From Zancudomyces culisetae HAW-14-8 (taxonomy: Eukaryota > Fungi > Kickxellomycota), in NCBI GenBank assembly GCA_052426225.1, contig JBNJNM010000011.1, forward strand, positions 2,728,001 through 2,792,000: DNA of 64,000 nucleotides. The letters run 5' to 3'. The notes below the pieces were generated by a model. It made no database searches. It saw only the letters and a program-made list of their open reading frames with translations, and was not told where the DNA came from. The position numbers and the translations under genes are program-made. Positions 1-64,000 of this stretch are shown here, piece by piece; position 1 is the stretch's first letter; each line of letters opens with the position of its first letter.

Positions 1-1243
1 GTCAAATGGGGAAGGGGAAGGATGAAGAGTGGGGAAGGGAAAATGGAGAAGGTGAAGTTAAATTGATGTAGTCCAAATCTTCTAGCTTTAAAGTTGTTTG
101 TACATATATTTATTTATTTTTTCTAGTTTTATGGCTTTAAAATTTACCACATTAAGCAAAAAAGTCGAAAATTGACAACCAAAAAAATTTAAAAAAAAAC
201 ATAAAGTGTTTATTCAATTGTTTACCAAATGCTCGCTCTTAATTATTTTTGCATTATTGCACAAAGCTGGATATTAAACTCCTTTTGTGGCACATAACCT
301 TCTAGAACTTACTTTCGGTATTATGCAATTGAAAACACAAAACATTTTCGTACACAATAATTGGACTAGCGCATACACGATGCACATATAGTAGTTATTC
401 ACAATGCCAACACTATTGTGAAATTCCCTTATCCGCCCGGGCCAAGCGTAGCTTGGGTATTTGCAGTATTTTAACACGCAGAAATTAAGCTGAGAGTGGA
501 GGGGTTGGGTAAAAAATACTGCAGTTTACTCATAGGACTTATATATTCTGATAAGGTATCAAGGAGTCTTGAGACGTTAGGGGGCTGCTTACCTTGGATA
601 TCACAGGATCCAATTTTTATCTAGCATCTGTGGAGGGGGGGATATATGGTTTATGTCACCTCCACATGAATTATTTCCCGCAGGCACTAGTAATTATACA
701 TAGGAACTCTGAAAAATGTAGCTGTGATGTTTGCAACAATTGCTACCATCGATATTGCTGTATATTTATGTTTGTTATTTCCCATTATATCGCTACTACA
801 AGTAAAATGTGAGACTTTATTTGTACTGCTTGTGTTTAAATGATATAATTTTCATACCTTGTGGTTGTTCGGTTATATTGATGAAAGGTGTTACTATTTC
901 ATAACAAATAAATGGTTAAACTGACAATTAGTAGTAAGAGAACTTGAAAAAAAAACTAAAAAGACATGACTGCTTGGTGAACAATAGTAAATTGTTAAGA
1001 GATTTATTATAAAAGTTAGTAATGTGTTTGTATCATCTAAAGAGACAATTGAGCAAAATTTAACTACATTTTACACACTTTATTTTTTCTTTTTGAAAAG
1101 AAAATGATGTTTTTGGTACTAAAACCCAAATCGAACAGGTTATAAAAACTGAGTGCAATGGAACCGTTTTTTTTTGGTGTGCTGTTCTTTTGGAAAGCAT
1201 TTTTTGTTCAGTAAGAATATTCTACAGTTTAGCTTCTAAAAAA

Positions 1244-2314
1244 ATGATTAGGGAGTTTTTGATATATTTTTTAATACTTGCAAATACAATATATGCGGGT
1301 AAGGCGCGCCTAATAGTCTTTGGAGATGAGTTTTCGGATATCGGAAATGAAACGCCATACTTTCCAAAGGTTAGTACCTGGTATAGGCGTCTATCTAACG
1401 GGCCAGTGTGGAATGAATACACAACATATTTCAACGATTATATACTTATGAATTATGCTACTTATGGCGCTGTAGCAAATAAATCACATATCCTAAACCA
1501 CGGCGGTGATGTTCGAGAGGTTTCAGATCTAGCTAACCAAGTTAAAAAATTTACCCAATCTTACCCACAGTATTCAAAAAATAGCGACATAAAAAAGGAC
1601 GTGGTGGCAATTCATATAGGTACCAACGATTTATTGAGGCTTGGTGGCTCTCCTGATGCTCGCGCACTACAGAAAGGTTCGTGCATTATATTTGTAAACA
1701 GTATTATGCAACAGGTCGAAAAGCTTTATAATTTCGGGTTCAGAAATTTTGTGGTAATGGATCTTTTTAGAGTACAGGATACACCTTTGAAAAGCGAATT
1801 CAATTCTGAAAAATTAAACCTCATGGGAAGTTTTGCACAGCAAGGGACAGAAATACTAGAAAAAGGAGTAAAGAAGTTTGAAAGGTCAAAGTCGAATAGT
1901 GGGCCAGTAGTCAAAGTAGCGAGTATACAGATGTTCTACAAGAGTATAGTGTTATCTGATGTCGCAAGACATACAGGATGCACCGATACGACAAGCAGTT
2001 GTCATCCATACAGCTCTAAAGACGTCTTCCCAGCGTCGTGTATCGACCCCAATAAAAACATATTTTATTACGGTCCACTGCTGAGCACTAAACCACATGC
2101 ACTTTTGGGTGCATATGTAGCGGACCTCTTAAGACAAGGGGATGTGCGTATTTCTAAAAAATATTTAAGCCAACTTGCAAGAAAGCACAGAATTAGCGAG
2201 ATTGGGATGAAAAACAACTTTTTATTTGCAGAAAATGGCACATTTTCAGATAAGTTGAGAATCACAGAATATACGTCTAATAAAAAAGCAAATCTTTCTG
2301 AGAATGCAAAGTAA
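1244..2314 (+). CDS. Secreted GDSL/SGNH-hydrolase family protein (thermolabile-hemolysin-like), probably catalytically inactive
   Basis: ATG at 1244 is followed by a signal peptide (MIREFLIYFLILANTIYA). Family blocks: LIVFGDEFSDIGN, RLSNGPVWNEY, NYATYGA, HIGTNDL. Intronless. The ORF-track start at 1190 is TTG. Confidence 0.85.
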   Translation: MIREFLIYFLILANTIYAGKARLIVFGDEFSDIGNETPYFPKVSTWYRRLSNGPVWNEYTTYFNDYILMNYATYGAVANKSHILNHGGDVREVSDLANQVKKFTQSYPQYSKNSDIKKDVVAIHIGTNDLLRLGGSPDARALQKGSCIIFVNSIMQQVEKLYNFGFRNFVVMDLFRVQDTPLKSEFNSEKLNLMGSFAQQGTEILEKGVKKFERSKSNSGPVVKVASIQMFYKSIVLSDVARHTGCTDTTSSCHPYSSKDVFPASCIDPNKNIFYYGPLLSTKPHALLGAYVADLLRQGDVRISKKYLSQLARKHRISEIGMKNNFLFAENGTFSDKLRITEYTSNKKANLSENAK

Positions 2315-5300
2315 ACACTATGTTATATATTTATAATGCACAAATCTCCAAAACTTTGTATTCGGTATGTATTCTGCGGCTAAATGCTTAAAAACCATTT
2401 AGCTGAGGAAGGGGGGGGGATAGGCAAGATGTTTATTTTATTTTTATTATAAGCTTTAAAAGCTGGTATTTTTGTCTATTTTCAAATGTAGTATTAAAGC
2501 TAAATAAGATTCATGATTTAGTATACCAGAGGTAGTGAATGATATAATGATGCACATATATAGAATTATGGAAAACATTTCGAGAATGTGACAATTTAAT
2601 GTATCCATTATGATAGGGATTTTTTTTAATAAATTTACTTGGCTTGCGCATGTATATCTAACCATGATATTGAAATCCTTGTTGTATACTTTCACAAACT
2701 TTCCTGTACACCAAGCCCTGCAAAATATTTATTGCGTAACTCACATCATATTCTGCACCCTACTTGAATGTATATACACTCAAGAGCCTCGCTTTTGATG
2801 TGATAATAGTAGTAGTAGCAGTAGTAGCAGTGGCAGCGGCAATTGTGGTTGTTTTATTTATTTACTGATATTGATACCTATATGAAATTACGTGCGCGTC
2901 TAATGTGCTAATGGTTCTGGTGGGTTTCTGATAAATCTATACCCAAGTTGAAAAGAAGATCAAGTATAAAGATGTGCTATTGGTATTCTACTTTACTTTC
3001 TTCCTCTTTTGGTTGGAGAATTCAGTGATCACCTTCAAAAGCATAAAAGCACAGTTTCAAGGAAGAGTGAAGGGGGAGAAAGAAAGAGAACACATTATTT
3101 CACATCATATGAACCAAAGTGCGTGATTAGAGATGCGTGGTATGCTAATTGCGCCCTGTTTTTTTTCCGCTACTTTTACTTTGTCTTTGGGTAGTGGTTT
3201 ATTTACCTATCAACCTGAACAGGTGAGTTTCTAGCTCTTTGTATCTCCAAATTAGAATAAAGGTAAAAACAAAAGTATTTTTTTTGGCGAGACTGCTAAC
3301 TGGTTGGATGATTTATTTAATTTAATTTAATTTAATTTTTCTTTATTTTATTTACATGGAATTCCAATTTGTGAAAAGGCATACTCAGGAATAATCGAAT
3401 AGATTCACGGTATTCATGAAAAACCAATAAACGTGCACGTTTTTCTATTACAATTTCGCATCCACTACATTTTTGTGTTATTTTTCCTTCACCACATCAA
3501 TTCTAGGTGAAACAACCAATGTTGCAATAATAGTAGAGATAATAAAAAGTAATCAACCACACAAGAAAAATATAGTAAAATGAAATGACATTTGAACCTC
3601 ATTGTCTGGCTCTTGTTAATATTCAAATGAACCTGCAGAGAAAATTTTTTTGCATTAACCTGAAAGTGAGAAAAAATATAGTTCTGCTCCCAAAAAGTTG
3701 GTGGAAAGAGGGTAAGCAAAGAAGGGAGAGGAACGGGGGCTTTCCAGTGAAAAGCGGCCAGTTAGGAAGAAAAAATAATTAAACAAAAGATTCCGCAGAT
3801 TAAACTTTGCTTGCTTTAAAATTTCAAACTATGACCTCGTTATATTAATGGGCTAGTATATTGTAAACAATATTTGTTATATATAGAAACTAAACCAAAG
3901 AACCATTCGCCTTTTTTTTTGGGCTACAACCGACAAAAGGCTATCAAAAAAGAGGCCCTTTAAAGCGTTGTCATCACCACTGCAATAGTCTCTATCACTA
4001 CTGTTTAGCAATTCCACTGAGCGTTAGCCTCAAAAGAGCACTTGAACGGAAATTCTGAGGCCGTTTTTGGTTGCAACATAACAAGAACAGATTTACTGAT
4101 ACAGGTGACAACCATATATAGACGACAGCTTGTTGAAAGAATCGAGAGAATAGGCTAAGATTCTTGTAAAACACAGTACTCTTTATAGCACCAGAATAGG
4201 TTGTTGGAAACACACAAATTTGCACAAACATACACATATACAAGAAGAGGCCACAGAAGCTACTTGATTCCTGGTACAATCGTGCAACCATTCGGATTCT
4301 ATACTGTCATCACCTGTTTTCAAATTGTTTTTGAGCTGTAACACAAAGAATATTTAGTAAACATCATATATTCAACCAGGATAATTCGTCCTTCTCCTTC
4401 TTTTGTTTATCATACCCGAAGAAATAGAACAGTGGTCTGTAACAACTCTAATACGTTTTTTTTCCGTCATCAAAAACATTGACTAGTTTGCTACCTTAGT
4501 CTCCGCCTACTATATTTATTATAGAAGAAAGTCATATAGTATAGCAGTTGCTCGTGGAAAAAAATACTATTACCATCTACAGCGAAAAGACGCACAAAAA
4601 TACAATCGTAAAAGGAACTTTTGACTCTATCGGAATTCTAACTTGTGTTTGTCCATTTCTATCAATTTGAAAGACAGAGTTTTGTATTTAAGTGCTAGTA
4701 TATTCAACCAAACACAGTATTTCCAGCAAAAAAGTTTATCAAGGTTAACAACTCAAAGGAAAGGGAGCTGAGACATTGATCGCAAGTAACGCCAAAGATA
4801 AAAAAAGGGGCCTAGGCTTCAAAACTCAACACGTGGACTGTAAATATACTTTCTTTTTTTTGAGTGTGAACCCAACTAGCTGACTCTAATTAGTATAATC
4901 CGTAACACATCAATCTACATATACCTGCGAGAGTGTAAATCTAGGCCATACCCGGATAGATATATCAACACAAACTCTTGTTACAGACTATCCTAGAAGA
5001 TATCCAACAATACAGAAAGACAAGACGCAGTAATATACATCATCAATAAAGTAGTATGATACTAAACTTTGGCCCTTTTTAACCAAAAAAAAAACACAAA
5101 GGAAACAGCTTGAGCTCGTTAGTTCGGGAATAAATCTTATATACTGTATTTTGGGTTATAAGACCAAAAAAACATTGATATTAGCGAACGCGGTGCATAT
5201 TAGGTACAGGACAGGCTGTAATAATTACAGGAGGAACTCATCAGCAAACACAAATGAGTAATCAAGTAAATATATAAATAACAGTAAACCTATTTGTGGA

Positions 5301-5663
5301 AAAATTTATTAGAAGCAAAGTAAAAAGTGCTAAATAGTGCTGCATAAGTACCAAGACATTAACCAAAAAAAATACATACTCGAAAAGTTGAGAGTACATA
5401 AATATATCAGAAAAATTATAGTTTGTAGAAAAAGCAGGGTACTTTCTTGTGATAGAAGCAATTGATATTATTTGTAAAACTCTATCAAAGAGAGAAAGAA
5501 AGGAGGAAATATAGGCCAGAAAGTGTGTAATACTAAAAAGTATTTACTTGTGACAGTTAACTATCTATGTTATATTTTGGACTGAGCTACTGAACGCTAT
5601 TTTTTTTGGTTTTTAATATTTTTTTAAAGACAGATACTGCTTGTGCAAAGCTAAAAAGCGATA

Positions 5664-8411
5664 ATGGAGGTTAACTACAAAATTAAAGGTAGTGAGGATA
5701 TTCCACAGAATAAAAACAGAGAGGTGTATAAATATACTGGACAGGCGACTAACAACAACAAAATGCGTAAAGAAGGCAGTATGAATAATAAAAACAGTCG
5801 CAAAGGATATTCTCAACATGGATATCTAGACGGAGAGGATGAAAACTTATCTAAAAGGAGGTTAACTGATGATAGATATGAGTTTAAGAGCAACAAGAGG
5901 TCTAAGTCCAGCTATGAATATAAAAGACATGAAAGCAGTGATGGCCATGAGGAGGGTAAAGGATCTTCAGACACTTACAAGAGTGGGCACCGGAATAGAA
6001 ATAGATTGCCACAACGAAGTTATAAGCACTCCGAAAGTTCTCAAAGCGATAAAAATGGGTTTAGAAATAGGTATGGGAGCAGTAGTTCTGTGCCAACAAA
6101 AATACCAAGTCCTATCCTAAGGGAAAAACACATACATACATTAAAGAGAGGTTCGGAAGGTGATACTTTAAGGACTAGGCGAGATATGAGTATGAATTTG
6201 AGTGAACGTGTGAGTACTGGAAATGGAAATGGTAGTGAGCGTATAGGCTTGGAGGAGGGAGAAATAAGTGAAAGGGTAGAAGCACCCAACACTGACCTCG
6301 GGTACGGTGTGATGAGATTTTCACCGCCACCACCACCACCGTTCAATGACCGAAGGGTAACTAGATCGTTGATATTCACAGTAACGGAAAAATTAGTGTT
6401 TAATGATCTTTTGTCCAAAGTAAAGAAGTTTGGAAGATTAAATAAGTTCATGGAGGGCAAAACTGAGTGTAAATTTGGATATTTTGATTTAAGAGAAGCA
6501 GTGCAAGCATATGAAGCGCTCAGAAAATCCCTTCCTACAGATCAAGTAACCGACATTAGATATCTTCAAATGAACCCAAAGACACTAGGAAAAAACAAAC
6601 CTAGTCCATCTTATTTTCAGGCATCGATATTGGTTGTACTGGATTCGTCCACGGAAGTTATAGATAGAAAGGACGAGCAGGTCTTTGAAAAATATGGAGA
6701 GATAAACAGAATACACGCATACAATGGGTTACTGAACACTAGAGTGGTGGAATATTATGATACCCGATCCACCAAATCCGCATTTGAGCATCTAAACAAT
6801 ACCAATATGAATGGAAAAGGTCAGTTAAGAATTGTATATATATGGGATGAAAGTGTTGGAAGAGAAGAAATATCTCCTGCAGGTAGTAAGAAATCGGGCG
6901 CTTCTTTGAGGGCCAAAAGTAACGCAAATGGTTACCATTGCTCTGCTGCAGCGGAAAGTACAGGTGAGTATTGCACTAGACCCTCTACAGACTTGGAAAC
7001 ATCACATGGTAAGAGTTTGACGCATATTCCTGAGGTAAAAACCGCTAATTTGAGTAGCAAAAGTTTTGGAAGCTTTGGCGAAAAACTTGCCAATCTCTCT
7101 GGAAATACCAAATCCAAGGGAGTTGGAAATTCTTTAGTAGGTATAGAGGCTAGCGATGCCTCTCCTTCTTCTGTGTCCAGCCCTGACTGTATAGAATTAG
7201 TTCAGCGGGAGTACGAAAGACTTGTGATGAATGGCGGTCTTTACAGTTACGTAAAAGATCTAGATGCTGACAACTTTTACAGTTTGCTTCCAACACCCGC
7301 CAAACTTTCTATTTCTACAGCACAACCAAATACCGATTTATCCTCTCACATCGCTTCTGTCCAAAGCAAGCTATTTAATTTTCAACTTGCCAAGACCAGT
7401 TTTTTGATGGGCGAAGGCCAAATGTTGGATGTTTCTGATGTTATCAAGTGTATTCATAGCCAAAACTCCATTATTTCTTCACCACCATCCTCTCTCACCA
7501 CTTCGCTTGAATCCTATGTGCTTGATTGTGCACCCAAATCTTGCTCTCCTGCCTCTCACCCCCCAGAATATTTAAAAATGATTAGCCATCTGGTGGAAAT
7601 CAAGAAAAATAAAACATCTATATCTGCCAGCCAAGACAACCTGCCGCTACCATCTCCGCCACGCTCATCTAGTACCATCTTAGCTGAGCATGTCCACACC
7701 ACAAAACCCCACGCATCGACATCGACATCGTCTCTCATCACCCAAAACCATGGTGATATCAACCATGGTGCATTTACAGTTTATTCTTGCGCCTCCCCAA
7801 CATACTCCAACATCGGAACAGCATCTCCGGAGCAACCAACGGCAGATACTGTTGGTTTTCATTCGGTGTCTCCAAAGAATTCCTTAAATACCCAGCATTT
7901 AAACACCATTTCATGTGTTACTCCGAAATTGGTTTCGACCATATCTTTAGATAGTTCTGCTTCTGCTGACCACCACAAGCCTAGTGAATACTCGAAAATA
8001 CACACCGCTGGTTCTCAAACCATTATACACAAACGGTCACTTAGTGCAAGTGATTCCCCAATCATAACTGTGGGTTTTTGTACTCCTCCGTTTAACACTG
8101 GCACCCAGGCCTTACTTCATACACCTAGTCTCAAAGTGAAAAGGATAAAACTCAAATTTACTGACCCTGAAAACAAAAAGCTAAGTTCCACTTTACCAAA
8201 TCTTAGATCAAAGAATAAAACTAATCCCACGCCAAAAAATCTTGCTACCTCCACTTCACCCTCCACTTCCTGCGCCTCACAAGAAGCCCCAGGTGTCCCT
8301 GCCTCAAAGGGAGCCACTAGATCTATGAGATCGAGAAAGCGAACTACTGATTCGCCTCAGGCTCTTACCACCTCCATTACTACTCGAAGCAGATCCAAAA
8401 AAGCCTCATAA
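5664..8411 (+). CDS. RRM RNA-binding protein with two Mei2-like RRMs and long low-complexity termini
   Basis: 915-aa ORF. KFG...GYFDLREAVQAYEAL and FEKYGEI...VVEYYDTRSTKSAFEHLNN match Mei2-family RRM1/RRM2 signatures. R/S/K-rich N-terminus and S/T/P-rich C-terminus. Confidence 0.75.
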   Translation: MEVNYKIKGSEDIPQNKNREVYKYTGQATNNNKMRKEGSMNNKNSRKGYSQHGYLDGEDENLSKRRLTDDRYEFKSNKRSKSSYEYKRHESSDGHEEGKGSSDTYKSGHRNRNRLPQRSYKHSESSQSDKNGFRNRYGSSSSVPTKIPSPILREKHIHTLKRGSEGDTLRTRRDMSMNLSERVSTGNGNGSERIGLEEGEISERVEAPNTDLGYGVMRFSPPPPPPFNDRRVTRSLIFTVTEKLVFNDLLSKVKKFGRLNKFMEGKTECKFGYFDLREAVQAYEALRKSLPTDQVTDIRYLQMNPKTLGKNKPSPSYFQASILVVLDSSTEVIDRKDEQVFEKYGEINRIHAYNGLLNTRVVEYYDTRSTKSAFEHLNNTNMNGKGQLRIVYIWDESVGREEISPAGSKKSGASLRAKSNANGYHCSAAAESTGEYCTRPSTDLETSHGKSLTHIPEVKTANLSSKSFGSFGEKLANLSGNTKSKGVGNSLVGIEASDASPSSVSSPDCIELVQREYERLVMNGGLYSYVKDLDADNFYSLLPTPAKLSISTAQPNTDLSSHIASVQSKLFNFQLAKTSFLMGEGQMLDVSDVIKCIHSQNSIISSPPSSLTTSLESYVLDCAPKSCSPASHPPEYLKMISHLVEIKKNKTSISASQDNLPLPSPPRSSSTILAEHVHTTKPHASTSTSSLITQNHGDINHGAFTVYSCASPTYSNIGTASPEQPTADTVGFHSVSPKNSLNTQHLNTISCVTPKLVSTISLDSSASADHHKPSEYSKIHTAGSQTIIHKRSLSASDSPIITVGFCTPPFNTGTQALLHTPSLKVKRIKLKFTDPENKKLSSTLPNLRSKNKTNPTPKNLATSTSPSTSCASQEAPGVPASKGATRSMRSRKRTTDSPQALTTSITTRSRSKKAS

Positions 8412-9395
8412 AGCCTTTTTCTTGCTATTGTGGCTTTTTTTTCTTCGGCTTTTGGGTACTAATCCAAAATTCTTTGTATTTTTATATAAAAACTGCAATC
8501 ATAAACTGCATCTTCTCTTGTAATTAAATTTCAAATCTACTTTTTTAGTTTACTTTTGTTACAACAATCATTAGCATATACCAATACTTTCAAAATACAC
8601 TATTACATTTACGCCTATATTTAAATATATATTCATTATTCTTGGCCAGCCAGCACACCCATCCATCCATATAATACTGGAAAACAAAACAGCCATGCGC
8701 GAATCTTGGCAATGATGAATTGGATTTAATTCTTTTATTCTTTTGTCTAACCTGCACGAGGAAATACTTTTGAATATTAGAGATTTTTTCATAACTTTCA
8801 TGGCAAACCAGTTTTATCAATTTACTTATAGTTTGTTAGCATAATCAAATTACCAAAAAAAAAACTTTAAATGGTTAATATTTAAATAAAACTATAGCTA
8901 ATAAGATGTATATTTTAATACATTGAAGATTTTATTAGTCATATGATATATTTTCCAGCTAATGTGATGGCTGAGTTTGGTATAGCACTCAGTATGTCAA
9001 TTATACTCAGTTCTCGAATCACTTTACTAGTTCTGTTTGCCGATTATTAATGTGTTAAATACATTTATTATTGTTATAGTAATAATTAATAAATATTATA
9101 TGTGATCAATATGAAATTTAAAATACTATATGTAAAGTATATTTAGTTAAGAAAGGCTAATGTTTGTCTCTTCGCTGTCCGCTCTCGTTTATATTTGCAC
9201 CCGCTCTGCTATTCACTTTACTATCCTAGATGGTTTTTAAAATTGATCTCACTTTCTCTCATTGGTAGTTAATTCCGCTAATGAATTGTAATTGATTCGC
9301 TAGCAAAAAGGTTGTAGCCGTTATACTACAATATACGATATTCATACACTAATATAAAATATATATAGCATATTTGACAAAAGATAAAAAAGACA

Positions 9396-9469
9396 CGCTC
9401 CCAGCTAGGCTTGAACTAGCAACCTCCTGATTAACAGTCAGACGCGCTAACCAATTGCGCCATGGAAGC
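9396..9469 (-). tRNA. tRNA-Asn (GTT)
   Basis: Minus strand reads GCTTCCATGGCGCAATTGGTTAGCGCGTCTGACTGTTAATCAGGAGGTTGCTAGTTCAAGCCTAGCTGGGAGCG. It has a 7-bp acceptor stem, D arm, anticodon loop CT-GTT-AA and GTTCAA T-loop. A T6 Pol III terminator follows a few nt downstream. Confidence 0.97.
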
Positions 9470-10302
9470 GTTTTTTTTGCAAAATTTAAAAATTAATTTT
9501 ATATTTTATTTTTTATAGTAAAAATATTATTAATCTGTTTTCATTGTAGCTATTGGATACAAGATCAATATAAACATTTATAAAGCTAAAGGCTAGAAAT
9601 ATATTTAATACTTAAAATAAACTGCCCATATACATGGAAGTTAATTAACATGGCCTAAAAACTTTCAAGAAAAACTAGCCAATAACACACAAGTATCTTA
9701 TTTCAAGCATTATTTTATTGCGTCGCATAATGAAGGTTTGTGTAATCTCTTTCTCGTTAACTCATCCCGCGTCATGTCCGCTCAATTATGAACACTATGA
9801 TGACCATGAGCTGTTATCTTATTACGTTTTACATCAAAGGATGTTCAAGCGAGCTATCACACTCAATACAATATTGTCAAGTTTGTGTTTTAGCAGTAAT
9901 AGGACAGGAAAGTTGAAATTCCATACCAATTATACTATTAGTTAGTACTGATTGTACAGATTTTGCTAATCGTGATATAAAGAACTCTTTTTTATTATTA
10001 TCCTAAAATCTTTGTATTTTTTATCACAAGTCATGACCATGCACTCTTGAGCTTGGTAAGAGAATAAATGCAACAGCATCTTGAGTTGCTTTCACACACT
10101 GTTTTAAATACAAAGTAGATTATACTTCTTGCACCACAAGTACATATTACTTTATGCTATACATTTTTACAACTTACCAACTTTACTGTAATTTAAATAC
10201 ACTAAAATCGGTATTACTATTTAATGCATTCATGGTGTATTGGAAAAACTTGAAAATAGGATTAATCAACAATTCAAAAAAAAAAAGAAAATCAAACAGA
10301 TA

Positions 10303-13300
10303 TTATCTACTTCCTAACTTCAAAAGCTTTCCAGTGCGAATGCTGGTATTCTGCGAGCTATCTAAAAAGATAGGATTGCTTGGTTTGCTATGTAGGAGTG
10401 GGGTTTTATCGGGTCTAGATGTTTTAATTTTATTTAGGTTGCGTCTGGGTGTGCTAGTATATTCAGGGTATTGGCTTTGATCTGTCGAGTCAAAGGTAGT
10501 TCTAATATTGGTAAAAGTATCATCCAACGTTTTTTGCTCGTTGTGGTTGTTGGAAAGATATTGGGTGCCGTGGTTGCTACCGCGGCTATGATGAGAGTGG
10601 GTATCTTCTTGTCTCTTATGAGATCTGCTTTTAGGTTCGGGGCTTTCTATAGTGAAATCAAGGTTTAATTCGTGGATACTAAAGCGTATGTCACTAATAA
10701 CATCTTTTTTAGGCAAGTTAATAGGACTTAGAGTAGTGGAGTCCAGGAACGACTTTGAATCTGGAGCTAATCCCTGGACTGATTTGATATTATGAAATTG
10801 CGAAGGCTGAGAATCCAATGGATTTGGTGAGTTTAGTGATTTTTCCAAGTGATGTGATATGTCTGAAGCAAAGCAAGTTTCAGCAATGTCATCATCAAGG
10901 AGGGTAGGGAACTTTTTGTTCAGGTTTAGGCAGGAATCAAATCCGTAGCTAAAGTCAAGGTTTAAGCCCAAATTGATACTATCTTTGCGAAGTGATTGTT
11001 CGGCTGCTTTTTTAAAGGTGGTGGATTGTAGATGCTTGTTATCTTGAGTATTGGGCCTATGTGCCTCAGCGCGGCTTGTAGTATTAGTACTAATGTATTC
11101 CTTGTTAAAATCCAACACTTCCAATCCAAAGACATCTACTTCATCTATGCTTGAACTGTTTATGTTTCCAGCCAGCTTTCCAGCAGTGGAAAACTCACTC
11201 ATATTTAGGCTTTGGTTATAAAATTCATTACGCGGGTAGGTTTTAGCACCGGAGACTCCGTCTAAAAGGTCCAAATCATCTATGCACGACTCTCTCATAA
11301 AATCGTAACTGTCTCTAGGAAGTTTCACTGAAATGTGGTTGTCAGTATTATGAAGATTCTCGCTTTCCGTAAAGGATCGAGATCGTCTGCCTGCGGTGTT
11401 GATGTTTAGTTTATGATGGAATTTCGGTGATAGTTTTTGGTCTTCTGTTCTAGAAAGAGAATCAGAAATACTTAAGCTTGTAGGTTTTACCATTTCTTCA
11501 ATATTCAATTGCTCAAAATACTCGGTATCTGATATTTCTAACTGATTAACTTTCATATTGTGTTTTGAAGAGGGAAAGGCATAACCAGAATTTGTGGAGG
11601 TTGTATCATGACGAGGGCTACGGAACAGTGGCATCCGGGGATCAGAGCCAAAGGAAGCATCAATAGAGTCGATATAATTTTCAGAAATTGCCACATACTT
11701 CTCATTGCTTTCATTTGTGTTGGGAGCTGTTTCTTTATATGTAGTCAGTTTTAAAAGCAGATTTCCAGTTTTTTTTGCAAAGTGATTTCCCATGTTGCCT
11801 TTTGGAAGCTTGGAGTTCATGTTAATGTTGTCGCAAATATACAAATTTGAATTTGTGTCAAATGGGCTACCAGAGTTTGAAAAGATATTATCGTTTGAAG
11901 AGAATGGTATATTTGCATCTGAAAAATAGTCATGCGTTTTATTTACACTCGAAACTTCACTAATAGATATCGAATCGTTTATACGCTGTGAATTCTTGAG
12001 CTCCCCAACACTATCCAAGTTCCTTTTTGTCATTTCTGCTGCAAATGATGGCTGAAGGTCTGAAACATTGTATGGCACATTGGAGATATCCGCATCATGT
12101 GACTTTATTGTACGAAGAGGTTTTTCAACACGTACACCAGCGTCATTCGGGCTATTACTTAAACTTTTTGCCACAGGTCTTTTTAGTCGAATCTTCGAGT
12201 GTAAATAGGGTTCGATTTTAGAAAGTTTTGTAGGATCAGTACCTCCATGAGCTGAGGGTAGTATTTCGGAAAAATTTACTTCATGCGGTTCGTTTTCACT
12301 AGAATTAAGCAGATTGGTTGATATCGAAGCGGTGTCCTGGTTTTTATTTCTAATTTCAATCTCTACACCTGTGTTGTCTTTGTTTGTACTTTCAAATTTG
12401 AGAGCTTTAGATGGTTTGTATTCATCTGGAAGTGGTCCGTCGACTATGAAACTTCTCTTTATTCCAGAAATACGAACATTTCTATTACCATTTTCCTGCT
12501 GTAACTTTTCTGAAAAATATTCCGGAGGTAAGGGATCGGGTATCGTTGGGGAGGGACTGCCACTCTTTCCAATATTGAAAAGGTATTTGTACTCCACAGC
12601 AAATAGCACAAATAGAAATACGGGAATCCTCAATATTGGCGAAATAATATTTGACATTTTCCGCAAAGTCATGTTGTTAACGGTGTTGTTTAGCACTATT
12701 CGTATCAAGTGCCCCAAAAGGGCTCTAAGAAGAGTAAAGTTGGAAATAGGTAAACTTTGGAGTAGCTTTCCACACTTTTCTACACGTTCTGTTCTGGAAG
12801 TAAGAGTTTGTAGATCAGTGAAGTCTTGCAAAAGTGGTATTGTTAGGATATTCTCGGGAAGAGATCGTAGATACTGTTTAAGTACGTTAGCAACACTGTG
12901 GTTTTTGTATACTGAAGGCGAGTGTAGCAGATTGTAGTCTTTAAGGATATTGAACTGATCCGTCAACTCTTTGACCTCATTGGGATCCCCCTCTGCTAAA
13001 TAAATATCTTTTTCAAAAACAACTCTATTTTCATCAAGGTATTCAATACATCTATATACAATGGCTGGAATATTATAATCGCTCCTTATTTTTGTTTTTT
13101 CTGCAGCAATGCCAAACTCTACTCCAAAAACGCCAGCCACTAACTTGTTCGAGTTTTCAGTTGATCCAGAACTTGAGCGCCGCATACCTGGTTTCGACAA
13201 ACATGTCTTCAATGAGTTTGAACTGTTGTACTTGAAAAGCAATTGACCACTGCTTTTTAGTTTGGCACCAAACTTTAGCATCCTACTTCCCAACCCAAAA

Positions 13301-16300
13301 ACTCTGCTATGTTTGTTAAGCAGTTCTTTTGAAGGCTTCCCACCAGGACCGTTATTAGAGGAATTACCACTGATTAAAAAGGAAGTATCATACTTTTCTG
13401 TGCGTTTGTTTGTCCCTGTATCATTCTGGTGCATGTTCTGCTGCATAGGTGTCTTTAGTACATCGTATGATATTTTGGTTGTGTCTTTGAACAAGAACAT
13501 TTCATATGCACTAATTCTCGTTAAATCCATTTTTTTAAAGAGGCGAACGGTATCGGCAACATCCTCCTTGTTATCTTTGTAGCTGTTATCTACCAGCTTT
13601 TCTTTACTGCTGATGTTTGTTGTGGGCTCTGAAAATTGATTATTCTTATCCTGATCTATTTGGCTGGGATTTTTTGGTTTTTGAAATTCAGCCGGACTCA
13701 CCATGGAAGCGTCTGTTCCTGGTATTGGTGTGCATACAATTTTTTCAGCACTAATACTAGTACCCAAATTTTTTGTTTCGCTCGTTTCCGCAGGAGAACG
13801 TGAGGAGTTTTTAGGTTCGCTAAGGTTAGATTCATTTGGATAGCTAGTGTTTCCTGCATGTTCAGTTTCTGAACTCTTGGATAACACCGAGGCCTTGGCA
13901 TACGTCGAGTTTGTATCCATATCTCTGGTCTCACTAGATAAATTATAGTTTCCATCATCCATATGAAGTTGCATTTCGGATCGCTTGGTTGCAGTGCTTT
14001 CCACATTTTCTACTGAGCTTATCTTCGAATGACTACTTTTACCACTAAATTCAGCGGCTGATTTGCTGAAATGCTTGGTAAGCCCATTACATACGCCGCG
14101 GTATAATTCATTTGTACTTGTAGCTTTGCTTAATGTTTGTGTTTTTACAGAGCCTGATTGAGTGTCCTTTAAGCCGCTTTGAAACGAGTTCTTTTTGTCT
14201 GAACCAAAAAAAGAGCTATCATTTGAGGCTTGCTCACTGTATTTTGTTGGTAGCAACTGTGTTTGTGTTGCTTTTATGTTGTTATGTGGAAGCTTTTTAA
14301 GATATAAATCGGCTAAAAGTGGCATGTATTTTTTTTCAGCACCATCCCCTTCAACTTGGCTAATATACCTATCAACTGTAGATTCAGCCTGTTGCTGCCC
14401 AAACCTTATAACATTGACTATGTATTCCAGACATACCACCCATTCACTATGCTCTTGGTCTGAATCGGCCCAAAACACATGGAAGCTGGATTTGCCGCTT
14501 ACCAGCTTCTCTTCTACACAAAACGCATTTTTGCAGAAGTTCTTCCTGTCAAAGTACGAGCTATTCGACTTTTTTTTGCCAAAGTTTGACGAGTCACTAT
14601 AAATAACTGCGTTACTCAAAAGTATTTTCCCCAGCATTTTCCCACCCGACTTATCGTAGTACTCCATTGCAAACTGCGAAATATTACACATATAATATCT
14701 TTTTACCCATCTTCCAAAGTTTTTACCCTTTTTCACTAGATATCCTTCTTTTCGTCCAAGCAAAATATGCTTGGGCTCGTTAATGTTGGCAACCAAATCG
14801 CTCGACAAAAAGGCCAAGACCTCGTAGCGTGTTTCTGTGTTTGTTGTTAGATATTCTTTAATTATTTCTTCTAATTTGTTTTTTAACTGCATACTCTTTT
14901 TCGGATCGTTGGTGACAAATTCATATATCCGAGGAAGCTCAATTGGAAGTATATAGCTGTTGCCGCTAGCACTGTTTCCGCCACCCAGTTTATTTTTTAC
15001 ATGCAACATCAAAAACTGAAAATCCTCATACGATTTTTCAATGTGCCACAATTTATCCACTTGGCTTTGGCTTTCTTGCCTTTCTTTTTGTTTAGATGTT
15101 GTCTCTTTGTTTTCTTTTGTGACCGTAATAAGGTAATTTGCTGACATTTTGCCATCTTTGGTTGTCTTCACTCGCTTTCTGGATATGTTTATCGATACAT
15201 CAAAATAAAATAAACTCAAAAGCAGCATGCGATCTTCAACTCTTAACTTATAGAACCTTGTGTTTCTGAACGTCGATTTCTCTTTGCCTGCTTTGACATC
15301 CATCCTACTACCAGGTATCGTCATACCTGTATTGCTATAAGTCGCTACCCTAGCCGATTTATCTGCAACACCTAGTTCGCTTTCTTGTATGTTGCTTGGC
15401 TGTTTGGAGTATTGAGAAGTGGAGCTCTGATCGTTCTTGTATACTTTTTTGCCGGGAACAAGGTTAATACTAAGATTACTACTGTTTTTAGTATACAACA
15501 TATTAATCATGTCGCCCTTTTTTATAGGTCTTGTTGGCGCATTGGATCCTGTAAATTGGATCAACGAATTCACACCTTTAGCCAAAGAAGTCACACTACC
15601 CTTATGAGATACTAGTTCCCCCAAAATACTTTTATTCGCATTTAACATGGAATCATTTAGACCGCTTTTCAATGCTACCTTCCTTGTATTGTCATCCTGC
15701 TTTCTTGCTATATTTCTTAATGAATCTTTTTCAACCATTTCAAGGTTATTCTCGGTTTGCTGCTCGGAGAGCAAACTCGCCTCGTATTCTGAAGCATTTT
15801 TTTCATTTTCTGGTAAAGCTGAATTATTGTTACTAATACTACTACCATTTTTTTCTGGTCCACTAACCCATTGGTCTATCTTTAAACTATAAGTTGAATC
15901 GATGTCGCGAGTAAATGATTCGTTATCACGGATTATTGCACGCTCAGATCCACTCCCAAGACTTTCGATTTGACTATTGAAGAGCTCTACTTCATAACTC
16001 GATAACGATCCGCTTTGGTCTTTTGAACTATCGTGATTGTGGCTGTTATACCATTTTAAGCTTTGGCCATGCTGTCCTGTTACTGAGTCTGTCTGCTCCT
16101 CTTTTGGATCATCAGTTTCTTCCAAACAAACCATTTGAATAATCGAATCCGGGGTTTCACCTGCGTTTAGTAGCTGCGATTTTTTGTTAAAAAATAACCC
16201 ACCATTTTTGTATACTCCACATACATCTTCACTGCCCACGTCTGCATCACACTCGGGGTCTTCATCATAATCCATTCCATAAGCATATGTATTACTTTTA

Positions 16301-16488
16301 TACAGTTCATTTTGCCATTGGTTGTCCTTATTGGACTGCTCGTCTTGCAATACGTCTTCCTTGTAAGCTGTAGGCTTAATTTTGGAGTCTAAAAGATCTC
16401 GGTTTTTTATATCATTGGGTTTACTCAATTTGCCATTATCCTCAATTAGTTTTGCCTCCTCCTTTAGTATATCTATTATATCTTTCAT
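10303..16488 (-). CDS. Bem3-like PX-PH-RhoGAP protein (arginine finger substituted)
   Basis: 2061-aa ORF. PX-like segment (WHIEKSYEDF...FLSSD), PH domain (KEGYLVKKGKNFGRWVKRYY...ADSDQEHSEW), RhoGAP (VFGV...IPAIVYRCIEYL...LKQYLRSLPENIL...NNMT). Confidence 0.88.
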   Translation of the reverse strand: MKDIIDILKEEAKLIEDNGKLSKPNDIKNRDLLDSKIKPTAYKEDVLQDEQSNKDNQWQNELYKSNTYAYGMDYDEDPECDADVGSEDVCGVYKNGGLFFNKKSQLLNAGETPDSIIQMVCLEETDDPKEEQTDSVTGQHGQSLKWYNSHNHDSSKDQSGSLSSYEVELFNSQIESLGSGSERAIIRDNESFTRDIDSTYSLKIDQWVSGPEKNGSSISNNNSALPENEKNASEYEASLLSEQQTENNLEMVEKDSLRNIARKQDDNTRKVALKSGLNDSMLNANKSILGELVSHKGSVTSLAKGVNSLIQFTGSNAPTRPIKKGDMINMLYTKNSSNLSINLVPGKKVYKNDQSSTSQYSKQPSNIQESELGVADKSARVATYSNTGMTIPGSRMDVKAGKEKSTFRNTRFYKLRVEDRMLLLSLFYFDVSINISRKRVKTTKDGKMSANYLITVTKENKETTSKQKERQESQSQVDKLWHIEKSYEDFQFLMLHVKNKLGGGNSASGNSYILPIELPRIYEFVTNDPKKSMQLKNKLEEIIKEYLTTNTETRYEVLAFLSSDLVANINEPKHILLGRKEGYLVKKGKNFGRWVKRYYMCNISQFAMEYYDKSGGKMLGKILLSNAVIYSDSSNFGKKKSNSSYFDRKNFCKNAFCVEEKLVSGKSSFHVFWADSDQEHSEWVVCLEYIVNVIRFGQQQAESTVDRYISQVEGDGAEKKYMPLLADLYLKKLPHNNIKATQTQLLPTKYSEQASNDSSFFGSDKKNSFQSGLKDTQSGSVKTQTLSKATSTNELYRGVCNGLTKHFSKSAAEFSGKSSHSKISSVENVESTATKRSEMQLHMDDGNYNLSSETRDMDTNSTYAKASVLSKSSETEHAGNTSYPNESNLSEPKNSSRSPAETSETKNLGTSISAEKIVCTPIPGTDASMVSPAEFQKPKNPSQIDQDKNNQFSEPTTNISSKEKLVDNSYKDNKEDVADTVRLFKKMDLTRISAYEMFLFKDTTKISYDVLKTPMQQNMHQNDTGTNKRTEKYDTSFLISGNSSNNGPGGKPSKELLNKHSRVFGLGSRMLKFGAKLKSSGQLLFKYNSSNSLKTCLSKPGMRRSSSGSTENSNKLVAGVFGVEFGIAAEKTKIRSDYNIPAIVYRCIEYLDENRVVFEKDIYLAEGDPNEVKELTDQFNILKDYNLLHSPSVYKNHSVANVLKQYLRSLPENILTIPLLQDFTDLQTLTSRTERVEKCGKLLQSLPISNFTLLRALLGHLIRIVLNNTVNNMTLRKMSNIISPILRIPVFLFVLFAVEYKYLFNIGKSGSPSPTIPDPLPPEYFSEKLQQENGNRNVRISGIKRSFIVDGPLPDEYKPSKALKFESTNKDNTGVEIEIRNKNQDTASISTNLLNSSENEPHEVNFSEILPSAHGGTDPTKLSKIEPYLHSKIRLKRPVAKSLSNSPNDAGVRVEKPLRTIKSHDADISNVPYNVSDLQPSFAAEMTKRNLDSVGELKNSQRINDSISISEVSSVNKTHDYFSDANIPFSSNDNIFSNSGSPFDTNSNLYICDNINMNSKLPKGNMGNHFAKKTGNLLLKLTTYKETAPNTNESNEKYVAISENYIDSIDASFGSDPRMPLFRSPRHDTTSTNSGYAFPSSKHNMKVNQLEISDTEYFEQLNIEEMVKPTSLSISDSLSRTEDQKLSPKFHHKLNINTAGRRSRSFTESENLHNTDNHISVKLPRDSYDFMRESCIDDLDLLDGVSGAKTYPRNEFYNQSLNMSEFSTAGKLAGNINSSSIDEVDVFGLEVLDFNKEYISTNTTSRAEAHRPNTQDNKHLQSTTFKKAAEQSLRKDSINLGLNLDFSYGFDSCLNLNKKFPTLLDDDIAETCFASDISHHLEKSLNSPNPLDSQPSQFHNIKSVQGLAPDSKSFLDSTTLSPINLPKKDVISDIRFSIHELNLDFTIESPEPKSRSHKRQEDTHSHHSRGSNHGTQYLSNNHNEQKTLDDTFTNIRTTFDSTDQSQYPEYTSTPRRNLNKIKTSRPDKTPLLHSKPSNPIFLDSSQNTSIRTGKLLKLGSR

Positions 16489-18963
16489 CCTTTCTATATA
16501 TTTTTTTGACTCTACACTAAAGATAAATGTTCACGTATTTTCATCATAACCCCCTATAGTCTTTTCCACAAGATAGATGTATTTCAAGCCCAATAACCGT
16601 ATAATGCTTGTTTACTTGGAAAATAGGCGTTTTTACAATGGATAGGTATATTGATTTCGTGCACGCTTCTATAGACGTGCTTTCTTTTTTGCTTTTTGCT
16701 TTTGCTGCTGTTCTTGTTTTTTTTATTGAGCTAACTCTTAGCTCAGATTAGGTATATGTTTTTAGGCCGTGATTTTTCGCTACTGAGCCTTACCACTAAC
16801 AGAAATCGCATGTATCTAAGATCTTTTATCTTTTTAGTCAAAAGCAAAAATTAAGCTATATTATAATATACTATTGTATATAACAGAGGTGTTTTTATTT
16901 TTAAGCTCAGGTTATGACTTTATTAGCACCAACTTCCACAACATCGCAAAAGTACAATGCTGCTATTTTTATTTACCATTGCATCAATGAGGCTAATTTT
17001 ATTATTTTAACTTCTTTAAAATATTGGTGTTGTTTGTTTTGTTGATAAAAACCATTTTGCACCTTTGCACCTTTGCTTGCTTGTTTACTTTTAATTAATT
17101 AATTACAACTTATTTGTTAATGTCTGTTGGTAAACTGGATTACTTCATATACACTTTTGTTTTTTGCTTTGTATACCCAGTTGGATAGATGGTAGCTATT
17201 TAATTTCCATTTGAATCGGATATTGACCACGCATCCGCATTCACTATATGCAAACAACTAAATCCACTTGGTTGCCCATTTAGTGCACACTTTGAATGGT
17301 GCATTCATTGGGTGATTTCATATTTTAGTGCTTGTAGGGCTGACTAACTTGTACTTTTAACCCACTCACTCCAATATATTTACCTATGTGTGTATTATAT
17401 CTTCAATATTGAGCATATAACTTGTTAATGATTTGTCAACTTATTTTGTTTTGTTTCTAAACTCACAAAATCGAGGGCTCTTTATAGCTACAAAACCTGA
17501 AGTTAATTGTCTACAGCTTGGGTTTTTTAAAAAATAAATATTTCATTATTCTCAAATGCAGTTTATCCCCTTTTTACAAACAATCAGATTTGTATTTTAT
17601 CTATACAATGATAGAATATTTGAAGAAATTGTATTGTAGCCCCAGTCCCCAATTGTTATAGCTTTTTGATGTTAATTATACTCACTGAAAAACCCACAGA
17701 TTTTTTGTAGCAGTGATTTGACTCCAAAAGCAAGATATACCGTTTATTTTGAATCGCCACCCGAATCTAGACCAAAAATCACCCAAAGCCCAAAAAATTG
17801 AGAGATTACTGGTGCTGTAGCCTTTACTTTTGAGACCTTTTCCAAACATCTCATCCCACATAAAAGGGGATAGGTTTTATTAGGTATGGTGCTAGGTCAT
17901 ATACACGGTTTTTCTATACCCCGCATAAAAATACCCAAAATGTTTTCATTTTATTCGCAATTACTTGGTTGATTTATATCTCACAAGTATGATCCACTTG
18001 TTTCGCTCAAGGTAGCAGAATGTAGACGGAGCTAAGTTAATTGCCTATCACTACCGAGATTCTTGAGCATAACATTTGATCAATTAAGAAAATAGTTGAA
18101 ATCAAGTCAGACGCCCTCCTAGCCGCTGCTCTCCTTGTATTGGGATCTGGCCATGATACACAAGCGTGAATCACCTCTAGAAAAATATATCACCATCACT
18201 GCCTTCTAAAAGGTATACCAGCCTAATACAGCTCGACTTTAGCTTTAAAGCGAAATACTTTTGCAACTCAACACATGCATCATGTATCTTTAAAAATATC
18301 TTTAAAAATATCTTTTTTGATGTTAAACACAACATTCAAAACGGGTGCCCTGACTCAGCTAACTATGGAAAAATCTCCGCCCCAGGTTTTCTGTTATCTT
18401 TTTTATGTGATAGTGGTAGATAATCGGAGCATCTTTACAAAATAGTACAGAAATACAAAATACTACTTTTACTAGTGTCCAAAAATGCAATTGTGCTCTA
18501 ACCCAAGCAAAACATCCTATTAATTCCAGGTCATTGCAGGTATCCCAATATAGAGCCCACGCAATCACCAAATCATCTAACAGTACATACCCCCCCCCCC
18601 CCCCGCCTCTCCCCCGTTTCACTTGAAAAAAGGCCTGTTTAAAAGTACAGATGTCAGGTAGTACAAGAATGATCTCTACTGTGACATATCACAAATGCCA
18701 CTTTTGTTTCGAGGGAGCATTTTTTTTCCTGAGGCTTATATGCTTAAGATCAGTAGTGTTAAAATATTGATCTTAAATGGCTAATTAATAAAGGTAATCA
18801 CTACTACAGGTCTATGGGGAAGGGTGAGGACCGAATATATCAAAATCGAAGTATGCGGATGTTAAAGCATGTCAATCCCAATATAGATCAATAGTAACCG
18901 TAGTAGCGACTACTGTGAAAAATACAATATAAACAAAAACCTCTAAATGCTACCACTACCTGT

Positions 18964-19734
18964 TCAGCATATTTTCTTGGTTTTAAACTGAAATGAAATA
19001 ATGTTTGACTCTGAAAATTTTACTCTACACACAGGGCAAGCCTTGTTCAACAAAGAAATTGTCATAATACATTCTTCACAAAAGACATGGCCACATTTAC
19101 TTAAAGCCACCGCATTTTTAGGTCGCTCCAGACATATGGAACATCGTAGTGTAGCATACTTGGGTTCTTCTTTATTCATTTTTGAGAGAGAATTCGAAGA
19201 TTCAGCATCAGTGTCAAGATCCACATGAGATTTTTCCAAGACTGGACTATCCAGCTGTATGGGCGAGCTATTATCTAAAATTATTGTATCATCCTTATTG
19301 CTCTCGATTAAGATGCATTGTTCGTCATTGGTCTCTATGTCTAAATACTGGCTAGAGGAGGATTCATCACCAGGTTTGAGTCTTTTACTAGTTTTGCAAG
19401 CATAATGATCATTTTTTTCATACTGGTTTGGATAAGTGCTATTGAGCTCAGTTATTTCAGTAGATTCCATAGGCTGTACGTTATTTAGGTCCAGTCCAGC
19501 CTGCTCACTTTTGCGCTTAGAAGCAGCTTGGCTCTTACCGTTCATTATTTTTACATTATCTGATTCAGGTTGTGAATTCAAGATGTATCCTGTACTTTTT
19601 CGGGGTTTACTAGAACTTTGGTAGAGATTACATTCTAAATTTTCAGATCCTTCCTCGCTTGATGAATTATCTATTACGTTTTTTTCGTTGATTTTGCCCC
19701 TATAACCGTCTCTAGGAGCAAATACTTTCTTCAT
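18964..19734 (-). CDS. C3HC4 RING finger protein with tandem SUMO-interacting motifs (RNF4/Slx8-like STUbL)
   Basis: C-terminal CSICLERP...KCGHVFCEECI...CPVCR. Upstream hydrophobic-acidic motifs YLDIE, CILIE, TIILD, PIQLD, HVDLD. Confidence 0.8.
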   Translation of the reverse strand: MKKVFAPRDGYRGKINEKNVIDNSSSEEGSENLECNLYQSSSKPRKSTGYILNSQPESDNVKIMNGKSQAASKRKSEQAGLDLNNVQPMESTEITELNSTYPNQYEKNDHYACKTSKRLKPGDESSSSQYLDIETNDEQCILIESNKDDTIILDNSSPIQLDSPVLEKSHVDLDTDAESSNSLSKMNKEEPKYATLRCSICLERPKNAVALSKCGHVFCEECIMTISLLNKACPVCRVKFSESNIISFQFKTKKIC

Positions 19735-20142
19735 TTCATCCGTTTGCGGGTCGACTTAAAAAATTAGCCTTTCCTAAATCTAGAAACAGTGAATGGGGGG
19801 TAAGATTCGTTTCGATTTATTTGATTTTGGTTTTTGTCCTTTGATGTGTTTATAAGAATCGAAGCGTTCAAGCATTTTTGATTATTTGGGACTCGTTGTT
19901 GGGGAATCGAGTAATTTTTGTGAGAACGTTGGTAATGGAATCCAGTGGAAAACGAAGACAGCGCACTCAGTTTTTATTGGTGGTAGATGGCAAGAAGTTT
20001 CTACTCACATTTTGCAAAAAAAAAAAGACATTTCCAAGCCCGAGTCACACAATTCACAACAGGTCACGCTTTATTGGTTGTAACAAACCTTAATGTTCAT
20101 ACCAAAAAAAAAATAGTAATTTTACAGAAAAATGGAAAAAAA

Positions 20143-21562
20143 CTACAGTTTTAACCACCTTTCTACAACAAGTTTGCACATGGGTGTTGGGTTTAGTAAA
20201 GCGTTATCCATATCTGATTTTTCATAGATCTCATCAGAAAACTTATTTACTTGCTTGTAACTGGAGTAACAGTGATGAAGGCGTTCAGCAGCAAGCAAAC
20301 TCAAGTTACTTAGCGTCTCTGTGCTTATCTCGCCTGATCTGGATACAGATTCGGATTTTCTGGACTTCGATTGGGTTTTTGAGTCGGCTAGTAATTTTTT
20401 TGCACATAATTTCATGCCATAAAGTCCTCTGATGTTATCTTTGCACAACTCGACTGCCCGCAAAAAGTACTTCAAGGCGAGTTCGGTATTCCCAAGGGAA
20501 TATTGGATCTAACAGTAATAGACATTTCTCAGTTTAAAATAAAGTGTAATTAGTAGCAGGTTAATAGTAGTACCTCTGCGTATTTCAGGTGATAGAAATG
20601 GTTATCTGGCTTCTGGATTATGAGCTCTTCGACACAGAATGCAGCTTGTGTGTACCTATACAAAGAGTAGTGGTGACTCCTTTTGTTAGCTTAACGAATA
20701 AATGTTTAAATTTTATGTTATGTGGGCATATATTTTCAGTAAGCAATAAGCCTATAGATACGTACATGTGTTCATTTAGGTAGAGTAAGCATAGTTGAAT
20801 CCAAGCCTCTGTATCAGTACTGTATATATCAACGAAACTCACAAGGGCCTTTATTGCCTCCATAATTTTGTTCTGTGACATCAATATTGCTATTTTTCGT
20901 TTCAGAATTGCCTAAAATCAAAAAAACAAAGCTCAGTTATTATGAGACATCGATTCGTACATATTCCTAATATAAAAGAGCGAAACGTATAGATGAGGTA
21001 ACTTACAGTGTTTGTAGGTTCATCATCGAGGAGCTGATTGTATTTTTCTTTTGCTTCATCAACTTTGCCCGTAGATTCTAGAAGCAATCCTTTCAGTCTT
21101 TCAATTCTGAGAGAACCTGCAAACTTCTTCTCGAGTTCTTTAATGGAATTCTGTCGTTTGATAATGACAAAAAAAAGTTATAAATAATCTTAGGCGCACA
21201 GTTAGAAATAACAATAGATTATATGTACATGTCAAATAGCTATATCTGCTTAAAAATTTAGTGCCATGTACCTTTGCAATCTCGTAATTCCCCAAATCAA
21301 TTGCAGCCACAGTTATTTGTTCGATCACCTGCCATGCTATTAGATGTATTAAAAATAAAAGATATCGTTTGTAAAGCTCTAATGATTATAGAATCTTTTA
21401 CTGGATTTAAAAATCAACCGTACCTCGGTCTCCGACCTTCCAGATGTTCCCAGATTGCAATAGTGGGATTCCTAGATCCAAAACTCGATGCGGAAGTCTC
21501 TCCCCTGACTTTCCAAGAGCCTCTAAGCGTTCAATTGTTTGCGTAGTCGATAGATAAGACAT
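20143..21562 (-). CDS. EMC2: ER membrane protein complex subunit 2 (TPR protein), about 6 exons
   Basis: Spliced model: exon 1 21562-21424 (MSYLSTTQ...), exon 2 21336-21272 (AWQVIEQITVAAIDLG). Later exons give GLLLESTGKVDEAKEKY, DTEAWIQLCLLYL, KYFLRAVELCKDNIRGLYGMKLC. GT-AG introns. Confidence 0.9.
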
Positions 21563-22541
21563 CCTTTAATCGAGATTCTAGCCGAGCTTTGATTTGATTT
21601 TAAAAAATTATTATGTGTTATTTCATTTAGAGGAAATGTTGATTTTCCAGCAGATTTTGGTGCTTAGAAGTGTTTTATTTTCGTTACATAAAGTCTGTTG
21701 TATTTCAAACATAATAGCTACAAATTTCTTTTTGGCCAGTTTATTGGCAAATAAGTGGTATCCAAAATGTTTCCTTTCTACATATTCGCCTGAATAGTTG
21801 TGAAAAAGCTATCCAATCCAACCAAACTATTAAATAGGGATACAAATTGTCCGACCTCATGCTTTTTTTTCGAAACTCAGGCAGCTACACTTCATTGGAC
21901 GTTGCCTTTCTACCAGCTCAAAGATGGCTGAAAAATACATGGACAAAAAAAAGTGAATGATCAGATTAGTTGGCAAGCCATCGTGTTATATCTAATAAAC
22001 ACAACAATGGTTTTGCAAGCTTAAAACGAGTCAATAATTTTTGATTTGGCTTCTCGGACACCCTAGCCAGCTATAGACTATATCAGCTCTGCCCTATTAT
22101 GCCACAGCTTAATTCGATTTTAGGGCTTTTTTCTTACAAAGAGGTTGCCGACCTTTTTAGGCTCCTGAATGAAGATGTAAAAAAATGTAAGCCAAGAACA
22201 TGCAATCTTAAGACTTGTAATATGTTGAGTCAGCGAAAGAACAGTTAAATTTGGTTTTATTAAAAGCGAAGCTGAATTTCGCTATCTTTGATGGTATATT
22301 GGGCCATATTGCATTCAATACAGGCATATTCATGTCAAACATTTCACTGTTATTTTTTTATTTTCAATTTTATCTAAGAGGGTCTTAGAACAAGCAATTT
22401 AACACAAAAGAGATAATATTAAAACTAGATGAGGGAATTAAGGATATACACGTTTACTGTCTTTATTCTGATCTGCTAAGTAAATTTTACAAGGGATACA
22501 AGAGATTTGAATCTCAATCGGCACTAAAAAACACACGAAAC

Positions 22542-24198
22542 ATGGCTGGAGGCGACGTATATACAAGAAAGCGGACTCGGTTAGAATTACCGATGCCGGT
22601 GAATCCAACCGTTGATGCCCACCCTTACAATGAAGGAGCTTTTATGACAAAGGTTTGCAGAGAGAAAATAAACGCTACAAACTGCGATATGCAAAGAGCG
22701 AGTTTTTTTGATAGAAACTCTGCAGATAACCTGGATGTGGATGAGATGTCTGGTCTAGGGAGTAATACGAAGTTTGGTGTTGATTGTACGGTTCTAGAAT
22801 TATGTGAAATACTGCTCGATTTATCAAAAATAGGGATAAAAAGCGTTCCATACAAAGATGTTGACATTAAATGGAATATTCTTTACTCAAATTCCGTGAT
22901 TATATATGTATATTACTACCTCTTAAGCAATTTGGAAGAATATTCAGGCTCACTGTTACGTGGCCTAACGAAATGGGACGACCTTTTTATGGCCAACTTA
23001 AAATTGTTAAAGATGTTAGACTTATCCATAATAGTTTCTGGAGCTGTTGGGTGGAGGTTAGAGTATATCCATAAATTGATAGGATTTGTTAAAGCGCTTT
23101 ACGATTTCGAGAATTATGCCAAAAGTCACACCCGCACTGCTAAGTACCTTGCAAAAGACGATGAAATCGGATCTTTAAATGAGATTTTTGACGCATTGGG
23201 CCCTTCAAACACAAAAGTATCAAAACTATTAGCCCAAAAACCTCCAATTTTGAGACATCAGGTAAAGAGATATCAGGTGCCTCTGACTGTTCTTGAGTTT
23301 TCTAATATAATTAACTTGCCCCAAGAAGATCAGTACCCATTCATTATTGAAAATGCCATAACACATTGGGGAGCTTTTAATGTGCCCACGAGATGGTCAA
23401 ATATGGAATACCTTCGGGAAACGGTGGGAAGTTACAGGGTGGTGCCTGTTGAGATCGGGCCTACATATTTAGACTCTACCTGGTCACAAAAATTAGTGTA
23501 TTTTGGAGACTTTTTGGATAATGTGTTAATGAGTGATAACTCTTCAAGGCCCATTGTGTATTTAGCCCAGCACAATCTGTTTTCTCAGGTCCCAAAGCTA
23601 AAAAACGATTTCTTAATTCCTGATTATTGCTATGTAAACAATAATCGAAGTAGTGATTATAACGACGATGAAGTAAAGTTTAACGTTTGGATTGGTCCGG
23701 AAAATACAGTTTCCCCGCTACATTACGATAAATACTTCAATATATATTCCCAAGTAGTTGGTGAGAAATACGTCAAACTAGTGCATCCAAAGTACTCCAC
23801 AGAGGTGTATCCTCACCCTTGCGATTCGTTGCTGGAAAACTCGAGCATGGTAATAACTGCTCTTTTATTAGCATCTGGATGTTGCACTATTGTACATACC
23901 ATAATTGCGGTTATTTTTGTTCATTTATGTATTTATAGGTTGATGCAGAACACCCTGACTACATCAAGTTTCCACTTTTTGAACATATTGAGTACTTGGA
24001 ATGTGTTGTAAGACCAGGAGATCTTCTATATATCCCTGTAAGCTTTTCTTCGCTGCACTTTTATTTGGATCAGCTGTCTAGCTGGTCTTATGTAACCCTA
24101 TATAAAAAAAAGATTGATATTTTGTACATCCTTAGCCCCGATACTGGCATTATCTAAGATCGCTCTCAACAAGCATCAGTATTAGTATGTGGTTCTAA
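22542..24198 (+). CDS. JmjC-domain 2-oxoglutarate oxygenase, JMJD5/KDM8-like (spliced; 5' end may lie further upstream)
   Basis: RVVPVEIG, YLAQHNLFSQVPKL, WIGPENTVSPLHYDKYFN (HxD). Two short 3' exons give VRPGDLLYIP and RYWHYLRSLSTSISISMWF* (distal His). The frame is open upstream to an AG at about 22388. Confidence 0.9.
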
Positions 24199-24792
24199 GC
24201 CTGCCGTTTTTTTATCTTTTATTTTTGCTCTTTATTTTTTAGCGTTCTGCTTGTATTTATTTTGTTTTTAATTAAAAGTTTTACTTTAGTTTGTTATATT
24301 TTATGTGTATTGTATTACCTTTTAAAGCATTTATCTTATGATGATTGTTTTAAGTGCCGGCTTATTCGGATATGATTTAACAATAGTTTGATGGTATATA
24401 CTCATTTTCACATTTACATGGCAGCTTTTGACCATTTCGCAAATGATTGATTTTGTGATTTCATCACAAAATTTGGGAGTGATTTTGGTGGAAAAAATTT
24501 TTTTTTACTCTATAGCTGGTTAATTGGACTGGGATTGACTTTGATTTAAGTGATTGATTTAGTTGCAAATTTACACTAATTTTTGGCAAGAGCAGCTTTT
24601 TTTTTTTTCAATTTACGAGTTTGTGGTATTTCATAATAACAAAATATTACAAAACAAAGCAATTTTGGTTATAAAAAAAACAAAAACAAGCTATACAATT
24701 CTTAGGGATTACTGTTTGTTGACTATTGAATTATTAAAGACCTGAAAAAAATTTGTGATTTTGAACAAAGAGATTGGAGTGGGATATAAAGA

Positions 24793-26819
24793 ATGCCGTC
24801 AATTTTGGTAGATAAGCTGAATCTGTTCAAGTACCTTGGAAGGGAATTCAGTAAGTTTCAAAATATATAATCTAGGAGGAAAGAGAAAAAAAACATTTAC
24901 GTCTGGGAGCATTTATTTTTAATACTTTTGGCTCCAGCACGGAGTAGAAACACTTAAAAAACAACTAAACAACTGTAACGCAAATAGCTAAAGAGGAATT
25001 CGAAGATTTGTGCTTTGAATTTGGAGTTGAGTACGAGGAAGATGTAAAGAATATGTTTTTATTGCATTTGGAACATTTTGCGGATTAAATATCTTTTTTT
25101 TTGAAAATTTTTAACTCTTATCATAAAAATAATCAAATTATATAGAGTATTGAGGATGAGAGGGAAATGATGAAGATCGATATTCCAGCTAACCGATATG
25201 ACTTGTTGTGTATTGAAGGACTCGAGAGGGGATTATCTATTTACCTTGGAAATGAAAATACGCCAGTATATAAGTTAAAAGAGAATGCGAGTGGAGAAAG
25301 ACTAAAAATAAGGGCGGAAGAGAGCGTAAAACAGGTCCGACAATACGTGGTTGGCGCCATTTTACGAAACGTTACATTTACACCAGACAGATACAAGTCA
25401 TTCATTGACCTACAAGATAAGCTACATATGAACATATGCAGAAAAAGAAGTCTAGTATCTATTGGAACACATGATTTGGATACAGTACAGGCACCATTTA
25501 CATACAGTGCGAGAGTACCAGAAAAAATAAAATTCGTTCCACTGAACAAAACACAAGAGTACGATGCAGTTGAGCTGTTCAAGCTGTACGAGAGCGATGC
25601 ACACCTAAAGCGCTTTTTGGATATAATCCGCGATAAGCCTGTGTATCCATTGGTTACAGACAGCAACGATGTGGTTCTGAGTTTGCCACCAATAATCAAC
25701 AGTAATCATAGTAAGATTACGTTGGACACTAAAAACGTGCTTATTGAGATCACAGCAACGGATTTGACAAAGGCCAACATAGTACTCAACGTCATCACAA
25801 CAATGTTCAGTGTATACTGTGATGATAAATACGCAGTAGAGCCTGTCGATATTGTTTATCCAAATGGTGAAGTTCAGACTACACCAGACTTCACACCACG
25901 CGTATTTGAGGTAGACAGCGACTATGTCAACCGTTTGATTGGGGTAGACCTGAATTCATCAGAAATACTCGGGTATTTGGATAAGGCAGGGCTTAAAGGA
26001 ACTCTGGGAAAGCATCCACTTGCACCAAATGCTGACAGCATCACAATGCAAGGATCTGAGCCAATAAAAGGCGAGTTGATATCGGTAGAAGTTCCACCAA
26101 CCAGGGCAGATATTATCCACAGCTGCGATATAATTGAGGACATTGCAATCTCATTTGGATACAACAAAATCCCACGTGCGATGATAGAGCTGGCCACAGT
26201 TGGTAAACCATTGCCTCTCAACAAGCTGGGTAGGCTAATTCGACACGAGCTGGCATATTCAGGATTCATAGAAGTGTTGCCACTCTCGCTGTGTAGCCAT
26301 GATGAACTTTTTAAGATGCTACAAAGAAAGGATGGTGGAAATGAAGCAGTAGTTTTGGCCAACCCAATGACAATTGAATACCAGGTATGTCGCACTCTTT
26401 TGCTTCCAGGAGTACTAAAGACAATAAGAGAAAACAAGGGCATCGCTCTCCCATTCAAGGTATTTGAAGTCGGAGATGTTGTACTGAAGGATAGCACCAA
26501 GGAGCGAATGGCCAGAAACGAAAAAAGATTGTGTGTAGCTTACAGCAACAAAAGCGCCAAATTTGAATTGGTACAAGGCATTCTGGATCGGGTAATGGCG
26601 ATGCTGAACGTGTCCAACTATTTCTTGAGACCTATAGATGATGAACAAAACGACTGCGAAGGTGGTGGAATGTACTTGCCAAAGCGTGGTGCTCATATTG
26701 TCTATAATGATAATGTTGTTTTGGGATCTATTGGCATTTTGCATCCAAATGTATTGGGCAACTTTAGCTTGGAATATCCTGTTTCGACATTCGAAATCAA
26801 TATAGAGCCATTTGTTTAG
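24793..26819 (+). CDS. FRS1: Cytosolic phenylalanyl-tRNA synthetase beta subunit (3 exons)
   Basis: Exon 1 24793-24850 (MPSILVDK...), exon 2 about 24988-25043 (EEFEDLCFEFG), exon 3 25146-26819 with KIDIPANRYDLLCIEG, FIDLQDKLH, LSLPPIINS, VPPTRADIIHSCDIIED. Confidence 0.97.
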
Positions 26820-27094
26820 TTTGTTTTCATCCTCCTCTTTTTTTTCTTTATTAATATTTAGCAATTCTTTTTTTTTCTCACTCTCAACTCTTCAAATAAA
26901 CACATCAAAAAAATATATATGAACAACTGGTAAAATAAATTTTTGGTACCCAAACTCATAATTCTCCCAATCTCTATACCACTATCAATATTACTATCGC
27001 TATCACAATCCCTTTCTCTCTTTCCAGATTGTCAAAGTCAAACCACTTTATGGTCGACTAAACTCGTACAGCTAGGTATTGATGCTGTCGTCAT

Positions 27095-30000
27095 CTACTG
27101 GAATTTAGATCTAAGGGCTTGATATTTCTCTAAATCGTTAAACGAGACACTAGGCTCCAGCTCGCTCAGTGCGTCCAGAAAATCTTGCTTGGTCAAAACG
27201 ACTTTTAGGTCGTTTTTATCAGCTATATTGTCCAAATAATATTGTAATTTGCTTCCATTCCCACCACCACCATCATTTCCACCACCGTGCTCATCACGTG
27301 TCTCACTTAGCTGAGTTGATATAGTATACTCCTCAACTTTTTTGTCAATGTTTTGAATAGTTCTTATGGTAGCCTTGAGCTGAGCATCAGCACACAACGC
27401 ATACAAATCAGCACCAGTCAAGTTTAAGGGGCATAAGTTGGAAACTTGCTCCAGAGTGTCCTCCTTGTTGCTTTCCAGAACCAATTTTCTAGTAAGTGCA
27501 GTCAAAATTTTGAACTGGGATTCGTGCGTCTGAGGCACACCCAAATATATCATTTTGTCAAATCTCCCAGGTCTGAGCAGTGCTGAGTCAAGAAGATCGG
27601 GTCGATTTGTGGCGCCAATAACAAACACAAAGTCTTTACTTTCACCCCCACCCCCACCCCCGCCTACACCATCAAGCTCTGCAAGCAGCTGCGAAACTAT
27701 TCGATCCATGACCCCTCCACTGTCTCCCAGCTGTCCTCTCTTCGGTGCCAAACTATCGAGTTCGTCAAAGAATACCACACATGGCGACGCTTCTCTTGCT
27801 TTGTTGAAAACTTGTCTAATCTGTCTTTCACTTTCTCCCACATACATATTTATGAGCTCAGGTCCCTTAACACTAAAGAAGTTCAACTTACTTTCCGTAG
27901 CTATCGCTTTAGCCAGTAAGGTTTTTCCAGTTCCAGGAGGACCATAAAATAGTAGCCCTGATCGCACCTTCATCCCCCCTCCCCCACCATCGCCACCACC
28001 ATTTATCTGAAGTAGAGGAAGTTGTATAGTGTCAATAATCTCCTGTTTGGCATGTTCCAACCCACCCACATCTTCCCATTTAACATTTGGTATTTTTGGA
28101 ACTCCCAGCATATTTGAAATATTCCCTCGAACTTTTTCTATTCCCCTTTCCAAGTCTTGCTTATCAATTTTAGTGGCTGTCCTGCTTCTTTTCACTGCAT
28201 CAATAGTCCCAAATTCCACAGCTCTTACGATATCCTTGGCATAGAAACTGGCCGTTTGTTTGGACATTTCTTTCGCAAGTTCCATATTTACTAACCCTGT
28301 TTTACCTATGGTGTGCCCTGTTCGTTTTTCAATCTCTTCCAAGAAAATCCTCCTACGTTGTTCAATATTTGGTGCGTTTATTGTAACCTCTTGTATATTC
28401 ATTCCATAAAACACTTTTGTTTCAGTATCCTTTAACTCTTTGGTATTATTCAATGACAGTCCTGTAACCACTACCATCGGGTACCCGCGCTCATCTATCG
28501 TCCTTTCCATTTGCTCCTTAATGACATTCTTGACTTTTCTTATAAATATATCCAACTCCCTGTTTCTACTTTCGTCGCCATACGTGACTTCAAAATGCTC
28601 AGCGATCACCTCCAGCTCGCTAAGGTATAGAACAACAGGCGCAATCTCGCTACAGTGTTCCATGAACGCCTCAATTACACCCACTAGTCCCTTTGTCGCA
28701 TTCTTAGAAGAGGATTTATTTATTTCTGCCACTATTTCACTACCTTTAACTTCATAAAAATTGTACCCCAGCTTTTCGCTTTGCCTTCTTAATATCTGCC
28801 TCTTCCCACTACCGATGTTCCCTTTTATCCCCAATGTGATTCCAATGTTCCTCCTTTTTCTTCCAAGCTTGATTGCAGAGTCCAATAATTTGTATATTCT
28901 TTCTCCCTCTTCCCTGTAAACATCTTCACCATCATTCCCTGAAATGAATGGAATCCTCATGTTGATACTTCCTGATATTACTATCCTTGTGCTTTCTTTA
29001 TCTATCGTTAATCCTATTTGATTGTCCTCACAGAACTCTTGATCACTCAGATTGCGATACTCCAGATCGCTTACCTGGTAGTAAATGTTTTTACCACCAC
29101 TCTGCCCCTCGCCATCTCCCTTGTAGGCTATCTCTGCCTCATTCCATACTTCCTCGATCTCCCCTACATCCGACATTTCGTTTGTTATTTGCGAATACAA
29201 TTTGTTTTTGATTCTGGCCTCATCTTCTCTTATCTCGAATCTCAAAATATCGCCCTTGTACATCACTCTAGATGCTTTCCCACCAAAAAAACTTTTAATC
29301 TCTGCATTTGCGTATTTCTCTATCTCTGGCTTTATTGACTCTGGAGTAATCACCCGCTTTAGCACTAGATTTTTCGCTATCGGAAACTCAAGAGTCTTCT
29401 CTTGACGCTTTTCAAGCACACATTGTACTGTTGTATCAATTTCGTCTCCATTGACCATCATACTGCAAATCAAATTTCCGCTAACGTAAAGCCCATTTTC
29501 GTTATCAACACCATCGTAACCAACTATCTTTATCACCCGTTTCCTATGCGTTTTAGGGTTTACTAGTGTTACCCATTCCCCACTAATTATCCCACACCGT
29601 GCCATCGCCTTTATTCTCATAAACCCGACTGTTCCCGCAGTATCCTCCGTACCTGAAATATCTACGTATAGCTGCTCTATTATGCTCTGCGCTCTTTCTG
29701 TACCAGAAGTTATATCTATAGGATACAGCTTTACTTGATATCCTGTTGTATCTACGCTCTCTCCTTGTAAAGTGGGGTTTTTTTCCGTTTTTTCTTCGGT
29801 TCGCTCAATCAACACAATTTTTGTGTGCCCAAATACAAATCTACCCTCTTCCTCTGGCTGACAACTCTCACAATTCATTTTTATCCATTTTTCTTTGTAT
29901 TTTACCGCATATGTTTGATGTAGCCTAAAAGAGCTCAATCCGTTTGCTATCCAAGCACCAATGACATCCTTCTGTGTCTGCAAGTCATGGAATTCCCTCT

Positions 30001-30508
30001 TTCTCGCTGAAAGAACAACCTGATCCAGAACCACTGGCTCTACAATCTCAATAGTGGCCTCAAAATCAACATATTCCTGGCCAGAAATCTCTCGACTTGA
30101 CCCATTCTCCATCTTCCACTCAATATCACTCTTAAGCCATTCATACATATTTGGATTAATTCCATAGATTTCTAGGGCGTCTTGGCTCTGGCCACAATCG
30201 CTTTTGTTTGCTGACCATTTTTTTTTATTAAAAAACTCTCTACTGTCTTTAATTTTTGCTTCTGGTAGCAATTTTACCACTCTCGTTTCATTGTCCTTAT
30301 CTATCAGCCTTTTTATGTTGATTTTTACAAATATTACATCCGGATTTTCAATCCCAGCAACTCTGAATAGCTCGGTAGGGGCTGCAAAATCACAAGACAG
30401 ATTCTCAGTTATGCCTATCCCCGTCTGGTCGTCACCCTCGTCGGCTGAAATTACAACTTTCACTTTGGTAGCACGCCCGCGTCCCCGCCTTTCCCAATAT
30501 TCTCTCAT
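27095..30508 (-). CDS. PEX6: Peroxisomal AAA ATPase PEX6
   Basis: D2 domain: PKIPNVKWEDVGG, GLLFYGPPGTGKTLLAKAIATE, KGPELINMYVGESE, FFDELDSLAPKRG, GDSGGVMDRIVSQLLAELDG. Degenerate D1 Walker A (GNIGSGKR). Confidence 0.95.
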   Translation of the reverse strand: MREYWERRGRGRATKVKVVISADEGDDQTGIGITENLSCDFAAPTELFRVAGIENPDVIFVKINIKRLIDKDNETRVVKLLPEAKIKDSREFFNKKKWSANKSDCGQSQDALEIYGINPNMYEWLKSDIEWKMENGSSREISGQEYVDFEATIEIVEPVVLDQVVLSARKREFHDLQTQKDVIGAWIANGLSSFRLHQTYAVKYKEKWIKMNCESCQPEEEGRFVFGHTKIVLIERTEEKTEKNPTLQGESVDTTGYQVKLYPIDITSGTERAQSIIEQLYVDISGTEDTAGTVGFMRIKAMARCGIISGEWVTLVNPKTHRKRVIKIVGYDGVDNENGLYVSGNLICSMMVNGDEIDTTVQCVLEKRQEKTLEFPIAKNLVLKRVITPESIKPEIEKYANAEIKSFFGGKASRVMYKGDILRFEIREDEARIKNKLYSQITNEMSDVGEIEEVWNEAEIAYKGDGEGQSGGKNIYYQVSDLEYRNLSDQEFCEDNQIGLTIDKESTRIVISGSINMRIPFISGNDGEDVYREEGERIYKLLDSAIKLGRKRRNIGITLGIKGNIGSGKRQILRRQSEKLGYNFYEVKGSEIVAEINKSSSKNATKGLVGVIEAFMEHCSEIAPVVLYLSELEVIAEHFEVTYGDESRNRELDIFIRKVKNVIKEQMERTIDERGYPMVVVTGLSLNNTKELKDTETKVFYGMNIQEVTINAPNIEQRRRIFLEEIEKRTGHTIGKTGLVNMELAKEMSKQTASFYAKDIVRAVEFGTIDAVKRSRTATKIDKQDLERGIEKVRGNISNMLGVPKIPNVKWEDVGGLEHAKQEIIDTIQLPLLQINGGGDGGGGGMKVRSGLLFYGPPGTGKTLLAKAIATESKLNFFSVKGPELINMYVGESERQIRQVFNKAREASPCVVFFDELDSLAPKRGQLGDSGGVMDRIVSQLLAELDGVGGGGGGGESKDFVFVIGATNRPDLLDSALLRPGRFDKMIYLGVPQTHESQFKILTALTRKLVLESNKEDTLEQVSNLCPLNLTGADLYALCADAQLKATIRTIQNIDKKVEEYTISTQLSETRDEHGGGNDGGGGNGSKLQYYLDNIADKNDLKVVLTKQDFLDALSELEPSVSFNDLEKYQALRSKFQ

Positions 30509-33500
30509 TGCTAGTTTGTTTTAAACAGTATTCTCTTTTTTTCTTAGCCTAGTGAACTGCCTGATTCAAACAATGCACACAGTGCTGATTTTCAGATACA
30601 AAATTAAATGTTAACTGGGGTATTATTGTGCTAGTATATTTCAGCCCAGATATTACTCAAATTCGAAACTGGTTTATGATTTTCATATGCATCTTTTTTA
30701 CTTTTTGTTTTCGAATCAATTTTATCTCAACTTGCTACACCTTCAAACTACCGCCAATAAAATGTTGGATACTCGACTTGGACCAGTGTTTCATGTTCGA
30801 CTTCGCAAATGTCAAAAGCAAGCGGTAAAACAGTTTAATGAAAAGTTATGGCGCAAATTAGGTAACACGACCGAAACATAGATAAATGAAACATGAGATG
30901 GGTTCAGTCAAGCTATTGAAAGAAGGGGAGATAAGTGCTTTTACAAAATAAAAATATATAAAAATACTTGTACTATTTATCCATCACAATTATACTCGCT
31001 GTTTCTTACAACACATTCGCATTTCTGTTTGTATCCGCTGCAGTAGTTGGTTGTTCCTATCAAAAATTTTGGAGATAAAGTCAATATAAACCTTATTGTC
31101 TTTTATATTGAATAAAAATATGGAGAGGGAGAGGGAGAGGGAAAAAAAACTTGTGACACAACTCCCCCCCTCCCCTATATACCTGCACTTATACCCCCTA
31201 TACAACATATTTTTTGCATGTAGCATACCAACGCATAGTGCTCATTTTGTGATCTTTCTTTTCCTCTTTCTTCTCCTTCCAAAAAAAACATTTAAGAAAA
31301 AAGAAGACTATCAACATCAACATCAACATCTTTCTCATGGTTGGAATACATGGTTACAATGACAATAAAGGTGTAGTTAAAACATATGTATCAACTATAC
31401 TTTGCAGCTTTTTGTTTTCTGACATTTTTTAATCACCAGTACTATTGTTTCTGGCTACGTTTAACGGGTGGTCTGTTGTAGTATATTCAAGTCATAAATT
31501 ATTCACATAATCCATGCTAATACACGCCGAACGGAGAAAACTGCTTGTATTCCACATGAATAGCTACCAATGTAGCAATATTCAATAAAATATTAATGGT
31601 CCCCAGACCCGAATTATATATAACTTCTATCAAAATAGAGAATAGCCTTTAATTAAACTATCACGCACACACAGGTATCTACAACCTCTGCAACATCCAC
31701 AACCTCCTGATTTGGGTTTTATTATTTGAATTTTCAGCATGATTTTTTACTTCATCAAAGATAAATAAGAAACAAAAGACATTAAAAAAACAACGGTGTC
31801 CAAACTGTCCTAATATCACAATTCTTTTGATAGTTGATCACATTGCTTTTGTAGCTGATTTATCCATGTGCCTATATTGAAGGCTAAGATTGAGGCAACA
31901 CTCTAAAAAAATTCGGTATGACCTATACAAATACATTGTATGAACAATATTTATAATACCAAACTATTACCAGCGCGTGCTTAAATTAAGAACAGCGAGT
32001 TCCTCCGAATGAAAACATTTTCATATACGTGTGTATATTTATATATACTTAAATAGTTTAAAAATTACTTGGTCCCACTAGCAGAAGAACGACATATGTA
32101 CAGATAGAGGTAGTGTTAGAACCCAGTATTACTAGATTATAGTTTCATATTTGGCGCACTTTAAGTGAATTTTGGAAATGGTTGTTTTTTTTCTATTTAT
32201 GTGTTTTGTGCTTTAATGCCATTTTCTCCGGTAAAAAGATATATAGAAGGAAACACGATTACCAAGGGTGCATTGAAGAAGTGGAAAAAAAAAAGTATTG
32301 TCTACACCAATAGATACAAATGTGGCGGAGATCTGATGAGGCTCTATGGGAAAGCACATTTTCGAAACCTCACTTATGGTAGTAAGTACTTGGTATCACA
32401 CCACTTGTATCTCCTCCCTTTTATATACATTTGGTCTGTGACTGCAATTAAATACACGTATACCCCCCCCCCCAAAAAAAATAAAGTGCTACGAATAGGC
32501 TTTTTTACGTGAAAACTCTAAGCTCAGTAGAATAATAGTCGTGAAATTTTATTTAGCATATTCTTGCACTCTGCGAAGAACTCAATATACTCACTAGTCA
32601 ACTTTATTTACAATTATTGCAATTTCCCATAAAGGACCGAGAAAAGATTTTGTACCAAGAAAGTAAGATCCAATAAATCTAAATTTTTCTTGATTACGCT
32701 CTGAGAACTAACTGATATCTATGTCATTTTCTTTCCCACTATTTAAGTCAACTATTAGAGTAGGATCCCTTATTAATATAGTTTGTGTTTAAAGATGCAT
32801 AGCTATATCCCTATTTTAAAAGGAGTAAACCTCAAAAAACTCTAATTCCCACCTATATTCATATTTATTGATATTACACTATGAGTGTGAACATGTTGGA
32901 ATAGTTCATTATTTTCACTAGCATACAGGCACAATGAGACGTTTTGGTGGCAAAAATGAGGGAACACAGTGTGATACCAAACACATTGTAATGCATCCAT
33001 TAGTTTATCATATTTGAAACTTTATTGTACCCGAAGTTGACCGTGACTAGCCTTGAATAAAGTTGAATCATATCTGTAGGGATATGAATAGCGTTTAGAG
33101 TGAAAAGCTTTGCTCATATTTCCTGGATAGTACTTGAGAAATGCTTGAAGTTGGCCTTTAGACCAGTGGGTATTTATAAAAAACGCGTATTTAGTCTTTT
33201 TTTTTAGTTACCAATTGACTTGGGATTTTTTGTTAAAATGTGTTTATTTATATTCCATAACTAAGATTTTTTTCAATAATTCCAAAAGTTCCTTTTATTT
33301 ACCAAAGTTAATGACTTCGGGTTTTGACTTGATTTATTTAGGAAAATTTCCTGTGCTAATAGATGGATTTTTTCTCAGCTTTTGCTGAAATTCTAGTTAT
33401 TATGACATCAATACATTAAATACGATTCTGGTGTGAATATTAAATAGAGGTATATTCAAAAAATTCTTTTGATAAGTACAGTGATGTAATCAGAATATCT

Positions 33501-34701
33501 ATTAAGTACTACTGAAAGATATTCCGCTAGGATGGGAATCCGTCATGGTCACCATACCAAACATATACCATCGTTCATCGTTCACCTTGCGTTCATGATA
33601 TCACATCACTATGGTCGAACTGCTTTATGCAGGTTTAGCTCGCTTTGAAATTATCAGGCGTTTTAAAAGCAGCTCTAACTCAGCTCGGTCTTATATTTAA
33701 GTAGATTATTGTTACCGCACCACTTATAACTTAACCCAAACATGAGGTTATTGATGTAAAAAAATACTGAAAATGCACACGTTTATGTGTGTGTGATTAT
33801 TTGTTTTTTTTATGTTTGCTTTTGCTGTAATGTTGTAGTTATGACTTTCTAAATCTAGGCAAGTATGTAATGCTGTTTCACCACAATTGCTGACATTTTT
33901 AGGCTTTAATATTTCACTGAAGCTTTATTGAATTTGAGTATTTTGCTTCTTAGTAGACATATATAATGAAAGCAAAAGGAAAAAATACACAACCACATGT
34001 GATATTCCCACCTCAACTCAACTTAACCAAACGAAAAATGGTATCCTTAACTACAATAAAAAAAATATGAGCGATATCTGACCCAAGTACAAGTATAATA
34101 TTACGTGGCCGCCACACTTAAACTTTTGTACGCCTTTTCCATCAAGAGAGGAAGGACAGTTGTCCATATTAGAACTGGACTGATTATGAACTTACATTTT
34201 CGCTATTTTTTTTTATTTCCTATCCGACTTTTGACATAATCTTTGTGAATTTTTTTAACCATAATATAAAAATGATAATTTGGGAAAAAAAAGTTATCTC
34301 ATGAAAAAAAGTTGAATTATTGACCAACAATGTGGTTTTTTAAAAAAATCTGGGATGGATTTCGAAAAAGACTCTCAAACATAAAACCACTAGTATATAT
34401 ACAATGAAAACAAGTTCAAGAGTGGTTGGTTTGTATCTAGTATAAGCCTTTGACACAGATTTGATAAATAAACCCAAAAAGGATCTCAGGTGTCGACTAT
34501 AAAAAAAGGACGGATAACATTACAATATTATCAATACATTTGGTTTAATATACCTAGGTTATAACTTTGCAGTGGAAGTATTGGCCAACTATTCTCAGGT
34601 TCTATAATAATATAGAATTAAGCGCACTCTGCGTAAAAAAATAATGATATAGTAATCTTGATATTAAAACAGAAACAACATTGAATATTTTGTTTTGAAC
34701 G

Positions 34702-36237
34702 ATGAATTTAGGGTATCTGTATTTGAATATAATCGTGGTAGTACTTTTTAACGTATACCTAGTGTGTGGAAACGAAATTGGGGGAAACTCACTCCTGTTA
34801 AACTGGGAGAGAAACAGTAGTGGTTTAGCGATACCCGGTGACTCAAAAAGTAAAATTTCTCGCACTGTCCCACGGAGAAGGGCATTATTTGGAAACATTC
34901 AAAGAAATCAAATAAAACGGGGAATATTCTATAAAGGGAGAAGACAGGATATAGTAACAACGATAACCACAACAGTTGATAGGCCTATGTCTGATAGGGA
35001 AAGAATAGGCGATGCACTTACAACAATAACTACCACAATCACTAACAGAAGAAGAGTAGTGGAAAAGGGGTTCACAATAAATAAAAACGACCTATCTGTG
35101 GTAATGATAGTTATGCATCAGCTGACAGTAAAAAGCGATGATGGTACAGGAGGAAATAACGGAACAAGTACGGATTATACAGGCGATGAAACTACAACAG
35201 ATCCTACGGATACTACCGACACCACAGATTCCACAGATACAACTGATACTGATATCACCACAGAAACTACAGATCCAACAGATACAACTGATACTGATAT
35301 CACCACAGAAACTACAGACCCAACAGACCCAACAGACCCCACAGACCCAACAGATCCAACAGACCCCACAGACCCAACAGATCCCACAGATCCAACAGAT
35401 CCAACAGATCCAACAGACCCAACAGACCCCACAGACCCAACAGATCCTACAGACCCAACAGATCCTACAGACCCAACAGACCCAACAGACCCAACAGACC
35501 CAACAGACCCAACAGACCCAACAGACCCAACAGACCCAACAGACCCAACAGACCCCACAGATCCAACAGATCCAACAGACCCAACAGACCCAACAGACCC
35601 AACAGACCCAACAGACCCAACAGACCCAACAGATCCTACAGACCCCACAGACCCAACAGACCCAACAGACCCCACAGACCCAACAGATCCAACAGATCCA
35701 ACAGACCCAACAGACCCAACAGACCCAACAGACCCAACAGACCCAACAGACCCAACAGACCCAACAGATCCAACAGATCCTACAGACCCCACAGACCCAA
35801 CAGACCCAACAGATCCTACAGACCCAACAGATCCCACAGATCCTACAGACCCTACAGACCCAACAGATCCTACAGATCCTACAGACCCAACAGATCCTAC
35901 AGACCCAACAGACTCAACAGATACTAGTACAACAACAGATACTGAGAATACTGGTCAAGGCACCACTGATACAACAGATACTATTACAACAACAGATACT
36001 GAGAATACTGGTCAAGGTAGTACAGATACATCACCTGAACTTCCTACAGATGATCTTTATACCACAGATAGTAATAGCTACAGGGTTCATCGCCCGTGTT
36101 GTGCAAATAAGAATAACTACGGAGCTCACCAACCGAATTATGCAAACAATGATGATTACAGAGTTCATCAACCGTATTATTCAAGTGGTAGCGGATATTC
36201 AGGTGGGAACTTGTATCATGCTAATGCCGTGTACTGA
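34702..36237 (+). CDS. Secreted Thr/Asp/Pro-rich repeat protein of unknown function
   Basis: 511-aa ORF with signal peptide (MNLGYLYLNIIVVVLFNVYLVCG). Variation in the repeat is confined to synonymous third positions of the D-P-T frame. Confidence 0.8.
   Translation: MNLGYLYLNIIVVVLFNVYLVCGNEIGGNSLLLNWERNSSGLAIPGDSKSKISRTVPRRRALFGNIQRNQIKRGIFYKGRRQDIVTTITTTVDRPMSDRERIGDALTTITTTITNRRRVVEKGFTINKNDLSVVMIVMHQLTVKSDDGTGGNNGTSTDYTGDETTTDPTDTTDTTDSTDTTDTDITTETTDPTDTTDTDITTETTDPTDPTDPTDPTDPTDPTDPTDPTDPTDPTDPTDPTDPTDPTDPTDPTDPTDPTDPTDPTDPTDPTDPTDPTDPTDPTDPTDPTDPTDPTDPTDPTDPTDPTDPTDPTDPTDPTDPTDPTDPTDPTDPTDPTDPTDPTDPTDPTDPTDPTDPTDPTDPTDPTDPTDPTDPTDPTDPTDPTDPTDPTDPTDPTDPTDPTDSTDTSTTTDTENTGQGTTDTTDTITTTDTENTGQGSTDTSPELPTDDLYTTDSNSYRVHRPCCANKNNYGAHQPNYANNDDYRVHQPYYSSGSGYSGGNLYHANAVY
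35314..35907 (+). repeat. 9-bp coding minisatellite ACA-GAY-CCN x66 encoding (TDP)66
   Basis: 594 nt of uninterrupted ACAGAYCCN units, flanked by longer duplicated Thr-rich units (DTTDTDITTETT x2; TTTDTENTGQG x2). Confidence 0.97.
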
Positions 36238-36853
36238 GATGATGCACTATGACTAAATACGGTGTTGAAGGACAAGAAGTAGCAGATACTACATATGACA
36301 TATACTGATGTAGCCGCCAAGTTATGTTGAAGAGTACGTTTAAAAAAGCAATTCAACCAAATTTGCTTCAAGTGCACCCTGTAAACCACTCAAGCCCTTT
36401 TTTTTACTATTGATACCATCTGTGCTATATGGATGGTGCTTGTTTTTAAATATATATGCTGTAAGCACATTGCAGTATCATATATTATCACTTTTATCTA
36501 AGCGTTTTAGTCGAATTCCATGTTAACTCCACTTGCGAAAATTTTTTCTTGGACTTTGTTTCTAATGACATTCTCGAGATTTTTACCCTTTAACAAAGAA
36601 TTATTGTGAAATTTAAATAAATACTTTATACAGCTCTGCACATACTATCCTCAGTTTATTTAATAAAGAAGGAAATTGAAGTATATAACCCACCACTTAA
36701 GTATGGCCAGGTTTATTAGTGTCAACAATTTAATTTATAACTCGGGGAATAACAATCTCTCATTTAGTGGTAGTAACAACCAAAGCAATGATTTCGTAAG
36801 TGCCGAATTTTCACAGGAAGAGTTGATTGCATCATGGTCTGTCAAAGATACAA

Positions 36854-37244
36854 TCACTGTTTGTTGGCTTCTGATAGAGATGTCAAGACTTCGCCAACTT
36901 CTTTATTAATTTGGAAGTATTTAGCGACGCATCGATCAATGCAAACCGATTCTCCTTTCGTTAATTCACCATCGGGGTACTTTACAGTAATGCACTTTTT
37001 GTAACATGTTTCAGACAATCTAAATAACAAAAAAAGTTTATTAAAGGGATTTCTTTACATTTATTGATTTTAGTACTAACCTGTTAAACAGATCCGAAAT
37101 CATGTCCATTTCCTGCTCAGCAGCGGCAAGTTGAGCCTGTTGATTATTATAGTTCATCGAACCGCCCGAATACATGTTTTGTTGTGAAGTGGCCTGTTGA
37201 TTTTTGTTAGGATCGTTTCCACCGCCGAAATAGCCGCCGAACAT
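36854..37244 (-). CDS. TIM10: Mitochondrial intermembrane-space chaperone Tim10 (2 exons)
   Basis: Exons 37244-37081 and 37019-36854: AAAEQEMDMISDLFNR|LSETCYKKC...GELTKGESVCIDRCVAKYF (twin CX3C). Confidence 0.95.
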
Positions 37245-38999
37245 TTTGAATAATCTTATATATCTACTAATTTAATAGATGTTTTTACGCAAAACTGCAA
37301 ATAAATGTGTAGGCGAAAAAAATTTTTTTATGTGCTACTTACCAACAAGAGATTAAAGATTTTTGGATCTAAAAAAGACTACCAAAAAAAATAACCAAAA
37401 GTATGCTTTTATTTTCTTTTTTTTGATGAATATGTTAGGCAAAGCAAAAAATGTGAAATAGCCAAGCAAACGAGAAAAAAACAACCAATAAGTTGTTAGG
37501 TCAAGCCAACCAACACAGAAAGGTATGGGAAAAAGTTCATCTTAGCAATGTGATCGTGACTGTACGATTGCGTGTTGATGCCTCTAGTAATATATGCATG
37601 TTCTATAATAACCTTCGAGATGTGCGGATAGAGTTATATAAGTAGTAGATCCATTATTACAATTATGCACGAAAGTTTGCCCATTTTGGTACACAGTTTC
37701 AGAAATACTGACTGACTGGTAACACAGTCCCTAAACAAAACTGCACCAAGAAAGCCTTTTGTTTGTGTTTTATGCTCAACAGCACAAGCGCTCTGTGTAA
37801 CCTGCGCACTCATGTTTTATCCGACATCTGACCATCGTGCAGCTGGATCCTCGTTATTGAACAATGATCAGGTAAACACATAAACTGAACAATCTGTGTA
37901 TATCAAAAAATGCTGCCTAATACGGTGCCACTAACTCACGTGTTATTGGATTAATTGAAAAGCAGCTATTTACATTTTTCTATCCTTCGTCTCTCGTTCA
38001 ACTATACATGTACTTGCCCAAAGGGTCGGTATGATATATTTTCATTGGTGTGTCTGTTACCAATCACAGATATCAAAAATACATCTCAACCACTATTTTA
38101 AAAAAAACTAGCTTTAGAGGTTGTTTGCTACCTTTCAAATTTGTTTATTTCGATAACCAATAACATTATAGCTCATTTTAAAAACCTCTTAAGCATGGTC
38201 TTTGGTCCCAAATTAAGAATGAGAAATCTAAATACAATGAATAGCATTCAATGGATAATGTTTGCAAATAAGAGATGTATTATAAACTCGACTGGTTACT
38301 TTGAGATGGCTAGTGATGAATTAAGACCAATTGAAATAGGATCAACCACGAGCGAGTCATCTAAGCAGTACTTTCTCCAGAGAATATCCTAGTTCACCAC
38401 TTTTCATAAACAAATGGTGCTAAACCCTTATGGTCTAAATAGTGGGAAAGAAGGGGGAAGGCGAAGTGGGGGGGGGATATATCAGGTATGCTGGATTTTT
38501 TGTAAGCCGGGGGAACCAGGTTTGAACAAGCATATCATGAAGGTCAAAGTTATTTTTGTCCAAAGACGACAACTCCTAGCAGATACAGTAAATATTTAAT
38601 GCCGAGCCTTGGATATATCCACGGTTAAATATATTCACCGGTTATAATAGCGCTTTTGCGTTTCCCAATTAAAGTTGTGCTTCAAAATATGCTTGCGCTA
38701 CTTAGTAATTACACACCTGATAAAGAAAATAGGGACAAAGAACAACTAGGTCTTCCACACTTTTTGCACTAGCTATTTACAGCAATCTATTATAATTAGT
38801 TATATACTACCACTATTTAATACTATACTCGTAAAACTAGTAATATACAGGATTCAATAGAGGGTATCACATATAGTTCGAAATTAGCTAATATATCCAT
38901 ATTAAAGTTTTATATCAAAACTAGAGCAGGAAAGGCTAAGGTTTACGAGTGTTCAATTATAGGTCATACCCGGTTTGTTGGTAGTAAAAATCGAAAGAC

Positions 39000-40888
39000 A
39001 TGTTCGAAGAAACCGTTAGAAACAATACCAGTGATACGACTCGATTGCTGAAGGATTTTGATGGCTCTTCGGCTAAAAGGACTAAAAGAGTCCAAGTAAA
39101 AAACGCTTGTGGTAAGAATCAAGATTTTTGGACATTATGATCTGGGGCTAGGCACTTATACTGGTTTAAATATAGTATCGATGATTTAGTAGTGTAATGT
39201 AAAATTAACCACTTTGTAGTGAATTGCCAGAAAGCTTGTAAAAAGTGTGATGATTCAAGACCTTGTCTAAGGTGTATTAGCAGAAATAAAGCAGATTCTT
39301 GTGTGGACTCTGTTAGGAAAGAGAGAAAAAAGGGAATAAAAAGGGGGCCGTATAACAAGAAAAATAAATCTTCGGAACTAAAAGGTAATACAGCACAATA
39401 ATTTTGCATCTTATTGTACTCTTTAGCAGGTATATTATTTTGTGATCCAAGTAATTTTTGAAAGAAATAAACCAAATACTAATGCTGCTCCTTTTTGTTT
39501 GTGCTAATAAAAAAAAAGCAACTAAAGTCTATAATAGGGAACAGTCGCAATCACCACTTCCCAGTTCGCAACAGGCTGAAGATGCCCAATTTGAATATTT
39601 GAATGTAGACACGAGCTATGAAACCAGGTCATTGAGCCCGTATGCGATACACCCAAGGTTAAACGATACTGAAGAGCTCAGAGAGAGTAGTCCTTTATTT
39701 CTGCTTTCAGAATTGGCCACAAAGATGATAAAGAAAGACAGTTATCGGTCCAGCAGTATGGAACCAGAAATAAGCGGTAGATACAAAAGGTTGGCTGCTT
39801 TTTCCGAGAACAAACCCGAAAGAAGCCCTCAACTTAGTCATTTAAGAGATATTTTAATACACACACACATAACAACAGAGCCACACAGGGATGAAAATGA
39901 ACCATTAAGTGAAAGTTTTAAAAGGTTTCCATCAAGGGGAGTCTTTGAATTAGGTAAAAACAAAAACGATGTATCAAATACCGGTGAAAATTTCTACGGG
40001 CTAAGCAAATACCCCAAAGAAATGGTATCCTTACGCGAGACAAAGCTCCGAAACTTTGAAAAATTTGACTCCAGAGACGCTCGGGGACATGATTTTTTTC
40101 AAAGGGCCATGAGTGAAAATGACGAAAGTGGAAGTACCAATTTGAAGGACCACCAAAAACAGCAATCTAATAAAGTTAAAAACTCATGGACATCAAATAG
40201 TTCGGAAGATGAATACCAAAAAGGCTCTTTTGAGGATTTTTATATTTCTAGGTCTGATAATTTTCACAAATTTCGCCGAGAAAAAATATCTCCAGCACCA
40301 ATAAACATAAATGAAGGAAGAAAAGGTATAGAATCTGATATGTAGAAACCGATTGAGTTGCATTTTACTTTTCTGCTACACTACTGTGTTATTTGAATAA
40401 CACAGCTTTTAACTCTTTGATAAATTGATATATTCGATCTAATGTAAAGCTAATAGGTACATTTGAAAAAAGTCGAAGTGCTACATCAAACTATGATGGA
40501 TATGGTGGTAGTTACAAAGGCTGTGATCAGTTTGATGAAGGAATCAATGAAAAAAGCATTCGGCTTAGCGGATACTTCGAAAATACCTCACAGATGGATA
40601 GTAGTGGTATTTTTGATGAATCTAGAGACAATATGATGACTGAAAGTATCCATTTTTACCCTAAACTTCCTGATATCACATGTAAGTCCATCTTTTAGCT
40701 CCTCCTCTTTCCCCTTGTAAATTGTAGTTATAACTTGCTTTTTCTTAATACCTCCTTTTTGTTTGACAGCAAATGCACTAACTAATGTAATCTATGCTTC
40801 CATGTTCTACTAACTAGGTCAAAACGCACCCGCTCAAAATAATGATGATAAAAAACTAAAACTTCCCTCCATACACCACCTTATTTAG
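39000..40888 (+). CDS. Zn(II)2Cys6 transcription factor (about 5 exons)
   Basis: Spliced KRVQVKNAC|VNCQKACKKCDDSRPCLRC...C..SVRKERKKGIKRGPY. Further in-phase GT-AG exons end in KLKLPSIHHLI*. The 3' exons are less certain. Confidence 0.85.
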
Positions 40889-41317
40889 TATATACCAACC
40901 CCCTCTTTAACAGACATATTCATTAGCTACAATATGGTTCATGACGTTTCTTCACGACGCCCGCACCTATCCACTTTTCACCAGCCACCACTAATTTTGA
41001 TTAGTATATCTTTTCTGTACATTCTCTACTAGTTGAAAGCGTCAATATATTTCTAATCCGTATAGACATATCTGCTCTTGAATATTTTGCAAATTTTGTT
41101 TCACACTTTATTTAAAAGTAAATACAGTATACACCAATTGTAGGAATCTTCATATTTACGAGTTTTTGAGACATATATATACATTGTATATTAGCGTATA
41201 ATTATGTGATCCACACCTCTAACATCGCTGATCTATTTTTGCAAGTACAGCTGAAGGGTACACAACGATTTGGAACCAGGTTTTAAGTTTTGTGTCATTT
41301 GGTAGCTTAGTCCTGGG

Positions 41318-42451
41318 TTAGATGTAATGACTTTCAAACCTGGAACTTGGTAAAAACCCATGACGCGCTTCCTTGTATTTTCGTAGAGAAACACATACAT
41401 TAGAAGGTGGGCCATCCCGAATCGGAAGGCAGAGACAATCTCTCAACGCATGTTCAATAGTTGATGTGATCTATAGTAGTTTTTTTTCATTTAATCTTTT
41501 GAAGTAGAGAAATAAAATGCACTGTGCTAAAAGAAGGGTGTAGACAAACCTTCAAGTCACTCTGAGAACACAGGGGTCCACCGAAATGCAGAACAGACTC
41601 ATCACATCCGTATACCTCCTTCTTTCCTGAGTAGAGTAGAATTTTATGATCAACAGCAAGCAGAAAGAGAGAAGATGAGAGAAGTGAAATTACCGGATCA
41701 ACGCTCAAGACTACATTATTTTTTAGTTTGGTTCCAAGTAAAAAAAAATAGTGAGACGGGTTAATATCAAATGGTTAGATATATGCTTAGATATTAAATA
41801 TAAATATGCATAAAAAAATCTTCAACAGGACAGAGTGTAAGAACGATTTTTCTGTACTTACGCGCATTAGAATCGGGATAAATAAACAGCCCTTCTCTAG
41901 TAAAAGGTATTGATGCCGAAACAGGTACTATGACCTCCTTTACTTCTTTTCTTGTGAGGGTTTCTAATATTTCAAGCAACAAGTACCTCATGTTATCTTG
42001 ACTTGGTATTCCAGTTAATAAAATCACTGAAAGCTGGAAAGGTAGTGGGTTTGCAGGGATATGGTTAGTATTTTTATAGTGTTAAAGAATTCTGTTTATT
42101 CCAAAAACTGTTATATTTTTTATCCCAATAAAACACATCCCAAGGCTCAATTACCTTATATTCGTCGAAACTAAGAACAACTATTCCAAATCCGCTACCA
42201 GTATTCATCTTTTCGATTTTTATTTCTGCCTCGATCTCACATTTTAAGGGTATAAAAGTCAAAATGTCTGAAAGTTTGCGTGACTGCTTGTCCGTAATAT
42301 CAAAGCAAAGATTCACTACCGATCTGTACGCCGAAATGCAAAGCTCATCTGGTAATCCTAGAATTACTCTTTCGTTGATTTTTATGTCGCTTAGGCCATG
42401 GCAAAGGATCGCACTCCCTTCAACTACCTTTCCATTCGTTATGTTTATCAT
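41318..42451 (-). CDS. 260-aa four-exon protein; candidate divergent proteasome assembly chaperone (PAC1/PAC2 fold)
   Basis: Exons 42451-42155, 42033-41862, 41710-41550 and 41470-41318 join in frame through GT-AG introns. Alpha/beta pattern (LLEILETLTRKEVKEVIVPVSAS); C-terminus ...ESHYI* has a penultimate Tyr. The family call is tentative. Confidence 0.6.
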
Positions 42452-43257
42452 GGTAAAAGTAGGCTTTATAATAATCAGTATTTTTTTACCCTTGCTTACT
42501 TGAAAACTGTTGTAGTTTGTTACTTTGACATCGGACTAAAAGCTCTAAAATAAAATCAAAATCGTGGGGAAAGAAACAAATGGAGTAATGAAATTACCCG
42601 ATAAATTGCGTAATTTCCAGCTACAACGAGGTAAATCGTTTGTGAATGCACTATTGCTTACAAAATTCCAAGTGCTTGGTGGTTTATATGCAAGATACAG
42701 CTGTTTGTAGCTCTGTTAATGAGTTTTAGTTTTAATATCTTTTAGTTAACAATTAATAAACTCACATTTTGACCCTATCTCTGTATGCTAATAATATCCT
42801 ATATAACATCCTAGGTTTAATAATAATATTATTATTATTAAAGACTTTTTAAAAACTCCGAGTTACCTCGTACAAAAACCTTCATCCATAATTAATCATA
42901 AAATTAAACTAATACTAAAAACAATAAAGATGTAGATAAAGCAGGAGCAAAAGTTGGATTTTGAAATCATATCTACTGATGTTACTACGCACAACTTTTC
43001 ATAGAGCATTTTGGTATGTGCAGTTCGGAATTGACTACGTATATGGTGTGTATATGCCATATTTCCGTATACGCATCAATAACAAAACAACAAAAAAATA
43101 ATATAGAGGGGGTTTATGTAAAACGGGGATGACAATATTTAATAAGTTAGCTACCTAAAAGTATTTTAGTACACAAGTCAAATCAAAGACATCTAACACC
43201 TAACATCTAACGCTGGCACAGTAACCAGTGATACACCGTTTAGTGATATCTAGTTAT

Positions 43258-44462
43258 CTACAGGAGTTTCTCCAACACGTTACTCATCAACGCATCGATT
43301 CCACTTGCACGTCCGCCTGTGCTAGTGACATCTCGGGCTCTTGCCTGGCGTTGCTTGAATCGTCTCTCCACCTTTGGTTTTCCACCAGATTCTAGGTCCT
43401 CGGCTTCCTCGAGTTCGGTTAAACCGGCAGTTTTCTGGCGCTTAGCCCGATTCTTTGCCTCGATTCCATTAATGGTTTTTGACTTTTCGATATTTTGCAG
43501 GTACTCGTTCGCTTCTTTTCGGGCTTGAAGGATTTCGTTTCTCAACCGTTGCTCTTTCTCTATACGCTCAAACCCTACACGCATACACACACATATATAT
43601 ATCGTCGTATTGAGCCTTAGGATATATAAATGGAATTTAAAAATCGCAAATAATCGACTTACTTAGTTGCTCAACTAAATTTTTCCACTTGAATTTGGGG
43701 AGATATTTCAGATTCCATAAAGTTTCGAAATGGTAGCTTCGTTTTTTCCCACCTAAAATCCAAAACATCTTTTATATAATTTGTTTAAATAAATAAGGGT
43801 AACAGTCCTGATAAATTCAAATAAAATTTACCCATCGGCTGATTGTTCAGCATTTCTGCAACTGATTTTGCTACTTTCTTGTCCTTAAATTCGATCCATC
43901 CTTCAGTAAATCCTTTTCTCTTATTTCCTCCACCATTTATTCTTCGTTTTCGTACATTAGGATCTAGTATCATTTTGGAAGCAGAATGAGCATTGAAAAT
44001 ACTGATTTAAGGCTGCATTTACAGAAAGATTAAAAAAAAGCAAGACCTACCTTCTGGTGCTAAGAACATCCTCCCTATCTCTCCATATTTCTCCAACATT
44101 CTCCTGACCTTTGTGGGTTTCATAAAAGGCGGAACCCTTGACATGTATATTACGCCCGTTTTTTTCTCAGCTTTCTGGTATTCGAGAAGCTCTTCTGGGG
44201 TTAGTGGTACCACTTCTTTCTTACTCTTTGCCTTGTTCAATTTCCTTTGACGCATGTCATCGGTACTTTCAGGTTCCGAGTCTTCTGTGGATCGTTCGGC
44301 CTCTACGTATTCTTCATGATCATCCTCACTATTTAAGGTCGTTGGCTCGTTATCCTGGCATGGTTTTTTCGTTGGTGATTCCTTTTCTGAGGTACTAACC
44401 TTCCTTTTTCTTAAATTTTTTGATAGATGTATTGCGCTGGTATCTACAACGTTCGTTTCCAT
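43258..44462 (-). CDS. ESF2: Pre-rRNA processing protein ESF2/ABT1 (4 exons)
   Basis: [59 protein letters not shown], plus a coiled-coil last exon. Confidence 0.95.
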
Positions 44463-45241
44463 TTCTAGACATATATCCACTTTTATGCGTATGTGCAACT
44501 TATCCGTCTCTTGTTGTACTCTATGCTCGACTTTGATGTGTCGAATTATGGGAAATTTTGTTTTTGGCTTTAATTTTATTTAAATTTAGTTAATTAGAAA
44601 AAAAATTTTTTTTTTTGATGAAATTGCCAATTAATACGAATTTGACAGTTTGCCTCAAAGGTTTAAAAAAAGTCATAAAAAATATCGAATATGGACAAAG
44701 ACCGGGAAAAACAATAGATCGTACTCGGCAGTCACAAGACATCACATAATTTCTTTTCGCATTTGAAAGATTTGAATTATAGCAAAAACCTCTTGAGGGG
44801 ATTTTTGACCTGGAAAGATAGTTCTCTATTGTGCACATCCAAAAATTAACATTATCAGCTGCGTTTTGGTTTAAGTTTTTATAATTCACAAGAACGCAAG
44901 CGATAATAAGCTATGTAAATTAAAACTACAATATTCAATCTTGATAATAAACAAAAAAGTAAAACAGTCAAAATTTTCAAGTTAAAACTACACAAACACT
45001 TGGACCTACATGCATATGCAATTTCAGGCGTGACTCTGGTTAACATAATCTTTTACCAAATATACAACTATTTTGTGCTGAAATAAAGATGCAGAGGAGC
45101 TAAAGACGTAGGTTTACAAGAAGCGGCTGGGTCCTTCTTATTATGTCCAAGGCTGATGTCTGTGATTCTTATAAATTCGATATGGGTCTATAGTACATAG
45201 CACATATATTATAACTGCCATTGTAGACGTCACATATTCAC

Positions 45242-45659
45242 TTACATGTTTTTTTCTATTTTTGCTCGGAGCTCATTAGCATTTGCGCCAACTACTTCAT
45301 CCACCAACAATCCGCCGATAAATATCTTAAAAGTTGGCATGGCCACTATATTAGCACTTGCCGCAAGGTCCTGTTAATGAATTTTCAATTATTTTTACTA
45401 ACTGTTTTTTAATTGTGACTAAACTATATCACTATGAGATGTTACGACGATATTTATTCACAAAAACACTTACCGGATGCTCATCGACATCGATTTTAAC
45501 AAATTTGGCACTGGTGTATTCATTAGAAAGCTTCTCATACCTAGTTATCATTGACCTACAAGGACCACACCACCTTGCAAAGAACTCAGCAATGACTAAC
45601 TTGTTTTTTTTGATCGCCATGTCAAAATCACTCTTCTGTAGTACTTCTGTTACAGCCAT
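45242..45659 (-). CDS. Thioredoxin paralog A (2 exons; possible third exon to 45169 adding a PTS1)
   Basis: Exons 45659-45474 and 45370-45242. WCGPC, KFVKIDVDE, AMPTFK...EVVGAN. 104 aa. Confidence 0.95.
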
Positions 45660-48027
45660 TGTGCAATGAATACTTTCTAGTTCACTTGTGCGCTATCTCA
45701 GCCTTGTGCTCTCTTGTTGGCTTCGTTTCAGGATATTTTTTTAATTTTTATTATACCAAGTCCAAATTTTCACAATCTTGTAGTATGAAGATAAAAGTGT
45801 AAAACCAAAGTATTCACGGAATATATGCTGCATTACACCACTTTCACTTGTTTGGAAAGACATCAATACATTTTCATACATCCGCAAAGTTTTGGCCTTA
45901 TTCTTTATGTAATCAAGCCTATTTGGGCTCGCATATAAACTATCAATACAGTCAGTGTTATTTTATTTGTGTTTCTCCCTTATACCAGGAAAACTAACGA
46001 ATGAATTTCAACAGTTTTTCCTTATAATGGGCGGTTGTTTGCATATTTTAATCATGCTTGGAGTGTGTAGTGCTATATGAATCTTATTTGCTGTTGCACA
46101 GCCATACCCAATAAAGTGTCTGATATGTAAGTGAGTCTTTTACTTTTATTTTAGCTATGGATGTTATTCGAGAATAGATTTTATTGTTTATGCGCCTACT
46201 TTCGTGGGGTTTTTCTTGCCAAATCATTAAAAATGAAACGGTTGTTGGATATGTTCTAAAAATATGGTACGTTCCCATACGCAGTTACATATAAGTGGAA
46301 GCGAAACATCATTTCTATATTCTGGATACACCCCTCCTCTTTTTGGATTGCATCTAGAAGAGAAAGTTTGTTATGGCATCAATATTTGCAGCACCAGTCT
46401 AGCAGTGCAGGATCTGGGCACAAATGTGTGCCTTTCAATTCTAACCTCAAATTCTTACGTTTTTTATTTGCAAATATAGATATAAATATATGGTTGATCA
46501 ATTTCATGTATTATCCCAATGAATGTCGCTTTGAACCAATATCAGCAAATATGTATTTGGTGCAAACATAGTGGGTTCAAAGCGAGAGACTCTTGTATTA
46601 AAAAAAAACGAACCTATGTCATAGAAGCAGGTGATAATAAATACCCGCTAAACATTAGTAATCAACTTAGCCAAACGCCTTTTAGTATACCAATACACAT
46701 CGGATATGGGTAATGATATATCCGGCCTTATATCGCTTGTTCCAATGTAAATACTTTACTTTTACGCAGCGATTAGGGATTTTGTGGATTTTATACATTG
46801 TTAGGACGTTATTTTTCAGTCTATCAAGTACATTTCCACTACAAGCGCAATATTACACGCTTTCCAGACTATGGTTTTTGTATTTACTGATGGTGATACC
46901 ACCAGATACTCGGATGTTATTTGTTTTACCAAAGTAGTAATGGTGGCTTTGGTTCGGTCAAGCACTTTTTAAAAATATGTTTGTTACAAGGTATCGTATG
47001 TAGAAACTAATTTTAGAGGGTGTGTGTGTGTGGTTTAATGTAAAAACTATTTCGACATAAATACTGTCTCGGTGCAGATTAGAATACCAATATACAGCTA
47101 TATCACATCACAGGAGAACGGAGACAGCGCTTTTGCATAATACTTATGGGCCACATAAATCCTAAATTTTTTCCCCCTAAATTTGCTTTAAAAAAGCACA
47201 CTCTCGTACACCTTATCCACTACCCACAATTATCCTCTGAAGCCACAGACATGTATTTTCAATACAATCTCATTATTCATGCACTTGAGTTACAAGCAAT
47301 GAAGAAGTGCAGCTGTCAAATAGACGTTCTGTTTTCAAAGCTCAACGTAGATCGCCTATTGACGTGCCGCCTTTTCGTGTCATACCTCCCTTATTACACA
47401 AAAAATCAATCCACAATACTTTTAACTTCTGCGAATTTAACGTGTTTTGCACTACAAAAAGCCAGTAAAGAAAACAACTAGGCGAGCGGTGTGGTCTCTT
47501 GTTTTTCTTTTTTTTTGTCTTCCAGCTGTTTTAATGCAATATTTTGATCCGCAACGCACTAAATTTGTATGGGTTGATGATGGGGCATTGTAACAATTCA
47601 AGTTGAGTTGGCTCTGTAGTCGAAGAATTGCTATTAGGTTGGTCATCAAAATCCGGATAATATTGGGATCTGTGGTTGGCATAAATTGATAATCAACACT
47701 CTAAATACTTTATTTTCACACCATATTTTCCTGAGGTTTTGGTTAATTTTGGGATAATTGCAGTAAATAAAACGTTCAAGCTAAAAAAGCGATAGGCTGG
47801 ATAATTTTGTTCATCATATGCATACCCAACTTGGAATTGCACCAAAAAAAAAAATACATACATATACTCATGAAAAGAAGCGCAACGCAAAAGGTTACAC
47901 CTCAGCTAAGACTTTTTTTTTAATAAAGAGAAAGCTTTTAAAACCCTGAATATCAGAAACTTTAGATATTATATATTCCGTATATAAGAGCCTATCATAC
48001 AAATACACAGATACCCCATACACAAGA

Positions 48028-48433
48028 ATGTCCAAATTAGTAGCTGTAAATTCGGTAGAGGAGTTCCATAAAGTCGTTAACGAGGGCGAGTTGGTTGTTG
48101 TAGATTTTTACGCAAAATGGTGCGGTCCTTGTCGACTAATGATGCCAAAGGTGGAGAAATTCTCCAAGGAATTTGACACTGTAAAGTTCATAAAAGTTGA
48201 TGTAGATGAAAATGAGGTAAGAGAGTAATTAAATCTGTATTGCATATTTGATGAGTCACAGCAGACATACCTTAAATATAATTGCTTTAATTTATAAATA
48301 GACCATCGCATCCTCCGTGGGAATCTCTGCTATGCCTACGTTCAAGTTCTACAAGGGTGGGAATATCATTGACGAAGTTGTTGGTGTTAACCCTGGTCAA
48401 TTGAAAACCAAAATAATTGAGTACATGGACTGA
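48028..48433 (+). CDS. Thioredoxin paralog B (2 exons)
   Basis: Exons 48028-48216 and 48302-48433. [33 protein letters not shown]. 106 aa. Confidence 0.96.
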
Positions 48434-48857
48434 GCGATCTTTTCGTACACTTGAGGATTGTATTATTGTGTAACTTTTTTATTTTATTTTTGAATTGTGA
48501 AACTTCATTTCCAACGCCTTTGCAGTCCATACTTATTAGTCTCTTTCCTCGCCTGAGGTTAAAATATATATTGAGTATTTAGTCTGCTTTGCCTTTCTTT
48601 TCTGTACCAAAAAAAAAAGCAGCTACTCGAATATTTTCAAAAATAAAACCGAAATACTAACAAAAAAAAAGTATGTGTGGATGTGGAGTCATTATTCTGA
48701 AGTGGACTCAAATTGGTTTGCAGTTATACTGAAAATATTTTTGTAGACAAAAGCTTTAAAGGATGCGATTCAGATGTCAGGAACATGTATATAATCTACG
48801 TCTAAATTTGTATTATGGACTTTTGTGGATATTATATATAATAAACCAATGTCCGAA

Positions 48858-50393
48858 TTAAACCTGAAAATAAAAAAGAAGAGTTTCGACGCTCAGCACA
48901 ACTATATCGATTGCAATAAGAGCTATTATTATCATTTCCAAGAAAACTCCTTGAGTACTGTTTAAATGATTTTTCAACATTTCAAGCAAATCACCAATAA
49001 CGCTGACTCTATGGTTCAAAAGATCAATGCGCTGAGGAATTTCCAGGTAGCTTCTAAAAGCACTGTACACAGGTTGTAGGTTGGGTTCAGACCAAAATAT
49101 CTCTGGCGTATCAAGTATATTGCTTACAAGGCTAAAGTTGAATCTGTTCATAAACAGCTGTCCGAAGATTTTTGTAATGGACTTTCTGCTCATTTGAACA
49201 GCACCAGTCTGGGCCAAGGCCTGAGGGATGTGTTTTGTTTGCTCAATAGAATCCTCTACGAGTTCTTCAAATAGGGAGATTTTGGAAGATTGCGCTAATG
49301 CATGGGAAATGGCCAACCTAGTCATAAAATTCCCTGGATTTTTCAGCATAAAAATATCGTTAAATATCCTGGGCTGTGAGTACTTGTTGTAAAAGAAATT
49401 AAACTCCTCGACGAATTGATCATCTGAGCTTAGCTGGCTGACGCTGAACTGTGATATTTGCTCCAGAAATACGCTTTCTTTTGACCTGGTCATGCCCCAC
49501 AACACCACAACCCCATAATCAAATATATACGCTTCGTTCAATATTTGTATCTTGTCGAAATCCTGCTCGTCAGCATGATATAAATGACTTCTCTCAAAAC
49601 GCACTACTCCACCTTGTTCGTTTATCTGCAAAATATGCGAATCAGCATATATGTTGGGTATATACAAGCACTCGTCATATATTTTAGGTGATAGCACGCC
49701 TTTTTCAGCTGTATTCGCACTATTTACAGCACTATTTTTTTGAGCCCAAGCATAAATCTCTTTGATTTTGTAAGAGTTTGCCTTACAAATAGTCGTAACT
49801 CTAGGTAATAGCTTTGCTTTGGATTTTTTAATCATATCGAAGCTTATTCGCAGGTTTAACATTTTACTCAGCTCCTGTTGAAGATCCAAGCCCTTATTAT
49901 TCGCAGCGTTCAATCCCAACACATCATTTGTTGGTAAATTTGCTTCCTCTGTTCCAAGTTTGTATTCTCGCTTGTTATCATCAATCTGCATCTCTTCGTC
50001 AGGTAAGATTTTCAATTTTTGACCAGCCTTTGTAGTCCTAAAGCTGGGCTTGTCGACATAACCTCTATATGTTATGCTTGTATGTTGCTTTTCTCCGTGA
50101 TTCTGATTATATGAATCCACGACGTTGCTTTGTTCATCTAAATACATTTTTAGTCTATCTTTTTTTCCATTGTCAAGATCGGGATCCTCAGAGTTCGTGG
50201 AAGCTAAATTTCTCTGCCTGTTGTGAATAGACGGCCCGTAAACACTGTCGGAATAATTGATCGTACTCAAATCGGTGTCGCTTTCGTAGCCCCTACCATG
50301 TTTTCTCATCCTGCCCTTATTTCGATTTTTCTTTTTATCGCTGGAAAGGGAATCATCCTTTTCGGTTTTTTTAAGCAATGCTTCTGATTCCAT
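48858..50393 (-). CDS. RMD1: RMD1-family (DUF155) membrane protein
   Basis: LPRVTTIC, FDYGVVVLWG, QPRIFNDI, LAISHALAQSSKISLFE, NILDTPEIFWSEP, YLEIPQRIDLLNHR, C-terminal TM helix. Confidence 0.9.
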   Translation of the reverse strand: MESEALLKKTEKDDSLSSDKKKNRNKGRMRKHGRGYESDTDLSTINYSDSVYGPSIHNRQRNLASTNSEDPDLDNGKKDRLKMYLDEQSNVVDSYNQNHGEKQHTSITYRGYVDKPSFRTTKAGQKLKILPDEEMQIDDNKREYKLGTEEANLPTNDVLGLNAANNKGLDLQQELSKMLNLRISFDMIKKSKAKLLPRVTTICKANSYKIKEIYAWAQKNSAVNSANTAEKGVLSPKIYDECLYIPNIYADSHILQINEQGGVVRFERSHLYHADEQDFDKIQILNEAYIFDYGVVVLWGMTRSKESVFLEQISQFSVSQLSSDDQFVEEFNFFYNKYSQPRIFNDIFMLKNPGNFMTRLAISHALAQSSKISLFEELVEDSIEQTKHIPQALAQTGAVQMSRKSITKIFGQLFMNRFNFSLVSNILDTPEIFWSEPNLQPVYSAFRSYLEIPQRIDLLNHRVSVIGDLLEMLKNHLNSTQGVFLEMIIIALIAIDIVVLSVETLLFYFQV

Positions 50394-50737
50394 TCTGGGT
50401 TTTACCCTAGTTTTGTATTGAATTTCTTTTGTTTGAATGGAATTTTCCTATTCTTAGTAAGACTGCATATGCAAGGCTAGTTGGATTGATGGCTAAACTG
50501 CAGAATTGACTTTTCGAGAAACTGTCCCGAAATATACAAATAAAAAACGAAATTTCATTTGAAAATTTTGCAGATTAGCCCAAACACAAAGTAAAAAAAA
50601 AAATTACAGCTTGGAAAGTTTGGGAACAAATCCTGGCTAAACCAGTAACATTGCAATTTACCAGGAAGTAATAAGATGGGACATAACAGAAAGGTTTATA
50701 CATGTATTATATTGGTTCCATTTTTAGAGTACAAAAT

Positions 50738-52448
50738 TTACAAAGAAACAAGTGGTGAAAATACAAAACTGACAAACGAAAAGGCAGTTTCTGTGTGGAT
50801 TTTAAATTGGAAAAGCAGAAACCCATCACTGTTAATAGATATTTTGGTAATTAGGGACTGGTTCAGGGCATTTTGGCATTTGGTTACTAGGTTCAATTTG
50901 TATCTATAAAGTATTAACATTGCGTTATACCAAGACCAAATACAACATAAAAAGCACAAACATTTCTCGGAGAGAACAAATGAAAAAACCATGACAATGG
51001 TATAAAAAACGAGGATGTTGGAGAGTAAAGCGCGCTTACCTAAACTGCTGATCTTCTAAACATGAGAATGCTTCCAGAACCTTTTCGTTATTCAAATATT
51101 TTACTTCAGTACTTCCAGTTGACCCAGAAATGACTATCTTGAGTATGGGTGAGGTATTTGAAATTGAGAACATTATTATCTCTCCATTGGATTCCAGTTC
51201 GTTGAAGAGGTCTTGCAGCCATTCTGACTATATTCAGTAAAAATGAAGATTATTGGTAAATGTCACTAAGTATAGTGTTACTTTTTCTTTGCAACTTAAA
51301 AAACAGGTTCTAGAAAAGGTATGATATTGGTATACTCTTATATCATAGTTCTACAAAAGGGAGGATTACCCGTATGATTACGCTTTGAATTGTAGGACTG
51401 GAATCAAAATCGAGGTCCGGAAAGGGGTCCGGTATAAATGTAGCAAGCCTACAGATGGATATCACACCATTGTCTTCCAACCTAGCATAACGTTAATTTT
51501 TTTTTCTTATTAGTGTAGCATTCATGGCGTCCATTTAGTAAGTGAATATAAAGTTAGAATACATTTCGAATATGACCAAATATCGCTACGAAGCAGGTAA
51601 AAACCGAAACATAAAGCAAGAGCGAGAGCAAAAACTTACATCAGTTCGAATTCCGAACCATCACCGTCATATGCGAATTGAGCTGTTGTGCTTGTAACAG
51701 GGGGGTTGTATGATGTACTGTTCTTCCTATACCCCGCACCATTCGATCCGCTTGCTTCGAGAGCAGAAATATTACCCATCAATCCGCCTACAACCCCAGT
51801 AGTATTACCCTGCGACAAACTGTTTTTATAATTATAGGTATTGGTTCCATAGAATAGCGTCAAACATTCAATGAGATTGTTAACAAATAGACAACATTGC
51901 AAAGGCTCCGATTCTACGCGCGAAGCAATTTTGTATTCGGCAAAAAAGGACTTTTTGAGGTAGGCCTTTGCTATAACACATTGGGAATCTTGCACAGAAA
52001 ATATTATTCCATCCTTTTCTATGTCTACGATGACCTTCTATTTGCAGCGAATATGGTTTTTATTTTTTTATTGCTTGATTTTGCTTTTTTAAAGCTATTA
52101 AAGTGCTTGTTTCATAAATAAAGTAGATCAATAAATAAATGGCAAGAGCAATTTTAAAAATGTATGCATTGATCCAAACCAAGACAAATCTGTCTCGCAT
52201 GCCTAATATAGAGCACTATACCACAGTGAATAGTGCTCGGGCAAATACACCGCTTTTTTTAAAAAAAATTAAAATAACGGATTGAAACATAAACAAAAAC
52301 TGGGCTAGAGCTGAGAAAAAGTATGACGAGTGTATTATAATTTACTAACCTGAATAAAAGATAAAGATCGAAGTAAATTTACAAGCGGTCTAACGTTATA
52401 CAGCTTTGCTGAAAATGCAAACTGGTTAAATTCAGCCTCGGTCGCCAT
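50738..52448 (-). CDS. RAD1: 9-1-1 checkpoint clamp subunit Rad1 (S. cerevisiae Rad17), 5 exons
   Basis: FSAKLYNVRPLVNLLRSLSF, DGIIFSVQDSQCVIAKAYLKKSFF, LIECLTLF, YDGDGSEFELM|LEDNGVISICRL, SEWLQDLFNELE, KISINSDGFLLFQF. Confidence 0.92.
52158..52255 (-). ncRNA. Candidate intronic structured RNA (H/ACA snoRNA-like) in RAD1 intron 1
   Basis: Higher-GC island in a 312-nt intron. Stems GAGCACTAT/ATAGTGCTC and CGAGACA/TGTCTTG, ANANNA (ATATTA) between them, ACA-TTT after the closing stem. Confidence 0.4.
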
Positions 52449-52949
52449 TTATTTATCCTTACGAGCAAAAATAAAAAACCAATTGCACATTAATAGTGGG
52501 TGCCTTTTACCGCTTTTTTATGATAATTGCAGTAAATGGAATCGAAGTGATAATCGTAACAGCTTAAGTTCGTGGCAATGTAATAATATCAACAACTACT
52601 ACAATGGTAATAATGATAATGATAATAATTTACGCAAACCTCTAAAAAGTATCAAGTATCCCGCCTATTTACATTTCGTTGGTAGAACTGATTTGATTAT
52701 GTAAAAATATTGAATTTGCTGCGTAATTTTAACGAGAAAAACAAAAAAATCATATAAACTCGCCAATTTTTGTAAATCGAGACTGATGTGTGTTGAATGA
52801 GTTAGTGCATTGCTTTAGCTGTTAAAATCCAGCAAAGAAACTTAAATGGAGACCTAAAAAAGACAACAAAACATACGCAAGTAAACAGATATACAGGCAC
52901 ACAAGTGGTATACAAATGGCATACAAAACAAATTAAAATAAAGGACAGA

Positions 52950-54659
52950 TTAACACCCGAGAGCATTCAGGATATCAACGTTGTAACGGACAAAGTTGAA
53001 TGCAACATTGTTCCGCGACTCTGAGTCAAGTTTTTCGCTAATTATTTTGGAGGCTTTCTCAGTAATATTGTGCTTACAAGCTATCACACATTCGTTAGCC
53101 AAATCGTTGTATAGATCCTCAGTTAGACACGCACTCAGTGTGGCTAGTAGCGATTTACAAGTGGAAACAGGAGGATAAACATATGAAGGCGGCGAAGAAG
53201 AAACAGGCGTAGATGCAAAATCTTCGCGAATATCCTCAAGCTCTGAGACAGTTAAGGAGTAATTCCGGATATGAGCACTAATTGACGACTGTGCCCGAAA
53301 TACCAGTCGATTGAGCGCATCTTTAAGTAGTCTGTCGATAACTGAATAGAAAATAGAATATGTTGGGTTGAATTCAAATAAATTTTCAGGCGCGGAAAGC
53401 TCGTTCTCTGGCGGGTAGTTAGATTGTGTATCAACATTGCTCATCCAGCCAAATGATTGCAAAACTGAACAAAATTCAGACAGGGTCTTGACCTCGTGTT
53501 CGGAGATGATAATTGGTCTTGAATGGTCGTATAAACACGAGGCTAGGAACTCTAAATGAGTTATCAAACTTGGTTTAGATAATTCAATGGGCTTAAAGAA
53601 CCACGAATACACCATGTACTCTTCGTTACAAGCATCCAATACAAATGAACACCAACTTTGCAGTGTGTCAATTACATTTGTTTGTTCCTTTCTGAGCCTG
53701 TCCATTTCGAAATGAGTATAATCTTTCACCATCTGCTTCCTAGTATTAAAATAAACACTATAAATTGCACTCAATACATTAGATGTTTCTTCTAAATTAT
53801 TTTCTAGCCTTTTTTCCAATTCTTCAATAAGAGGCCTGATGGTATTCGATGCCTGCAGATACTTTCCCTGTAGATAATCCTGTGCATAACCATGTTCTTC
53901 GTGTGACGGTTTTCCTTCAGGCTTTGTATTTAGGTACTCGCCAATATCTCTTAGCTTTAGGTTAAAATACATTTTTATAAGCGTATATCCTCTAGAACGG
54001 CAGCTCTGATACCTCATTAAATATAATTCAGCATCTCTGGCATATCTATGACTTGTTATATAATCTATGCCCGCATCCAATAGATCCATATAATAAACAA
54101 AAAGTTTATTTTCGCAAACTTTATCACCAGGTGAATTGAATAGCTTCATTATCTTTTCCAGATTATTGTACACTGTTAAACCTTCTTTTAGCTCCGTAAG
54201 TTGTGTTTCCTTCTCCTTCAACTTTAGCTTCTGGTAATAAAATCTATCTTCAAAACTGCTTCTATTGCTTTTGCAACTAACAAACTCATCCCTTATCTTT
54301 TCTTGCTTGAGCTTGATTTCCTGCAAAATCGCAATAAAATCTGCAAAATTTCGTTTTTTTGATATTAGATTTTGATGATGACATTGAACTTCTTGGTCGT
54401 GATCTTTAGCTATCTCGGTCTCTAGACTTTCAAACCAATCTAAAAATTGCTGCGATCTTTGCTCTCTCCTCTTATTCTCTTGTATACTATTTGCATTTTC
54501 CTGAACCTGTTTGTTGCGAGTTTGCTGATTTCCCTGTTCTGGCTTGGCGTGAGTACTGACGCTTCTATCAAGGTCTTGTAATGCGAAGAGTGCTTCCTGT
54601 AATGGTTTATCGAGCACCGCCTCTCTTTCCCACTTCTCTATCCGCCTCTCTCTGTCCAT
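52950..54659 (-). CDS. COG3: Conserved oligomeric Golgi complex subunit 3 (Sec34), short form
   Basis: QQFLDWFESLE, KLFNSPG, H..ARDAELYLMRYQSCRSRGYTLIK, LYDHSRPIIISE, LLKDALNRLVFRAQ, YPPVSTC. Confidence 0.9.
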   Translation of the reverse strand: MDRERRIEKWEREAVLDKPLQEALFALQDLDRSVSTHAKPEQGNQQTRNKQVQENANSIQENKRREQRSQQFLDWFESLETEIAKDHDQEVQCHHQNLISKKRNFADFIAILQEIKLKQEKIRDEFVSCKSNRSSFEDRFYYQKLKLKEKETQLTELKEGLTVYNNLEKIMKLFNSPGDKVCENKLFVYYMDLLDAGIDYITSHRYARDAELYLMRYQSCRSRGYTLIKMYFNLKLRDIGEYLNTKPEGKPSHEEHGYAQDYLQGKYLQASNTIRPLIEELEKRLENNLEETSNVLSAIYSVYFNTRKQMVKDYTHFEMDRLRKEQTNVIDTLQSWCSFVLDACNEEYMVYSWFFKPIELSKPSLITHLEFLASCLYDHSRPIIISEHEVKTLSEFCSVLQSFGWMSNVDTQSNYPPENELSAPENLFEFNPTYSIFYSVIDRLLKDALNRLVFRAQSSISAHIRNYSLTVSELEDIREDFASTPVSSSPPSYVYPPVSTCKSLLATLSACLTEDLYNDLANECVIACKHNITEKASKIISEKLDSESRNNVAFNFVRYNVDILNALGC

Positions 54660-55123
54660 ATTTAGTTATTTTGTCAATTTATTCTTTCCCTAAAGGAAGC
54701 ACTTATTTTTTGCCTTTTCTAACATTACAATGATATATATTTTTCAAAGAACCAATGGATGGAATTTGAAAAAGTCGTGATTGTTGTAATGTTTGAAAAC
54801 ATTTCGTTAAATTGACCTTTGGCCTATTAGCTGGCTTTTATTTTTTTTAAATTTTTTTTGAGCCTTCTCGCTCCCCTTGCTAGTATCAGGTAAAACTTTT
54901 TGATAGCCAGGCTCAGCTTTTCGAGTATTTTCCAGTATTTTCAAAAACTAAAAAAACCCATCCGAGTTGCTTTCATTTAAACTCCTCCAAAATTAACTCA
55001 AGATATTCTACTTTTCACATACCTCGTTTTTTGCATCTCCAAGACCTTCCGATCTTTTTTTTCTCGTGCTTGTAGCGATTTAATAAAACAAACCCAAATC
55101 AGCAGTAAAGGAAGCGCGTAAAA

Positions 55124-55954
55124 ATGCTTGAAAACACCAAAATTGTAAAGGTAGAGCCAAAAATAAATATTTACAAATATTCGTACCTATATGATCATAG
55201 CACTGGAAAGGTAGAAACAATGGACTCGACAACCGAAAAAGCTAACAAAACGAGGATTGACATGACTATTACAATTCTTACAAATATTGAAGAACCGCAG
55301 AAAAACAGTGCAAATCCGGAAATGGGCACCAAGGAGACAAACAAAATGTGTATTTGGGTATGGGCAGGTGTAAATGCAAACGCTAAAAGCCATTCCACAC
55401 AGAATCCACACACAAACCTGTCAAGGCTCAATACAATGGCGCTTGGACATATGGCTACTAGACTTAACCCACTGGTAAGTTTTCTTCAGGCAGGGTGGAC
55501 GGCGTGATTTTGGAAATGCTGCGATTTTTAGAGCCAGTAATCACATGCATTCTCACCAGCATATATAATTTTAATTGCGATTCCCCTTTGACTTGACAAT
55601 TAGGGACTCGGGACCAGCCTGATTAGTAATAACGTGGATGAAACCGACAAGGAAATAGCAAAGAGGCTAGGTAATTAAAGTGATTTCGGACAATCGTAAT
55701 AATAATAGAAATCTTCGTGTAAAAAAATCAAGGTGTTTTTAATCAAAAACCAAAAGTACTATAGCGAATCAGTAGTGAAAATCAAATGTATATGCATATA
55801 AATAGCGCTTCGGTATAGGATACCCGTGGTATTAAGCACAGATCTGGCGGTCCTAGGCTATCAAAGTCAGCTTTTTGACGAGAAGGGAAGTATACTAGGA
55901 AGTGCTGTAGAAAGAATTATAAATAGCGAGCTGCCAATATTGCTTCAAGAATAG
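55124..55954 (+). CDS. Proteasome assembly chaperone 4 (PAC4/PSMG4/Poc4)-like, 3 exons
   Basis: Exons 55124-55474, 55604-55670 and 55806-55954 join in frame (188 aa): CIWVWAG...LNTMALGHM...GTSLISNNVDETDKEIAKRLALRYRIPVVLSTDL...VERIINSEL. This fits the PAC4 pattern. Confidence 0.75.
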
Positions 55955-55958
55955 CCTC

Positions 55959-58152
55959 TTAAAGAGCCCTGTTAACTGGGGGTAAGTTGTATTTTTTTCT
56001 AAGATCCTCTTCGAGGTCAACGCCATAAACGAGGGTGATGGGCTTTTGGTATTCGTCCTCGTTAGGGTAACGGGCTGAACCCTCGTCGAATCTAGGTACA
56101 CGGAAGTTTAACGTCATTTCACCAAGCGGGTGCTCTTTTGGGATCATGATTTCCAAAGCTATGGGCCCCCTCTGGGTTTCGAATAACATTTCTGGGTATA
56201 TTAGAATTGCACTCTCAGAACTCGAGGAGCCCAAAGGTGTCCATAGTGCTTCAAAAACCAAGCCTCGACCACCATCTGTAAAAAATCTCACTATTATGTA
56301 CTTTGCATCGTCTGAACCATTTTCATTCGAGGACTTTTCCTTGGATTTTTTACTTAATCCAAACCAGCTTTGGCTTGAACCTGTCTTGTTAGTGTCTACC
56401 TTTGGTTTTTCCACCGGGTTTTCCAACTCGGGTTTGAAGGTGGTCGTAAATGAGTGGTTTTCTTTGTACCCCAGCGATGTCCTGTGCTCAAGATTGGTAA
56501 AGTCGGCTCGTGGTAGATTCAGATAGTTTCCCTTGGCTATTTGTATTTACATGAATGTTTAGTTTTTCTACTATCTATAATTTAAGTATTAAGAGGCACT
56601 AGTATAACCAACTAAATAGCTTACGAGGACAAGGTACACATCCTCCAGGCATGTGTGCACAGTTACAAGTTCCCCCTAGAAAGCTTGGGAGACAGTCTGC
56701 GTCAATATCATTCAAAAGAACTTCCTTGAAGTTCTTTCCTCCGATGTATATCTTTTCCAGTGTCCTAGGATCCATCCATGTTTTAACTATGTTCCATATA
56801 GCCACAAAAACAGATGGCGCGTTGACAATGTATGTCTTGTGCATTGATTCTGGAAAATAGTATTGATCCCCATCCACTGTATCTTTAATCATATTTAACG
56901 CTGGCCAGTAAAGCACTATTTCGTATTATTTTTCAATTAAAATAACTGATTGGTTCAGTGTGATGATAATGGTAGAGCTTACTGCTAAATCCCATTCCAG
57001 ACAGATCGAATATAACCGTTTGTTTGTATATTTGCTTTCCTGTTGCTTTTGAGCAGTCCGATGTGAGAGATTGCGTCGCAAACTCTTGAAACAAATTATG
57101 AATACGCGTTAATTCTGGCAGTGTGCACTGAGATGTGATCTTCTTTAGCTCATACAGACCCTAAAATTGACATGGTTATTAATTAGTCAGTTTTATTTGT
57201 CTATTCACCTTCAGAAATACTGCCCATATTTTTTTGGTACATTACCATTCTATCAATGTACAACGGATGACCTAGTTTGTCCCTTTTGTGATAACACCCT
57301 CCTCCGTATAGATTGTTCATTATCATTTGTGTGTCCTTAATATCTTTTCCTGGTGTCAAATTGGCGTCCGCAAAGTCCACATAGCCTCTAATCGGATACG
57401 GGATTGAGTAATCGTTATCTGGCCTTGGTACGGGAAGATCGTTTATCTTCTGCTCAACTCGCCACTTTTGCCAGTTGATGATCATATCCTTTGCCTTATT
57501 CTAAATCGTATTCAAACGCTGTTAGTACTCAATAACACATGTGTATTGATGTTCCCCTCCTCCCCGCTATCTACTACCTGCAAGAGTTACGGCTAAGAAA
57601 CGTGTAAAAGTAGTAAGGAAAAGTCCTATCTCGATAGCTATTTTAATATTACTTCTTACCACATCAAGCTGTCTAGCGACTGCAAACCTGAAAACATCCT
57701 ACATTTTAATTTAATAGCAGGTCAATAACCCTTTGTTCATTTTAATCGCAGAAAGAATGCGGTATGCTAGCACCTAACCAAACATTCCACCTCGTATATA
57801 ATACAATGGCAACACTACTTACCATGTCACTGCATTTTTCATTTATGTCTTGGGGGAGTGCTTCCCTTACATCTCTAATCACTTGTGCTTTCTGACTCTC
57901 AGTCATTGCATCCATATCTATCTTTTGCGAACCCTTTACTGTATCGATTGTTTCTTTTTTGCCTGTTTCTTCCTTCCCAATGTTTACAAAGCTTTTCTTT
58001 GCTGTGGAATCCTTGTTATTTTGATTGTTATTCGTAATTTCTGCCGAGATCTTTGTTGCTTCGTCCACATTCTCGGCTTTGTTTTCGGTGAATACCTCAG
58101 TCTTCATCTTTTCCATATTATCTGCTGTGATTTCTTCTCTATTATCTCTCAT
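55959..58152 (-). CDS. Sec14/CRAL-TRIO lipid-binding protein (about 6 exons) with a C-terminal extension
   Basis: DVFRFAVARQLDV, WQKWR, YHKRDKLGHPLYIDRMG, TVIFDLSGMG, DQYYFPESMHKTYIVNAPSVF, CLPSFLGGTCNC. ATG at 58152. Confidence 0.92.
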
Positions 58153-61100
58153 TGCGGTCTTCAATTGCTCTGTACTGAATCAGTTTATGCCTATACCTTC
58201 ACACTGATTGATTTACAAATATCAAAAGAGTCTCTTAGCTGGGGCTTATCCCTGTATTAATTCGTTTTTTTTTCGTAAAATCTTTTTATAGATGAGAAAA
58301 GCGCTCTTTTTTACAGGTCCTTTTATTTAATATCCGTTTTGAGTTTTACCCGCTGTTATTATCCACTTGTGCATGTCCTCCTTGAGTAAAAGTAAATAAT
58401 CTCAATAACATAGCATTTTTCCCTTGATAATAATTGGTCGGCTGTTCTGCCATTTTTTCAGAAAATTCATAATTGAACAAGTAGAATTAGTCGCATCAAC
58501 AACAATCTGTTAGCTTGCTTGGCATTTTTCTGCTGCACCAATCATTTTATGGTAGATTTATTCTTATGTAACTAGAGAACCCACTAACTGGTTTCAAACT
58601 TTAACCCCCTATTTGCTCATGAAAATATAGATCAAATGATAAATGGGCGGGTTGGTTTTGTCTTTGTGTTTTGTGTTTTTTTTTTCTGTAAGATATGAAA
58701 GAAAAAGTCAAGTAGGCGTTATAAACCCCCCCCCCTACCCACCCATAATACCTGCATGCCATTACTCACAAACTCACCAACAAACTTACCCAATTGCGAA
58801 CCACTAATAATTGGTTTATTTCTCCATTCTTTGGTTTCTCAGGTTTTGTCCTTTTTTCTAAAAATAAAGTAAAGCGAAATATGATAAAATCGATAAAATC
58901 GAGAAATAACATATACAAAAGCTTTCGCCAATTACCAATCATTCCCTCAACCTCAATTTCTAACGATTTTTCTCAATAATTTTTGGCATTTTATGAAGTT
59001 CAGTACCACTTCCAGATGATTACAACTCCCAAAGATTGATTTTTTTAAAACACACTACTTGAACTAGTATATTTTTGCTCTAATAAATCTTTACTGTTTG
59101 GCTGAATATACTAATAAAAGTATAACATTGAAAAAAAATTAATGAATTCCACCCCCCCCCCCCCTACCGTCCATTTTTAATCTCCCCTCTGCCTCCTCTC
59201 CAAAAAAAATTTTCAAACTGAGACCTATACACAAGGGCATCGTAAACGCTTTAGTTATTTTCATAGTATATCTCTTATGAGCTAAAATCGATCATGAAAG
59301 AGTGCCAAAAATTTACAACATAGAAGCATAATTTTTTTCTACTAGATGTATGGTGTCGCTGCTGCTGAGTATCTACCTGTTTTTTTTAACATTTTTTATA
59401 AGGAGATTTGATTATCATTGGCACAATGTTACATTATATATTTCAGCGATTTTAGCAATGCAACCAGGGATGGGCTCTCACTATACTTATCATATTTACA
59501 TATTTCCACTGCGTTGTTGCTGGAAACCAGGGCTTCTATAAACCTTGGCACATTTTGCTTGATACGCCATGTTGATAAACAAAATATCTTTAACAGTTCT
59601 TTTAAATCGACTACGCATGTACTTATATAGCTTCGGGTAGCAAAATGAAGTGATATTTAGTGTCTTTCTTTACTGTTCTCCTTACAAAACTATTTTTTTA
59701 TGCATCATAGTTATCTCTAGACGAAAATACTTCATCGGTATGGAATTAGTTATTTCAATACTGCCACAAAGTGAACATAGTCCGGACTTAAAGAAACACT
59801 TTTATATTTATAAATATTCTGTCTTTATACCCTCTGCTTTTACTATTCCTCGCTTGAAAATATTTTTTTATACCTTAAAAGCTTTCTATTCATCTCAGCT
59901 TGAAAGTGCAGATATATTGTCATCTTCTATGCAAACCGAAACAATAACAAATCGAAAACATTTCATAAATGCTAACAAAGGGGCTAGAGTGCAAAAAAGA
60001 CGGTTCGTATATTTGATGTATATTTATGTTATATTTTCAAGCTCGCTACTACTATACAACTTCCAGTGTTTTCTGAAAGAGCATAAACTTTGGCTATGAA
60101 AGGGGCCTATAAAAATGATGATAGTTTTTATAATCTCACTGAAATGCGACTTCAAAATAAAATATAATAAAGTAAAACGGCCTCCAGTATTCACTATGTA
60201 GTGCTTTTTTCAACAGGTACCACTAGAGACGGGATTTAAACTGCATCCGAAAGATATGGTATATTATATACAGATTTTTTCTATTAATACAGATACTTTG
60301 CAGTTGGTTCTTTTAATTCTGTTGCTAGAAGTATATCCTATCTTTTTTATATTCAAAAAGGCGACTTGAAAAAAGCAGCATGAAGTATTGGTCCGATGTT
60401 GAAACATAGTAGTTGTGCGTTACTACCAACGCCAGGTATAATGCAGGCATAATAAAGAGTTTTACAAAAAAATCCAGCTCGTAATAATATTGTACTGCAA
60501 TTATTATTGCTGCGTGAAACGATATCAGAAACATCGGGCTGCTATACCATGTCAAGTACATTTCCAAATATTTTTTCTCCTGTTTTTCTTTTCTGTTCTT
60601 ATCAGTAGTAGACGTTTATTGCCGGAAACCTGTCTTATCTATGTAACTTCCAATATGTATTGAAATCGGCTAATAACTGTTTTATTTTTATCTGTACCGC
60701 AGTTGAATTGTAGTTTTTTCTGGTGATATAATTATCTAATAAAAAGTGCTCAAAAATAGTGGGTATATATATATAAAAATATGTATACTCTACACTTTTT
60801 TATCTATGAGCGTTATGTATCGAGTTCAAAGTTTCAAACCAGGTTTAGTGAAAATTTTATTTTTCAAACAAAACAAACAAATGAGTTTCCAACGCCCTTT
60901 CACTTGGATGGATGGATTCTATGTATAGGCACTAGCAGTGACATCAAACGCCTAAAAAGTGCGTATAGGCCTAAAATAAACACACCTTCATGACCAAATC
61001 CGCCTTTTCTGTGTTTTTTTTTATAGCTTTTTTGTTCTTTTTAATTTAGGCAACTGGGTATTTGCGACTCCACGTACACGTACAGACATACACATACACA

Positions 61101-64000
61101 TATACATGCGTATGTGTATGCACATCCCCACGCTCACAACTTTGGTGTCAAAAAGGTCCTTTTACTTTAAAAGTAAATTTTAGAGCCAAGCTATTATAGG
61201 CTCCGTAATATGATGACCTGTTGCGTTCTAGATTATTTCCCAAAGATTATGGGCCCAGTTTAAGCAAAGAGCCATTCCATTCTTTAAAAAAAGCTTTAGA
61301 ATAGACACAAGATACAATGCCTGTCAAATTTTCTATTCATTATTTACGGAATAGCAATGGAAAAAGTTTTTATAGAAACTTCCGAACACCTTTTTCAAAG
61401 ATTAAGTGTAACAGGAGTCTGTCTATTCTGTGTTTAAAACAATCAGAGCACTTAATATGTTTGTCATCTTTAACTGGAGATCCAAATCCGGGTAAAGATT
61501 GCAAAACTAAAATCAATTCGCTAAAAAAAAAGATGGAAGTGGGTTTTACAGCTGTCATTGGCGATTTTCGATTTTACCAACTTCAGGCATCATTGTTTCC
61601 GCTAAGCCAGTAATTTTGCCTTGATGATACATACAACCACCAGTCGATGAGTAAATTAGTAAATCAGTAACATTCTCGTCATCATTCCAAATGCATATAT
61701 GCTTTATGTGCATCGTAGTGACGCAAAAATACATCGAATTTGAGCTATAACTTTTATTTTTTATTTTTGACATTTTGACCATTAAAAAATATATATCAGC
61801 GATAAAACTTTTCTTAAACCCACAAAGTGGTCATGTCCTTATAGTGGTGTAATTTTTCGTCTTTTGGTATGTGAGAACTAAAAATTAAGACCCCCAGCTA
61901 TACAACTTTCTTAGCCCATCTCCACATTATTTACCACATTTACCTCTTCTGTTGTGATTGTTCATGCCTTTTTGTGTTTCTACCGACTTGAGATTCGTAT
62001 TATTACTAACTTGGTCTATGTTCGTGTGAGGTTTTAAAAAATGATAAACATATGAAAATAACACAAGGTAATAATATATACAAACAATCATATATTCAAA
62101 AAAATAACAGAAAAGCTCATATTCTAAACAATGCATTTAATACTCGTACAGAATATAAGATCTATTCAAAGAAGTGTCTTATTTGGAACATTCTGTATGA
62201 AGTAAATATATCTGCTGGGATGGATAGTATAGTTCGCAGTTTTAAATAGTGTCATCTCTACGCCAATAAATGGATAGTCTGACTAGATTCGCCACTAATG
62301 CAAGAATCATACCTTATAATCATAGTATTCCTTTTGTTGTTTAAGGCTAGATTTCTCTTACCTAAATGACATGTGGGTCAGCAATAAAGAGAAGATAAAC
62401 AGAATTCAAAAAAAAAATATTCTGGGATTTCAAGAAATCAAGTTAACAATAGCAATAACAATAACAATTGTCTATTCGAGCAGATTACTTTAATATCCCT
62501 TACTCATTTTTGGCCTTTTTTCTGGATTTCATTTTATCCTATAGTGTTTTTTTTCTCACGTAAGCACTTTTTGAGCATGTTTGAAATAAAATACGCTCAA
62601 TACTTTTTTTTCTACATAGAAGCGGAAATCCTGATTACTAAGTTCTATAAACGCTATGGGATGAGGTTGTGACTAATTTATTCCGTTGCTGCATTATGGA
62701 TAGAGGCACCTTTATTAAAAAAAATAGTGCTCAAATATTTTGAACTGCGGCATAATGTGAGTAGACACGTTGTACAAGAGATGCGCTAAACATGAATGTG
62801 TGGCTAGTTCCGATTAGCTATATTCCCTGTGTTTTAGGGTTCTAGATAACTAGGTCTAGGAGATAATTGCATTGAGTTGTATAATTACGTTGAATTTTTA
62901 AGCAAAACCTATATAGATTTTTAACTAGTTTAAAATTTAAAGCTTCAAAAAAAACTTCAAACAAATGTTTACATTTTTCCTTTTCCATGAAGTATAAAAT
63001 TAAGAGGTATAAATATCTACAATCCCATAAAAATGAATTGTTCTTTTTTATTTTTTTTTACCCATAAACGCATGTATGTAGTATGAAATATCAATCGGCA
63101 CAAAAAACTATCAATTGTACCCATATAATTAGTCATTCAAGAATTATCACAATTTGTTGGGGTTCATCTATTAGTGCTTGGTTAGTATATCATTAAAAAA
63201 TACACATGCTTCATTCTTTTTTATAAAATAATAGTATTTCTGTATGTAGAGTTCGCTAAAACAACAGTAAATTTGTTTACTGAGAAAATTACCTCATCGA
63301 ATTAATCATACTTTGGTATCAGCAGGTGTTTAACACGGTGCTGTACAACAAAATCGTGTATTACATCCGAATAGCTAAATGCATTGCAGTATTTTGGGTA
63401 AATTAAATACAATTAGTACAAATTCAAATTACAAAACGTTTTAGTTTACAAAAATTCTCTATATTGGCAAGCTTGGATTGGATTATAAAGAAGATTTGCA
63501 TGTCTTCTATTTATATCACAAGGTGTTTCAAAAATTACTGAGAAAGGTTAAACTTATTTTTAATGCATAATCTGCCGATATCTTAGCATAGGTTACTTTT
63601 GCACTCGTTTGGGGTGTTGTTTTACCACGATTGTTTTTTTTAGAGGTGTTACACAAACCCCATTCAAAAACTACGCTTTCAGGTTTACATTCAGTTGATT
63701 TTTTCTGAAAACAATTTCTAATGATGTATATATATGCTATTAGCCCTGAGAAATAAATAGACACTTTTTTATGTTTATGAACACCCACTTGAAGGAGTTA
63801 TGTAAAGGCTTGTAGCAGCACCAAAAATTTTTGTATAATCTTTAAAATTATAGGTAAATTGGAAACGCCTATTTTTTGGGCTATGGTAGAGTAAATATTT
63901 ATATAAATTTTCTTCAGACACAACTAAACTTGTGGACAACAAAAGTCAATAAAAAATAGTTCCAGTAACTGCAAATCCAATGTAGTTCATAGAAGAATAA

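What the first reader, a model, noticed from the sequence alone, without database searches (positions are those of the whole stretch)
45169..45250. Thioredoxin stop codon lies inside a 5' splice site; splicing would create a cryptic peroxisomal PTS1
Seen on the minus strand: ...GAA AAA AAC AT|GTAAGT...(58 nt, 45245-45188)...ACTATAG|A CCC ATA TCG AAT TTA TAA. Retaining the intron gives ...KIEKNM* (the TAA is part of the consensus donor GTAAGT). Removing it gives ...KIEKNIPISNL*. Known: -SNL is a PTS1 variant, and fungi make peroxisomal isoforms of cytosolic enzymes by alternative splicing or readthrough (e.g. GAPDH/PGK in Ustilago and Aspergillus). The electron donor for peroxisomal peroxiredoxins is often unclear. 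Inference: a splice-switched cytosolic/peroxisomal thioredoxin, implying a peroxisomal thiol-redox system in this lineage. PEX6 in this window shows peroxisomal import machinery is present.
Basis: partly seen in the sequence, partly recalled or inferred. Interest (0 to 1): 0.8.

Follow-up and report, generated by a model that had tools for sequence, protein, structure and literature searches.

The report
Hidden peroxisome tags on thioredoxin system
In a mosquito-gut fungus, both a thioredoxin gene and a thioredoxin reductase gene end on a splice signal, and using it would add a short peroxisome address tag; this points to a peroxisomal thioredoxin system not found in the papers searched, but no RNA evidence was available.

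Summary
In Zancudomyces culisetae the stop codon of a thioredoxin gene lies inside GTAAGT; splicing 58 nt to the first AG changes ...KIEKNM* to ...KIEKNIPISNL*. SNL is a working fungal PTS1. Alone this is weak: 0.4-1 such case is expected per genome by chance, 58 nt is shorter than all 16 introns I curated (79-221), and no RNA run was served.

Two further results raise it. (1) One of two thioredoxin reductase genes has the same layout: stop inside GTAGGT, a typical 81/84-nt AT-rich intron candidate, tail ending -SRI (chance about 0.02-0.06% for five partner genes under a tight, partly after-the-fact rule). (2) A Mucorales thioredoxin (Hesseltinella) has a donor over the stop at the same codon, spliced in its public gene model, though that tail (-IFL) is no PTS1.

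Against: no Prx5/Ahp1 found, both peroxiredoxins lack a PTS1, and intronless Harpellales thioredoxins lack the feature.

Verdict: known mechanism, plausible new cargo pair, unproven. About 55% that a peroxisomal form exists. The scan noted stop-over-donor genes elsewhere in this genome; the reductase case did not come up in my look-ups.

The parts
45474..45659 (-). Thioredoxin (TrxA) exon 1, 62 codons, WCGPC active site
   Evidence: Pfam PF00085 E 1e-16
45371..45473 (-). Intron 1, 103 nt; same position as in the neighbouring paralog and in Mucoromycota thioredoxins
45246..45370 (-). Exon 2, ends in AAC AT (phase 2)
45240..45245 (-). GTAAGT donor that contains the stop TAA (45244-45242) of the 104-aa form
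45188..45245 (-). Candidate intron 2, 58 nt, 33% GC; acceptor scores like real ones, only a weak branch-like ATAAT at -25; splicing not shown
45169..45187 (-). Candidate terminal exon giving I-P-I-S-N-L-stop (PTS1-like SNL)
   Evidence: SNL as PTS1:
48028..48433 (+). Head-to-head paralog TrxB (annotated, 106 aa, ends EYMD), same intron 1, no cryptic PTS1
27095..30508 (-). PEX6 (context only: peroxisomal import machinery)

Best explanation
TrxA is a cytosolic-type thioredoxin with an optional last intron. If the donor over the stop is skipped, translation ends at KNM and the protein stays cytosolic. If it is spliced to 45188, the protein gains IPISNL and a fraction is imported by the PTS1 receptor. 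One thioredoxin reductase gene (G000:C12, locus L023) uses the same switch to gain a tail ending ITSRI, so that both parts of the NADPH-reductase-thioredoxin chain can reach the peroxisome. Shown: the sequences, frames, tails, presence of peroxisomal import genes. Inferred: splicing, acceptor choice, import and function.
For: Exact layout. The same layout in one of two reductase genes: donor at L023 2442, first AGs at 81 and 84 nt both in frame, intron 21% GC with CTAAA branch-like words, AATAAA at the new stop; tight null 2e-4 to 6e-4 for five partner genes. Donor over the stop at the same alignment column in Hesseltinella thioredoxin, spliced in its annotation; NM at that column in 0 of 158 annotated thioredoxins. 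SNL works in Aspergillus and Ustilago, ARI in Ustilago. This genome's acyl-CoA oxidases end SKL/SKL/AKL and its catalases SSI/SHI. Two more thioredoxins can cover the cytosol.
Against: No RNA. 58 nt is below all 16 curated introns (79-221 nt), 10 of which skip a YAG at 45-70 nt, including intron 1 of this gene. Genome counts show no excess of donor-acceptor pairs at 47-67 nt (weak test). 0.4-1 chance case per genome. Few basic residues upstream of SNL or SRI; SRI itself was not shown in a fungus in the papers read. No Prx5/Ahp1. The Hesseltinella spliced tail is not a PTS1. The null rests on 71 gene ends and 3-10 events, and its rule was set after seeing the reductase.
Confidence: 0.42

Rival explanations
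1. The last-codon intron is real and old, but it does not control location: the acceptor used is another one (45160, 45153 or 45100, at typical distances), or the SNL tail is too weak to import.
For: Typical intron lengths are 79-221 nt, and two downstream acceptors (45153, 45100) score as well as 45188. Hesseltinella splices at this codon to a non-PTS1 tail. Many fungal thioredoxins end in ANA/ANV/ENL/ANL, so xNL-like ends may be incidental.
Against: The region past 45187 is more GC-rich than most local introns (38% to 45100). It leaves the reductase's SRI tail unexplained.
Confidence: 0.25
2. Chance: ATG-TAA-GT spells a donor by accident, it is not used to any useful extent, and both tails are coincidences.
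For: 0.4-1 such case expected per genome; 6 of 73 sampled ORF ends have a donor-like word over the stop; a PTS1-like tail (-SHI) appears in only some of several near-identical reductase loci from metagenomes; five other Harpellales thioredoxins show nothing.
Against: Needs two further coincidences (reductase tail; same-codon donor in Hesseltinella). The Harpellales genes checked are intronless and have lost intron 1 too, so their negative says little.
Confidence: 0.2
3. The intron is spliced nearly always, so TrxA is a dedicated peroxisomal paralog and TrxB and the C13 gene serve the cytosol.
For: Perfect consensus donor; three thioredoxin paralogs; TrxA is somewhat more diverged, 37-44% identity to relatives in exon 1.
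Against: The unspliced form ends exactly at the family's usual length (12 residues after GAN in 129 of 161); a dedicated paralog would not need to keep a clean stop in the donor; the intron is short.
Confidence: 0.13

Closest known systems
Cryptic PTS1 by alternative splicing: Ustilago maydis GAPDH, Aspergillus nidulans PGK (Freitag 2012, as reviewed in PMC3798809)
   Same: One gene, a cytosolic form plus a C-terminally extended form ending in a PTS1 variant
   Different: Cargo here is thioredoxin and its reductase, not a glycolytic enzyme; splicing and import are untested; Zoopagomycota rather than Dikarya
Yarrowia lipolytica malate dehydrogenase and pumpkin hydroxypyruvate reductase splice isoforms (PMC3798809)
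   Same: A small change in splicing at the 3' end decides whether a PTS1 is made
   Different: Those are shown by transcripts and localisation; here the switch would be use or non-use of a donor over the stop
Saccharomyces cerevisiae glutathione reductase Glr1, partly peroxisomal (PMC9513677)
   Same: A small peroxisomal pool of a cytosolic NADPH-dependent thiol reductase
   Different: Glr1 has no PTS1 and binds Pex5 otherwise; glutathione system, not thioredoxin
Hesseltinella vesiculosa thioredoxin ORX53154.1
   Same: AAC AT|GTAAG at the same codon, same intron 1; annotated as spliced there
   Different: 107-nt intron, spliced end -ANIFL is no PTS1; the unspliced end -KANM is the PTS1-like one; a second donor lies 31 nt further on

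Membership tests
Thioredoxin (PF00085) | WCGPC active site and whole-domain match | tested here: met
   exon 1 covers profile 2-61, exon 2 covers 63-102; WCGPC aligned
Cryptic PTS1 by alternative splicing | Two C-termini from one gene, one ending in a PTS1 variant | tested here: met
   KNM versus ISNL; SNL functional in fungi
Cryptic PTS1 by alternative splicing | Both transcripts exist | not testable with these tools
   only one run served, probably DNA, not covering the junction
Cryptic PTS1 by alternative splicing | The optional intron looks like the organism's introns | tested here: inconclusive
   donor and acceptor typical; length 58 against 79-221; no CTAAC-type branch word
Cryptic PTS1 by alternative splicing | Pex5-dependent import of the extended form | not testable with these tools
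   needs a GFP assay; Pex6 and Pex14 present; PEX5 itself not searched
Cryptic PTS1 by alternative splicing | Signal conserved in relatives | tested here: inconclusive
   donor at the same codon in 1 of 10 other-species genes, with a different tail; the five Harpellales genes are intronless; reductase orthologs could not be fetched
Peroxisomal thioredoxin system | A reductase with a peroxisomal form | tested here: inconclusive
   predicted -SRI splice form of the C12 gene; not shown expressed
Peroxisomal thioredoxin system | A peroxisomal peroxiredoxin (Prx5/Ahp1) as substrate | tested here: not met
   only two AhpC/TSA peroxiredoxins, no PTS1; four glutathione peroxidase hits not read

The most novel reading that the evidence does not exclude
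Z. culisetae sends both thioredoxin and thioredoxin reductase to peroxisomes through matching stop-inside-donor splice switches, giving a complete peroxisomal thioredoxin chain; the thioredoxin switch sits in an intron shared with Mucorales, where its polarity may be reversed (unspliced -KANM tagged, spliced -IFL untagged).
Probability: 0.3. Interest if true: 0.8.

Novelty: new member of a known kind. Interest (0 to 1): 0.6.

Why it matters
How oxidised thiols are re-reduced inside peroxisomes is open: a 2015 review states that peroxisomal thioredoxins had not been identified in mammals (PMC4444963), and my searches found no paper on a thioredoxin or thioredoxin reductase with a cryptic PTS1 (library limited to open papers). 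A matched pair of splice switches would give a directly testable case and a simple pattern (stop inside a donor) to screen other fungi with. It also adds a thioredoxin gene missing from the older annotation.

Tried and rejected
RNA test: one run served, probably DNA, no junction. Word search with exon 1 found nothing; the big protein search that followed returned multi-domain proteins only and was of no use. Readthrough as the mechanism: rejected, it gives VNM. SNL as the ancestral thioredoxin end: rejected, the unspliced end sits at the family's terminal column. Strain conservation of both tails: identical but uninformative (P 0.64 and 0.40 of no change). Ab initio intron calling was noisy; I kept 9 homology-anchored and 7 plausible introns. 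Length-window counts gave only 1.4-2.5 SD. Metagenome reductases were distant fungi and bacteria, with no consistent tail. Atlas search gave only the family name. My first scan for donors missed those over the stop through a window error, fixed.

Full report
Verdict. The sequence claim is exact.

Organism and gene. An intronless paralog from this genome is identical to Zancudomyces culisetae OMH82285.1. Contig size and count fit the HAW-14-8 assembly with 8,484 genes. The gene (TrxA) lies on the minus strand: exon 1 45659-45474, a 103-nt intron, exon 2 45370-45246; both exons match Pfam Thioredoxin. The genome has three classic thioredoxins: TrxA, its head-to-head neighbour at 48028-48433, and the C13 gene. 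The older assembly carries TrxA with two synonymous changes and does not annotate it.

Observation. GTAAGT starts at 45245 and contains the stop. The first AG at least 35 nt on ends at 45188. Unspliced ends KIEKNM (104 aa); spliced ends KIEKNIPISNL (109 aa). No other AG to 44911 gives a PTS1-like end. Readthrough gives VNM.

Is SNL a signal? It ends peroxisomal SidH in three aspergilli (PMC3709128) and two Pex5a cargoes in Ustilago (PMC9133605). In this genome three acyl-CoA oxidases end SKL, SKL, AKL and two catalases end SSI, SHI. Pex6 and Pex14 are present. The residues before SNL are less basic than in the catalases or the Ustilago oxidase (what the sequence shows).

Chance. From 71 gene ends and their real 3' flanks, a strong donor over the stop occurs at about 1.6%, and a short PTS1-like tail after a YAG at 0.2-0.6%. 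That is 4e-5 to 1.2e-4 per gene, or 0.4-1 per genome. So the thioredoxin case alone is what a genome scan would find. The estimate rests on few events.

Does the intron look real? Nine introns fixed by protein continuity are 79-152 nt, seven further plausible ones 88-221 nt. Ten of the 16 skip a YAG at 45-70 nt, and intron 1 of this gene skips five AGs, so 'first AG' is not the rule here. The 45188 acceptor scores 2.1, like real ones, but so do 45153, 45100 and 45068. Genome-wide, GTAAGT...WWTAG pairs number 1576 at 26-46 nt, 1521 at 47-67, 1664 at 80-100 and 1432 at 300-320: no excess at the candidate's length, a weak one at 80-100. This counts against the 58-nt intron without excluding it.

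First new support: thioredoxin reductase. There are two genes. The C12 gene ends GAT CAA GA|G TAG GT, a GTAGGT donor over its stop; GTAGGT is used by an ESF2 intron in this window. The first AGs lie at 81 and 84 nt, both in frame, giving EDQDSPAFITSRI or EDQDPAFITSRI. The segment is 21% GC with CTAAA words before a T-rich acceptor. AATAAA occurs both inside it and at the new stop, so intron-internal polyadenylation could be the switch (inference). The null gives 2e-4 to 6e-4 for five partner genes; a looser rule gave 1 hit in 73 ends. ARI is a proven fungal PTS1; SRI was not found tested in a fungus. The older annotation has only the 317-aa unspliced form. The C7 reductase, both peroxiredoxins and glutathione reductase show nothing.

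Second new support: a shared intron position. Hesseltinella thioredoxin has GCC AAC AT|GTAAGC in the same alignment column, and its public model splices a 107-nt intron there. That intron has a strong T-rich acceptor and a CTGAT word. NM at this column occurs in 0 of 158 annotated thioredoxins. Whether RNA backs that model I could not check. Its spliced end is ANIFL, no PTS1; the unspliced end KANM resembles one (human catalase KANL, from memory). A second donor 31 nt on would keep KANM in a spliced mRNA (inference). One hit among 12 genes has about an 18% chance at the 1.6% rate, so this is moderate support for a real intron and none for the tag. Basidiobolus, Cokeromyces, Backusella and Endogone lack the donor; Endogone ends directly in KSNL. 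Furculomyces and four Smittium genes lack it too (S. megazygosporum is N-masked 17 nt after its stop), but all are intronless.

The gap in the story. No Prx5/Ahp1-type gene was found; all Redoxin hits are two AhpC/TSA peroxiredoxins and the three thioredoxins. A peroxisomal substrate is therefore unnamed. Four glutathione peroxidase hits exist but were not read.

Mechanism, most likely (0.42): optional splicing adds PTS1 tails to a fraction of thioredoxin and of its reductase. Rivals: real intron without targeting role (0.25), chance (0.20), dedicated peroxisomal paralog (0.13).

Comparison. It would work like the splice-derived peroxisomal GAPDH and PGK (PMC3798809). Membership is not established: the transcript and import tests are open. 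No searched paper reports such forms for thioredoxin or its reductase; a review notes none known in mammals.

Procedure notes. Shared databases were searched exon by exon, by reference; the joined model was not sent to any shared search, look-up or fold, so exact look-up and structure prediction of the spliced forms were left out. One slip: my own script used exon 1 and exon 2 joined as the query of a local tblastn against loci already fetched, against the operators' note; I redid it exon by exon with the same result. Scripts also translated across candidate junctions to read the tails. The costly protein search was used once, after the word search came back empty. Pattern searches of the genome were used for their counts only.

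Noticed in passing
L023:2442-2553 (G000:C12:1265737-1265848, +): Thioredoxin reductase stop lies inside a GTAGGT donor; splicing 81 or 84 nt gives a tail ending -SRI. Deserves its own follow-up.
   Followed up: partly
L141:1898-2014 (Hesseltinella vesiculosa): Two donors 31 nt apart share one acceptor at the end of thioredoxin; would give -KANIFL or -KANM.
   Followed up: partly
window 45242-45659: This thioredoxin gene is missing from the GCA_001969505.1 annotation; that annotation also appears to merge Rad1 and the DUF155 gene next door.
   Followed up: no
window 43258-48433 and L013:4560-6315: ESF2 next to a divergent thioredoxin is shared with Furculomyces; TrxA looks like an inverted extra copy inserted between them.
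   Followed up: partly
G000 whole genome: No Prx5/Ahp1 peroxiredoxin found, but two catalases (ending SSI, SHI), eight acyl-CoA oxidase hits and four glutathione peroxidase hits.
   Followed up: partly
L013, L017-L020: Smittium and Furculomyces thioredoxins are intronless, while Zancudomyces TrxA/TrxB keep an intron shared with Mucoromycota.
   Followed up: partly
L140:1501-1913; proteins P0101, P0330, P0052: Several fungal thioredoxins end directly in PTS1-like KSNL, KAHL, KANL or TANL.
   Followed up: no
window 45537-45542: TrxA has Thr-Arg where relatives have Ala-Pro or Pro-Lys after the active site (loss of the usual proline).
   Followed up: no
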